Positions 1 to 35,049 of a stretch of 35,049 bases of DNA are shown one piece after another (position 1 is the first letter of the stretch; each line of letters opens with the position of its first letter). Origin of the DNA: an uncultured Muribaculaceae bacterium (lineage in GTDB: Bacteria; Bacillota_I; Bacilli_A; RF39; UBA660); the NCBI GenBank assembly GCA_964370615.1, contig CAYJJY010000001.1, positions 1 through 35,049 on the forward strand, in the 5' to 3' direction. The translations under genes were made by a program, and so were the position numbers. The notes below the pieces were generated by a model. The model searched no databases. It worked only from the letters and a program-made list of their open reading frames with translations, and had not been told where the DNA came from.

Positions 1-9
1 TTTCCTTTC

Positions 10-477
10 CTACCATTTGTAATGAGCAAATGCTTTATTAGCTTCTGCCATTCTGTGAGTGTCCTCACGTTTTTTAACTGCTGCTCCACTTCCGTTAGAT
101 GCATCAATTATTTCGTTTGCTAAGTTTTCAGCCATAGTATGACCACCTCTTAATCTTGAGTAGTGAACTAACCATCTTAAACCTAAAGCTTGACTTCTAT
201 CTGGTCTTACTTCGATTGGTACTTGGTAATTAGCTCCTCCTACACGACGAGACTTAACTTCTAATGCTGGTTTGATGTTAGCTAATGCTTTTTCTAAAAC
301 TTCCATTGGTTCAGAACCAGTTTTTTCTTTAATTACTTCTAAAGCATCATAAAGAATAGTTTGAGCTACACCTTTTTTACCATCAATCATAATTCTATTG
401 ATTAATTTAGTAACTAATTTTGAATTATATAATGGATCTGCTAATACATCTCTTTTAACTGCACGTCTTTTACGCAT
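10..477 (-). CDS. rpsG: 30S ribosomal protein S7
   Basis: 155-aa ORF with typical S7 sequence ([26 protein letters not shown] ... [15 protein letters not shown]). Lies directly downstream of S12, as in the str operon. Confidence 0.97.
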
Positions 478-515
478 AATTTATTCTCCTTTCTGTAATT
501 TATATTAATAAAGTT

Positions 516-932
516 TTATTTGTTTTTAGGTCTTTTACTTCCGTATTTACTACGTCCTTGACGACGTTTTTCAATTCCAGCTGTATCTAAAGTACCACGT
601 ACTATATGATATCTAACCCCGATAAGATCTTTTACACGTCCACCACGTATTAATACAACGCTGTGTTCTTGTAAATTATGACCTTCTCCTGGGATATAAG
701 CTGTAACTTCCATACCATTAGATAAACGAACACGAGCATATTTTCTTAATGCTGAGTTTGGTTTCTTTGGTGCCATAGTTCCTACACGAGTACAAACTCC
801 TCTTTTTTGTGGAGCGTCTTGGTAAGTTCTTTTTTTGTCTTTACGGTTAAATCCGATTCCTAATACAGGTGATTTACTTTTTCTAGTTTTGTTTTTTCTG
901 CTTTTTCTCACTAACTGATTAATTGTAGGCAT
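516..932 (-). CDS. rpsL: 30S ribosomal protein S12
   Basis: The ORF track extends to 971, but the canonical S12 N-terminus [10 protein letters not shown] starts at the ATG at 932. That ATG is preceded by GAGAGGAGGAAGAAA (strong SD). Confidence 0.96.
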
Positions 933-1026
933 TTTCTTCCTCCTCTCTTTACACACTACCAGGTGTTTCATTTTTAATATTTAATATAGGACTGCCTTGT
1001 CAGCACATCCAATTAAATTCCTTAAT

Positions 1027-1055
1027 AATATATCATTTTTAGAAATAAAAGTCAA
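1027..1055 (-). promoter_or_regulatory. sigma-A type promoter upstream of rpsL-rpsG
   Basis: Minus strand reads TTGACT, 17 nt, TATATT, with TG two nt upstream of the -10 (extended -10). Lies about 95 nt upstream of the rpsL start. Confidence 0.6.
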
Positions 1056-1103
1056 TAGTTTTTTTACTACTTATATTATATATTATTTATTTGGTAATAT
1101 AAC

Positions 1104-1125
1104 AAAAAATAGAGTTTTACTCTAT
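1104..1125 (-). terminator. intrinsic terminator after the 135-aa membrane protein gene
   Basis: Minus strand ATAGAGT-AAA-ACTCTAT hairpin overlapping the TAG stop, followed by TTTTTT. Confidence 0.65.
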
Positions 1126-1529
1126 TCTTTATAACCTAAGGTTTGATAATTATTACATTTTATAAACGGAGTTGCATTTTCTGCTTCATATAGGACATAA
1201 CCTTGACAATTACTATAATCTCTTACATCGTTTAAATTATCAATATATCCATATTCTAATAATGTATCTAGTTTTAAATTTATTTGTTCTGTTGTCATAT
1301 TGTAATCAGTTATAAAATTATTAGCTGATTTTCTTATTTTATTTTCTAGACTTTCAAATGTTAATGTGATATTGTTATCATGAAAATATTCTTCATTTTT
1401 TTTAAAATTCAAATTTAGTGTATCGTTTAATTTCATAACTAATAAAAAGATAACAAACCCTAAGAAGAATAAGAATAGTATAAATAACAGCATTATTCGT
1501 AAACCCCATCCTTTATTATTTAATCTCAT
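1122..1529 (-). CDS. hypothetical protein with an N-terminal transmembrane anchor
   Basis: 135-aa ORF with a hydrophobic N-terminus (IMLLFILFLFFLGFVIFLLVM) followed by a soluble domain. Start overlaps the stop of the upstream gene. No family recognised. Confidence 0.6.
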   Translation of the reverse strand: MRLNNKGWGLRIMLLFILFLFFLGFVIFLLVMKLNDTLNLNFKKNEEYFHDNNITLTFESLENKIRKSANNFITDYNMTTEQINLKLDTLLEYGYIDNLNDVRDYSNCQGYVLYEAENATPFIKCNNYQTLGYKE

Positions 1530-2185
1530 TAAAATAAATTAACGTCCTCTAGTTTTTCATTAAAACGATACAGTTTGGCTGGTCTTCCGGCAATACCATC
1601 ATTCATTTCTCCTGTATCTACTATATACCCTAGGTTGATTAGTTTTTTACGAAAGTTTCTTCTATCGATATCTTTTTGTAATACGACTTCGAAAATGTAC
1701 TGCAATTCTGGTAAAGAAAAATCACTTGGAAAGAATTTCTTTAAAATTGAGGTGTTTATTAATTTTTCTTTAATTGTTTTTATCAACTTTTCTATTACCA
1801 CTTCGTGGTCATATGCTGTTTTAGGAATTTTATTAATTTCAAACCATGCTGTTTCATAGTCTTTTATCTCTTCACATTTATATGTTAGTGTGATATTATC
1901 GATTATTCCTAAAAATGATGTAGCAATGATTCTAGTATCATTAGTTCTATTTAACTCACTAAAGGTATGACATTGTTCTATTAAAACGTTAGTCATCTTT
2001 AATTCGTTTAATACTACTTCAGAAATGTTTTCTTCAATAGTTTCATCATTTTTTAAAATATCTCCTGGTAACATCCAGTAACCTTTGTATGGTTCTGTTT
2101 TCTTTTTTATCAATAATATTTTAACTTCACCTTTATCAATTGTGAATACTCCTATCAAACTTTCTATTAAATGCTTATCCTTCAT
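1529..2185 (-). CDS. NrtR-like regulator (degenerate Nudix domain plus C-terminal winged helix)
   Basis: N-terminal Nudix-fold pattern (LLIKKKTEPYKGYWMLPGD...) with a degenerate Nudix box. C-terminus DFSLPELQYIFEVVLQKDIDRRNFRKKLINLGYIVDTGE...GRPAKLYRF matches the NrtR DNA-binding domain pattern. Confidence 0.75.
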   Translation of the reverse strand: MKDKHLIESLIGVFTIDKGEVKILLIKKKTEPYKGYWMLPGDILKNDETIEENISEVVLNELKMTNVLIEQCHTFSELNRTNDTRIIATSFLGIIDNITLTYKCEEIKDYETAWFEINKIPKTAYDHEVVIEKLIKTIKEKLINTSILKKFFPSDFSLPELQYIFEVVLQKDIDRRNFRKKLINLGYIVDTGEMNDGIAGRPAKLYRFNEKLEDVNLF

Positions 2186-2212
2186 ATACTACTCCTCCGT
2201 TTTCGCATTTAT

Positions 2213-2241
2213 ATTTTACATTATTAATTTCGATTTGTCAA
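2213..2241 (-). promoter_or_regulatory. sigma-A type promoter upstream of the NrtR-like gene
   Basis: Minus strand TTGACA, 17 nt, TAAAAT with a TG extension (aaTGtAAAAT). Lies about 28 nt upstream of the ATG at 2185. Confidence 0.55.
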
Positions 2242-2289
2242 AAAGTTATTGAATTTATTTTAATTTATGTATTTTTGACAACAAAAAAA

Positions 2290-3360
2290 CTATTCTTCTA
2301 AATAGTCTTTTAATTTTTTTGAACGTGACGGATGTCTTAATTTTCTTAGTGCTTTTGCTTCTATTTGTCTAATACGTTCTCTGGTTACACCGAACATTTG
2401 CCCTACTTCTTCTAGGGTTCTGGCTTTACCATCTTCTAGTCCAAATCGTAATTTAATTACTTTTTCTTCTCTTTCTGTTAATGTTTCTAAGATTTCACTA
2501 ATTTCATCTTTTAATAGTTCATTTGTTGTAAAATCTTCTGGACTCATGTTGTGCTCATCTTTTATGAAGTCAACTAAGTGTGAATCATCTTCTTCTCCAA
2601 TTGATGTTTCTAAACTAACTGGTTCTTGAGATATTTTTTGAATTTCTCTTATTTTTTCAACTGGCATTTTTATTTTTTGAGCTAATTCCTCTTCAGATGG
2701 TTCTCTATTTAACTCTAACGTTAATTGTCTTTGAATTCTTACTAATTTATTAATTGTTTCTACCATATGAACTGGTACTCTTATTGTTCTTGCCTGGTCT
2801 GCTATTGCTCTTGTAATAGCTTGTCTTATCCACCATGTTGCATAGGTAGAAAATTTATATCCTTTTGTAACATCAAATTTATCTACTGCTTTCATTAAAC
2901 CAATGTTTCCCTCTTGAATTAAATCCAAAAATAGCATTCCTCGACCTACATATCTTTTAGCAACTGATACAACTAAACGTAAATTGGCTTCAGCTAAGAT
3001 TGTTTTGGCCATTTCATCTCCGGCAATAATGCGGTCTGCTAATTTTAATTCTTCTTCAATTGTTAATAATTTTATTTGTCCTATTTCTTTTAAGTACATT
3101 CTTACTGGATCATTTACAGTTAAATCTTTTGTTAATGTTGTATCTTCTAAAATATCTTTTTGTTCTTCTTCTTCTTCCTCTGTTACGATTGGAATGTTAT
3201 TTTCAGAAAAAAGATTATACAATTCATCTAATGCATCAGCATCTAAATCTAATCCTTTTAAGGCTTTCGCTAAGTTTTCATATGTAACGAAACCTTGCTC
3301 TTTTCCTAATTTTACTAATTCTACTTTTCTTTCATCAAAACTTTTAATTTCACTAAACAT
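2290..3360 (-). CDS. sigA: RNA polymerase primary sigma factor (sigma-70/SigA)
   Basis: Regions 1.2 to 4.2 are recognisable ([68 protein letters not shown]). The first M of the track ORF is a TTG. The ATG at 3360 (MFSEIK) has AAGGAGAG 6 nt upstream and overlaps the dnaG stop. Confidence 0.95.
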
Positions 3361-5080
3361 CTTTTTCTCTCCTTGCAATTAAATCAAATATTTGTTGACT
3401 TATTTTTATTTTCTTATCTATATCTGTTTCGTTATCTAATTTCTTAGTTAATCGTTCACATTCATCGTTTATATTTTTTTCAAATATAGCTTTTATATAA
3501 TCATATACTATATTTTCAGTAAACTCATCGTTGAATCCTAATGTTTCAATAAATCCAATCAGATTTATATTATTTGGACTTGTATTGGTTAAAAAATCAG
3601 CTATATCGATATAATTGTTTTTTTTATTAAAATATATTATATCATTACTTAATAAGCGATATTCTTTATCTGGAAAAAAAACGCTTTTATTATCAACTAT
3701 TTTAATTATATCTTTACTTTTTAACATGTAATAAATTAATCCAGCTTGGGCTTGGATATATTTATTGGTTTTTATTAAATTTGGTTTTATAATAATTTCT
3801 TTTTTTTCAATGTTATTTAATTTGCTTTTTAAAAAATCAATTTCCAAATCGGTTTCTGTGCTTAACTTTTTGATTGTCATTTCTCTTAACACTTCATCTT
3901 CAATTAGATTTAATTCTTTGATAATGGTATTTACATAATTTGCTTTATCTTCAAGCGAGTTTATGTCAATATTTTTTTTATGATATAACAGTTTAAAATC
4001 CATTAAACTCATTGGATTGTCTATTTTTTCTTGGAATTTTTCTTTTCCGTATTTCAAGATGTATTCGTCTGGGTCTAGTTTTTCTTCTAAAACGATTATT
4101 TTAGGGATTATATTGCTTTTTACAAGTTCGTCACAACTTGCAAATGTCGCTTTTACCCCAGCCTTATCACCATCAAAACATAATAAAACATTACTAGCTA
4201 ATTTTTTTATTAATGTAACATGATTTTTGGTAAAGGCTGTTCCCATAGTAGCTATAACATTTTTAACACCTGCTTGATAACATCTAATTACATCCATGAA
4301 ACCTTCAGTAATTATAACACAATCTTTTTTACGGCATTCTTCTTTGGCTTTGTAGTAGTTAAATAAAAACTCTCCTTTTTTAAATAAACTATGTTCTTTA
4401 CTGTTAATGTATTTTGGCCCATCGTCGTTGTTGTATAACCTTCCACTATAACCAACTACTCTATTATTTATATCATATAAAGGAAATATTATTCGGTCAT
4501 AGAAAAAATCGTGGAAACCTCTGTCATCTTTTATAACTAAAGCGCTTTCTATTAAGTCTTTTTCATTAAATTCTTTTTTTTGTAATAAATTAGATAAGGC
4601 ATCGACTTTTTTTATAGCTAGTCCAATATTAAATTCTTTTATTAATTCATCAGTTATACTTCTTTTATTTAAATATTCTTTAGCTGGTTTTCCTAAACTG
4701 GTATTTATATTATTCAAATAAAATTTTTGTGATATGTCATATATGTCAAAGATGTGATTATTTACATTAGTTTTTCTTTCAGTTTTTATATCTAGTGCTA
4801 TTCCGGCCATATCGGCTGTCATTTTAACTGATTCTAAAAATGTTAAATTATCATACTCCATTAAAAAATTAAAGACATTACCAGCTCTATGACATGAGAA
4901 GCAGGTGAAGATTTGTTTTTCTGATGAGACTGATAGTGATGGAGTTTTATCTTCGTGAAAAGGACATTGAGTAAAGTAATTTTTCCCTCTTTTAGTTAGA
5001 GTTAAATACTTTCCTATGACATCTACTATATCGACACTATTTCTTATTTCATTGATTGTTTCACTACTAATTGTTGCCAT
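3353..5080 (-). CDS. dnaG: DNA primase
   Basis: Zinc-ribbon motif [14 protein letters not shown]...FTCFSC and a TOPRIM region ([10 protein letters not shown] ... CFDGDKAG). Classic dnaG-sigA pairing. The ATG at 5080 (MATISS) is preceded by AGGTGAG; the track's first codon at 5086 is GTG, inside the SD. Confidence 0.93.
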
Positions 5081-5195
5081 ATTCACTCACCTAATTATTA
5101 ATATACGACAAAAGAATACAATTTCCTTTTTTTTATGTATATTTTTTTTATTTTTTTTCATATTATTAGTATATTGTGATAAAAAAGGAGTTTTT

Positions 5196-5732
5196 ATGGA
5201 CTTAAAAGCAATTAAAATTGTTGGTGTTTTTGTTATTTTTTTATTATGTTTTCCGTTTCATTTTATTTATGATTTTATGCCCAATAGTTTATTTAGTATA
5301 TTTTTTCCAGTCAATGAGAGTATTTGGGAACATATGAAGTTGATTTTAACTTCTTATTATGTTTATAGTATTTTGGAATTTTTCTTATTTAAAAGAAAAA
5401 ATATTGCGGTTAATAATTTTTTATTAAATGTTTTTTTAACGCCTATTTTGGGAATTAGTTTATATTTACTTATTTATTTACCGCTTTTTAACTTATTTGG
5501 TGAGCAAATGTTTATTAGTATTGGTTTGTTATTTTTTATAATTATTTTTGAACAGATATTTAGTTATTTAATTTTAACTTTTAATGAAATTTTTTACCAA
5601 AATATAATTGGATTTATTGGAATTATTATTACTATTATTATTTTTGGTTATTTAACTTATAATCCGTTTTTAAATGATTTATTTATCGATCATTCTAAGA
5701 ATCAATATGGAATAAATTATTTTATAAAATAA
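5196..5732 (+). CDS. multi-pass integral membrane protein, function unknown (possibly DUF6512-like, uncertain)
   Basis: Only convincing plus-strand gene. The ATG at 5196 (MDLKAIK) is preceded by AAAAAGGAG. About 5-6 hydrophobic segments. The track ORF start at 5016 is an antisense-to-dnaG extension without an SD. Confidence 0.7.
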   Translation: MDLKAIKIVGVFVIFLLCFPFHFIYDFMPNSLFSIFFPVNESIWEHMKLILTSYYVYSILEFFLFKRKNIAVNNFLLNVFLTPILGISLYLLIYLPLFNLFGEQMFISIGLLFFIIIFEQIFSYLILTFNEIFYQNIIGFIGIIITIIIFGYLTYNPFLNDLFIDHSKNQYGINYFIK

Positions 5733-5763
5733 AAACACCTAAGCAGATGCCTAAGTGTTTTTT
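5731..5763. terminator. bidirectional-looking intrinsic terminator
   Basis: AAAAA-ACACCTAAG-cagatgc-CTAAGTGT-TTTTTT. One A/A mismatch in the stem. A-tract 5' and T-tract 3', directly after the plus-strand gene stop. Confidence 0.65.
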
Positions 5764-5854
5764 GTTATTTAAAATAACTAATCTATATCAAACACTAAAT
5801 GTTAGTGGTTATGTGAAACTAATACTAATATATGCATTTAAAAATAATTAATGC

Positions 5855-6601
5855 TCAACACCCCCTACAAGTAATTATTTTTTCATTATCTAAATTTATT
5901 AATACACTTCCATCAAGGGCTGTTTGATAAATAACTGAGTTTTTTAAATTATCTAACACTTGTTGATTTGGATGCCCATAGCGGTTATTTTCACCAACTG
6001 ATATCAAACTTATTTGGGGGTTTATTTTTTCTATAAATGATAAGCTACTACTTGTTTTAGAACCATGATGCGCTACTTTCAAGTAATCTATTTGCGGTAA
6101 ATTATAATTTTTTAATAAATTTAGTTCTGCTTTTTCTCCAATATCTCCAGTAAATAAAAGATTTTTATTATTAACATTGATTAATAAGACTAAACTATCT
6201 TCATTCTCATCATTATATGCTTGATTTATAAATTTGAGTGTGTGATTATCTACTTTTAATTCTGCTTCACTTATGTTTATATAATCTGTTTTAGAATTTA
6301 TAATTTCTAATTCTTTATAGTTATTATTGTAACTATTTAAAATTATTTTATTTACTTTAAAATTATTTATTAAGTTTAGAGCTTCTCCTAAGTGATCTTG
6401 ATCGCCGTGACTTAAAATTAAATAATCTAATTTATTAATACCTCTACTTTTTAAATATGGAATTATTTTATTTAGTGCCATGTTATAACTTTCTTTATAT
6501 GCCCATCCTTCACTATAATTTAGGACACCTCCTGTATCGATTAGAATGTTGGTGTTGTTGAGTTCTAGTAAGAAACAATCACCTTGTCCTACATCTATCA
6601 T
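5855..6601 (-). CDS. comEC: ComEC C-terminal metallo-beta-lactamase domain fragment
   Basis: 248-aa ORF with MBL motifs DVGQGDC, SHGDQDHLGE and AHHGSKTSSS. It has no SD and no independent N-terminus. The frame stays open for 10 codons upstream of the ATG, where it meets a T7 homopolymer (plus-strand 6627-6633). Confidence 0.85.
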   Translation of the reverse strand: MIDVGQGDCFLLELNNTNILIDTGGVLNYSEGWAYKESYNMALNKIIPYLKSRGINKLDYLILSHGDQDHLGEALNLINNFKVNKIILNSYNNNYKELEIINSKTDYINISEAELKVDNHTLKFINQAYNDENEDSLVLLINVNNKNLLFTGDIGEKAELNLLKNYNLPQIDYLKVAHHGSKTSSSLSFIEKINPQISLISVGENNRYGHPNQQVLDNLKNSVIYQTALDGSVLINLDNEKIITCRGC

Positions 6602-6740
6602 TGTTAAATAATTGCCGGGTATTATATTTTTTTATATTTAGATGAATTATAAGAATTATCATTAAAACTATATATTTATTTTTTTTAAGACTTAATGTAA
6701 TTATTATAAAATATAAAATAATTATATAAATATTGTAAAA

Positions 6741-7841
6741 TTAAAAAGAAAAAATAAGTCCGTAATCATTAAAAAAAAGACTTAAGCTTTCTAATGTGGT
6801 AGTTAAAAAAGTAATATCAATAGGAATTATTAATGTTATTAGTAATAGTGGGAAAATAAAATATGCTATTAAGGGGACAAAAATTAAATTTAAAATGATA
6901 CTTAAAAAGTTTAAATAATAAAAATTCATCATTAAAATGGGGATGCTTACTACAAAACAAACAAATGATGTTTTCAATAGTTTTTTTAGGTAATTATTTT
7001 CATTGGGGGGGAATTTTAATAAATAGAAAGTTATAGTGAAACTAAAAATAAAACCGATATCGTATATTATAAAAGGATTATATAATAGTAGTATAAATGC
7101 TATTAGAAATAACAAATCTTGATTATTTATTTTATTTTTAAAAACAAAACAACCTACTGCTCTTATTATTGATGGTGTGAAATTAGCTAAGAATGCATAA
7201 AATAGCAAAAATATTGATATTACAGTGTGTTTTTTTATTACTTTTGATACTATATTTACTAATAATGTTACGTGCATACCTGATAGAGCTAGTAAATGAC
7301 TGATACCATTCAATTGAAAAGAGTTAGTTATTTCTTCACCTAAGTAACTTTTATCTCCTAAGATAAAGGTATTTAAATAGTTTTGGTTAGGGTTGTTATT
7401 AATATGGGTTTTCAAATTATTTTTTATTGTATATAGTAAATTATTATTTTCTTTTGTTTTTTTTATTTCTGTAGCATCTAAAATATAGTATATTTTTTTA
7501 CTTTTTAAATAATCTTTATAATTAAATTGATTAAATAAAGTATTTTCGGAAGGATAACTTAAATTGCCTGTTACTTTTAAATAGTCACCTAATTGAAATG
7601 TTTCAAAATGTTTTTTTTCTGCTTCTGAATCTAGATAGTAATTTATTATTATTTCTTTTGAGACTATCACTACTTTATCTCCAGTTATTTCGATATTTTT
7701 TATAATTAATTCAGTATCAATTGAACCAATGTTATAGTTTGTTTTATAAATATCTTTACTAATTACTATAAAACAGTAAATAATTATACTAAATAGTAAT
7801 ATTATTTTTAATCTTTTGGAAAGTTGCATCTCCGATTCCAC
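6741..7841 (-). CDS. comEC: ComEC N-terminal (OB-fold/DUF4131-like plus Competence membrane domain) fragment
   Basis: 366-aa polytopic membrane ORF containing the ComEC/Rec2 core (LNGISHLLALSGMHVTLL). Follows comEA. Alternative ATG start at 7829. Ends at an in-frame TAA (6741-6743), after which the same frame stays open. Confidence 0.85.
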   Translation of the reverse strand: MESEMQLSKRLKIILLFSIIIYCFIVISKDIYKTNYNIGSIDTELIIKNIEITGDKVVIVSKEIIINYYLDSEAEKKHFETFQLGDYLKVTGNLSYPSENTLFNQFNYKDYLKSKKIYYILDATEIKKTKENNNLLYTIKNNLKTHINNNPNQNYLNTFILGDKSYLGEEITNSFQLNGISHLLALSGMHVTLLVNIVSKVIKKHTVISIFLLFYAFLANFTPSIIRAVGCFVFKNKINNQDLLFLIAFILLLYNPFIIYDIGFIFSFTITFYLLKFPPNENNYLKKLLKTSFVCFVVSIPILMMNFYYLNFLSIILNLIFVPLIAYFIFPLLLITLIIPIDITFLTTTLESLSLFFNDYGLIFSF

Positions 7842-8445
7842 TTACTTCCATTATTTCTTCAATTGTTTTGAAATTCCCATTTTCTTCTCTGTATGTTATG
7901 ATGGCTTTTGCTTTTGATTCTCCTATTCCACTTAATGTCATTAGTTGTTCTAGTGTTGCTTTATTAAGTGAGATTTTACTATTGTCTTCAGTTTCTGTTA
8001 TTGGTTCTTCTATACAAGCAATATTTTCTGGTAACTCAGGGCAGTAACATTCTGTTTCAATTATTTTAACACTTGTTTCTCCTGATGTCATCACTTCTAT
8101 TTCTTGTTTTGAGTAGATAATTATAACATCTTCATCATGTAATATTTTGCTTAAGTTAATTACTGTTGTATCTGATTTTTCTGTGAATCCACCACTTTCA
8201 TTTATAGCATCAATTACCCGACTATTTGCTTTCAATTCATATATTCCAGGATTAACTACCTCTCCTTTGATATCAATTTTTATGGTTTGAATTTCGTTTT
8301 CTAGTGTGGGTGTTGGGGTTGTAGTCATAATGGGTTCATTTTTTGGAATAATTAATATTAAAACAATTATAAGTGGGATTAGTAATAAGCAATACTTGTA
8401 CTTTAATAATTCGTATTTTTTTATATAATATTTTATATGATTCAT
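7789..8445 (-). CDS. comEA: competence protein ComEA (SLBB plus helix-hairpin-helix DNA-binding)
   Basis: N-terminal TM anchor, SLBB-like GEVVNPGIYELKANSRVIDAINESGG, and a C-terminal HhH pair (LNKATLEQLMTLSGIGESKAKAIITYREENGNFKTIEEIMEVSGIG). SD TAGGAGGTGA. Confidence 0.92.
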   Translation of the reverse strand: MNHIKYYIKKYELLKYKYCLLLIPLIIVLILIIPKNEPIMTTTPTPTLENEIQTIKIDIKGEVVNPGIYELKANSRVIDAINESGGFTEKSDTTVINLSKILHDEDVIIIYSKQEIEVMTSGETSVKIIETECYCPELPENIACIEEPITETEDNSKISLNKATLEQLMTLSGIGESKAKAIITYREENGNFKTIEEIMEVSGIGDATFQKIKNNITI

Positions 8446-8494
8446 TTTTCACCTCCTATAAGTTATATAGGCTAAGTTTTTTAATTTTCCTTTT

Positions 8495-8520
8495 AAAAAA
8501 AAACATCTGTTAAGATGTTT
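8495..8520 (-). terminator. intrinsic terminator after the CaCA antiporter gene
   Basis: Minus strand AACATCT-TAAC-AGATGTT followed by T9. Overlaps the TAA stop. Confidence 0.75.
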
Positions 8521-9466
8521 AGAAAAATATTATGTATCCATAATAGATTATAAAAATAATAAACATTATAAATCCTTCAACTTTATTTAAAACATATCCT
8601 TTTCTAGCAAATAAGAATAAAACAATTGAAGATAGTAACATAATTATGAAATCTACTACTTGGAAGGCATTTGGGATGATATTACCAAATAACGCTACTG
8701 GTATTCCTAGAACTACACAAATATTAAAGATGTTACTACCAATAATATTTCCAATTAATATGTCTTGTTCTCCTTTACGAGCTGCTGAGATTGATGTTAC
8801 TAATTCTGGTAATGATGTTCCTAAAGCTATTACTGTTAAGGATATCATACGTTCACTAATATTTAAATAATTAGCAATATTTATAGCTTGAGCAACAACT
8901 AGATCACTGGAAACTACTATTGCTATAATTCCCAAAATCATGAATACAATTGATTTAAACATTGAATTTTTAGGTAACTCTTGTTCACTTGGTCTATTTC
9001 TCATAATACTTATTAAGTAATAAATAAAAATTATGAAGAATAATACGATTACTATTCCATCTGATCTTGAAATCATATTTATAGTTTCTAAATTAAAAAC
9101 TACATCAAAAAATAAAACTGAAAGTACAAAAGACAATAGCATATAAATTGGTATTTCTTTTTTTACGGTATTACTTTTTACTTTTATTGGTTTTATCATA
9201 CAGGCAATACTTAAAATTAAGAGTGTGTTTATTATATTACTACCTATAACATTTCCAAGGACTAAATCACCTGAATCATTAATTAATGATTGCATACTAA
9301 CTGCAAACTCAGGAGCACTTGTACCAAAGGCTACTATCGTTAATCCTATAACCATTTTTGATAATTTAAAATGTAGCGCGGTATCACTAGCAGAATCAAC
9401 AAAAATATCGGCTGCTTTTATCAAAATGATAAATCCGACAACTAATAATAAAATACTTACTAACAT
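8519..9466 (-). CDS. calcium/sodium antiporter (CaCA / YrbG family)
   Basis: 315 aa and about 10 TM segments. The two alpha-repeat signatures GNVIGSNIINTLLILS and GNIIGSNIFNICVVLG are present. Confidence 0.9.
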   Translation of the reverse strand: MLVSILLLVVGFIILIKAADIFVDSASDTALHFKLSKMVIGLTIVAFGTSAPEFAVSMQSLINDSGDLVLGNVIGSNIINTLLILSIACMIKPIKVKSNTVKKEIPIYMLLSFVLSVLFFDVVFNLETINMISRSDGIVIVLFFIIFIYYLISIMRNRPSEQELPKNSMFKSIVFMILGIIAIVVSSDLVVAQAINIANYLNISERMISLTVIALGTSLPELVTSISAARKGEQDILIGNIIGSNIFNICVVLGIPVALFGNIIPNAFQVVDFIIMLLSSIVLFLFARKGYVLNKVEGFIMFIIFIIYYGYIIFF

Positions 9467-9491
9467 AAATTTCTCCTATCTAATCTTTTTA

Positions 9492-9520
9492 ATTATATAA
9501 ATATATTCATCTAAAGTCAA
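9492..9520 (-). promoter_or_regulatory. sigma-A type promoter upstream of the CaCA gene
   Basis: Minus strand TTGACT, 17 nt, TATAAT. Confidence 0.6.
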
Positions 9521-9582
9521 TATCTAATTAATTTTATTCTTTTGTATTTTTAAAAGTATTAAAAAAAGAGTTTTAACTCCTT

Positions 9583-10041
9583 TTAGATATTAACTACTTC
9601 GATTTCATCAACTAATTCTAGTTGTGTTTCTAAAATATTTTTTAGTTTTCTTTTCAATAAAATCATATTTCTTTTTAAATTTTCTGTTTGTTTTTCAATT
9701 GTTTCTGATTCTAATAAAGCTTCATTTACGATTCGATTGGCATTTTTTTTAGCTTCGTTTATTAATAACTCACGTTCTTGAAAAGTTTGTAGTTTCATTT
9801 GTTCAGAAGTTTTTTCAATCATCATTAATGATTTTTTTAATGTTTCTTCTGTTTGTTCATAACGATTAATTTTTTCACTTAAACTTTTATTAATTAATTC
9901 TAATTGTCTAAGTTTTTTTAATTCTTCGTCTTTTTTATTACTCTCTTTTATGATTATTTCTACTTTACTAATGATATTATCAATAAAAGCATTTACTTCG
10001 TCAGGATCATATCCTCTTAGAGTTTTATTAAATTTTTGCAT
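9583..10041 (-). CDS. divIVA: DivIVA-domain cell-division protein
   Basis: N-terminus FNKTLRGYDPDEVNAFIDNI (DivIVA lipid-binding domain pattern) followed by coiled-coil sequence. Lies downstream of sepF. Confidence 0.85.
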   Translation of the reverse strand: MQKFNKTLRGYDPDEVNAFIDNIISKVEIIIKESNKKDEELKKLRQLELINKSLSEKINRYEQTEETLKKSLMMIEKTSEQMKLQTFQERELLINEAKKNANRIVNEALLESETIEKQTENLKRNMILLKRKLKNILETQLELVDEIEVVNI

Positions 10042-10061
10042 AATATCACCTCTAATTTATT

Positions 10062-10463
10062 CTACCACTCGATGTTTAAATCTTTATTATCGTGAATATC
10101 TTTTCCTTCTGTTTCATCTGTTATTTTTCCATTTACTTTAACATTATTTGGTGTACATAAAAATATACCACCACCTACTTTTTGGATGCTTCCGTCAATG
10201 GCGTAAATAGTTCCACTTAGAAAATCTATTATTCTTTTTGCCTGATCTGCTGTAACTCTTTTTAAGTTAACTACAACTGTATTTCTCTCTCTTAATTGAT
10301 TAGCTATTTGTTGTGTTTCTGAGAAAGCTCTTGGCTCTAGTAACACTAATTTTGTATTTCCATCTTCTTGAAGAATTTCTGATTTTTTTACTGCGTAATA
10401 TTGTTCACTAGTATTTTCATCAATTAGCTCTTCATCTGCTGTAAACCATTTTTTTAAATTCAT
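10062..10463 (-). CDS. sepF: cell division protein SepF
   Basis: C-terminal SepF core RAFSETQQIANQLRERNTVVVNLKRV...AKRIIDFLSGTIYAIDGSIQKVGGGIFLCTP. The ATG at 10463 (MNLKKWF) is preceded by TAAGGAGGAT; the longer track ORF start lacks an SD. Confidence 0.9.
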   Translation of the reverse strand: MNLKKWFTADEELIDENTSEQYYAVKKSEILQEDGNTKLVLLEPRAFSETQQIANQLRERNTVVVNLKRVTADQAKRIIDFLSGTIYAIDGSIQKVGGGIFLCTPNNVKVNGKITDETEGKDIHDNKDLNIEW

Positions 10464-10542
10464 ACCCGTTTTATCCTCCTTATGAAAATAGTTGCCTACT
10501 ATATTCATTTTATCACATTTTTTTTGAAATTAAAATATTTTT

Positions 10543-11895
10543 CTAGAAATATATTTTTTTAGAAATAAAGTCTTTTAAATCTTCTATTTTTATAGTTTCT
10601 TGTTCTTTTGTATCTCTATGTCTTACAGTTACTGTATTATTATTTAATGTATCATCATCTACTGTAACACAAAATGGTGTTCCAATTATATCGTTACGGT
10701 GATATCTTTTTCCAATTGTTGCAGCTTCATCGTAAGTCACCATAAAGTCTTTAGCTAATAAATCATATAATTCACAAGCTTTATCGCTGTGATATTTCTT
10801 AATTAGTGGTAGTACTGCTACTTTGTAAGGCGCTAATACTGGATGAATTTTTAAAACATCTCTATCACTTTCTTTAGTATATGCATCAAATAAAATTGTT
10901 AAGATACTTCTATCTACGCCATAAGTACTTTCAATAATATATGGTACATATTTTTCATTTGTTTCAGGATCTAGATAATTCATTGAAACACCACTATATT
11001 CTTGATGTCTTTTTAAATCAAAATCTGTTCTATTATGTGTACCATTTATCTCATCAAATCCCCATGGAAATTTATATTGGATGTCACAAGCTGCTTTAGC
11101 GTAGTGCGCTAATTTATCATGATCTTTAAATCTTAAATTTTCTTCTTTAATTCCTAAATCTATATAAAATTGTTTTCCATATTGTTTATAATATTCATAG
11201 ATTTCAGTGTCTTGACCTTCTTTACAAAATGTTTGGTATTCCATTTGTTCAAATTCGATGGTTCTAAAAGTAAAGTTACCTGGTGTGATTTCATTTCTAA
11301 ATGCTTTACCAATTTGTCCAATACTAAATGGTAATTTAGTTCGACTTGTTCTTAAAACATTTAAATAGTTAACATATTCTCCTTGAGCATTTTCTGGACG
11401 TAAATAAATTTTCAATTTACTATCTTCTGTTACTCCACGATATGTTTCAAACATTAGTTTAAATTCTCTAATGTCAGTAAAATTACTTTTACCACATTTT
11501 GGACATTTAACTTTATTTTCATTAATGTAATCAATCATTTCTTGGTGTGTTAGAGAATCTGCTGTTTCTAATCCAACATCTTCTAATAGTTTATCTGCTC
11601 TATGTCTCATTTTGCATTCTTTACAATCAATTAATGGATCTGAAAAACTACTTACATGCCCTGATGCTTCCCAAACTTTTGGATGCATTAAAATACTTGG
11701 GTCTAATTCATAAGCATTTTTTCTTTCTTGAATAAATCTTTTGCGCCATGCGTCTTTTAAATTGTTTTTTAATCTTGCTCCTAATGGTCCGTAATCCCAT
11801 GTGTTAGCAAGTCCATCATATATTTCACTTCCTTGGTAAACAAATCCATATTGTTTACAAAAAGTTACCAATTCTTCCATTGTTATTTTTTCCAT
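10543..11895 (-). CDS. glyQS: glycine--tRNA ligase (single-chain GlyQS type)
   Basis: 450 aa with class II aaRS motifs: GFVYQGSEIYDGLANTWDYGPLG, FRNEITPGNFTFRTIEFEQME, and a C-terminal anticodon-binding domain. SD TAGGAGGT. Confidence 0.96.
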   Translation of the reverse strand: MEKITMEELVTFCKQYGFVYQGSEIYDGLANTWDYGPLGARLKNNLKDAWRKRFIQERKNAYELDPSILMHPKVWEASGHVSSFSDPLIDCKECKMRHRADKLLEDVGLETADSLTHQEMIDYINENKVKCPKCGKSNFTDIREFKLMFETYRGVTEDSKLKIYLRPENAQGEYVNYLNVLRTSRTKLPFSIGQIGKAFRNEITPGNFTFRTIEFEQMEYQTFCKEGQDTEIYEYYKQYGKQFYIDLGIKEENLRFKDHDKLAHYAKAACDIQYKFPWGFDEINGTHNRTDFDLKRHQEYSGVSMNYLDPETNEKYVPYIIESTYGVDRSILTILFDAYTKESDRDVLKIHPVLAPYKVAVLPLIKKYHSDKACELYDLLAKDFMVTYDEAATIGKRYHRNDIIGTPFCVTVDDDTLNNNTVTVRHRDTKEQETIKIEDLKDFISKKIYF

Positions 11896-11947
11896 ATGTA
11901 CCTCCTATATAGTTTATTATTTTATATTTATATTGTATTTTAGTCAA

Positions 11948-13333
11948 CTATTTTTTTAAGATTGATGACAAAAATGATTTCTTTTTAATTAAAACTGTTC
12001 CAACGTGGTCAATATTGACATTAGTATATATTGTATCAGCTAAATTGCTTAAATCTCCATAAGCAATTTGATATTTGTCTTTTGTAAATTGTTCATCTTT
12101 GATTATAAATGGAACTTTTGAAGAGAAGTTTACTAAATGTTTTGTAATGTGGTCTTGTTTTATTTCTTTTTTTATTCCAAATAATGATGAGATAATAAGC
12201 GTTAGTTTTTTCTCTTCACAAACTTTTTCTAAAAGTTCAATTGTTTTATCAACTCTTTTTAAATTTTCTTTTAATTCATCTATGGTTGCACTTTTACTTA
12301 TATCATCATTAATTACAAATAAGTCATAATCAGGATTATCTGTAAATTTATTAAAGTATTCTATATTGGTTAAGTATTCAGTTTGAATTGGTGCGATAGC
12401 TACGTTAGGACTATTTTCTGATTTTAAACCATTTATAAAATAACTGATGTTATTTATTGTATCTGGTTGAGCTAAAATCAAGCTTTTTACTTGTAATTTA
12501 TTCAAATGATTTGCCATACATATATTAGAAGTTGGATAAGCAAATAATGGGTAATCTACTCCTGTTAATGGAAAAAAAGAATAAAAGTTGGTAATATTAT
12601 TATATGTTTTCATTCCATCAACAAAATCAGTACAATCAAATTTTTCGTAGTTTAAGAATAGTACGCATGATTTTTGGTCAAATTCAAATTTATCAACGTA
12701 GTAAAAAGGTTCTGCATCTTCTGGTTGAATTTTGGCATTACTTAAAGTTTCGAATTTTTTACCTAATTCCTTCCATTTTTCTCCTACCCCTTTATTTAAT
12801 ATTTGAAGATATGATTTGGGGTTGTTTTTAAGAATTTTTTTACCGGTAATTGTTTTGATTGGTAAATCTTTAAATGAATAACTTATTTTAGTAATTAAAT
12901 TATCAAAATTTTTATATTCATCTATATTTTTTGAATCTAATATGAAGTGAAGGTTAATATTTTTTTTATTTTTCTTTTGTAAGTATTCTGAAATTGCTCT
13001 TAAGTGTTCAAATGTTTTATTATTTTTTAAAAATACAAATAACTGAATTGTGAATGTTTCTGGTATTCTTTCCATTAAGCTTTTCATATTTGGATTTAAA
13101 TCTAAATCTTGGGTATATTGATTTAAAAATGGGTATGTTAAAGAATCTTTAGAACTAGTACTAAACTCACGATAACCACTATATAAATCTAGGTTGGTAC
13201 ATTCTATTTGTCCAAATAAATTTTTATTTATTAAACGGTCTAAATTTGGCATTAAATTTTGGTTATAAATATTAAAAGAGTCTTTCTGCTCTACTCCAAA
13301 TCCATTCATTAAATATACTAGTGTTTTCTTCAT
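11948..13333 (-). CDS. iPGM-like (alkaline-phosphatase superfamily) protein lacking catalytic residues; probable pseudoenzyme
   Basis: 461 aa, colinear by eye with cofactor-independent phosphoglycerate mutase. Examples: LVYLMNGFG vs LIILDGFG, LHFILDSKNIDEY vs LHLFGLLSDGGVHSH, LFVINDDISKSAT vs ILNFANPDMVGHSG, LIISSLFG vs IITADHGN. The metal and phosphoserine residues are replaced. Confidence 0.6.
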   Translation of the reverse strand: MKKTLVYLMNGFGVEQKDSFNIYNQNLMPNLDRLINKNLFGQIECTNLDLYSGYREFSTSSKDSLTYPFLNQYTQDLDLNPNMKSLMERIPETFTIQLFVFLKNNKTFEHLRAISEYLQKKNKKNINLHFILDSKNIDEYKNFDNLITKISYSFKDLPIKTITGKKILKNNPKSYLQILNKGVGEKWKELGKKFETLSNAKIQPEDAEPFYYVDKFEFDQKSCVLFLNYEKFDCTDFVDGMKTYNNITNFYSFFPLTGVDYPLFAYPTSNICMANHLNKLQVKSLILAQPDTINNISYFINGLKSENSPNVAIAPIQTEYLTNIEYFNKFTDNPDYDLFVINDDISKSATIDELKENLKRVDKTIELLEKVCEEKKLTLIISSLFGIKKEIKQDHITKHLVNFSSKVPFIIKDEQFTKDKYQIAYGDLSNLADTIYTNVNIDHVGTVLIKKKSFLSSILKK

Positions 13334-13369
13334 ATTTTACCCCTTTTCATTTTTATTCTTGTCTTTTAT

Positions 13370-13398
13370 ATTATATAAAATGATGAGAATAATGTCAA
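13370..13398 (-). promoter_or_regulatory. consensus sigma-A promoter upstream of the iPGM-like/glyQS unit
   Basis: Minus strand TTGACA, 17 nt, TATAAT (perfect hexamers), immediately downstream of the recO terminator. Confidence 0.7.
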
Positions 13399-13410
13399 TG
13401 TTATCTAAAA

Positions 13411-13436
13411 AATAAAAAAATGAACATTTAGTTCAT
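13411..13436 (-). terminator. intrinsic terminator after recO
   Basis: Minus strand ATGAAC-TAAAT-GTTCAT followed by TTTTTTTATTTTTT. The recO stop codon lies in the loop. Confidence 0.7.
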
Positions 13437-14153
13437 TATTTTTGAATTATTTATTAATTTTTTACTATTTAAATAAAGTCCTGTGTATCTTTCATAATAA
13501 CTATTTAAGAAGTCATCTATTTCTTTTTTGATGTTTTCTTTAATATCAACATTGGTTATTTTAGAAATATCTACATAATAAAACATTTGAATTAATTTTA
13601 AACTTTTATTATTTAATATTTTTTCATTTGTTATACATTTTTTGCATAGATATCCTTCATCAGAAATTGTTATTATTTCTTTATTTCCACATTTATAGCA
13701 ACTATCTAGAATTGGCATAACTCCTAAATAGTCTAAATATTTTAATTCTATTATATTAGTTATTACTGCTTCATCGTAGCCTTCATCAATTTTGGTTAAG
13801 GCTGATATTAATAAGTCATATATAACTAAATCATTACTTTGTTTTAAGACTTGAGTCGATAGTTCAAGTAAATATAAAGCATAAGTAATTTTTTTGATGT
13901 TTTTTTTAATGTTTTTGAATGAATCTATATTATCAACGTTGTTTAAAAGAGAAAGTTTATCTTTTTTATAAACTATTTGAAATTTAGCATATGTTAATCT
14001 ATCGGTATAGCTTCTTAGAGGAGATTTTAATCTTTTAGCTCCTTTAGCTAGAATTCCAATAATTCCATATTTTTTTGTTATCACATTTAAAATGATGCTG
14101 CTTTCTTTATAATTTACGGTACTAAAAATTATACCTTCTACTTCCTCAATCAA
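13428..14153 (-). CDS. recO: DNA repair protein RecO
   Basis: 241 aa with an N-terminal OB-fold pattern (EGIIFSTVNYKESSIILNVITKKYGIIGILAKGAKRLKSPLRS) and a CxxC...CxxC zinc motif (CYKCGN...CKKC). era-yqzL-recO synteny. Confidence 0.92.
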   Translation of the reverse strand: MIEEVEGIIFSTVNYKESSIILNVITKKYGIIGILAKGAKRLKSPLRSYTDRLTYAKFQIVYKKDKLSLLNNVDNIDSFKNIKKNIKKITYALYLLELSTQVLKQSNDLVIYDLLISALTKIDEGYDEAVITNIIELKYLDYLGVMPILDSCYKCGNKEIITISDEGYLCKKCITNEKILNNKSLKLIQMFYYVDISKITNVDIKENIKKEIDDFLNSYYERYTGLYLNSKKLINNSKIMN

Positions 14154-14355
14154 TTAATAAAAACCTTTTTCCGTGATAATTTTCTTTTTTTACCTCAGAT
14201 ACAAAATCTTTATAATCTCTTATCCAAACTACTTTGTCTTTTAAAGATTGATAAACAACAATATCTTTTAATGTTTCACAATCTTTAGCTAAGGCTATTA
14301 TTTGATATTCATTACCTTTAAAATGTTTGTATGTTTGTCCTACTTCTACTTCCAT
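14146..14355 (-). CDS. DUF1653 domain protein
   Basis: 69 aa; GQTYKHFKGNEYQIIALAKDCETLKDIVVYQSL...VWIRDYKDF fits the DUF1653 pattern. Overlaps the recO start by 8 nt. Confidence 0.75.
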   Translation of the reverse strand: MEVEVGQTYKHFKGNEYQIIALAKDCETLKDIVVYQSLKDKVVWIRDYKDFVSEVKKENYHGKRFLLID

Positions 14356-14356
14356 T

Positions 14357-14437
14357 TTAATTCTCCTTTTTGTAATTTAAATAATCTTCAATTTTTCCTG
14401 TTTTTTTAAATTTGTTCCATAAGTTTTCTTTTTTCAT
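14357..14437 (-). CDS. yqzL: YqzL-like small protein (26 aa; not in the ORF track)
   Basis: ATG at 14437 preceded by AGGTGAGGGAA. Encodes MKKENLWNKFKKTGKIEDYLNYKKEN. The W..F..TG.I..YL..K pattern and the position between era and recO match Bacillus yqzL. Confidence 0.5.
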   Translation of the reverse strand: MKKENLWNKFKKTGKIEDYLNYKKEN

Positions 14438-14476
14438 TTCCCTCACCTGTTAAGGTAATGGCTTTATTTTTATTTT

Positions 14477-15364
14477 TTATTCATCAAAATCAGAAAAACC
14501 AAACTCTTGTAAGTATTTTTCTTTATCGCGCCATTTTTTAATTGTTTTTACAAATAGTTCTAAGTAAATAGTGGCATTTAAATATTCTTCTAATTCTTTA
14601 CGTGCTTTTATTCCCACTTCTTTAATTTTTGATCCTTGATGCCCTATTATAATTTTTTTAAGAGAATCTCTATCTACTATTATTGAGGCATTTATAATAT
14701 ATTTATCTTTATCTTTTTTCATGTCTTCAACTATACATGTTACTGAATGTGGTACTTCTTCTGATGTTAAATTAAATACTTTTTCTCTGATAGTTTCAGC
14801 GATTATAAATTCTAATCTTTTATTTGTTATAGTATCATCGTCGTAATATTTTATTTCGTCTGGTAGGTAGTTTTTTAATACTTTTAATAAAGCTTCTGTG
14901 TTGTCTTTTTTCAATGCTGATAATGGTACTATTTCCGCAAATGGGTATAGATCTTTATATTCAACTATTTTAGTTAAGACGTCTGGTTTAGGCATTTTAT
15001 CAACTTTATTTAATACTAAGATAACTTTTTTTTCTGCTTCTTTTAATCTTTCTAGAACAAACATGTCACCTTTACCTAAACTTTCTGATGCATCAACTAA
15101 AAAAAGAATAACATCGACATCGTTGATTGAATAATATGCTTGTTGATTTAAATACTTTCCTAGTTTATGGTTAGGTTTGTGTATTCCAGGGGTATCAACG
15201 AAGACAATTTGTGTTTCTTCGTCGTTATATATTCCTTGAATTATGTTTCTTGTAGTTTGAGGCTTATTTGAAGTAATGGCTACTTTTTTACCAACTAAAC
15301 TATTTAATAATGTTGATTTCCCAACATTGGGTCTTCCAACTAAACTTACAAATCCACTTCTCAT
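14477..15364 (-). CDS. era: GTPase Era
   Basis: G1 GRPNVGKST, G3 DTPG, G4 NKVD and a C-terminal KH domain. TAATG overlap with the ybeY stop. Confidence 0.96.
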   Translation of the reverse strand: MRSGFVSLVGRPNVGKSTLLNSLVGKKVAITSNKPQTTRNIIQGIYNDEETQIVFVDTPGIHKPNHKLGKYLNQQAYYSINDVDVILFLVDASESLGKGDMFVLERLKEAEKKVILVLNKVDKMPKPDVLTKIVEYKDLYPFAEIVPLSALKKDNTEALLKVLKNYLPDEIKYYDDDTITNKRLEFIIAETIREKVFNLTSEEVPHSVTCIVEDMKKDKDKYIINASIIVDRDSLKKIIIGHQGSKIKEVGIKARKELEEYLNATIYLELFVKTIKKWRDKEKYLQEFGFSDFDE

Positions 15365-15807
15365 TATTTACCTCTTTCATATCCTAATTCTTTTAGAATT
15401 TTATTTTGATTTTCAAACATTTCTTTTTCGTCTTCTTCGTTCATATGGTCATAACCTAATAAATGGAGCATGCCATGAGTTGTTAAAAAAGCTAATTCTC
15501 TTTGTAAACTGTGATTATATTCTATAGCTTGTTCTTTAGCTTTATCGATTGATATATAGATATCTCCTAGCATTTTAATAGGTGTTTTAATATCTTGGAA
15601 ATCTTCTAGTGCGAATGAAATCACATCTGTTGGTTTATCAATATTTCGATATTGTTTATTTATTTGTTTTATTTGTTCGTTATCAATTATGATGACATTA
15701 AAAGCACTATCGTGTAAATCAAAATCATCTGTCATTTTTGTTAATACTTTTTCTATATCTTTTAGATACTTTATATCTTCATTAGTTTCATTAATTATAT
15801 CAAACAT
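15364..15807 (-). CDS. ybeY: rRNA maturation endoribonuclease YbeY
   Basis: 147 aa with the metal-binding motif HGMLHLLGYDH. Conserved position upstream of era. Confidence 0.95.
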   Translation of the reverse strand: MFDIINETNEDIKYLKDIEKVLTKMTDDFDLHDSAFNVIIIDNEQIKQINKQYRNIDKPTDVISFALEDFQDIKTPIKMLGDIYISIDKAKEQAIEYNHSLQRELAFLTTHGMLHLLGYDHMNEEDEKEMFENQNKILKELGYERGK

Positions 15808-16387
15808 AAATACCTCCTAAATAAATTGCTATTAAAACAATTAGTACGATTGTTATTATATTACAAATATAGCGTTTTTTCAAGAAAAATAGTTTGTCCA
15901 ATACTAAATAACTTAAATAACCTATTGTTCCACCAATAACGTTTAATAATATGTCATCGATATCAAAAACTCTACCTATTAATAATTGTGTTGTTTCAAT
16001 AGTTAAAGAGCTTAATAAAACCATTAATAATATGTATATATAATTTTTTATTTTCAAAAAATATGAGTAGTAAAATCCTAAGGGAACAAATAATAAAACA
16101 TTCCCTAGGACATTTCTAATAAAAGAACTACTTCCAAAATCATAGCGCGTAATTTCCTTAAATAAAACAAAATTATTTGTTGACCATGAAACATCTTGAA
16201 ATGTAACAATCTGAAATAAACAAATGCAATATATAATAAATGTCAAAATAATAAATTCTTTGTAAAAAATAAATTCTTTTTTATTTACTAAAATGTCATA
16301 TGCCTTGATTGTTATTACTATAACGCTACATATAAAAACTATTGGCCATGTACTTTCTATTATATCTATTACTATATCACGAATCAT
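15800..16387 (-). CDS. VanZ family membrane protein
   Basis: 195 aa, 5-6 TM segments; NVLLFVPLGFYY and ...DIDDILLNVIGGTIGY are typical VanZ-like segments. Confidence 0.75.
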   Translation of the reverse strand: MIRDIVIDIIESTWPIVFICSVIVITIKAYDILVNKKEFIFYKEFIILTFIIYCICLFQIVTFQDVSWSTNNFVLFKEITRYDFGSSSFIRNVLGNVLLFVPLGFYYSYFLKIKNYIYILLMVLLSSLTIETTQLLIGRVFDIDDILLNVIGGTIGYLSYLVLDKLFFLKKRYICNIITIVLIVLIAIYLGGIYV

Positions 16388-17531
16388 CTGTTACCTCCAT
16401 TATTGGTTGATATGCTGTTATATTCTCACATACTGCAAAAAATATTGTTAGTTTTACCCCTTTTTCATCCGTTGCTGTTTTTAATATTCTGGAAGAAATT
16501 ATATACTCCTCATCACTTAAATTACTAGAAATTTCATTTTCAGCTTTTATATAAGCTTTTTTTATAGTTTGTTCTAAGGTTAGAAATTGATTAATATTAA
16601 CTATTTCTATGTGCTTATCTTGGGAGATGGATAATGGTAAAATTTGATGTTCCCAAAGATAAATTTTTTCAGTTTTTTTATTTTGAAAAGTTTCTTTTGA
16701 ATAAAAATTATAGTTTAAAAAATTAAAAGTATATGTATTTATGAAATTGTTTGTTTCATAACTTTCACTATAGTAATATGGGTAATCAACATCTACAGTA
16801 TACCACACTTCGCCATAAACTTCACCTTCGGCTGGAATTGTATTTTTTATTTGATCGTTAAGATAAATATTTCCTGATATTACTACTTCACCTTTTTTCA
16901 CATAACTGTCGGTTGTTTTTAATTCTTCACCACTTTTGGTTATGATTTTCATTATAATAGCATCTTTGGCTGCTACTATATTTTGATTAGTTAATGGATT
17001 TATTTCTTCATTAATTGTTCTTTTTTCTACTCTAATGGTATAAGTTGTACCATTTTGAATAATTTCTAACCATTCAATTTTATCTTTATGATTATTTAGT
17101 ATTTCTTCTTTAATTATTTGTAATTCGGAAAAACTTTTTTTAGGATTATATATATCAATTTCATATTTTTTTAATTCTTCAATTAAGAAATTTCTTAACT
17201 CACTATCGCTATGAATTACTTCAACTTTAAATATTAAATTACTAAGATATAAAACTAAAATAATGCCTAAAACTATAAACAATGTTATAAATTTATGTTT
17301 GAAAATTTCTTTCCTAATTTTAATTATACCATAGATATTTTGTTCTGTAACTTCGTAAATAGTTTTTAATTCTAGTAATTGATGATAGTTTTTTTTATGA
17401 ATCAGTACTTCGTACTCGTTATAATTTAATCTTTTTAGCTTTAGTAAACTAATATTATTTTGATTTAATCTTTTTAAAAATCTTTCAATATTTTTTCCTT
17501 TTACATTTAAAAGTATCTTGCTTTCTAGCAT
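16377..17531 (-). CDS. yqfD: sporulation protein YqfD
   Basis: 384 aa with the YqfD architecture: an N-terminal cytoplasmic part, a single TM (FITLFIVLGIILVLYLSNLIF), then a large C-terminal domain. Immediately follows yqfC. Confidence 0.85.
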   Translation of the reverse strand: MLESKILLNVKGKNIERFLKRLNQNNISLLKLKRLNYNEYEVLIHKKNYHQLLELKTIYEVTEQNIYGIIKIRKEIFKHKFITLFIVLGIILVLYLSNLIFKVEVIHSDSELRNFLIEELKKYEIDIYNPKKSFSELQIIKEEILNNHKDKIEWLEIIQNGTTYTIRVEKRTINEEINPLTNQNIVAAKDAIIMKIITKSGEELKTTDSYVKKGEVVISGNIYLNDQIKNTIPAEGEVYGEVWYTVDVDYPYYYSESYETNNFINTYTFNFLNYNFYSKETFQNKKTEKIYLWEHQILPLSISQDKHIEIVNINQFLTLEQTIKKAYIKAENEISSNLSDEEYIISSRILKTATDEKGVKLTIFFAVCENITAYQPIMEVTDDS

Positions 17532-17535
17532 TTCA

Positions 17536-17775
17536 TCACCTAAATTCTATTTTTTCGATATTACCTTCTATTAAGATTTCTTTATCTAATAATTTTGAAA
17601 CTGATAGTTTTTTACCGGTTATAATCATGTGTTTATTAGGGATTAATAGATTTATTTTATTGTCATTTAAATCTAGTATTTCTAGATAATTTATTATGTT
17701 AATTTTATTGTTTTCATATATGGTTTTAAAGTTTTTTTCTAATATAAATTCATTGATTTGGTTTAAAAATTTCAT
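17536..17775 (-). CDS. yqfC: sporulation protein YqfC (YabP/YqfC family)
   Basis: 79 aa; ...MIITGKKLSVSKLLDKEILIEGNIEKIEF fits the YabP/YqfC pattern. SD TAGGTGAGAAG. Confidence 0.8.
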   Translation of the reverse strand: MKFLNQINEFILEKNFKTIYENNKINIINYLEILDLNDNKINLLIPNKHMIITGKKLSVSKLLDKEILIEGNIEKIEFR

Positions 17776-17848
17776 CTTCTCACCTATACTATTTTATGTT
17801 TTTTATAAGGGGGAAATGTATAAAAAAAAGATATCTTTGGTGAACAAA

Positions 17849-18070
17849 CTATTTTAGTGTTAAAAAAATGGTTTGAATCATCTCAAAGGTATCTAAAGCT
17901 TTACTTAATTTGTCACTGGTTTTTAGTTTATAATTTTTTTTCATTTCTTCTTCAAAACTTATAAATAAATTAGGGTCACGATTTAAATATTTATACCAGG
18001 TAGAGTTTTCTCTTAAATATTTTAAATAATTGGGATTTTTTTTTAATTTATATTGTAGTTCTAAGGTCAT
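17849..18070 (-). CDS. YlbE-like protein
   Basis: 73 aa; ...NPNYLKYLRENSTWYKYLNRDPNLFISFEEEMKKNYK fits the YlbE-like pattern. Start overlaps the ylbD-like stop. Confidence 0.65.
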   Translation of the reverse strand: MTLELQYKLKKNPNYLKYLRENSTWYKYLNRDPNLFISFEEEMKKNYKLKTSDKLSKALDTFEMIQTIFLTLK

Positions 18071-18432
18071 TAATCATCTAAATGTTTATATAGTGGTCGT
18101 GGTCGATATCCGGTTTCTTTGACTGGTTCTTCTTTACTTGAAAACCCTTCTACTACACCTAATATTTTTTGAATATTATTAACTCCGGATTGGACGTTGT
18201 CTAAATTTAAATTTTTAACCCAATTTAAAATGTCATTTACCCCTAATATTGTAGATGTTGCAGCTACTTCTTTTATTGGTGGTGTTAAATAATCTTTCCA
18301 AGTCGTTTCTTCTTCCCCGTATAAATCATACATTTCATAAAATTGTTGCCATGTTTTTTCATTGTTTTTAACATACTGTAACAATTTTGGATTTTTTTTA
18401 ACAAACTCTTTAAATAATTCTAACTTACCCAT
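18070..18432 (-). CDS. YlbD-like (putative coat protein) family protein
   Basis: FKEFVKKNPKLLQYVKNNEKTWQQFYEMYDLYGEEETTWKDY fits the YlbD-like pattern. The ATG at 18432 is preceded by TAGGTGAGAAGC; the track start at 18441 is a GTG inside the SD. Confidence 0.65.
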   Translation of the reverse strand: MGKLELFKEFVKKNPKLLQYVKNNEKTWQQFYEMYDLYGEEETTWKDYLTPPIKEVAATSTILGVNDILNWVKNLNLDNVQSGVNNIQKILGVVEGFSSKEEPVKETGYRPRPLYKHLDD

Positions 18433-18485
18433 GCTTCTCACCTATTTAATATTATGTAATTAATTTTAAAAAGTGAATATTTTAA

Positions 18486-20339
18486 TTATGGTTTTACTAT
18501 GAAATTAATATTGGCTGCTTTTTCACTTGAATTATTGAAGTTTAAAGCGTCTTGGGTTGTTTTAGCATAGGCTGTTGTGACTTTAGTTGTTTGGGTAAAC
18601 ATTTTTGAGAAATCATTTACTTTACTGGTATCAAAACTACTTAAATCGAGTGTTTCTAATCTTGTTGCATAATTAAACATTCTAGTCATCGTTGTGACGT
18701 TACTGGTATCGAATGATGTTAAAATGATATTTTTAGCTGCAGAACCTGAAAACATTACGGCCATACTTGTTACTTTACTAGTATTAAAATTACTTAAATC
18801 TAAATTTTCTAAACTGTACATGTACCCAAACATTTGAGTCATCGTTGTGACGTTGCTGGTATCAAAAGAGCTCACATCTATAGTTTTTATTTTTGACACA
18901 TTAGTAAACATATAATTCATGTTAGTTACATTTTTTGTGTTGAAGGATGTTAAATTTATATCTGTAAGACTAATTGTACTGGCAAACATATTAAGCATAC
19001 TTGTTACTTTACTGGTATTAAAATTACTTAAATCTAAAGTTGTTATAGATTGAACATTATTAAACATATTGGTCATATTAATAACATTTGATGTGTCTAT
19101 AGATGATAAATCCAGACTTAATAATTTACTGTTATTTTGAAATAAATATGACATATCGGTAACATTACTTGTATCTAAAGCATTGTTAAAGTTTATATTT
19201 TCTAAAGCGATAAATTTACAAAATAATGATTTGTATTGATTATTATAAGTTGTACAATACCCTCCTAATTTTTCATGAGCAATAATTTTTCCGTTTGATT
19301 CTATATTAAGAATTTGTCTTCCTTCTACTTCTTCAATGTAACCAACAACAACTTCATTATTATCTTCTGATAAATCCCATTTAATTGTAGCTGTTTCATA
19401 TTTACCACTTTTACTTGATAAAAAATTTATTTCTTTTATTGTATCACGATAAGTTCCAATTTTATTTTGAAATTCTTCACCACTTATCATTAAATTAGGT
19501 TCGGTAATTGTGATATTGATAGATTTTGTTACTTTTAAATTGTTGTTACCATTTGCTGTACATGTCACTTGATTTAATCCATCTTTTAATTCTATGGTAT
19601 TATTAAAATCACACAATAATTCACCACCACTTATTCCGAAAGAATATGTGAAAAATTCTTTTATTTCGTTGTTTGTATTTTTTAATAGTGTTATATTCAG
19701 TTCTTTTGCTTCTAAAACCGGTGTGGTTTTATCTAGTTTAAATTCTTGGCAAACAACTTCTGATTGTTTTCCGTAATTTTGCGCTACAGCACAAACGGTA
19801 TGGACACCTTCTTCTACTATTAAAATTTCACCTGTTTTATTGGGTATACATTCAGTGTTACTAACACAATATTGGTATGAATTTCCATTCGTAATTACAT
19901 TTACTTTTATATCTTCATTGTACCAATTAAAAGTATTACTAATTTCGATTGTTACTTTATAACTGTCATTATCATCATCCGGGTTACATTCTTCTTCATA
20001 CTTGAAATCATATTGGGAAATTTCGTTTTTCCAAGCATAAACTATACAACCTTCTAAAGTTTCATTGGTTAGAGGATTTTTGGGTATTTCATTAATGAAA
20101 CCATCATCTATTAATTCTTCAAATTCTATTGTCTTATAATTATTATTTTCATAACCTAAATTATTTTTTGTTGAAAAAAGGGTTGCTTGTTTGATTAATA
20201 TATTGATTTGTTCTTCATAAGCTACCTGCTTTGATTCATTTATAATACTGTTAACAATTGGGGTTGCTATAGCTAAAATTATACCTAAAATAACTAATAC
20301 TCCAAGTAATTCTACTAATGTGAATGCTTTTTTCATCAT
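18486..20339 (-). CDS. type IV prepilin-like N-terminus fused to Ig-like segments and about 9 DUF285 (BspA-type LRR) repeats
   Basis: MMKKA/FTLVELLGVLVILGIILAIATPIV is a class III (prepilin) signal with Glu at +5. The C-terminal half has ~25-aa repeats (LDLSNFNTSKVTSMLNMF, LTSFDTSNVTTMTRMF ...) typical of DUF285. Confidence 0.85.
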   Translation of the reverse strand: MMKKAFTLVELLGVLVILGIILAIATPIVNSIINESKQVAYEEQINILIKQATLFSTKNNLGYENNNYKTIEFEELIDDGFINEIPKNPLTNETLEGCIVYAWKNEISQYDFKYEEECNPDDDNDSYKVTIEISNTFNWYNEDIKVNVITNGNSYQYCVSNTECIPNKTGEILIVEEGVHTVCAVAQNYGKQSEVVCQEFKLDKTTPVLEAKELNITLLKNTNNEIKEFFTYSFGISGGELLCDFNNTIELKDGLNQVTCTANGNNNLKVTKSINITITEPNLMISGEEFQNKIGTYRDTIKEINFLSSKSGKYETATIKWDLSEDNNEVVVGYIEEVEGRQILNIESNGKIIAHEKLGGYCTTYNNQYKSLFCKFIALENINFNNALDTSNVTDMSYLFQNNSKLLSLDLSSIDTSNVINMTNMFNNVQSITTLDLSNFNTSKVTSMLNMFASTISLTDINLTSFNTKNVTNMNYMFTNVSKIKTIDVSSFDTSNVTTMTQMFGYMYSLENLDLSNFNTSKVTSMAVMFSGSAAKNIILTSFDTSNVTTMTRMFNYATRLETLDLSSFDTSKVNDFSKMFTQTTKVTTAYAKTTQDALNFNNSSEKAANINFIVKP

Positions 20340-20358
20340 ATCCTCCTGACTATATAAA

Positions 20359-20387
20359 ATTGTATCATTTTATAAACTTATTAACAA
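20359..20387 (-). promoter_or_regulatory. sigma-A type promoter for the prepilin-DUF285 gene
   Basis: Minus strand TTGTTA, 17 nt, TACAAT with a TG extension. Lies between the rpoE terminator and the gene. Confidence 0.55.
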
Positions 20388-20407
20388 GAGTAAATTTCAT
20401 TTGATAA

Positions 20408-20433
20408 TAAAAAAAAGACATATTTTATGTCTT
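20408..20433 (-). terminator. intrinsic terminator after rpoE
   Basis: Minus strand AAGACAT-AAAAT-ATGTCTT followed by T8. Overlaps the TAA stop. Confidence 0.75.
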
Positions 20434-20869
20434 AATCTTCTAAATCTTCTTCTAATTCATCTTCTGCTAAAATAGTTAAATCATCACCTAAATCATCATC
20501 AACATCATCATCAACTTCGTCAATATCTGCTATTTCATCATCGATTATTTCTTCCTCAACTTCGATTTCAGTTTCTTCTTCATCTTCGATTTCTTCTTCT
20601 TCATCAAGAGTTAATTCAATCGCGTGTTTTTCTCTTAAATCCCATTCATTATTTTCTAAGAAAACAAATCTTTTATCGATTGTTAGTGATGTGTAATAAT
20701 CTCCAATTTTATCTCCGAATTCACTATCACTATATTCTAATAAATCACAGATTTTTTTAAATATAGTTGGTGTATTTAAAGATTTTTTTTCTTCTTTTAA
20801 AATGATTTCTGTTAGATCAGTAAATGATAATAAATCTAACTCTTTTTTTGTCAATTCGTTTAATTTCAT
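20432..20869 (-). CDS. rpoE: DNA-directed RNA polymerase delta subunit
   Basis: N-terminal HARE-HTH-like domain (LSFTDLTEIILKEEKKSLNTPTIFKKICDLLEYSD...DKRFVFLENNEWDLREKH) plus an extremely acidic D/E C-terminal tail. SD GTGGAGG. Confidence 0.9.
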   Translation of the reverse strand: MKLNELTKKELDLLSFTDLTEIILKEEKKSLNTPTIFKKICDLLEYSDSEFGDKIGDYYTSLTIDKRFVFLENNEWDLREKHAIELTLDEEEEIEDEEETEIEVEEEIIDDEIADIDEVDDDVDDDLGDDLTILAEDELEEDLED

Positions 20870-20920
20870 AAACAGCCTCCACTTTAACTAATTTTATATT
20901 ATGTAGTTTTTTAAAAAACA

Positions 20921-22615
20921 TTACATCTTTGTTGGTATTTCTATTATTAATAGATTTAACATATCTTTGATTAATTGATTTGTATATTTTATTAATAATA
21001 GCCATTGTTGTTTTTTTGTTTCTTCTTGACCGATCATATGATTCGTTTGATAAAAACTATTACAATTTACTGATAAATCATAGATAAATTCAGCGATATG
21101 ATTCGGCATTTTTTCATTGAATGCTGAATTAATATATTTTTCAAATTGTAATAATTTGATTCGTAAATCTCGATCTACATCATTATATATTAAATTATTT
21201 AAATTTTCAATATCTATTTGTTCATTTTTTAAAATTTTATTCATTCTTAAATATGTATATAGTATGTATGGTCCTGTTTTACCAACGACATTTGAAAATT
21301 TTTCGATATCAAATATATAATCTTTCTCACGATTGTTTTGTAAATCAGCAAATTTTATAATAGCATTCATTATTTTATTAATGTCTTCTTCTTGCATGTC
21401 TTGATTTGATTCTTTTATACTTATAAATACTTCTTTTACTTGATTAAATAAATCATCTAATTTAAATGCTTCACCACTTCTTGTTTTAAATGGTTTTCCA
21501 TCGCTTCCATTTACAGTTCCGTAATCTAAGTGTTTTAAACCAATATTTTTGGTAATTCCCCATTTGTTACAGGCTCTAAATACTTGTTCGAAATGGAGTG
21601 ATTGTCTGTTATCAACTATATATAAGATATTATTTACATTAAATTGTGTTACACGTTCATAAATGGAACCCATATCAGTTGTTCCGTATAAATAGGCTCC
21701 GTTACTTTTTTGGAATAATAATGGTGGTATTTCTTTTTTATCTTCTTTTTCTTCAACTTCTATTACTAAAGCATTATTACTTTCTTTAAGAATGTTTTTA
21801 TCTAATAAATCTTTTTTTATTGTTTCTATATATTTATAAGAATCACTTTCACCTAACCATAAATCAAATTCTACACCTAGGAAGTCGTAAATTCTTTTTA
21901 TGTCTCCGATAGATACTTCACAAATTTTTTGCCAAATTTCATGATATTCTTTATTTCCTTCTTGTAAATCTTTAGTGATTTTCGCACATTTTTCTAAAAT
22001 AACTTCGTCTTCTTTACATAGTTTACTCATTTTAGGGTATGTTTTATCTAAGTATTCTAATGTTATTTCTTCTAATTTTAAATTATCACTTATAACTCCA
22101 TAAATTACTTGTCCAATTTGTAATCCATAATCACCTAAGTGAACATCACTTATTGTATTATGTCCCATAAATTTAATAATTCTTTTGATTGATTCACCTA
22201 TTATAGCTGTTCTTAAATGACCAACATGTAATGGTTTGGCTATATTAGGTCCACCATAATCTAAATAATATGTTTCTATATGTTCTGGTTTTTTTAGGTT
22301 GTAATTTTCACTATTAAACATTTTATTTATTTGATTATTTATGAATTCATCACTTAAAGTTATGTTGATGAAACCTGGTTTTACAAATTCTACTTTTGTA
22401 AAATAGTCATTAAAATTTTCTATTGTGTTGATGTTATTTACAATTTGTTCGCCAATTTCAATTGGTGATTTTTTGTAAATAGCTGCTAGTTTAAATATAT
22501 CATCACTTTGATAATCACATAAATCAGGTCGATTTGAAATAATTACTCGTGGGTTATATTCATATCCACTTTCTTTAAAGATATTTGCTAAGATATTTTG
22601 TAATAATTCAATCAT
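20921..22615 (-). CDS. argS: arginine--tRNA ligase
   Basis: 564 aa with the class I HIGH-type motif (PNIAKPLHVGHLRTAIIGESI) and a C-terminal DALR anticodon-binding region ending ...IIEIPTKM. Confidence 0.95.
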   Translation of the reverse strand: MIELLQNILANIFKESGYEYNPRVIISNRPDLCDYQSDDIFKLAAIYKKSPIEIGEQIVNNINTIENFNDYFTKVEFVKPGFINITLSDEFINNQINKMFNSENYNLKKPEHIETYYLDYGGPNIAKPLHVGHLRTAIIGESIKRIIKFMGHNTISDVHLGDYGLQIGQVIYGVISDNLKLEEITLEYLDKTYPKMSKLCKEDEVILEKCAKITKDLQEGNKEYHEIWQKICEVSIGDIKRIYDFLGVEFDLWLGESDSYKYIETIKKDLLDKNILKESNNALVIEVEEKEDKKEIPPLLFQKSNGAYLYGTTDMGSIYERVTQFNVNNILYIVDNRQSLHFEQVFRACNKWGITKNIGLKHLDYGTVNGSDGKPFKTRSGEAFKLDDLFNQVKEVFISIKESNQDMQEEDINKIMNAIIKFADLQNNREKDYIFDIEKFSNVVGKTGPYILYTYLRMNKILKNEQIDIENLNNLIYNDVDRDLRIKLLQFEKYINSAFNEKMPNHIAEFIYDLSVNCNSFYQTNHMIGQEETKKQQWLLLIKYTNQLIKDMLNLLIIEIPTKM

Positions 22616-22931
22616 TTATTTCCTCCAATGTATATTTTATTTTTTCGCCACCTAAAACTTTATATTCTATGTGGTAGTGGTTATTATTTATAATTTTATC
22701 AGTTTTTATTTCAATTGTAAATTTTTTATTTTCGATTTCACAAATATTTTTTGTTATAGTTTTTTCTTTGAATTTTAAATTTAATTTATATGTTTTATTT
22801 TTTCTTGTTATGATGTTTTTTTTTGTATCAACGACAACTATAAATTCTTGGTCTTTGTATGTATATATATTATCTTTTTTTATGGCTTTATAGGTGTTTT
22901 TTTTATCGTTTAAAGTTATTAAAATATTCAT
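22608..22931 (-). CDS. DUF1934 domain protein (YwiB-like)
   Basis: 107-aa beta-rich small protein overlapping the argS start by 8 nt. Same position as ywiB upstream of argS in Bacillus. Confidence 0.65.
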   Translation of the reverse strand: MNILITLNDKKNTYKAIKKDNIYTYKDQEFIVVVDTKKNIITRKNKTYKLNLKFKEKTITKNICEIENKKFTIEIKTDKIINNNHYHIEYKVLGGEKIKYTLEEIND

Positions 22932-22949
22932 GACATCACTTCCATAGGA

Positions 22950-22978
22950 ATTATAACATATAAGAGTTATAATATCAA
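22950..22978 (-). promoter_or_regulatory. sigma-A type promoter for DUF1934-argS
   Basis: Minus strand TTGATA, 17 nt, TATAAT. The 5' UTR is short, with no room for a T-box leader. Confidence 0.6.
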
Positions 22979-22979
22979 T

Positions 22980-23003
22980 AAAAAAAGAAGTATCTTACTT
23001 CTT
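22980..23003 (-). terminator. intrinsic terminator after the OapA-like gene
   Basis: Minus strand AAGAAGTA-AGA-TACTTCTT followed by a T-run. Overlaps the TAA stop. Confidence 0.7.
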
Positions 23004-23552
23004 CAGTGTTAATATATTGGAAAATGTATATAATATCTCATTACTTTTATTTATGGCAATTGATTTGCACATTGCTTTTCCACCGATTGTAAGTGCTGCT
23101 ATTATTGCTGTTACAATTAGTGTCACGATAAATAAATCGATATAAAATGTATTTGATATTGTGATTGAGATACTTATCCCAACGCTTCCTGATATAATCC
23201 CACAAACATCACCAATAACATCGTTACAAAATGATGCTACTCTATCGGCATTTTTTTTAAGTTTAACTGCCATTTTCGCCCCTCTTATTTTACGAGAACT
23301 CATTGAATGAAATGGTGCTTCATCTGCTGTTGTTACTGCTACTCCTACCATATCAAACATTATTCCAAATGATATAAACAGTATTAGTATTATTATAGCT
23401 ACAAAGAAGTTAACTTGCGGGATGAATGTTTCTGATAATCCTGATAGACAGAAACTTATTATGAAAGCTATGATTGTAACTTTAAATATCCAGTTAAAAT
23501 CTACTATTTTTTTTTCTTTTTTTTCGATTTGTTTTTTTATTTCTTTTTTCAT
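22995..23552 (-). CDS. oapA: small four-TM DUF21/CNNM-transmembrane-like protein; candidate OapA (OLE-associated protein A)
   Basis: 185 aa. After a basic N-terminus come 4 hydrophobic segments. Central ADEAPFHSMSSRKIRGAKMAVKLKKNADRVASFCNDVIGDVCG resembles the DUF21 core and contains DVIGD (DxxxD). Lies immediately downstream of the large ncRNA. SD AAGGAGAAAT. Confidence 0.55.
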   Translation of the reverse strand: MKKEIKKQIEKKEKKIVDFNWIFKVTIIAFIISFCLSGLSETFIPQVNFFVAIIILILFISFGIMFDMVGVAVTTADEAPFHSMSSRKIRGAKMAVKLKKNADRVASFCNDVIGDVCGIISGSVGISISITISNTFYIDLFIVTLIVTAIIAALTIGGKAMCKSIAINKSNEILYTFSNILTLKK

Positions 23553-23565
23553 ATTTCTCCTTAAT

Positions 23566-24172
23566 AAAAAAAGAGTTATAAACTCTGTAAATGGCTTTTA
23601 ATACAGTAAACTTTACGTCTTTAGGTCAAGTTGGATTTCCCTTGATTTAACTTACCGTTACCAGTAAAGCGGTTCCCCTTTAATAAATCAAATACGTTGT
23701 TACCAATCGTATGACTTGATTGCCACTTAGTACGCACTGCAATCCTATATTAAGCACTCTAGGAAATTTCTCCCCCGACTGTTTATTATTAATTCTTTTT
23801 TGCAAGATATGTTTCAATGAGCAATTCTAATTTAAGTTAGCTAAACTATAAATTATAAGATCTCATATTCCCATATTTCACGCAAGACAAGCTACACTAC
23901 TCGTAACTTTTCGCCACATAGTAGGTTTAATCCTAATTCGTCATTAATCCATCAACATGGTGTGTATAGGTTAATAACAAGTATAGGTCTCCGCAAGTAG
24001 TTGGGTCAATTGCGCATGCCATTGCGGTTGCCCAAAAACTCTTTCTTCCAGCACTCACCCTAAACTGGGCGTATAAAGCAAGCACAAGAAGCTTCACAGG
24101 TATGCTCTATTAATGGTGGTTTAATCCCATCTTCATAATAAACATTATCGACTAGAATAATGTGCCATTCCG
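23566..24172 (-). ncRNA. ole: large (~600 nt) structured non-coding RNA; best contextual fit OLE RNA (unverified)
   Basis: No ORF of 60 aa or more in any frame. GC about 37% by hand count, versus the mid-20s for the flanks. Own consensus promoter (24179-24207). 5' GAATGGC (24170-24164) pairs with 3' GCCATTT (23595-23589). A terminator hairpin lies at 23572-23586 plus a T-run. Ends are approximate. Confidence 0.6.
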
Positions 24173-24178
24173 TAAATA

Positions 24179-24207
24179 ATATTAACATATTTTTAAATTT
24201 ATGTCAA
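24179..24207 (-). promoter_or_regulatory. near-consensus sigma-A promoter driving the large ncRNA
   Basis: Minus strand TTGACA, 17 nt, TAATAT with a TG extension (aTGtTAATAT), directly after the upstream gene's terminator. Confidence 0.7.
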
Positions 24208-24219
24208 ATTTGAATATTT

Positions 24220-24240
24220 AAAAAAAGCAAATTATTTTGC
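24220..24240 (-). terminator. intrinsic terminator after the FMN-binding lipoprotein gene
   Basis: Minus strand GCAAA-ATAA-TTTGC followed by T7. Overlaps the stop codon. Confidence 0.6.
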
Positions 24241-24678
24241 TTCTTCTAATGCATTATTTAATGCTTCTACTAAAGATTCAATTTGAACTGTACATCCACT
24301 AATTGTATCTGTTTTTCCATTTTCATCTAAAGTAATAAAATCAATTCCTTGATTATCTATAACAGCTTGTTCTAATGCTTTTATTTGTTCATACCATTCC
24401 CAATCTGATTGACCATAATCTGAATTTCCAGTTTTCATTCCGTAAGAATCACCTAAAGCTTTTTTAGTTGTTACCTCACCTGTATAAGTTGTATAAGTTG
24501 TATCTAAATATACTGAAGTTATTTTTCCTTCACTATCAACTATAATTTCGGCTGTTGATGTATTTTCTTTTCCACCATAAGTGTCGATTGCCGTTCCTGT
24601 GAATGTTCCTTCTTTTAAATTGCTATTACATCCTGTAAAAATGAATGCACAAGCCACTAAAATTATTAATTTTTTCAT
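24232..24678 (-). CDS. FMN-binding domain lipoprotein (probable ApbE substrate)
   Basis: Lipobox LVACAFIFTG/C and FMN_bind-like fold. C-terminal DTISGCT matches the Dxx(S/T)G(A)(S/T) flavinylation motif, with Cys in place of Ala. Confidence 0.8.
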   Translation of the reverse strand: MKKLIILVACAFIFTGCNSNLKEGTFTGTAIDTYGGKENTSTAEIIVDSEGKITSVYLDTTYTTYTGEVTTKKALGDSYGMKTGNSDYGQSDWEWYEQIKALEQAVIDNQGIDFITLDENGKTDTISGCTVQIESLVEALNNALEEAK

Positions 24679-24710
24679 TTTTTATCTCCTACCTTCTTAA
24701 TAATTATATA

Positions 24711-25211
24711 TTATTCATATAACAATTGCAAGTTTTCTTTAAAATAATTATTTAAATATTTACAAATTATTCCTGTAATTATACCAGATATAATGCTAAA
24801 AAATAAGATGAATGGTAAATAGTAACTTACATTAATTTGAGATATTAAAAAGATGGTTAGTATTTGACCAATACTATGACCAACTGCACCTATTATACTT
24901 ACACCTATTTCTGAAAATATTTTTTTGGCTATATACATTAATATTAAACTAATTATAACTCCTGTTAGACTCATAAAAAATGCTGTTGAAAATATACCTG
25001 TTCTTAAAATACCTACTAAGAAAACTCTTAAAACAGCTAAATAAATGGCATCTTTAAAAGAAAATTGATACAGTACAAATAAAGTGATTATGTTAGCTAA
25101 TCCTAGTCTTAATCCTGGTATTTGTCCTGAAAAAAATGGAATGCTTGCTTCTATAATATTTAGAACTATAGCTAGTGATAATAAAAGGGATAATCTGATA
25201 AATTTTTTCAT
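24711..25211 (-). CDS. Gx transporter family membrane protein (Hpre_diP_synt_I family)
   Basis: 166 aa, 5 TM segments; LAIVLNIIEASIPFFSGQIPGLRLGLANIITLFVL is characteristic of this family. Confidence 0.8.
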   Translation of the reverse strand: MKKFIRLSLLLSLAIVLNIIEASIPFFSGQIPGLRLGLANIITLFVLYQFSFKDAIYLAVLRVFLVGILRTGIFSTAFFMSLTGVIISLILMYIAKKIFSEIGVSIIGAVGHSIGQILTIFLISQINVSYYLPFILFFSIISGIITGIICKYLNNYFKENLQLLYE

Positions 25212-25564
25212 TAATGTACCTCGGTATCTATTTCATTTCCGCCAATTTCGATTAATATTTTATTGGGTAAACAAACTATTTGTTGATTGGATTTACTTAT
25301 AAATCCTTGATTGGAGCAGATGTTATAATTACTGGTTTCTTCTGTTACTCTTATCTGATTATTTAAAACTTCAAGAACTACTTTTCCATTAAAACCTTCT
25401 ACTTCATAAGTATTATTTATTTTTAAATCGATTTCTTTTATTAAAGTACTTTCATAATAAACATATGCTATATCAGCAGGTTGTTGGTTTAAATTAATAA
25501 ATAGTATTAATATTAAAATAATTACTAATAAAATTAGTATTAAAATAAAATCATTTTTCTTCAT
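25211..25564 (-). CDS. NusG domain II-containing membrane-anchored protein
   Basis: TM anchor followed by ...VEGFNGKVVLEVLNNQIRVTEETSNYNICSNQGFISKSNQQIVCLPNKILIEI (NusG_II pattern with conserved Cys). ATG at 25564; the track start at 25579 is GTG. Confidence 0.8.
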   Translation of the reverse strand: MKKNDFILILILLVIILILILFINLNQQPADIAYVYYESTLIKEIDLKINNTYEVEGFNGKVVLEVLNNQIRVTEETSNYNICSNQGFISKSNQQIVCLPNKILIEIGGNEIDTEVH

Positions 25565-26495
25565 AACTAAAATTCTCACTTGTAATTATTTGGTCTTGAT
25601 TAGTAAACCAAATAACTTCTACATCATAATTTGTGATAAAATCTTGCCCTTTTTCAATTGGCATTAAAAACAAGATTGTTGATAGTGCATCACATAAGCC
25701 ACTATCTTTACCTATTACGGTAACACTTTTCATATGATTAGCTGGGTATCTGGTTATTGGGTCTATAATATGGTGATATGATATTCCTTCATACTCATAA
25801 AATCTTTCGTAAGAACCACTTGTTACAACACTGATATTTTCATCTTTTATAACCATAAATGTTTCATCACTTATGGGACTTGCTATTCCAATATTGTAAT
25901 ATCCTTTTGCACTTTCTCCAACTATAACATTACCACCAGCATTTATTATAAATTCATTTATATCTAAATCATGTAATATTTCTTTAGCTTGGTTTGAGAC
26001 ATATCCTTTAGCTATAGCTCCTAAATCAATATTAACATTTCCTGATATTTCAATTTTATTATCTTCTATTTTAAAATTATCCATATTTATATCAATACTA
26101 TTTAATTCATAATTAGTTGGTAGTGATATTGTTTGGTTTCTAAAATCACTCCATATTTGTGTTAGATCACCGATATTTATATTTAGTAAACCTTCACTTG
26201 CATTAGACCATTCTAGTCCTTTATTAATCATTTCAATTAATTGTTCTGAAACATTGGTATTTCCATTGTTTAACTTATATAGTTCACTATTTTCATCATA
26301 CTTACTAACTATTAATTCGTAATCTTGATATAATTTTTCTATTTGTTCAAAGGCTTTTTCTGATTCTTTCTCACTAACATTATATAGTTTTATATTGATT
26401 AATGTATCCATATAAAATAAATTTGTTGAATAATCTTCTTTACTACATCCTGTTAATAATATAATTATTAAAACTAATATTTTTTTCATCTTCAT
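25551..26495 (-). CDS. apbE: FAD:protein FMN transferase (ApbE family) lipoprotein
   Basis: Lipobox LLTG/C. ApbE motifs: FYMDTLINIKLY, DLGAIAKGY, TSGSYERFYEYEGISYHHIIDPITRYP. Ends with TGA. Start placed at ATG 26495 or 26489; the track start is TTG. Confidence 0.9.
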   Translation of the reverse strand: MKMKKILVLIIILLTGCSKEDYSTNLFYMDTLINIKLYNVSEKESEKAFEQIEKLYQDYELIVSKYDENSELYKLNNGNTNVSEQLIEMINKGLEWSNASEGLLNINIGDLTQIWSDFRNQTISLPTNYELNSIDINMDNFKIEDNKIEISGNVNIDLGAIAKGYVSNQAKEILHDLDINEFIINAGGNVIVGESAKGYYNIGIASPISDETFMVIKDENISVVTSGSYERFYEYEGISYHHIIDPITRYPANHMKSVTVIGKDSGLCDALSTILFLMPIEKGQDFITNYDVEVIWFTNQDQIITSENFSYEEK

Positions 26496-26511
26496 CACTT
26501 TATAATTATAA

Positions 26512-26553
26512 CACAAAAAAAGATAAAAAGTTTCTTTTTGACTCTTTATCTTT
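26512..26553 (-). terminator. terminator-like hairpin immediately upstream of apbE
   Basis: Minus strand AAAGATAAAGAG-tcaaaaagaaa-CTTTTTATCTTT (12-bp stem, 1 mismatch) followed by TTTTTTGTG. Confidence 0.55.
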
Positions 26554-26741
26554 TATTTTTATATTTTTAAAAGTTTGATAGAAGTATTTGTATATTTACC
26601 TTTTTATTTTGGGATATCAAAAGGTTTTATTTTTGTTTTTCGTATTTTTATTTTGAACTTATAATATCTCCTCCTTTTGTAATTAAATTATAGCAAGTGG
26701 ATATGTAGTTTTAATGTTGGGAATGTGAAAAAGAAGTGAAT

Positions 26742-26768
26742 AAAAAAATATAAGAATTAATTCTTATA
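26742..26768 (-). terminator. intrinsic terminator after the prepilin-LRR gene
   Basis: Minus strand TATAAGAATT/AATTCTTATA perfect palindrome followed by T7, starting right after the TAA stop. Confidence 0.75.
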
Positions 26769-27821
26769 TTAGTTTGGAAGTTCATAATACTTATCTGCTG
26801 TTTCTATTGTACAATTCAAATCAGTATCACTATGAAATTTTATAGTTTTACAATAGAAATTAGAAACATCACAAGCGATATCATGAATACCATAAAATTG
26901 TTCATTAAAGAGCCATGAGAATGAATCATTAAATGGGCTTATAAGTTGATTATTATCTACATTTAAACAGCTATCTTTGATATAGATATCCATATTTTTC
27001 AATTCCATAACAACTGGAGCAAAAACCGAATCTCCTAAATTGCTATTAGTAGATAATGTTATCTTTTCTAGATTAGTACCTTCAAAAGCTGCATCTGCTA
27101 TTGTTGTTACACTATCAGGCATTTCGATTTCTGATAGTAAAGTATATGAAAAAGCATACAATCCAATTTCTTTAATGTTATTATTAATCTTAACACTTTC
27201 TATTACAAAACCATCTTCTTCATATCTTGCAAAAGCATATGAATTATTTGATGTAATATGATTTTCAATTTCTCCTACAGTTGATAAACCTATTTTATTA
27301 ACTTCAATACCACCAATAGTACATGGTATTACTGGACTTGTATCTGTTCCAATATAAGCTAAAATAGTATTGGTGTTTTTATCAAAAATAAAGTCACTAT
27401 CGGGATTAGCTTCATTTTTCCAACTGTCATAATTATCGCAACTATAAGCATAATCAAACTCTATTTCACAATTTTCAGAATATTCAAATTGATATTGATT
27501 AATATTATTTTGCCAAGAATACAGAATACATCCTTCCAAAGTTTCTCCTGTTATTGGGTTTTCAGGGATTGTTTGAATTAAACCTGAATTAATCAAGTCC
27601 TGATATTGAATTGATTTTTTGGTACTACTTGTACCTAATGAATTTTGTACTGAATATTTTAGAGCTTGATCTAGTAAAAGATCTATTTGCGAGTCGTAAG
27701 CTGATTGTTTTGAATTATTTATGATACTATTAGTTACTGGGACAATAATTGCAATTATAACACCTAAGATAACTATAACTGCTAGTAACTCTACTAATGT
27801 AAAGGCTTTTTTTACATTCAT
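26769..27821 (-). CDS. type IV prepilin-like N-terminus fused to a BspA/LRR_5-type leucine-rich repeat domain
   Basis: MNVKKA/FTLVELLAVIVILGVIIAIIVPV prepilin signal. The first ~120 aa are paralogous to the 18486-20339 product. The C-terminus has LRR_5-like repeats (IKEIGLYAFSYTLLSEIEMPDSVTTIADAAFEGTNLEKITL). ATG at 27821. Confidence 0.8.
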   Translation of the reverse strand: MNVKKAFTLVELLAVIVILGVIIAIIVPVTNSIINNSKQSAYDSQIDLLLDQALKYSVQNSLGTSSTKKSIQYQDLINSGLIQTIPENPITGETLEGCILYSWQNNINQYQFEYSENCEIEFDYAYSCDNYDSWKNEANPDSDFIFDKNTNTILAYIGTDTSPVIPCTIGGIEVNKIGLSTVGEIENHITSNNSYAFARYEEDGFVIESVKINNNIKEIGLYAFSYTLLSEIEMPDSVTTIADAAFEGTNLEKITLSTNSNLGDSVFAPVVMELKNMDIYIKDSCLNVDNNQLISPFNDSFSWLFNEQFYGIHDIACDVSNFYCKTIKFHSDTDLNCTIETADKYYELPN

Positions 27822-27846
27822 GATAACCACTTCTCTATCTTACAAT

Positions 27847-27875
27847 ATATTATCACACATTTTAAATTTTATCAA
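27847..27875 (-). promoter_or_regulatory. sigma-A type promoter for the prepilin-LRR gene
   Basis: Minus strand TTGATA, 17 nt, TAATAT with a TG extension. Confidence 0.6.
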
Positions 27876-27903
27876 ATAAAAATATAAGAATTACTTCTTA
27901 TAT
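27876..27903 (-). terminator. intrinsic terminator after rnj
   Basis: Minus strand ATATAAGAA-GTAA-TTCTTATAT followed by TTTTTATTT. Overlaps the TAA stop. Nearly identical to the terminator at 26742-26768. Confidence 0.75.
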
Positions 27904-29544
27904 TTCATGAACTGTTGTTAAGATAACAGGTTTAGATTCTGTTTCTTGATAAAAATATTTACCAACTTTATCTCTAATTTGATTTTTAATTTTACTATAA
28001 TCAGCATATCCTGTTTTAGTATTATCTTTTATAGCTTCTTGACATAATTTTGTTGCTTCTATGATTAGTTCTTCATTTTCTTTCATGTAAACAAATCCTT
28101 TAGTAACAATTTCAGGTCCATAGATAATTTCTTTTGTTTTTTTATCTAAAACGGCATTGATTAATACTATTCCACTTTCCCCTAGCATTTCACGGTCTTT
28201 TATTACTATTTCACCGATATCTCCTAGAGTTTTACCATCTATTAATATTTCATCTACTTTTATATTTTTATTATCTGGTACTAATTTACCATTTACAAAA
28301 GTAGTAACTTGTCCATTGATGCTTAAAACGATTGATTCATCATTATAACCAACTGTTTTAGCTACATCACTATTAGCTACTTGATGACGATATTCTCCTA
28401 TTACTGGGAAATAATATTTAGGATTTAGAAGTGATAACATCATCATTAAATCTTCACTTGATGCATGAAGGGCTAAATACTTTTTACTAGACATAGGGAT
28501 TAGGTCACACCCTAATTTAGCTATATCATCAAATAATTTAGTAGCACTTCTTTCAGTTCCATCATGAATTGGTGAGGCAAAGATTATTGTATCCTCACTA
28601 TTTAAAGTAATAAATTTATCATATCCTTTAACGATTCTTTTAATATTAGAAAATGGTTTTTCTCTTTCATCTGAGATTAAAACTACAACATTATCTTCTT
28701 TAATATTATGAATGCTTGATATTCTTTTACGGTCAAAGTTCAAATAATTTTGTTCAATCATACTTAAGATTGATTTTTCTAAACGTTTACCTAAAATTAC
28801 TACTTTACGATCAGTTTCACTAATAGCATTAAATATATCATTAATACGATAGTTTTGAGTTTGGTAAATATTTATTAAAATTCTTTTTTCTTTTTTATAA
28901 ATAATTTCTTTAAAAAAGTTATAGCTACGGTGATTTGGAGATGTAAATCCTCTTTTTTCTGCAAAAGTTGATTCTGCTAATAAGCATAATACTCCTTGTT
29001 TTCCAACATAGGCTAATTTACCAATATCTGTTTTATAACTATCTTGTAGAGTTGAATCAAATACAAAGTTACCTGTATAAACAATTGCTCCATCTTTTGT
29101 ATATAATACATATCCTACTGTATCTGGAGAATCATTAGATAATCTAATTGGGAAAACAATATATTTACCTACTTTGATTTTTTGATGTGGGTTTGATTCC
29201 ACTAAATTCGTTTGTGGTAAACCTTCTTGAATTAATTCTTCTTTCAAGATATCTAATGTAAATTTTGTTCCATATACTTTAGTTTTTGTTAAATCTCTTA
29301 ACATATCTGGTAATGCTCCGATATGTTCATCGTGACCATTAGTTACAAATATTCCTTTGATTCTATTTTCATTATTTTTTAAGTATGTATAATCTGGTAA
29401 GATATAATCTACACCTAACATATTATCATCAGCATATTTTAATCCTGAATCAAATACAAAGATATCTTTATCTATTTCAACTACATACATATTTTTACCG
29501 ATTTCATTTAATCCGCCTAGAGCGAATATATTTATTTTACTCAT
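27898..29544 (-). CDS. rnj: ribonuclease J
   Basis: 548 aa; IFALGGLNEIGKNMYVVE, the MBL motif TNGHDEHIG, a beta-CASP region and a C-terminal domain. SD AAAGGAGGAAAAA. Confidence 0.95.
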   Translation of the reverse strand: MSKINIFALGGLNEIGKNMYVVEIDKDIFVFDSGLKYADDNMLGVDYILPDYTYLKNNENRIKGIFVTNGHDEHIGALPDMLRDLTKTKVYGTKFTLDILKEELIQEGLPQTNLVESNPHQKIKVGKYIVFPIRLSNDSPDTVGYVLYTKDGAIVYTGNFVFDSTLQDSYKTDIGKLAYVGKQGVLCLLAESTFAEKRGFTSPNHRSYNFFKEIIYKKEKRILINIYQTQNYRINDIFNAISETDRKVVILGKRLEKSILSMIEQNYLNFDRKRISSIHNIKEDNVVVLISDEREKPFSNIKRIVKGYDKFITLNSEDTIIFASPIHDGTERSATKLFDDIAKLGCDLIPMSSKKYLALHASSEDLMMMLSLLNPKYYFPVIGEYRHQVANSDVAKTVGYNDESIVLSINGQVTTFVNGKLVPDNKNIKVDEILIDGKTLGDIGEIVIKDREMLGESGIVLINAVLDKKTKEIIYGPEIVTKGFVYMKENEELIIEATKLCQEAIKDNTKTGYADYSKIKNQIRDKVGKYFYQETESKPVILTTVHEI

Positions 29545-29612
29545 TTTTTCCTCCTTTCTAAGTCTTTATTCATTATAGCAAAAAAAAGTTTAAAAGTCTA
29601 TTAATTAAATTT

Positions 29613-29633
29613 AAAAACATCACATTAGTGATG
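29613..29633 (-). terminator. intrinsic terminator after the 150-aa ORF
   Basis: Minus strand CATCAC-TAAT-GTGATG followed by TTTTT, directly after the stop. Confidence 0.6.
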
Positions 29634-29634
29634 C

Positions 29635-30087
29635 TTATATTAATGTTTTTTGATTGTCTTTATCTATTATGTTTGATATAGCTTTTTTTAAACCTTGGTT
29701 ATTAACAGTTGTCATGTCTCCATTTAATGAACCGTCTTCATATTCACAGTTACTTAGGATTGTAAAATGGTCATAATCATTTAATTTATTCAATTCTTGT
29801 TCTAATAATTGATATTGGTTTTTGAAGTTAGATGGTAACATAATCATAGCACTTTTACAATGATTACTTCTTTTACTGGTTGTTTCAAATATTACTATAT
29901 CATCATTTATTTTATTTAAGAAATGACCCATAACGTTTACTGGTACTTTTTTTGTCATTTGTTTAAAAATTGGGTGATTAGGATATTTTTCATTTAAATA
30001 TTCTATCATACATTCAGCATGAGTTTTATCATCTTTATCTATTATGTGTTTAACTTCTTGATTTATAATTATTATTTTAAATTCCAT
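29635..30087 (-). CDS. hypothetical protein
   Basis: 150-aa ORF with SD TAGGAGAAATAT and a terminator after the stop. No family recognised. Confidence 0.6.
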   Translation of the reverse strand: MEFKIIIINQEVKHIIDKDDKTHAECMIEYLNEKYPNHPIFKQMTKKVPVNVMGHFLNKINDDIVIFETTSKRSNHCKSAMIMLPSNFKNQYQLLEQELNKLNDYDHFTILSNCEYEDGSLNGDMTTVNNQGLKKAISNIIDKDNQKTLI

Positions 30088-30098
30088 ATATTTCTCCT

Positions 30099-30121
30099 AA
30101 AAAAACATCAAATAAGATGTT
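30099..30121 (-). terminator. intrinsic terminator after rubrerythrin
   Basis: Minus strand AACATC-TTATTT-GATGTT followed by T7. The T-run abuts the SD of the next gene. Confidence 0.7.
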
Positions 30122-30130
30122 TTGTTTTAA

Positions 30131-30670
30131 TTAAAAGTTTCTTGCTTCGATTTCGAAAAATGCTTGTGGGTGTACACATACTGGGCATACTTTTGGAGCT
30201 GTTTCAGCATAGTGAATATGTCCACAGTTTTTACAAATCCAATAAACTTTTCCTTCTTTTTCAAATACTTTTTCTTCTTTTAAGTTATTTAATAATTCTA
30301 AATATCTTTCTTCATGATGTTTTTCAATTTTTCCTACGCTTTCGAATAAAAAGGCAATTTTATCAAATCCTTCTTCTTTAGCTGTTTTAGCGAATTCAGC
30401 GTACATATCAGTCCACTCATAGTTTTCTCCGTTAGCTGCGTCTTTTAAGTTTTCTAAAGTTGTTGGAATATTTCCACCATGTAATAATTTAAACCACATT
30501 TTTGCATGTTCTTTTTCATTATTAGCTGTTTCTTCAAAGATATCTTTAATTTGTTCATATCCTTCTTTTTTTGCTTGTGCTGCATAATATGTATATTTGT
30601 TTCTTGCTTGTGATTCTCCTGCAAATGCTGTCATTAAGTTTTGTTCTGTTTTTGTTCCTTTAATTTCCAT
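30131..30670 (-). CDS. rbr: rubrerythrin
   Basis: Diiron ferritin-like domain ([28 protein letters not shown]) plus a C-terminal rubredoxin CxxC...CxxC (CKNCGH...CPVCVHP). Confidence 0.95.
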
Positions 30671-30672
30671 AA

Positions 30673-31044
30673 TTAATCCTCTTTTCTACAATTTTTACAA
30701 TATCCGCTTATGATCATTTCTAAAGATGTGATTTCAATATCATTATACTTCTCTATTTTGTTATTGTCAATTTCGACGTCGATGTCTTGAACATTTTTAC
30801 AGTTTAAGCATATAAAGTGAAAGTGTTGGTGTAATGTTTTATCATATATGTCTTTACCGTTTGGTACAGGTATATGTTTTATCATGTTAGCATCTACTAA
30901 TTCTGATAAATTTCTATAGACAGTTCCTAGACTGATTTTTGGCATTACTTCCCTAGCTTTTTGATATATTTGCTCAGCTGTTAAATGATCAAAATCTTTT
31001 TTGATAATATTGTAAATTAAATCTCTTTGTTTTGAATATCTCAT
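30673..31044 (-). CDS. perR: Fur family transcriptional regulator (PerR-like by context)
   Basis: 123 aa; w[40 protein letters not shown] and CxxC pairs. Lies 2 nt upstream of rubrerythrin. Confidence 0.85.
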
Positions 31045-31058
31045 AAACTTCTCCTAAA

Positions 31059-31073
31059 TAGTAATAATTACTA
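31059..31073. promoter_or_regulatory. Fur-family 7-1-7 operator (TAGTAAT-A-ATTACTA)
   Basis: Perfect 15-bp palindrome between the -10 box and the SD of the Fur-family gene. Same architecture as the Fur, PerR and Zur boxes of Bacillus. Confidence 0.7.
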
Positions 31074-31080
31074 CTTATTA

Positions 31081-31109
31081 AGTATATCAAGTTTTTTTTA
31101 TTATGTCAA
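31081..31109 (-). promoter_or_regulatory. sigma-A type promoter of the perR-rbr operon
   Basis: Minus strand TTGACA, 17 nt, TATACT with a TG extension. Confidence 0.65.
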
Positions 31110-31184
31110 ATCATTTTATCAAATTTATTACTTAAAGAGATAAATGCAACTTTTTAATATTTAATTTTTAAACGATACGATTTA

Positions 31185-32822
31185 TTAATTGAAAGTCTTG
31201 TCTTCTTCTTTTTTTATTGTGAAGTTTTCAGTTAAATTCAAATCAATATTAAATTCCATAAATACAATATTGTTTATTTCCTCATTGGTAGCACCAAATT
31301 CTTTTAGTTTTTCAACCATTTTTAAAATTTCCTTAGTATTGTCATCCAAATTTGATTTTGTCATTTGAATTGTAGAAGTTGTTTTGTTTATGTGAGTGTT
31401 GATGTTATTTTGGTTTTGTCGATTGTCATTTGATTTAGCAGGTGAATTATTTTCATCATATTTTTTCATTTCTTGAATCACTTTGTTATCATAACAAAAT
31501 TTATACTTACATATATTTTCCTTTTCAGCATTAATACTTATCTTTTCTTTTACTGTGTTAATAAAATCTTTATCTACTCTCATTATATTCTCACTCATTT
31601 TTGCTAATATTGTTTTGAAATCTTTAGCTTTAACGTCTATTACTACATTTTCACTAATCTGAGATGAAGATATAATTTCTTTCGAATTAATCGAACTTTC
31701 TAATCTACTTATTAATTTAGGTTTAAAGAAAGAGATTATTCTATGTTTGAAATTATCAGAGTTAATATATGGTTTTAATTTAATTTCTTCAAAAATTCCT
31801 TTGGATAATTTTTCTTTATTTAGAATTTTTCCCTCATATGGTCTGAGATTTGAATTAAAACGTTCTACAACACTTTCTGCTAAAACCATAGCTAAGTATT
31901 CATCAAGAGAAATATTGTTTCCATTATATGAAACTTTCATATTTTGATTACTACGAATCCAATTTATAATTTCACCAGTTATTGTTTCATCAATTATTTT
32001 GCTTCTAACCTCGTTATAAGAACGTTTTTTTCCTTTAGAATCAGGTGACGGTTCAGAACCATAACCAATCCATCCATCTATTTTACCAACTAATAGAGGC
32101 GGTTGTTTTAACCCTAAACTTATATTTGAATTTTTCATTTTAATTTTTTGTAAAATATCAATATAATCTTGAAGATGTTTATTATCACTATAAATAACTA
32201 TAGTATCACATCTATTACCAACTATATCATATTTAAAATAATATGGAATATTTAACTTTTCACATTCTTTAATGAATAAATCGCATATATCTATTGTTAT
32301 GTTTGAATCCGAGTTTATATATAAACGATTTTTTATAGCAGGAAGTGCTGTCGTTCCTATCTTATTTTTTTCCGACATTACATGTTGCCATGATGAATCT
32401 CTCCCATCCTTATCCCATCTATGCTTTTCCATTGCTATTTTTAATTTTGAATCAGAATAATTACTATCCATGATGTCATCAGCTTCTTTTTTTGTCTTTA
32501 CATCTGGAACTTTTTTTAAAAACTCTCTTAATACTATAAAATCATCATTAATTTTCCCATAATTGCGCAAACTTATTCCTTGTTCTCTTGTCATATTAAC
32601 TATATGATTTTTCCATGAATTAAACCTTTCAATATAAAATTTTTCATTATTTTTGGAAAGAATTCTAATCACCTTGCCGTCGATATTACTTTTAACAAGT
32701 CTAGTATAAAAATCTTTTTGTGTAGATTTAGATGAATAAGTTTCGAAATAAATTTCCAACAATTTTTTTACTGTTTCTTCATTCAAAGGATTTTCAATAT
32801 TATCATATATATCTTTTAGCAT
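31185..32822 (-). CDS. hypothetical 545-aa protein; central region weakly resembles a HopA1/OspF/LanKC-lyase-type domain
   Basis: Residues ~160-290: KNRLYINSD...IPYYFKYDIVGNRCDTIVIYS...GWIGYGSEPSP...KRSYNEVRSKIIDETI resemble the K-x-Y-x-N / FK / R-x-D-x-V-x-Y / G-x-x-x-E-P...S-F-G..R pattern of that family. Low-complexity N/Q/T linker near the C-terminus. Translationally coupled to the upstream ORF. Confidence 0.6.
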   Translation of the reverse strand: MLKDIYDNIENPLNEETVKKLLEIYFETYSSKSTQKDFYTRLVKSNIDGKVIRILSKNNEKFYIERFNSWKNHIVNMTREQGISLRNYGKINDDFIVLREFLKKVPDVKTKKEADDIMDSNYSDSKLKIAMEKHRWDKDGRDSSWQHVMSEKNKIGTTALPAIKNRLYINSDSNITIDICDLFIKECEKLNIPYYFKYDIVGNRCDTIVIYSDNKHLQDYIDILQKIKMKNSNISLGLKQPPLLVGKIDGWIGYGSEPSPDSKGKKRSYNEVRSKIIDETITGEIINWIRSNQNMKVSYNGNNISLDEYLAMVLAESVVERFNSNLRPYEGKILNKEKLSKGIFEEIKLKPYINSDNFKHRIISFFKPKLISRLESSINSKEIISSSQISENVVIDVKAKDFKTILAKMSENIMRVDKDFINTVKEKISINAEKENICKYKFCYDNKVIQEMKKYDENNSPAKSNDNRQNQNNINTHINKTTSTIQMTKSNLDDNTKEILKMVEKLKEFGATNEEINNIVFMEFNIDLNLTENFTIKKEEDKTFN

Positions 32823-32823
32823 T

Positions 32824-33297
32824 TTATTCTTCTCCTTTAACTAATGGTATTTTTTGTGCTAATTGTATTATATCATATAATCCATTTAGCTTTTTGATCA
32901 ACTCTAATTGAAATTCATAGCTACCTACTATTTTAAATTTATGATTATACTCTATCTCCCAATATTCTTTTCCTACTTCTTCGATTAAATAATTATTCCC
33001 CAAATCTCTTAAGTCGTACATTGCAAGCATTTCTATTATCTCATCTGGAATTATGAACGAATCTACATCAATCACTATTTGTTTATTTTGTTCTAAGCTG
33101 TACATAGTATGTGTTAGTAATACTCTCAAATCATCCTCTTTAAAAATAATTTCAAATGAACTACAATAATGATGTGATGCATCATTTTCATTTGTATCCA
33201 AATAAAAATGTGTATATTTCAGATGTTCTAATGTAAATTTATTTCTCTTAATTATTGGTTTTATATTTTTATCAAATTCAAAATTTTCATATTCCAT
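32824..33297 (-). CDS. hypothetical 157-aa acidic protein
   Basis: ORF with SD AAGAAAGGTAGGA. Its TAA stop is 1 nt from the ATG of the 545-aa gene. No family recognised. Confidence 0.6.
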   Translation of the reverse strand: MEYENFEFDKNIKPIIKRNKFTLEHLKYTHFYLDTNENDASHHYCSSFEIIFKEDDLRVLLTHTMYSLEQNKQIVIDVDSFIIPDEIIEMLAMYDLRDLGNNYLIEEVGKEYWEIEYNHKFKIVGSYEFQLELIKKLNGLYDIIQLAQKIPLVKGEE

Positions 33298-33414
33298 ATT
33301 TGGGTCCTACCTTTCTTATTCAGTGTAAAATTTATTCAATCTTAATTCAACAATGTTTATTAGTCTATTTATAATTTGATCTTATTCTTTTTCTCTAGTT
33401 CTTTAATTATAATC

Positions 33415-34455
33415 TTATAATGAATTGGTCAAATTATTTTTATCAAATTCATCATATAGGTCTCCTACTATTTCTTCTAAGATATCTTCCATTGTAACTA
33501 TACCTATATATTTATTATTTTCAGTTATTATTGCTATCTGACTTTTATTGTTTTTTAATACATTAAATGTTTCATATATAAATTTATTTGATTCTATATA
33601 TATTGGTGTTTTTATAATATTTTTTAGATTTATATCTTTATTATTTATATTTTTTATTATATCTTTTGAATGTAATATTCCTATAACTTTAGTTTTTTCT
33701 GTTATAGGGATTTTGTTATGAATTATTTTTTCTTTTATTAATATATTTAAAGCACTGCTTAAATCTGTATTTATATCTAGAGAAAAAGTATCTTTTTTTA
33801 ATGTCATAATATTTTTTATTTTTATATCATTTAGTTTTAAAACATTATGGATATAATCTCGTTCATATTTTTGTAATGTTTTAAATTCTAGTGCTTCATC
33901 CACTAGCATTTTTACTTCTTCTTCAGTTACAATTTCTTCATCTTGTTCATTAATACCAAATAGTTTAGATATAATATTAGTTATTTTAGTTAGTAAGAAT
34001 ACAAATGGTTTAAATATATTAGAAATTATTTTTAATATATTTATTGTTTTATATGCTATTGTTTCTCTATATTTCATTCCAATTCTTTTTGGTACTAGTT
34101 CTCCAAATATTAACATTAGAAATGATAGTATTATTGTTATTATAATAATTGTTATTATATTTAAAGTGTTGTAATCTATTTTAATTATTTTATGTAATAT
34201 TGGGGTTAGATTATCGGCAAATGTACTTGAGGCTATTGCACTTGATAAAAAGCCTACAAAGGTTATTCCTATTTGAATAGTTGCTAAAAATTTACTTGGT
34301 TGTTTGATCATTTCATTTATTTTTTTAGCTTTTTTATTTCCTTTCAAAGCAGCATTTTCAATTTTTAAATCATTTATTGTTATGAAAGACATTTCCATCA
34401 TTACAAAAAATGCGTTTAATAATATCAATATTATTAGTAGTATTATTTCAAACAT
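33415..34455 (-). CDS. CNNM (DUF21) plus CBS-pair protein (hemolysin/CorB family) without a CorC_HlyC domain
   Basis: DUF21 N-terminus (LLNAFFVMMEMSFITIN..., IQIGITFVGFLSSAIAS) and a CBS pair. Ends 8 aa after the conserved EEIVGDLYDEFD junction. Confidence 0.85.
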   Translation of the reverse strand: MFEIILLIILILLNAFFVMMEMSFITINDLKIENAALKGNKKAKKINEMIKQPSKFLATIQIGITFVGFLSSAIASSTFADNLTPILHKIIKIDYNTLNIITIIIITIILSFLMLIFGELVPKRIGMKYRETIAYKTINILKIISNIFKPFVFLLTKITNIISKLFGINEQDEEIVTEEEVKMLVDEALEFKTLQKYERDYIHNVLKLNDIKIKNIMTLKKDTFSLDINTDLSSALNILIKEKIIHNKIPITEKTKVIGILHSKDIIKNINNKDINLKNIIKTPIYIESNKFIYETFNVLKNNKSQIAIITENNKYIGIVTMEDILEEIVGDLYDEFDKNNLTNSL

Positions 34456-34516
34456 TTAATCATCTCCTATTATAATTATAACAGTTATTTAAATAAAAAA
34501 AAAGTTGAAGATCAAC

Positions 34517-35049
<533 letters not shown>

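Follow-up and report, generated by a model that had tools for sequence, protein, structure and literature searches.

A probable modular type IV pilin carrying a DUF285/PARCEL repeat array in an uncultured bacterium

Gut metagenomes very commonly encode arrays of DUF285/PARCEL repeats and of BspA-type leucine-rich repeats (LRRs), which are putative adhesins and whose means of attachment is often unclear. Modular pilins, in turn, explain how many functions are gained by simple type IV filaments, and to our knowledge only two have been characterized so far, the vWA and lectin pilins of Streptococcus sanguinis. The gene considered here joins a prepilin-like N-terminus to a DUF285 array, and the question it raises is what kind of protein this is and how its cargo would be displayed. 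The reading that we favor, with somewhat better than even confidence, is that its product is a modular type IV pilin bearing a DUF285 cargo, for which the role of an adhesive minor pilin is proposed. The core of this reading, a modular pilin-adhesin of the kind represented by S. sanguinis PilB and PilC, had been put forward in a preliminary description of the DNA, and it was upheld by HMM scores, by a structure model, and by cleavage-site residues that are conserved throughout the family. The features of the locus are collected in Table 1, where coordinates refer to the window, i.e., the whole stretch of 35,049 nucleotides that was analyzed.

Table 1. Features of the modular pilin gene and its surroundings in the window.
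Feature	Coordinates	Strand	Basis or description
Modular pilin gene	18486..20339	(-)	ORF list; 617 aa from first ATG
Class III leader M(M)KKA	20325..20339	(-)	Prepilin peptidase predicted to cut between Ala and Phe
Pilin module, precursor residues 6-120	19980..20324	(-)	alpha1 (mature Phe1, Glu5, Gly14, Pro22), small beta-sheet, conserved Cys pair (Cys98, Cys118)
Two tandem Ig-like beta-sandwich domains, residues ~128-281	19497..19958	(-)	Model pLDDT 85-94
Cap/linker domain before repeats, residues ~282-375	19215..19496	(-)	Model: helix 287-294, strands 301-348
DUF285/PARCEL array + C-terminal cap	18489..19214	(-)	8 canonical 25-26-aa units, residues ~385-590
24-nt repeat pair	18687-18710 + 18840-18863		23/24 identical, 153 nt (51 codons) apart
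Candidate sigma-70 promoter, TTGTTA-17 nt-(TG)n-TACAAT	20359..20387	(-)	Consensus scan, 9/12 + TG extension
Terminator-like hairpin, 8-bp stem + U-run	20408..20433	(-)	Directly after stop codon of rpoE-like gene
Paralogous modular pilin, 353 aa, carrier module + BspA-type LRR_5	26769..27830	(-)	N_methyl 25.1 bits, LRR_5 49.3 bits

Read from its first ATG, the product begins MMKKAFTLVELLGVLVILG. An AGGAGG Shine-Dalgarno sequence lies 5 nt 5′ of a second ATG (20336), and because of this spacing, and because orthologues also have the leader MKKA, the second ATG is probably the start, giving a protein of 616 aa with that leader. The database copy of the protein (P0001) is likewise 616 aa long. Mollicute-like features prompted consideration of genetic code 4, which was rejected since the housekeeping ORFs are intact in table 11, with TGA as a stop; the internal stop of comEC is TAA.

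The identity of the protein can be approached through profile models of its two ends. At the N-terminus, Pfam N_methyl (PF07963) scored 22.4 bits against a cut-off of 21.2 over residues 3–25, and TIGR02532 (NCBIfam) scored 21.3 bits against 16.3, so that the class III prepilin N-terminus proposed earlier holds. The mature N-terminus with Phe1 and Glu5, the ~20 hydrophobic residues of alpha1N, and Pro22 are all present (FTLVELLGVLVILGIILAIATP). At the other end, DUF285 (PF03382) scored 177.2 bits against a cut-off of 25, while the PARCEL repeat model TIGR02167 scored 172.2 bits against 30, in 8 stretches. That all four models exceed their curated cut-offs argues for a modular pilin, as does the absence of a C-terminal anchor from a protein that ends ...NINFIVKP.

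Structure prediction adds a second line of support. AlphaFold modeled the full protein confidently (pLDDT 88.4): an N-terminal helix of 50 residues is followed by a small sheet, by two beta-sandwiches, and by a repeat solenoid, the pilin module itself consisting of a helix at 8–58 and strands at 69–72, 98–104, and 109–115. In addition, the family profile falls into register, from mature residue 1, with many solved pilins, including PAK pilin (1oqw), S. sanguinis PilE1 (8pfb), and GspG (5wda). Both the confident model and this alignment favor the modular-pilin reading, whereas a Foldseek search of the PDB with the pilin module by itself had no significant match (the top one was S. sanguinis PilE, 8pfb, with E = 0.75), a result that speaks against it.

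The Foldseek result, along with the slim margin by which N_methyl clears its cut-off, would also fit a protein that is no pilin at all and whose N-terminus, a common Sec signal or a membrane-spanning anchor, resembles the N_methyl motif by chance. Such an explanation is barely credible given that two independent models exceed their cut-offs and that the profile is in register with so many mature pilin N-termini. Moreover, a six-frame scan of the window found the prepilin motif only twice, each time at the N-terminus of one of two paralogous proteins, and 93 relatives show no variation in the motif, in Glu5, or in Pro22.

Those relatives belong to a family of carrier pilins with ~3,500 cluster representatives, long for the most part. 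Across 93 aligned members (22–47% identity), Phe+1, Thr+2, Glu+5, Pro+22, one Gly, and two Cys are invariant. In 88 members, position +1 was Phe in every one and position −1 was Gly in 69 and Ala in 19, with no other residue. The target has Ala at −1 rather than the commoner Gly, which is a further point against the modular-pilin reading. The conserved cleavage-site and assembly residues argue for real processing by a prepilin peptidase, as this pattern is the signature of that enzyme's specificity and of pilin assembly, and a plain membrane anchor would not need it.

If the protein is a pilin, the next question is of which kind. Like ComGC–ComGG and GspG, it has a class III signal and an N-terminal helix; unlike them, it scores far under the equivalog cut-offs, shows no likeness past the helix, and differs in size and cargo. 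The GspG model (TIGR01710) reached 26.4 against a cut-off of 88.85, with the match confined to residues 5–56, and the scores for ComGC (23.7 against 75), ComGF (17.9 against 80), and ComGE (16.9 against 49) also came from the helix. The resemblance to a GspG/ComGC-type loop seen in the preliminary description was not confirmed, both HMMs matching the N-terminal helix alone (residues 3–61). The window does carry comEA and comEC, whose presence lends some support to a pilin, and together with the weak Com matches they could suggest that the protein is a minor subunit in the pseudopilus of the competence (Com) system and serves DNA uptake with ComEA and ComEC. We consider this highly improbable: apart from the low scores, the gene lies outside any comG operon, its cargo is a DUF285/LRR-like adhesin module without a DNA-binding signature, and comEC itself appears disrupted.

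The remainder of the protein is made up of a spacer and a repeat array. Its beta-rich, Cys-containing middle, described as such from the outset, was modeled as two beta-sandwiches (~128–204 and 205–281) followed by a cap domain. No Pfam Ig family matched the middle segment; Foldseek with the full model returned tandem Ig, Rib, and cadherin structures at a probability of ~1.0 but with E ~1e-3 and low TM-scores. The Ig-like pair, which is probably a stalk or spacer, is duplicated in the paralogues P0002 and P0004, and the cap/linker segment is conserved among DUF285 homologues.

When the repeats were aligned in register, 8 canonical units of 25–26 aa and one further unit, a degenerate one, were seen, in agreement with an initial count of about 9. 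Each repeat was modeled with one short strand (pLDDT > 90), and a profile comparison weakly matched the LRRs found in TLR4, LINGO, and Skp2; the array, an LRR-like solenoid, is presumed to serve as ligand-binding cargo. The accompanying claim of near-identity in DNA sequence among several units was overstated. The 24-nt pair is the sole near-identical DNA repeat in the array (a pattern search gave 2 matches, with 0 expected), the 75–78-nt units are otherwise 60–78% identical, and Tandem Repeats Finder detected no DNA array in the pilin gene. The scope for variation in repeat number is weaker than had been suggested, and the orthologue P0003, being equal in length to the target, would predict little of it.

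Another kind of evidence comes from the wider family. The paralogue in the window, 6.4 kb from the target gene, matches the target by BLASTP with E = 2e-42, mostly over residues 1–120, and the two pilin modules are 62% identical. Family cargo includes LRR_5, Ig-like, DUF6273, DUF285, and dockerin modules. Stand-alone pilins of 115–135 aa also occur in metagenome-assembled genomes (MAGs) of uncultured gut Bacilli/Mycoplasmatota; they span 94% of the carrier module at 35–47% identity, share the target's conserved Cys pair, and are annotated as [quoted passage not shown] or “type II secretion system protein.” Unlike the target they carry no cargo, which makes them candidates for a major subunit, and like it they are solitary genes. 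The existence of such free-standing pilins and the variety of cargo borne by the same module both argue for the modular-pilin reading. In a profile search of genome contigs from GTDB representatives, the best match to a 5-sequence pilin alignment was 45% identical, which places the species outside those representatives.

The setting of the gene deserves attention, since it lies directly upstream of ylbD (coat), ylbE, yqfC, and yqfD on the same strand. The order rpoE, pilin, ylbD, ylbE, yabP/yqfC, yqfD is kept in the sister genome GCA_964369245.1, where the syntenic orthologue P0003 is 67% identical to the target, a correspondence that supports the modular-pilin reading. The hairpin behind the rpoE-like gene folds as RNA with a centroid of −6.2 and an MFE of −8.8 kcal/mol (z = −3.2 against shuffles). 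As the candidate promoter falls between this hairpin and the Shine-Dalgarno sequence, the proposal that the gene has a promoter of its own is plausible by position; the particular site is less convincing, because it is a 9/12 match and such matches are no commoner in the window than in shuffled sequence. The description of the gene as monocistronic was not confirmed, for a search between it and the downstream ylbD found no terminator.

This arrangement could mean that the gene belongs to a sporulation transcription unit and that its product decorates the spore or the sporangium. The missing terminator and the conserved order from rpoE to yqfD would agree with such a role, as would a small pilin gene that adjoins yqfD in a related complete genome (L017). 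The small pilin, however, resembles the target in the N-terminal helix only, and positional orthology between the two was rejected for that reason. The paralogues of the target sit in unrelated genomic contexts and the candidate promoter is sigma-70-like, so a spore surface protein is very unlikely; we know of no spore coat in which type IV pilins have been described.

There is also the matter of assembly machinery. As was already recognized, the window contains no pilus assembly genes, PilB/ComGA, PilC/ComGB, and prepilin peptidase (PilD) all being absent from its 35 kb. The loci of the pilin family examined in related Bacilli MAGs had no pilus operon either, and the pilin genes there are solitary among housekeeping genes. 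Both observations weigh against the modular-pilin reading. A pilus ATPase was also sought with a Walker-A regular expression over 80+ loci. The sole true GspE/PilB-type ATPase in the Bacilli loci so searched (L025) is encoded 4.6 kb from a pilin homologue on the same contig of one related MAG. Close homologues of this ATPase (~71% identity) occur in many other metagenome assemblies, including MAGs labeled Tenericutes/Mycoplasmatota, and in gut MAGs they too are encoded by solitary genes; those traced to their source all came from MAGs other than the sister genome GCA_964369245.1. The L025 ATPase and its homologues count as indirect evidence in favor of the modular-pilin reading. Other Walker-A matches in Bacilli loci were mostly ABC transporters or UvrA, and clusters at loci of Elusimicrobia, Planctomycetes, and Patescibacteria are irrelevant to this lineage.

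With the genes so dispersed, it is conceivable that the protein never polymerizes and that its prepilin N-terminus, cleaved or not, acts only as a membrane anchor in the manner of a pseudopilin. The Ig stalk would then extend the DUF285 array across the wall, with the pilin module as the clade's general display anchor. Solitary genes and the lack of machinery in the window are what one would expect in that case. Size points the same way, as 108 of the 141 closest carrier-module proteins exceed 160 aa and the longest reaches 2,201 aa, a repertoire hard to fit into one filament. Set against this are the invariant Glu5, Pro22, and +1 Phe and the Gly or Ala at −1, which suit peptidase processing and the packing of helices in a filament, as well as stand-alone members that could be major subunits and a PilB-type ATPase that shares a contig with a pilin homologue and has relatives in many gut assemblies. 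On balance, we regard an unpolymerized anchor as unlikely, if still worth serious consideration, and a modular pilin as the better account of the gene.

As for novelty, the architecture is known. Modular pilins combine the IPR012902 motif with a further domain that is not peculiar to type IV pili, their prototypes being S. sanguinis PilB (pilin + vWA) and PilC (pilin + lectin) (Raynaud et al. 2021, PNAS, PMC8179133), and the target, with N_methyl and DUF285, has exactly this combination. Dataset S1 of that paper contains 22 IPR012902-IPR005046 (DUF285) proteins, some with a PF08428 Rib/Ig spacer, and also counts IPR012902-IPR026906 (LRR_5), a listing that further supports the modular-pilin reading. 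A DUF285 array on a prepilin signal was initially thought to be an unusual anchoring or display solution; with 22 catalogued examples, the same pairing in 18 of the 120 best homologues, many kinds of cargo, and a second gene with this carrier in the window, that view is not supported. N_methyl-DUF285 is an architecture already catalogued, and the result for this gene is mostly confirmatory.

The target is like the modular pilins of Raynaud et al. in having a prepilin motif and small pilin module followed by an unrelated functional module, a monoderm host, and a predicted role as an adhesive minor pilin. It departs from PilB and PilC of S. sanguinis in that a two-Ig stalk bears a DUF285/PARCEL solenoid in place of a vWA or lectin module, and in that its gene is solitary and outside a pil operon. 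A second comparison is with DUF285/PARCEL surface proteins (Roske et al. 2010, PMC2996958), which NCBI names “BspA family leucine-rich repeat surface protein” and of which the lipoproteins LppQ and LppC of Mycoplasma mycoides are examples. The target shares their 25–26-aa repeat, their divergent rather than identical units, and a predicted surface location, and unlike the PARCEL lipoproteins of Mollicutes it is attached via a pilin module. The survey by Roske et al. mentions assorted membrane-targeting sequences and not a prepilin signal.

From these elements a mechanism can be proposed. The short, basic class III leader MKKA would guide insertion into the membrane, and a prepilin peptidase would cut ahead of Phe+1. 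The hydrophobic alpha1 (Glu5, Gly14, Pro22) and a small head, probably stabilized by a disulfide between the conserved Cys98 and Cys118, would form a minimal pilin “handle” that docks into a type IV filament whose machinery would be encoded elsewhere in the genome. The two Ig-like domains would serve as a stalk, and the distal DUF285/PARCEL solenoid as ligand-binding cargo. Given a bulky cargo of about 55 kDa and the analogy with S. sanguinis PilB and PilC, the protein would most likely be a low-abundance minor pilin at the filament tip, acting as an adhesin.

Finally, a broader idea may be raised tentatively, as one that we hold possible and short of likely. In small-genome, spore-forming, uncultured gut bacteria of the Bacilli/Mycoplasmatota-like kind, one minimal pilin module may have become the general handle by which much of the adhesin repertoire is exported and displayed, bearing DUF285, BspA-LRR, Ig-like, DUF6273, dockerin, and pretoxin-HINT modules. 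Genes for the pilins and for a single PilB-type ATPase may there be dispersed singly among housekeeping genes, with no operon. In that event a type IV filament or a membrane pool of pilins would replace sortase or lipoprotein anchoring. Should a sizeable fraction of DUF285/PARCEL and BspA-type arrays ride on such a handle, proteins now called “BspA family surface protein” or left unnamed could be better annotated, type IV filaments would be a main display route in uncultured low-GC gut bacteria, and the proteins would provide candidates for adhesion studies.

Domain searches, structure modelling and residue conservation bear out the core of the preliminary description, in which a prepilin N-terminus, Ig-like segments and a DUF285 array make up a modular pilin-adhesin. 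The Pfam N_methyl family covers residues 3–25 of the target at 22.4 bits (cut-off 21.2) and the NCBIfam prepilin-type cleavage/methylation domain TIGR02532 scores 21.3 (cut-off 16.3), while Pfam DUF285 reaches 177 bits (cut-off 25) and the NCBIfam PARCEL repeat TIGR02167 reaches 172 bits in 8 stretches. The C-terminal third holds, in register, one degenerate unit and then 8 canonical units of 25–26 aa (xLDLSxFxTSxVTxMxxMF). A GspG/ComGC-type loop had also been proposed, but matches to the GspG, ComGC, ComGF and ComGE models fall far under their cut-offs and are restricted to the N-terminal helix. A role in the Com pseudopilus is a minor alternative; the window encodes an intact comEA and a comEC in two halves (5855–7841), with a frameshift and an in-frame TAA (near 6743) between them. 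Loss of function, a truly divided gene or a fault in the assembly could each explain the interruption, the first making comEC a pseudogene.

Features of the target gene, its predicted product, the window and related loci
Feature	Position	Strand	Description
Target pilin ORF	18486–20339	minus	617 aa, N-terminus MMKKAFTLVELLGVLVILGIILAIATP
Terminator-like hairpin	20408–20433	minus	AT-rich 8-bp stem and U-run directly after rpoE-like stop codon
Candidate promoter	20387–20359	minus	TTGTTA-17-TGnTACAAT, 9/12 consensus match
Second modular pilin	26769–27830	minus	353 aa, carrier pilin module and BspA-type LRR_5 (49 bits)
comEC, N-terminal competence domain	6741–7841	minus	split ORF
comEC, metallo-beta-lactamase domain	5855–6601	minus	split ORF
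comEA	7789–8445		intact
Continuous helix	target residues 8–58		AlphaFold2 model
Small sheet, strands	target residues 69–72, 98–104, 109–115		AlphaFold2 model
Two beta-sandwich domains	target residues about 128–204 and 205–281		AlphaFold2 model
Mixed cap domain	target residues 282–375		AlphaFold2 model
Solenoid	reaching the C-terminus		AlphaFold2 model, one short strand per DUF285 repeat
ATPase homologue	L088 10001–11344		related locus
ATPase homologue	L089 10001–11341		related locus
ATPase homologue	L090 3065–4423		related locus

The full-length AlphaFold2 model, built on an alignment of 12 homologues, is confident (mean pLDDT 88.4). With the whole model as query, Foldseek found nothing in the PDB beyond weak similarity to tandem Ig, Rib and cadherin domains (E about 1e-3, with low TM-scores), a result that fits an Ig-like stalk. 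For the pilin module alone (pLDDT 85.9) no Foldseek match was significant, the best being to S. sanguinis PilE in the 8pfb filament. The family sequence profile aligns with solved pilins (PAK pilin 1oqw, S. sanguinis PilE1 8pfb, Geobacter pilin and GspG 5wda), and in every case the first aligned position is precisely residue 1 of the mature chain in the structure; its C-terminal part gives weak LRR matches (TLR4, LINGO-1, Skp2). Numbered from the predicted cleavage site, the mature target carries Phe1, Glu5, Gly14 and Pro22, the classical landmarks of the type IV pilin alpha1 helix.

The motif residues F, T, L, E and L are invariant in the 12 full-length homologues (30–67% identity). Phe+1, Thr+2, Glu+5, Pro+22, one Gly and two Cys (98, 118) are likewise invariant in 93 proteins whose similarity is limited to the carrier module and which are 22–47% identical to the first sequence of the set. 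Among the 88 with a parsable motif, position −1 is occupied by Gly in 69 and by Ala in the other 19, +1 is always Phe, and the leader has a median of 4 residues. Such conservation across homologues argues that the target's prepilin signal is functional, and the pattern is that of a prepilin-peptidase substrate combined with filament helix-packing residues. A chance prepilin motif on a Sec signal is a minor alternative; a plain signal anchor would not show such constraint on the −1/+1, Glu5 and Pro22 residues. A six-frame scan of the whole window found only two prepilin motifs, and in both cases a long ORF opens with the motif.

An AGGAGG box lies 2 nt 5′ of the first ATG and 5 nt 5′ of the second, and the database copy of the target and all orthologues begin with MKKA or MKKG; from this spacing and these starts, the true product is probably 616 aa with a leader of 4 residues. 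The hairpin preceding the gene (centroid −6.2, MFE −8.8 kcal/mol, z = −3.2 against shuffles) is likely the intrinsic terminator of the upstream rpoE-like gene, and was missed by a consensus scan because its stem has fewer than 3 G-C pairs. The target had been called monocistronic with its own promoter. The promoter is plausible, since it is placed between this hairpin and the Shine-Dalgarno sequence; 9/12-type matches in this region are equally frequent in shuffled sequence. Monocistronic transcription is unproven, as no terminator-like structure was found in the 44-nt gap before ylbD downstream.

Several repeat units had been thought near-identical at the DNA level, but the 75–78-nt units are 60–78% identical and Tandem Repeats Finder reports no array in the gene. 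A single 24-nt pair (18687 and 18840) is 23/24 identical, its spacing of 153 nt being in frame and equal to two repeats. The orthologue matches the target in length, and the paralogues differ in repeat number and also by duplication of the Ig pair. Repeat number changes over evolutionary time, but no sign of a slippage-prone contingency locus was seen.

The second modular pilin of the window shares about 62% identity with the target over residues 1–120. An exhaustive profile search with the 124-position carrier module returned 3,493 cluster representatives at E ≤ 1e-10; the module sits at the extreme N-terminus in all 150 best matches, and of 141 non-query matches 33 are under 160 aa and 108 are longer, up to 2,201 aa. 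Stand-alone pilins of 115–135 aa cover 94% of the module at 35–47% identity. A Pfam scan of 93 long carrier-module proteins identified LRR_5 (18), Bact_surface_Ig-like (14), DUF6273 (7), the ALK/LTK glycine-rich domain (5), DUF285 (4), Dockerin (4), Flg_new (3) and Pretoxin HINT (2) as cargo, and ten long pilins of related genomes give a similar picture. Because one carrier module bears such varied cargo and also stands alone, the target is one of numerous proteins that differ in cargo but have a pilin handle in common. An uncultured Bacilli MAG (L006 4774–12592) has three tandem modular pilins of about 800–880 aa with Bact_surface_Ig-like domains, and many other loci encode prepilin-led proteins of 280–1,470 aa with DUF6273, LRR_5, Fib_succ_major or Flg_new cargo.

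Of the 120 top-ranking homologues of the full-length protein, 18 start with a prepilin motif, and these fall into several distinct sequence groups. The term modular pilin was defined by Raynaud et al. 2021 (PMC8179133), who screened InterPro for IPR012902 combined with any other domain. In their Dataset S1 the combination IPR012902-IPR005046 (DUF285) accounts for 22 proteins in nine architecture rows, a PF08428 Rib (Ig-like) spacer being present in three of them, and IPR012902-IPR026906 (LRR_5) is within their 15 commonest architectures. Pilins go unmentioned in the 2010 PARCEL survey, and a full-text literature search found no paper on DUF285 pilins as a specific topic. The architecture is therefore not new: it is catalogued, yet uncharacterised.

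The window (G+C about 25%, standard code 11) also carries rpsG, rpsL, rpoD, dnaG, glyS, recO, era, ybeY, argS, RNase J and rubrerythrin genes. The product of 31185–32822 (minus), 545 aa long and of unknown function, matches the HopA1 effector family marginally (23.9 bits, cut-off 22.7); a 157-aa ORF without a family match (32824–33297) adjoins its gene. For an ORF at 34517–35005 (minus), similarity to tRNA-guanine transglycosylase is confined to the C-terminal half of that enzyme (profile positions 195–355 of 357), and the gene probably extends past the window end. The sporulation genes yqfD, yqfC/yabP, ylbE and ylbD are present, and a sporulation-linked role for the target is a further minor alternative. 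In the closest genome, GCA_964369245.1, the orthologue (P0003) is 67% identical and of equal length, within the common order argS, rpoE-like, pilin, ylbD, ylbE, yabP; the paralogues P0004 and P0006 lie elsewhere amid housekeeping genes. A complete circular 1.2-Mb genome of a relative (L017; GlyRS 61% identical) has, as in the window, the order yqfD, vanZ-like, era, recO, glyS, with a 138-aa pilin just upstream of yqfD (9977–10414), resembling the target only in the N-terminal helix, and a 506-aa LRR_5 modular pilin after glyS (17969–20175). Among GTDB representatives the carrier module reaches 45% identity at best; the matches come from MAGs of uncultured gut bacteria labelled 'Bacilli', 'Mycoplasmatota/Tenericutes', 'Acholeplasma sp. 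CAG:878' and 'Candidatus Coprosoma', the group to which L017 also belongs.

Assembly machinery is where the pilin reading is weakest: genes for T2SSE, T2SSF and peptidase A24 are all absent from the 35-kb window. Indirect evidence is offered by one related Bacillales MAG contig (L025 2–1918), on which a genuine GspE/PilB ATPase, complete with Walker A box, His box and tetracysteine motif, is encoded at a distance of 4.6 kb from a homologous pilin gene. Many gut metagenome assemblies, Tenericutes/Mycoplasmatota-labelled MAGs among them, contain homologues of this ATPase (446–454 aa, about 71% identical), and in all three contexts inspected the gene is solitary amid housekeeping genes (tRNA synthetases, ribosomal proteins), with no pilus operon. 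Pilin genes of related gut MAGs are likewise solitary or in small tandem sets amid housekeeping genes, with a pilus operon in none examined. In these bacteria, type 4 filament genes may commonly be dispersed rather than grouped in operons, so a machinery-free window says little. The main alternative, though the less probable reading, is that the pilin handle is a membrane anchor only and the protein is never polymerised; the clade's many large cargo-bearing pilins and scattered pilin genes speak for it. We lean instead towards a modular type IV pilin that would serve as a minor subunit, probably at the filament tip, and present a DUF285 LRR-like adhesin on an Ig stalk in the manner of S. sanguinis PilB and PilC. 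As such, the target is a further member of an already catalogued protein kind, and the more interesting lead lies at the level of the clade, where small-genome gut bacteria with scattered filament genes may carry a large and diverse adhesin repertoire on a single pilin handle.

Follow-up and report, generated by a model that had tools for sequence, protein, structure and literature searches.

The 35,049-nt stretch of DNA analyzed here (the window) almost certainly carries an ole-oapA cassette on its minus strand, in which oapA (for OLE-associated protein A) comes after a full-length OLE (ornate, large, extremophilic) RNA gene of ~580 to 600 nt, in the same orientation. OLE RNA has been known since 2006 and OapA since 2011, and the copy in the window is an ordinary, already described element. 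An earlier note on this DNA had proposed an OLE RNA/OapA pair as its leading claim, with a new large RNA as the fallback. The pair is borne out by a full-length, 355-bit Rfam match, by covariation of the RNA helices, and by the similarity of the downstream protein to OapA, including its DxxxD motif; the fallback is contradicted by the full-length match. All coordinates and sequences quoted in that note were correct on recheck.

Scanning the window against Rfam with cmscan placed RF01071 (OLE RNA) at 23575-24184 on the minus strand with 355.1 bits (E 5.9e-101), against a gathering score of 50 bits for this family. The match spans model positions 1-616 of 616 without truncation, and its 5' end takes in the -10 box of the promoter. 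No other family reached its own cut-off anywhere in the window, and this includes RNase P, tmRNA, 6S, SRP, ROOL, GOLLD, and raiA, which had been suggested as controls; OLE alone was matched, over its full length. The region had been singled out as free of open reading frames, and 23553-24231 (679 nt) is indeed the longest stretch of the window without an ORF of at least 60 aa. The next-longest such stretch, 34456-35049, arises only because the window stops there. The GC enrichment described for this region is also real: GC content is 35.7% within the RF01071 match versus 25.3% in the rest of the window, with 37.0% over 23581-24120 and 51.7% over 24001-24060. In the window RNA, 137 of the 150 retained RF01071 consensus pairs are standard pairs, and it has both the stem at Rfam model positions 198-253 and the one at 261-288. 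Unlike the Rfam model, the RNA lacks a small hairpin at approximately model positions 424-437, which is absent from all 69 relatives as well.

For the covariation analysis, we aligned 70 sequences, the window and 69 homologues from related species, with MAFFT (alignment A2, not fitted to structure). Under the Rfam structure, 88.4% of the cells in this alignment are paired, versus 38-45% when the partners are slid. Both sides changed in 117 of the 157 pairs, and none of 500 shuffles reached the observed values. The OLE consensus structure is kept by compensatory changes in this clade, the outcome that favors OLE in the covariation test proposed in the earlier note. The conserved core, bounded at its two ends by the arms of the closing helix, occupies 23589-24170 on the minus strand (582 nt; 550 to 594 nt in the clade), and ~190 alignment columns are invariant across the 70 species. 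The proposed helix joining the ends of the RNA exists and covaries. Its 5' arm, GAAUGGC (24164-24170, minus strand), and its 3' arm, GCCAUUU (23589-23595, minus strand), form helix 1 of the covariation analysis, with 84% of cells paired and both-side changes in five of seven pairs; GGC/GCC is replaced in the alignment by, for example, GGU/ACC, GGA/UCC, or GGGGA/UCCCC. The Rfam consensus itself shows the closing helix as unpaired.

The internal complementarities read from the sequence fared less evenly. UUGGG/CCCAA is part of a helix of the Rfam structure and is paired in 99% of cells. The interleaved, pseudoknot-like pairing of CCGCAA with UUGCGG is complementary in the window, yet it does not covary: among the 70 sequences no pair changed on both sides, and shuffles do as well. 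Bases of these two segments are used instead by a local hairpin, CGCA/UGCG, which is 100% paired and covaries. The decamer GGATTAAACC does occur twice, but the duplication is common only to the window and its closest species representative (L007), and the direct repeat is therefore not a conserved feature; we rejected it as a functional one. OapB binding requires a hairpin of the P13 type, bulged by one base and ending in a GNRA loop (PMC7936274). Such a hairpin is present in the window RNA as AUACG-A-UUG-GUAA-CAA-CGUAU, and GNRA loops cap both OapB-site hairpins in 69 of the 70 sequences.

These data bear on two other readings of the structured region. There is virtually no chance that it represents a large RNA of a new class with no relation to OLE: we found no point in favor of this idea, and it is contradicted by the score and full length of the OLE match, by the scores of 370-395 bits that the relatives tested reach on the same model, and by covariation that matches the OLE consensus structure. 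Alternatively, the copy might be a non-functional relic decaying in a shrinking genome. The host belongs to a low-GC lineage with relatives labelled Tenericutes or Mycoplasmatota, reduced gut clades are reported to have shortened OLE variants and no OapB or OapC (PMC11332333), and neither the window RNA nor any of the 69 relatives has the hairpin near model positions 424-437. Against this, every other helix is present with nearly all retained pairs standard, ~190 positions have stayed invariant over 70 species, and the RNA holds 36% GC in a genome of 25% GC. Its promoter is conserved, oapA is intact with an invariant DxxxD, and the compensatory changes show that selection on structure is ongoing. 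We consider decay extremely unlikely.

The upstream boundary of the unit is the terminator hairpin of an FMN_bind lipoprotein gene (24218-24249, minus strand), identified by folding. The segment 24205-24250 folds at -12.2 kcal/mol (z -4.05) and leads into a U-run; the upstream ORF (24232-24678) has a Pfam FMN_bind match. A sigma-70-type promoter follows at 24179-24207 on the minus strand (TTGACA, 17 nt, TG extension, TAATAT), scoring 10/12 plus TG in a consensus scan. A lone match of this kind means little, since the region holds 24 promoter-like sites where 11.3 are expected. However, in 66 of the 70 species an equivalent promoter (at least 10/12) precedes the closing helix by 8 to 20 nt, and the TG extension is present in 61 of the 70. 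Promoter spacing predicts an ole start at ~24171-24173.

Between ole and oapA lies a weak terminator-like hairpin, AGAGUU-UAU-AACUCU followed by six T (23566-23586, minus strand). The terminator placed by the earlier note at 23572-23586 exists as a hairpin and T-run, but it is weak: it folds at -3.9 kcal/mol (z -1.7), has two G-C pairs only, and gives way to another, dominant fold in a longer context. A hairpin and T-run are found at this junction in 36 of 69 relatives. The downstream boundary is a strong terminator hairpin over the oapA stop codon (22980-23004, minus strand); 22968-23020 folds at -10.2 kcal/mol (z -3.63), with none of 200 shuffles as stable, and a U-run follows. A consensus terminator scan of 22700-24500 reported none of these, because all three hairpins contain fewer than three G-C pairs, and we judged them by folding instead. 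The consensus scan also found no promoter-like site from the weak hairpin to the oapA start, so ole and oapA most likely share a promoter, with a leaky terminator between them. This suggests that ole and oapA are transcribed as a single unit, with a share of the transcripts terminating between them. The description of the RNA as autonomous in the earlier note is only partly right.

The same arrangement raises the question of whether the region acts only in cis on oapA, as a long structured 5' leader that always stays part of the mRNA and yields no separate RNA. The lack of a promoter-like site between hairpin and start codon and the weakness of the hairpin and T-run would both fit such a leader, as would the relatives, about half of the set, in which the hairpin is missing and oapA begins 20-60 nt after the RNA. 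However, eight of the 69 relatives have 400-1700 nt between the RNA gene and oapA, and in seven of these eight the RNA is immediately followed by its own hairpin and T-run, which implies that in those relatives the RNA is expressed independently of oapA. Moreover, OLE RNA of Halalkalibacterium halodurans is stable and abundant, binds OapA in trans, and is located at the membrane, and 580 nt with ~25 conserved helices and invariant loops go far beyond known cis leaders. A cis-acting leader is thus very unlikely, and a discrete OLE RNA remains the preferred reading.

The gene downstream of the RNA, at 22995-23552 on the minus strand, encodes a protein of 185 aa and starts 36 nt past the 3' arm of the closing helix, with a Shine-Dalgarno sequence, AAGGAG (23557-23562, minus strand), read 4 nt before its ATG. 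This protein is an OapA orthologue: it has four transmembrane (TM) helices, a CNNM-like fold, and a DxxxD motif, and it lacks CBS and CorC domains. Four TM segments, a DUF21-like core, and DVIGD had been noticed from the sequence alone, and each is supported here. A hydropathy scan gave four hydrophobic segments, and an AF2 model (pLDDT 84) placed helices at residues 19-46, 49-75, 102-136, and 140-168; the first ~18 residues form a lysine-rich tail for which the confidence of the model is low. The only Pfam match was to CNNM, at 24.3 bits against a cut-off of 28.4, and no NCBIfam model matched. The motif FCNDVIGD, which contains the DxxxD (D111-V-I-G-D115), is invariant in 25 homologues and also occurs in OapA of Clostridium acetobutylicum. 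BLASTP against the C. acetobutylicum protein gave 39% identity over 165 residues (E 1e-31); the latter sequence was taken from Supplementary Table 4 of a cryo-EM paper (PMC12286853) as a machine-read PDF from which a few letters may have been lost. Foldseek ranked MtCorB (7M1T/7M1U) and the CorC TM domain (7CFG) highest for the AF2 model. A PDB sequence search matched MtCorB alone (E 0.01) and found no OapA chain; MtCorB is likewise the reported top match of H. halodurans OapA (PMC11332333).

By published criteria (PMC11332333), the window protein resembles known OapA in its place after ole, its four TM helices, its DxxxD, its weak CNNM similarity without CBS or CorC, and its best structural match to MtCorB; we saw nothing notable that sets it apart. 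The traits that the earlier note gave for OapA, a weak CNNM/DUF21 relation and a distinctive DxxxD, are stated in the same paper, which names the absence of a conserved proline typical of CNNM domains as a further mark of OapA. The TM fold also resembles the CNNM domain of the Mg2+ exporters MpfA, CorB, and CorC. Unlike these, the 185-aa protein has no CBS pair or CorC_HlyC domain, its CNNM score falls below the Pfam cut-off, and it carries the DxxxD motif, which CNNM domains are reported to lack (PMC11332333). We rejected an MpfA/CorB identity, as the sub-threshold CNNM match is the sole Pfam match and the protein stops after the TM region.

Of 80 species loci from related genomes, 74 have an OLE homologue upstream of, and in the same orientation as, the oapA homologue, and in most of these 74 oapA follows directly. 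The conserved adjacency is limited to ole and oapA. The other neighbors in the window are the FMN_bind/Hpre_diP_synt_I/NusG_II/ApbE cluster upstream and orf107 and argS downstream, and none of the 80 related loci was found to have them beside its oapA homologue. We considered orf107 (107 aa, downstream of oapA; no match in Pfam or NCBIfam) as a new OLE partner and rejected it, since no homologue stands beside oapA in the 80 loci. A tblastn search with C. acetobutylicum OapC found no OapC in the window or the 80 loci; reduced gut lineages are reported to be without OapB and OapC alike (PMC11332333). A CNNM+CBS transporter gene (CNNM, 161.8 bits) is located 10 kb away, at 33415-34455. MpfA-type proteins reportedly anticorrelate with OLE (PMC11332333), and we count the proximity of this gene against our best explanation of the locus. 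Gut metagenome-assembled genomes provide the nearest relatives, under the labels Bacilli, Bacillota, Tenericutes, or Mycoplasmatota, and other genes of the window include sporulation-type yqfD and yabP and a rubrerythrin gene. These observations are consistent with an anaerobic gut Bacillota as host.

The window RNA is like the OLE RNAs of H. halodurans and C. acetobutylicum in its full model match, its covarying helices, its invariant blocks, and oapA directly downstream, and like studied OLE RNAs it keeps the bulged OapB-site hairpin with its GNRA loop. Unlike them, it is far more A+U rich, at 36% GC. In H. halodurans, ole lies within a long polycistronic housekeeping operon, whereas in the window it has its own strong promoter. 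Variant OLE RNAs have been described from TANB77 (variant 1) and from RF39 (variant 2) by Fernando and Breaker (2024; PMC11332333); variant 2 is reported to lack P7 and P8, and variant 1 often to lack the OapB site. The host appears to be of the same type as those of the variants, an uncultured, low-GC, host-associated gut Bacillota represented only by metagenomes (PMC11332333). In contrast to both variants, the window RNA is of the full-length type, with the stems at 198-253 and 261-288 and the OapB-site hairpin intact; we use Rfam model positions here, the mapping of published P numbers onto them being inferred. OLE in such gut lineages is already known: a 2024 survey of GTDB catalogued 2,846 OLE genes, some in uncultured, reduced gut lineages (PMC11332333). 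Our literature search found no paper combining OLE with Tenericutes, Mollicutes, or Mycoplasmatota; the statement on RF39 and TANB77 is in PMC11332333. The discovery value is therefore small, since any Rfam-based annotation would name this locus. Its descriptive value is modest: the locus documents a compact ole-oapA unit in a non-extremophilic gut lineage, where OLE is full length, very rich in A+U, and served by a conserved promoter of its own.

A membrane-localized OLE-OapA ribonucleoprotein and dimerization of the RNA are known in H. halodurans and C. acetobutylicum, and the functional steps of our model are transferred from these distant organisms. Transcription would begin near 24172, and most transcripts would end or be trimmed near 23566-23586 to give an abundant RNA. 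The read-through fraction would supply oapA translation and end at the 22980-23004 terminator, and partial termination would give a high RNA-to-mRNA ratio. What counts against this transcription model is the internal hairpin, which has only a marginal z of -1.7 and which about half of the relatives lack. By analogy with the studied systems (PMC12265935, PMC12286853, PMC11332333), OapA dimers would bind OLE and hold it at the cell membrane, and OLE would dimerize and recruit further proteins. The resulting particle would aid the cell in coping with stresses, among them cold, short-chain alcohols, poor carbon sources, and an excess of Mg2+, and OapA would probably act as a divalent-cation transporter or as the regulator of one.

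It is conceivable, though we hold it to be somewhat improbable, that ole-oapA forms a self-contained, portable two-gene cassette in low-GC, Mollicutes-like gut Bacilli. Transcription of such a cassette would be driven by a strong extended -10 promoter of its own and end at a strong distal terminator, and a leaky terminator, present only in some cases, would determine how much RNA is made relative to OapA mRNA. The cassette would have no conserved neighbors, would possibly operate without OapB and OapC, and would coexist with a CNNM+CBS transporter. Small natural OLE systems may guide the choice of experimental models. If the proposal is true, the portable cassette would represent a minimal OLE particle uncoupled from the housekeeping operon of the model species, and this particle could be a simpler system for working out the role of OLE.

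With a 60-aa minimum for ORFs, the longest ORF-free interval in the window is 23553-24231 (679 nt); the only other gap of similar length results from the sequence stopping at the window end. Its G+C content is 37.0% at 23581-24120 and 51.7% at 24001-24060, bearing out the description of a gene-free, GC-enriched region in the earlier note, whose quoted sequences and coordinates were all correct on rechecking. That note proposed either an OLE RNA/OapA pair or a new large RNA, to be examined with the OLE covariance model and several control families. We scanned the whole window, on both strands, with all 4,227 Rfam families. The single match, scoring 355.1 bits against a gathering score of 50 (E = 5.9e-101), was to the OLE RNA family, RF01071; it lies on the minus strand at 24184-23575 and spans all 616 model positions (1-616); RNase P, tmRNA, 6S, SRP, ROOL, GOLLD and raiA were all below threshold throughout the window. 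The G+C content of the match is 35.7%, compared to 25.3% in the remaining window. When the Rfam consensus structure was placed on the window sequence, 150 pairs were retained, 137 of them standard. The one sizeable departure from the model is that the window RNA lacks a small hairpin at approximately model positions 424-437, which is also missing in 69/69 relatives, where 3 to 9 nt remain at the site. The window copy is an OLE RNA of the full-length type.

The 185-aa ORF downstream (23552-22995) encodes OapA. The sole Pfam match, to CNNM, scored 24.3 bits, under the cutoff of 28.4, and NCBIfam gave no match for this protein. The top PDB sequence match was the archaeal CNNM protein MtCorB (7M1T/7M1U; E = 0.01), and a Foldseek search against the PDB also placed MtCorB first, followed by the CorC transmembrane domain (7CFG). 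The AlphaFold2 model (pLDDT, 84; pTM, 0.73) has four long helices, at residues 19-46, 49-75, 102-136 and 140-168, which coincide with four hydrophobic segments. Fernando and Breaker described OapA as a protein with four transmembrane helices and weak homology to the CNNM (DUF21) domain, with 7M1U as its top structural match and a distinctive DxxxD motif missing from CNNM domains (PMC11332333); the earlier note had given the CNNM/DUF21 relation and the motif accurately. In our protein, the FCNDVIGD motif (D111-x3-D115) is invariant among 25 homologues. Over 165 aligned residues, the protein is 39% identical (E = 1e-31) to Clostridium acetobutylicum OapA (sequence from Supplementary Table 4 of PMC12286853), and the match includes FCNDVIGD.

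The 185-aa protein has 4,980 relatives in the database, the closest being from gut metagenomes and metagenome-assembled genomes (MAGs) named "Bacilli bacterium." An alignment-based scan with one genome per GTDB species yielded 80 loci, nearly all from gut MAGs labelled Bacilli, Bacillota, Tenericutes, Mollicutes or Mycoplasmatota, Candidatus Fimihabitans among them. With the window RNA as an nhmmer query, 74 of the 80 loci had an OLE homologue upstream of the oapA homologue and in the same orientation; four tested relatives with a complete OLE scored 370 to 395 bits with the Rfam model. Four other loci (L001, L004, L025 and L073; ~8.5 kb each) clearly contain an oapA homologue (identity, up to 67%), and no OLE RNA was detected by nhmmer and Rfam within 4 kb upstream or elsewhere in the locus. 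In these species, either ole lies elsewhere in the genome or oapA exists without ole.

We aligned the window RNA with 69 full-length homologues using MAFFT (~190 invariant columns) and evaluated the Rfam structure together with the proposed helix joining the two ends of the RNA. Across the 70 sequences, the structure was 88.4% paired, compared to 38 to 45% when the 3' partners were slid by 1 to 3 columns. Changes on both sides occurred at 117 of 157 pairs, and none of 500 column shuffles attained any of the observed measures. The closing helix itself, GAAUGGC (24170-24164) with GCCAUUU (23595-23589), consists of bases left unpaired by the Rfam consensus; it is 84% paired with both-side changes in 5/7 pairs, with substitutions such as GGC/GCC to GGU/ACC, GGA/UCC or GGGGA/UCCCC. 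Of two interleaved internal pairings suggested from the sequence, UUGGG/CCCAA falls inside an Rfam-structure helix and is 99% paired. The other, CCGCAA/UUGCGG, was rejected: both-side changes were found at 0 pairs, and nearly all shuffles equalled it. The same bases form a local hairpin, CGCA/UGCG, that is 100% paired and covaries in 3/4 pairs. The duplication of the decamer GGATTAAACC is common only to the window and one related locus, L007; copy 2 overlaps a conserved motif, and copy 1 falls within a hairpin loop, which is different in most species.

The organization of the unit can be followed along the minus strand. The upstream FMN_bind lipoprotein gene ends in a strong terminator hairpin (-12.2 kcal/mol; z = -4.05). 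The near-consensus ole promoter reported earlier, TTGACA-17-TAATAT with a TG extension, is present at 24207-24179. A single match proves little, because a consensus scan of this A+T-rich DNA gave 24 promoter-like sites versus 11.3 expected. However, in 66/70 species a box with at least 10/12 matches precedes the closing helix by 8 to 20 nt, and the TG extension is present in 61/70; this conservation gives good support to a dedicated ole promoter. The Rfam match opens with UAAUAU, which coincides with the -10 box, and the RNA probably starts near 24172.

Downstream of the closing-helix 3' arm, the putative terminator at 23572-23586 does comprise a hairpin and a T-run, but the hairpin is weak (-3.9 kcal/mol; z = -1.7). 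Six T residues are followed by AAGGAG and, 4 nt on, by the oapA ATG; no promoter-like site was found in the 36-nt gap between the closing-helix 3' arm and this ATG. We note that, in a slightly longer context, another pairing is possible within 23557-23577: CUCUUU, made up of the hairpin's 3' arm and the first part of the U-run, is complementary to the Shine-Dalgarno sequence of oapA, AAGGAG, with a folding energy of -4.1 versus -3.9 kcal/mol for the weak hairpin (z = -0.08). This pairing could link formation of the RNA 3' end to the translation of oapA, or it could be fortuitous. A strong hairpin and U-run (-10.2 kcal/mol; z = -3.63) overlap the oapA stop codon, and a near-consensus promoter (22978-22950; 11/12 matches, with TG) precedes the next genes. 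Among the relatives, a hairpin and T-run directly follow the RNA in 36/69, and many of those lacking it reach oapA within 20 to 60 nt; in eight species, ole and oapA are 400 to 1,700 nt apart. An internal terminator is thus common without being required, and expression of the RNA alone is possible. In the window, the locus probably constitutes one transcription unit, running from the promoter through OLE, a leaky terminator and oapA to the final terminator, in which internal termination would let the RNA accumulate above oapA mRNA.

The conserved unit is ole-oapA and not a larger operon. None of orf107, argS, the rpoE-like gene, FMN_bind, Hpre_diP_synt_I, NusG_II, ApbE or RNase J adjoins oapA in the 80 loci, and in the closest relative (OapA 83% identical) the downstream genes are for glycosyltransferases. 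In H. halodurans, by contrast, ole lies within a polycistronic cluster of housekeeping genes. In the window, genes for an FMN_bind lipoprotein, an Hpre_diP_synt_I-family membrane protein, NusG_II and an ApbE flavin transferase (24711-26516) lie directly upstream of ole. The 107-aa ORF, orf107, without any Pfam or NCBIfam match (22608-22931, minus strand), has the 22978-22950 promoter ahead of it and overlaps the argS start by 8 nt. Two aminoacyl-tRNA synthetase genes, a class II enzyme (10543-11895) and argS (20921-22615), are present, and neither a T-box leader nor any Rfam element besides OLE was found in the whole window. Two genes, at 18486-20339 and 26769-27830, encode large proteins that combine a prepilin-type methylation motif at the N terminus with DUF285 or BspA-type LRR repeats; similar genes lie immediately downstream of oapA in six related loci (L004, L022, L025, L026, L054 and L055), which may reflect only the abundance of the family in these genomes. 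Sporulation-associated yqfD, yabP, ylbE and ylbD (16377-18441), in a genome of 25% GC, and nearest relatives labelled Tenericutes or Mycoplasmatota suggest a lineage between spore-forming Bacilli and Mollicutes.

What the particle does can be proposed by transfer from H. halodurans and C. acetobutylicum. By analogy, the OLE RNA would be bound by OapA dimers and kept at the membrane, and it would dimerize and bind further proteins; cells that lose the particle would be sensitive to cold, to raised Mg2+, to short-chain alcohols and to poor carbon sources. A role as a divalent-cation transporter related to MpfA/CorB is suspected for OapA. The features reported to determine OapB binding (PMC7936274), a GNRA tetraloop and a one-base bulge in a hairpin, are kept in the window RNA, and GNRA loops occur at both relevant hairpins in 69/70 sequences. 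No OapC homologue was found in the window or the flanks of the 80 loci.

The OLE family, its partner protein and their adjacency have long been known. A survey of GTDB R214 recorded 2,846 OLE genes, including variant forms in the uncultured, reduced gut clades TANB77 and RF39, which are said to largely lack OapB and OapC (PMC11332333); the window copy differs from these variants in being full-length. The gene at 33415-34455 (minus strand), 10 kb from ole-oapA, encodes a CorB/MpfA-like protein of 346 aa, in which a complete CNNM domain (161.8 bits) is combined with a CBS pair and no CorC_HlyC domain is present. MpfA-family proteins are reported to anticorrelate with OLE (PMC11332333), so their co-occurrence here is an exception or involves a different subfamily. 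This coexistence is mildly worth recording, as are the conserved dedicated promoter and the compact cassette organization of ole-oapA in this clade.

Follow-up and report, generated by a model that had tools for sequence, protein, structure and literature searches.

Introduction

Modular type IV pilins, as described by Raynaud et al. (2021, PNAS; PMC8179133), are a recently recognised route to many binding functions on one filament. Few of them have been studied, among them PilB and PilC of Streptococcus sanguinis, in which the pilin is joined to a vWA domain and to a lectin, respectively, and PilB is an adhesin by experiment (PMC8179133). The survey in Dataset S1 of the same work contains 18 proteins with the combination IPR012902-IPR026906, plus 6 with two copies, and 9 proteins with the combination IPR012902-IPR005046, plus 4 with three copies (PMC8179133). 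We confirmed the InterPro identities of the two partner domains, IPR026906 being the BspA-type leucine-rich repeat (LRR) and IPR005046 being DUF285. No experimental study of any pilin-LRR_5 protein was found in the literature searched. The other partner, in the form of PARCEL/DUF285 repeats, is known from surface lipoproteins of Mollicutes and Listeria (Roske et al., 2010; PMC2996958). The PilY1/PilC tip adhesins of diderm type IV pili are conserved carriers that show variable effector modules at the filament tip (PMC8179133).

Here we analysed a 35,049-nucleotide stretch of DNA, referred to as the window, which encodes two modular prepilins, referred to as p1 and p2. p1 is genuine but unremarkable as a new case of modular pilins, a concept that is already published (PMC8179133). 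The locus is a clean natural case of one carrier with two different cargoes about 6 kb apart. Searches that started from it uncovered a large and so far unannotated scaffold family, in which the fusion point is fixed and the replacement of cargo is traceable on a tree.

The p1 gene and its product

The p1 gene lies on the reverse strand, and its neighbours in the window are the genes of RNase J and ApbE. The gene, its flanking signals and the segments of its product are as follows.

26769..27821, reverse strand: p1, a 350-aa modular prepilin gene with a pilin module and a BspA-type LRR module, stop codon included (ORF list, translation, Pfam N_methyl and LRR_5)
27878..27904, reverse strand: AT-rich terminator hairpin that overlaps the stop codon of RNase J, the upstream copy of a 27-nt direct repeat (repeat finder, folding)
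27847..27875, reverse strand: promoter-like site TTGATA-17-TAATAT with extended TG, located after the RNase J terminator and ahead of the p1 start (consensus scan)
27804..27821, reverse strand: class III signal-peptide leader MNVKKA, residues 1-6, with a predicted prepilin-peptidase cut between Ala6 and Phe7 (sequence KKA/FTLVE)
27468..27803, reverse strand: mature pilin module, residues 7-118, with the hydrophobic alpha1N, the conserved Cys98 and Cys118, and a predicted fold of one long alpha1 helix and a small beta head (AF2, family conservation, profile match)
27399..27467, reverse strand: junction and linker, residues 119-141, where the similarity to all relatives stops (junction alignment, AF2)
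27015..27269, reverse strand: Pfam LRR_5 (BspA-type leucine-rich repeat), residues 185-269 (Pfam E 5.6e-13)
26772..27014, reverse strand: Cys-rich C-terminal tail, residues 270-350 (C285, C317, C324, C337), without family assignment (AF2, homologue search)
26744..26770, reverse strand: AT-rich terminator hairpin that overlaps the stop codon of p1, the downstream copy of the 27-nt repeat (repeat finder, pattern search, folding)

The p1 start is an ATG at 27821, from which MNVKKAFTLVE is read; the longer version in the ORF list starts with a GTG at 27830. The open reading frame runs through 350 codons without interruption in DNA of 25% GC. The peptide strings quoted for p1 and p2 in an earlier, sequence-only reading of the window are identical to the translation. 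The two copies of the 27-nt direct repeat around p1, located with a repeat finder, are 96% identical and 1134 nt apart. As hairpins, the copy at the end of the RNase J gene folds with a dG of -9.8 kcal/mol (z -3.7) and the one at the end of p1 with a dG of -6.5 kcal/mol (z -3.9), and a hairpin pattern search found two sites in the window, compared with 0.05 expected. The hairpin sequence at the p1 cassette in the RNase J-ApbE interval is ATATAAGAANTAATTCTTATAT. As the 22-nt hairpin was found in none of 85 related loci, it is not a widespread repeat element among those sequences. A consensus terminator scan around p1 gave no match because it demands G+C-rich stems; direct folding revealed the AT-rich hairpins. 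The promoter-like site is only suggestive, since such sites are not above shuffle expectation in number.

The N-terminus of p1 is composed of the short basic leader MNVKKA followed by FTLVELLAVIVILGVIIAIIV, which has Phe at position +1, Glu at position +5, and then about 21 hydrophobic residues. Pfam N_methyl (PF07963) matches residues 1-26 with 25.1 bits (cutoff 21.2) and TIGR02532 scores 24.0 (cutoff 16.3). Both curated cutoffs are thus exceeded, as is expected of a type IV pilin with a class III signal peptide (PF07963, TIGR02532, IPR012902). The residue at position -1 is Ala instead of the canonical Gly, as it is in 20% of the family described below. AF2 models the pilin module with a pLDDT of 92.5, placing a helix at residues 9-60 and strands at residues 69-71, 98-104, and 109-115; the model confidently predicts a pilin-like lollipop topology. 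Among solved structures, the family profile matches PilE1 (8pfb, E 3.9e-7), GspG (5wda, E 9e-6), and MshA (over positions 1-106), the match to these solved pilins and pseudopilins being to alpha1 only. For the globular part, residues 60-118, no sequence or structural relative was found among solved structures. Foldseek with the pilin module alone gave no significant pilin match in the PDB, only noise with E > 2, which we do not count against the pilin assignment because lollipop-shaped pilin models match poorly by Foldseek.

Past the pilin module, the AF2 pLDDT drops from about 95 to below 50 at linker residues 120-127 and then climbs again. Hence, the model predicts a short linker between the pilin module and the extra module, as is typical of modular type IV pilins. 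The LRR-like module probably starts near residue 142 (FIFDKNTNTILAYIG...VIPCTIGGIEVNKIG), and its opening is the usual BspA-type start (…ILAYIG…VIPCTIGGIEVNKIG). The LRR_5 match (PF13306) has 49.3 bits against a cutoff of 27.7 and an E-value of 5.6e-13, above the gathering threshold; it is a single stretch covering 83 of 127 profile positions, and the array is short, with roughly four repeats. The top 12 Foldseek matches of the region, which is modelled at a pLDDT of 56-88, are all BspA-type LRR proteins, and they are weak (E >= 0.011; query-normalised TM 0.15-0.24). The following residues, 264-350, are nearly all at a pLDDT below 50. By eye, the tail is similar to the C-terminal caps seen in other pilin-LRR proteins (for example P0006 and P0011), and the even number of Cys residues in p1, eight, is compatible with disulfide pairs. 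A search of 5.8 billion proteins with the C-terminal module alone returned no close homologue or orthologue, the best match having 34% identity over 46% of the query. Therefore, ligand and function are not transferable to this module from any relative. p1 thus has an IPR012902 module and a non-filament domain, N_methyl and LRR_5, in one open reading frame, which is the defining combination of modular type IV pilins.

Comparison of p1 with p2

The second modular prepilin is encoded on the same strand and is composed as follows.

18486..20339, reverse strand: p2, a paralogous 617-aa modular prepilin (ORF list, Pfam, NCBIfam, pairwise comparison)
19986-20339, reverse strand: p2 pilin module, residues 1-118 (pairwise comparison with p1)
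Downstream of the p2 pilin module: a recurrent middle segment, residues 121-290, then DUF285/PARCEL repeats at about residues 385-590

Pfam recognises N_methyl and DUF285 in p2, the latter with 177 bits against a cutoff of 25 (E 1.2e-52), and TIGR02167 (PARCEL) finds eight stretches of the tandem 26-residue repeats with 172 bits against a cutoff of 30 (E 8.5e-52). p2 also has an NCBIfam match to NF045896 and resembles a Mbov_0838-type lipoprotein.

The N-terminal 120 residues or so of p1 and p2 had been described as about half identical by eye. The tblastn comparison within the window agrees, with 56% identity over 117 aa (E 3e-43). The similarity extends beyond the hydrophobic helix, as p1 residues 36-121 still align with p2 residues 35-120 at 51% identity and 76% positives (E 4e-32), and it stops directly after Cys98...Cys118, at the Cys pair where the sequence-only reading had placed its end. 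That reading had also assigned a distinct LRR domain to the C-terminus of p1, which the LRR_5 score above its curated cutoff bears out, and had given p2 a cargo of Ig-like plus DUF285 segments. The DUF285 part stands; the Ig-like label gained no significant Pfam match in residues 121-290 of p2. This middle segment recurs in 51 of the 186 family proteins examined. When compared alone, the C-terminal parts of p1 and p2 are unrelated (best E 0.16), which ruled out the related C-termini suggested by a full-length BLAST alignment that had reached residue 259 (37% identity, 280 columns).

The two genes had been taken to occupy unlinked loci. They are in fact only 6.4 kb apart on the same strand, with nine protein-coding open reading frames and an OLE RNA between them. 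p1 and p2 are separate transcription units, not distant loci. The window has exactly two copies of the module, whose DNA is 66% identical across 327 nt. The duplication is therefore old rather than a recent gene conversion.

The module family and proposed exchange of cargo

Relatives of the module of about 120 aa were collected by an exhaustive HMMER search and a full-length search; a word-indexed search with residues 30-121 gave no match because of an index limit. By the exhaustive search, uncultured gut Bacilli have a large family of such proteins, which forms 427 clusters at E<=1e-10. The module is N-terminal in 150 of the 150 best representatives of these 427 clusters, and the matches listed are 108 to 2201 aa long. 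We then tallied 151 proteins, which are the best 150 of the 427 representatives together with P0005. Phe+1 and Glu+5 are present in all 151 of them, Pro28 in 149, C98 in 149, and C118 in 130. Position -1 is Gly in 119 and Ala in 30-31, and the leader is mostly 4-6 aa long. Every family-invariant pilin residue is kept in p1.

Aside from N_methyl, 90 of the 151 proteins together match 22 Pfam families, including LRR_5 (18), DUF285 (7), Flg_new (6), Bact_surface_Ig-like (6), ALK_LTK_GRD (5), Dockerin (4), CarboxypepD_reg (3), and PT-HINT (2). Stand-alone members of at most 160 aa account for 37 of the 151, and those of about 120 aa are candidate major subunits. In the junction alignment, the family junction is always directly after the second conserved Cys, Cys118. 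The sequence motifs, the domain composition, the modularity throughout the family, and the position of the junction are all shown directly. The genes are orphans scattered among housekeeping genes, outside pilus operons, and at least four copies lie on two contigs of one genome (GCA_964369245.1). In the contig scan, the best locus has only 43% identity in the module, and the closest backbone relative of the window, L002, has a SigA 85% and a DnaG 62% identical to its counterparts here.

The claim that one pilin scaffold is combined with alternative C-terminal modules is supported by p1 and p2 themselves, and the family at large supports it far more strongly. The N-terminal module of p1 is 71% identical to that of P0002, a DUF285-bearing pilin of another metagenome-assembled genome (MAG), compared with 55% to that of p2. 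It nests in a clade that otherwise has DUF285 throughout, with moderate neighbour-joining bootstrap values of 69% and 61%. This nesting suggests, as direct though moderate evidence, that the C-terminal module of p1 was replaced. We propose that the family diversifies by swapping whatever follows the second Cys, and that each of its genes travels as a cassette of its own among housekeeping genes.

Discussion

We read p1 as a modular type IV pilin that is most likely a minor pilin of low abundance, and assign this reading a probability of about 0.6. The weak LRR fold match, the very low confidence of the model over the final 80 residues or so, the C-terminal module without close homologue, and the Ala at position -1 weigh against it. 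The class III signal peptide (MNVKKA/FTLVE) would be cleaved by a prepilin peptidase whose gene lies outside the window, elsewhere in the genome, and the hydrophobic helix alpha1N would keep mature p1 in the membrane. The compact module of about 112 residues, probably disulfide-stapled through Cys98-Cys118, would allow p1 to be loaded into a type IV filament built from stand-alone family members of about 120 aa. As the cargo is bulky, loading would probably take place at the filament tip. The BspA-type LRR module would then be displayed away from the cell and could bind a gut ligand, either protein or glycan, and p2 may follow the same scheme with its PARCEL/DUF285 module. The domain families carried by the family pilins suggest a putative adhesin role. 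We only infer filament incorporation and adhesion, because the 35-kb window has no PilB/PilC/PilD, comG, T2SSE or T2SSF genes.

Part of the evidence would also suit a pilin-like surface anchor without filament assembly, with signal peptide and pilin domain acting as a general export-and-anchor device. The proteins would be tethered by alpha1N or reside in short pseudopili, and would show LRR, PARCEL, Ig, and dockerin modules in the manner of lipoprotein or LPXTG anchors. An analogue of such anchor-only display is the archaeal 'bindosome', whose sugar-binding proteins have class III signal peptides. The orphan position of the genes among housekeeping genes instead of in pilus operons and the several copies per genome (at least four in GCA_964369245.1) favour an anchor, and so do the DUF285/PARCEL modules, which are lipoprotein-borne in Mollicutes (NF045896 match; PMC2996958). 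Family members of 1500-2200 aa have fn3, Ig-like, and Flg_new arrays typical of generic cell-surface proteins. With up to 2201 aa and many fn3, Ig, and Flg_new domains, such members would be awkward cargo for a filament, and for the very long ones a plain surface-anchor role is no less fitting than a filament role. However, the globular head and the Cys pair show strong conservation (149 and 130 of 151) that would be superfluous in a protein serving as a membrane anchor only, and conservation of the head suggests subunit-subunit packing. The stand-alone members of about 120 aa (37/151) look like filament subunits, and the MAG with P0003 and P0004 has a PilC-like platform gene (T2SSF) alongside a PilD gene (Peptidase_A24) about 6 kb from one pilin gene. 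We regard a role as anchor only as rather unlikely.

A broader and more speculative proposal, which we consider doubtful, is that the compact disulfide-stapled pilin domain is a general carrier for much of the surface proteome in small-genome, low-GC gut Bacilli, with single-gene cassettes that hop from one intergenic site between housekeeping genes to another and swap cargo at a fixed junction after the second Cys. The cargo concerned comprises adhesin-like LRR and PARCEL modules, Ig/fn3 and Flg_new arrays in proteins of up to 2201 aa, as well as dockerins and PT-HINT toxin-type modules. If true, pilin-based surface display would functionally replace sortase or lipoprotein anchoring, and the possibility of pilus-delivered toxins could be raised.

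Returning to p1 as a minor pilin, the filament in question might instead be the DNA-uptake pilus, in which p1 and p2 would be ComG-type minor pilins acting with the ComEA (7789-8445) and ComEC (5855-7841) of the window. This is hinted at by NCBIfam, where ComGC, ComGE, ComGF, and ComGD match the N-terminal 50-79 residues weakly, and by gene order in two related loci: in L056 a stand-alone 128-aa family pilin is directly upstream of comEA-comEC, and in L076 a family pilin copy cut by the contig end is just downstream of comEA-comEC. The scores, though, cover the helix only and are all far under the equivalog cutoffs (ComGC 26.9 vs 75, ComGE 24.4 vs 49, ComGF 20.1 vs 80, ComGD 14.2 vs 70), and the window has no comGA/comGB operon context. 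Moreover, LRR, PARCEL, and dockerin-like cargo has no known role in DNA capture, and the ComEC of the window is split into two open reading frames in different frames and may be defective. ComG-type identity was dropped as the main reading on account of the scores and the operon context, and we deem it improbable. It is more improbable still that p1 is a decaying, non-functional paralogue that lost a DUF285 cargo for a short degenerate LRR fragment and junk: its C-terminal module without close homologue, its single LRR_5 stretch, and the low pLDDT of residues 264-350 would fit, but the unbroken frame in AT-rich DNA with its own promoter-like site and terminator, the family-invariant pilin residues all kept, the usual BspA-type opening, the cap-like tail, and the even Cys count argue otherwise.

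The analysis could improve the annotation of many 'hypothetical' surface proteins of gut MAGs, and yields candidate host- or microbe-binding factors in organisms beyond present culture. In addition, the junction after Cys118 defines where to cut so that the cargo domains can be produced on their own for binding assays.

Comparison with known systems

PilB and PilC of S. sanguinis are like p1 in having an N-terminal class III signal peptide, a small pilin module, a short linker, and a domain that is not pilus-specific. They differ in cargo, which is vWA and lectin in PilB and PilC and LRR_5 and PARCEL in p1 and p2, and in gene context: PilB and PilC are encoded inside a pil operon, p1 and p2 by single-gene cassettes that stand as orphans among housekeeping genes. 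Also unlike PilB and PilC, p1 and p2 have as their pilin module a compact scaffold that is specific to their lineage, has a conserved Cys pair, and is reused on 22 Pfam families.

BspA-type LRR surface proteins are attached as lipoproteins, via T9SS, or via choline-binding domains. The group, which provides the top, though weak, structural matches to p1, includes BspA of Tannerella forsythia, TpLRR of Treponema pallidum (6mlx), pneumococcal PcpA (4cp6), and LRR proteins of gut Bacteroides and Eubacterium (4fdw, 4fs7, 4h09). p1 shares with them the typical opening motif ahead of the first repeat, and differs in its attachment by a pilin module, its short LRR array, and the unassigned Cys-rich tail that follows. 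Among the pilins and pseudopilins, ComGC, GspG, and PilE1 are like p1 in leader, F+1/E+5, alpha1, and a similarly small pilin head, and unlike it in that the equivalog scores of p1 are far below cutoff. A C-terminal disulfide is unusual among monoderm pilins. p2 has the same repeats as the PARCEL lipoproteins of Mollicutes and Listeria, but on a prepilin module instead of a lipoprotein signal peptide. Finally, PilY1 is unlike p1 in that it is not a pilin and docks by a beta-propeller on the minor-pilin complex, and the two have no sequence relationship.

Two prepilin genes with a common N-terminal module

Two genes of the window encode proteins with the same N-terminal scaffold of ~120 residues (N-module, or pilin module), followed after its second Cys by different cargo:

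26769-27821, minus strand: p1, intact ORF of 350 codons
18486-20339, minus strand: p2, 617 aa

Every other long ORF of the window (G+C 25%) also lies on the minus strand. Read from the ATG at 27821, p1 begins with MNVKKAFTLVE, as quoted in the sequence-only reading; a mechanical ORF list places its start at the GTG at 27830. The N-modules of p1 and p2, the only two copies in the window, are 56% identical across 117 residues (E 3e-43). The likeness reaches beyond the hydrophobic helix, p1 36-121 and p2 35-120 being 51% identical and 76% similar (E 4e-32), contrary to the refuting case named in the sequence-only reading, a likeness limited to that helix. Their DNA is 66% identical across 327 nt; hence, the duplication is old and does not reflect a recent conversion. 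Beyond residue 121, the two proteins are unrelated (best E 0.16). A long gapped BLAST alignment was rejected as a sign of C-terminal kinship, as the N-module alone carries all of it.

Pfam identifies N_methyl and LRR_5 in p1 (LRR_5 at residues 185-269, E 5.6e-13, 49.3 bits where the cutoff is 27.7), and N_methyl and DUF285 in p2 (E 1.2e-52). The DUF285 region is described in NCBIfam as PARCEL repeats (TIGR02167, 8 stretches). The observation behind the sequence-only reading is confirmed, and its interpretation of one pilin scaffold combined with alternative modules is supported. Two details need correction: the loci termed unlinked are 6.4 kb apart, and the Ig-like label given to p2 residues 121-290 is without significant Pfam support in p2 itself.

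Family and architecture of the pilin module

We searched 1.84 billion cluster representatives exhaustively with HMMER using p1 residues 1-121, and obtained 6239 proteins at E<=1e-3; 427 of them reach E<=1e-10, and 8 reach E<=1e-30. The module is N-terminal in 150/150 of the matches listed, whose lengths are 108-2201 aa. These 150 and the family protein P0005 were tallied; 37/151 have at most 160 aa, and 95/151 have more than 300 aa. Pfam cargo in 90 longer proteins comprises LRR_5 (18), DUF285 (7), Flg_new (6), Bact_surface_Ig-like (6), ALK_LTK_GRD (5), Dockerin_1 (4), CarboxypepD_reg (3), PT-HINT (2), and fourteen other families, while the largest family proteins bear arrays of fn3, Ig-like, and Flg_new domains. 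The related loci come overwhelmingly from gut MAGs (human, rabbit, mouse, sheep, and goat samples) whose labels are uncultured Bacilli, Tenericutes or Erysipelotrichia; the nearest backbone relative among them is L002 (SigA 85%, DnaG 62% identical).

Residues 121-290 of p2 (window 19470-19979), right behind the pilin module, recur in 51/186 family proteins in an iterated HMM search, including proteins among P0037-P0182. This segment has the look of a shared stalk or adaptor domain that links pilin and cargo. Some scaffold proteins carry PT-HINT (2 proteins), Hint_2 or Intein_splicing (2 proteins) domains, which are hallmarks of polymorphic-toxin cassettes, and four others carry type I dockerins.

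The p1 leader MNVKKA precedes FTLVE and a run of 21 hydrophobic residues, and together they constitute a class III (prepilin) signal with Ala at position -1. Gly occupies this position in 119 of the 151 proteins and Ala in 30-31, and Phe+1 and Glu+5 are invariant. In AlphaFold2, residues 9-118 have a pLDDT of ~95 in the full-length model, and the module modelled alone reaches 92.5. It consists of a helix (9-60), a short strand (69-71), a short helix (73-78), and a β-hairpin (98-104/109-115). The first hairpin strand starts with Cys98, and Cys118 follows shortly after the second one; these two cysteines are present in 149/151 and 130/151 proteins, respectively. The confidence drops sharply at the junction (residues 120-127), returns to 56-88 in the LRR part (130-260), and stays below 50 nearly throughout the Cys-rich tail (264-350). 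Foldseek with the full model gave weak matches only (E >= 0.011). BspA-type LRR surface proteins fill all of the first twelve places, with TpLRR (6mlx), BACOVA (4fdw and 4fs7), EUBVEN (4h09), PcpA (4cp6), 4gt6, 4fd0, and 4oju. The pilin module alone had no meaningful Foldseek match. Its profile significantly matched α1 of solved type IV pilins and pseudopilins, namely S. sanguinis PilE1 (3.9e-7), GspG (9e-6), and MshA (across positions 1-106).

Probable cargo exchange in the p1 lineage

The N-modules nearest to that of p1 belong to P0002-P0005 (59-71% identity), which have DUF285 in 4/4 cases and LRR_5 in none. A neighbour-joining tree built from 59 N-modules places p1 with these four (bootstrap 69%) and joins this group to p2, P0037, P0038, and P0040 (bootstrap 61%). 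Every member of this clade but p1 contains DUF285. The clade members can be aligned through the second Cys and diverge immediately beyond it, where they continue with the LRR, directly with DUF285, or with the recurrent middle segment and then DUF285. The p1 cargo has no residual similarity to those of its clade relatives (best E 0.17), and no close homologue of it was found in a collection of 5.8 billion proteins, the best match covering 46% of the query at 34% identity. Most simply, the p1 lineage would have exchanged an ancestral DUF285 cargo for another one; because the bootstrap support is only moderate, we regard this as likely rather than proven.

Genomic context and probable movement of the pilin genes

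The window is a housekeeping region, in which RNase J, ApbE, ArgS, and RpoE were recognised by eye:

First two groups: S7, S12, NrtR-like regulator, SigA, DnaG; ComEC, ComEA
Next groups, up to p2: Na/Ca exchanger, DivIVA, SepF; class II tRNA synthetase, RecO, Era, YbeY, VanZ, YqfD, YqfC, YlbD
Between p2 and p1: RpoE, ArgS, OLE RNA, ApbE
After p1: RNase J, rubrerythrin, Fur, CNNM, TGT

Genes for a prepilin peptidase, an assembly ATPase or a platform protein are absent from the 35-kb window. With AT-rich hairpin-plus-T-run terminators on both sides and a promoter-like site at 27875-27847, p1 looks monocistronic. A 27-nt direct repeat including the AT-rich terminator hairpin occurs at 26744-26770 and, 1134 nt away, at 27878-27904, with 96% identity between the copies. 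One overlaps the p1 stop codon and the other that of RNase J, so that they bracket exactly the p1 cassette. They are the only two in the window, against 0.05 expected by chance, and no such repeat was found in 85 related loci. The pair may be an insertion or duplication footprint, and looks like the trace that a single-gene cassette would leave on entering at the RNase J terminator.

In related genomes, pilin-module genes hold different positions within the shared housekeeping backbone:

L010, 4701-7290: two modular copies between RecO and tRNA synthetase
L039, 6001-6417: stand-alone 138-aa copy between PheT and YqfC-YqfD, near, not at, the p2 position
L056, 6001-6387: pilin gene directly upstream of comEA-comEC (slot FtsW/ComEA)
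L002, 5992-6372: pilin gene upstream of DnaG-SigA (slot YetF-like/DnaG)
L014, L027, L068: family pilin gene directly downstream of an OapA-like gene

This distribution suggests that pilin cassettes of one gene each are often gained, lost or relocated. At least four pilin-module copies lie on two contigs of the MAG GCA_964369245.1, each amid housekeeping genes, and a T2SSF gene and a Peptidase_A24 gene lie ~6 kb from one of them. At this locus (L081, 15168-17845), the PilC-like T2SSF protein beside the prepilin peptidase is unusually long (637 aa). Within 10 kb, the listing has no T2SSE ATPase. Directly after the L081 pilin gene P0003 come a DUF87 protein of 590 aa and a protein of 543 aa without Pfam match.

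Several other features of the window were recorded. The OLE (Ornate Large Extremophilic) RNA at 23575-24184 (minus strand) is full-length (355 bits where the gathering score is 50, model 1-616 of 616), and is neighboured by ORFs at 22995-23552 and 22608-22931. The 185-aa ORF directly downstream has a sub-threshold CNNM/DUF21-type match, as expected of the OLE-associated protein OapA. ComEC is split into two ORFs (5855-6601 and 6741-7841, minus strand) in different frames, 139 nt apart, one part having DUF4131 and Competence and the other Lactamase_B; ComEA is at 7789-8445. L056 has its ComEC homologue in one ORF of 702 aa. The split in the window could be due to a frameshift in a pseudogene, to a gene in two parts or to faulty assembly. 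The sole Pfam match of a 545-aa ORF (31185-32822, minus strand) is a weak one to the HopA1 effectors (E 4.4e-5; 23.9 bits where the cutoff is 22.7), and the adjoining 157-aa ORF (32824-33297) has no Pfam match.

Proposed role of p1

In the best-supported reading, p1 is a minor type IV pilin of the modular kind. Its motifs, its domains, and the modularity throughout the family are observed here; S. sanguinis PilB (PMC8179133) is the analogue from which processing, polymerisation, tip location, and binding are inferred. A prepilin peptidase would cleave p1, α1N would keep it in the membrane, and p1 would then be loaded into a filament built of stand-alone family members, where its LRR module would be presented for ligand binding. 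In the main rival reading, the pilin module would serve for export and membrane anchoring only. Family members of 1500-2200 aa and the orphan gene context fit such an anchor, but the globular head is strongly conserved, stand-alone members exist, and a relative has a PilC-like gene. ComG scores below threshold and the lack of an operon make a role in the Com pilus unlikely, and p1 is unlikely to be a decaying gene, as its ORF is intact and the invariant residues are fully kept.

Relation to known modular pilins

Modular pilins were defined by Raynaud et al. (2021), who reported over 1200 proteins with 264 architectures (PMC8179133). Their Dataset S1 contains IPR012902-IPR026906 (18 proteins) and IPR012902-IPR005046 (9 proteins), IPR026906 being the BspA-type LRR region and IPR005046 being DUF285. 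Hence, both architectures of the window have already been catalogued. The searched literature contains no experimental study of a pilin-LRR_5 or pilin-DUF285 architecture. Our analysis adds a specific Cys-stapled scaffold family, its scale in gut Bacilli, a traceable cargo replacement, and cassette-like behaviour. Rather than establishing a new principle, p1 and p2 offer an example that is useful and well defined, and they open the way to a large family that lacks annotation.
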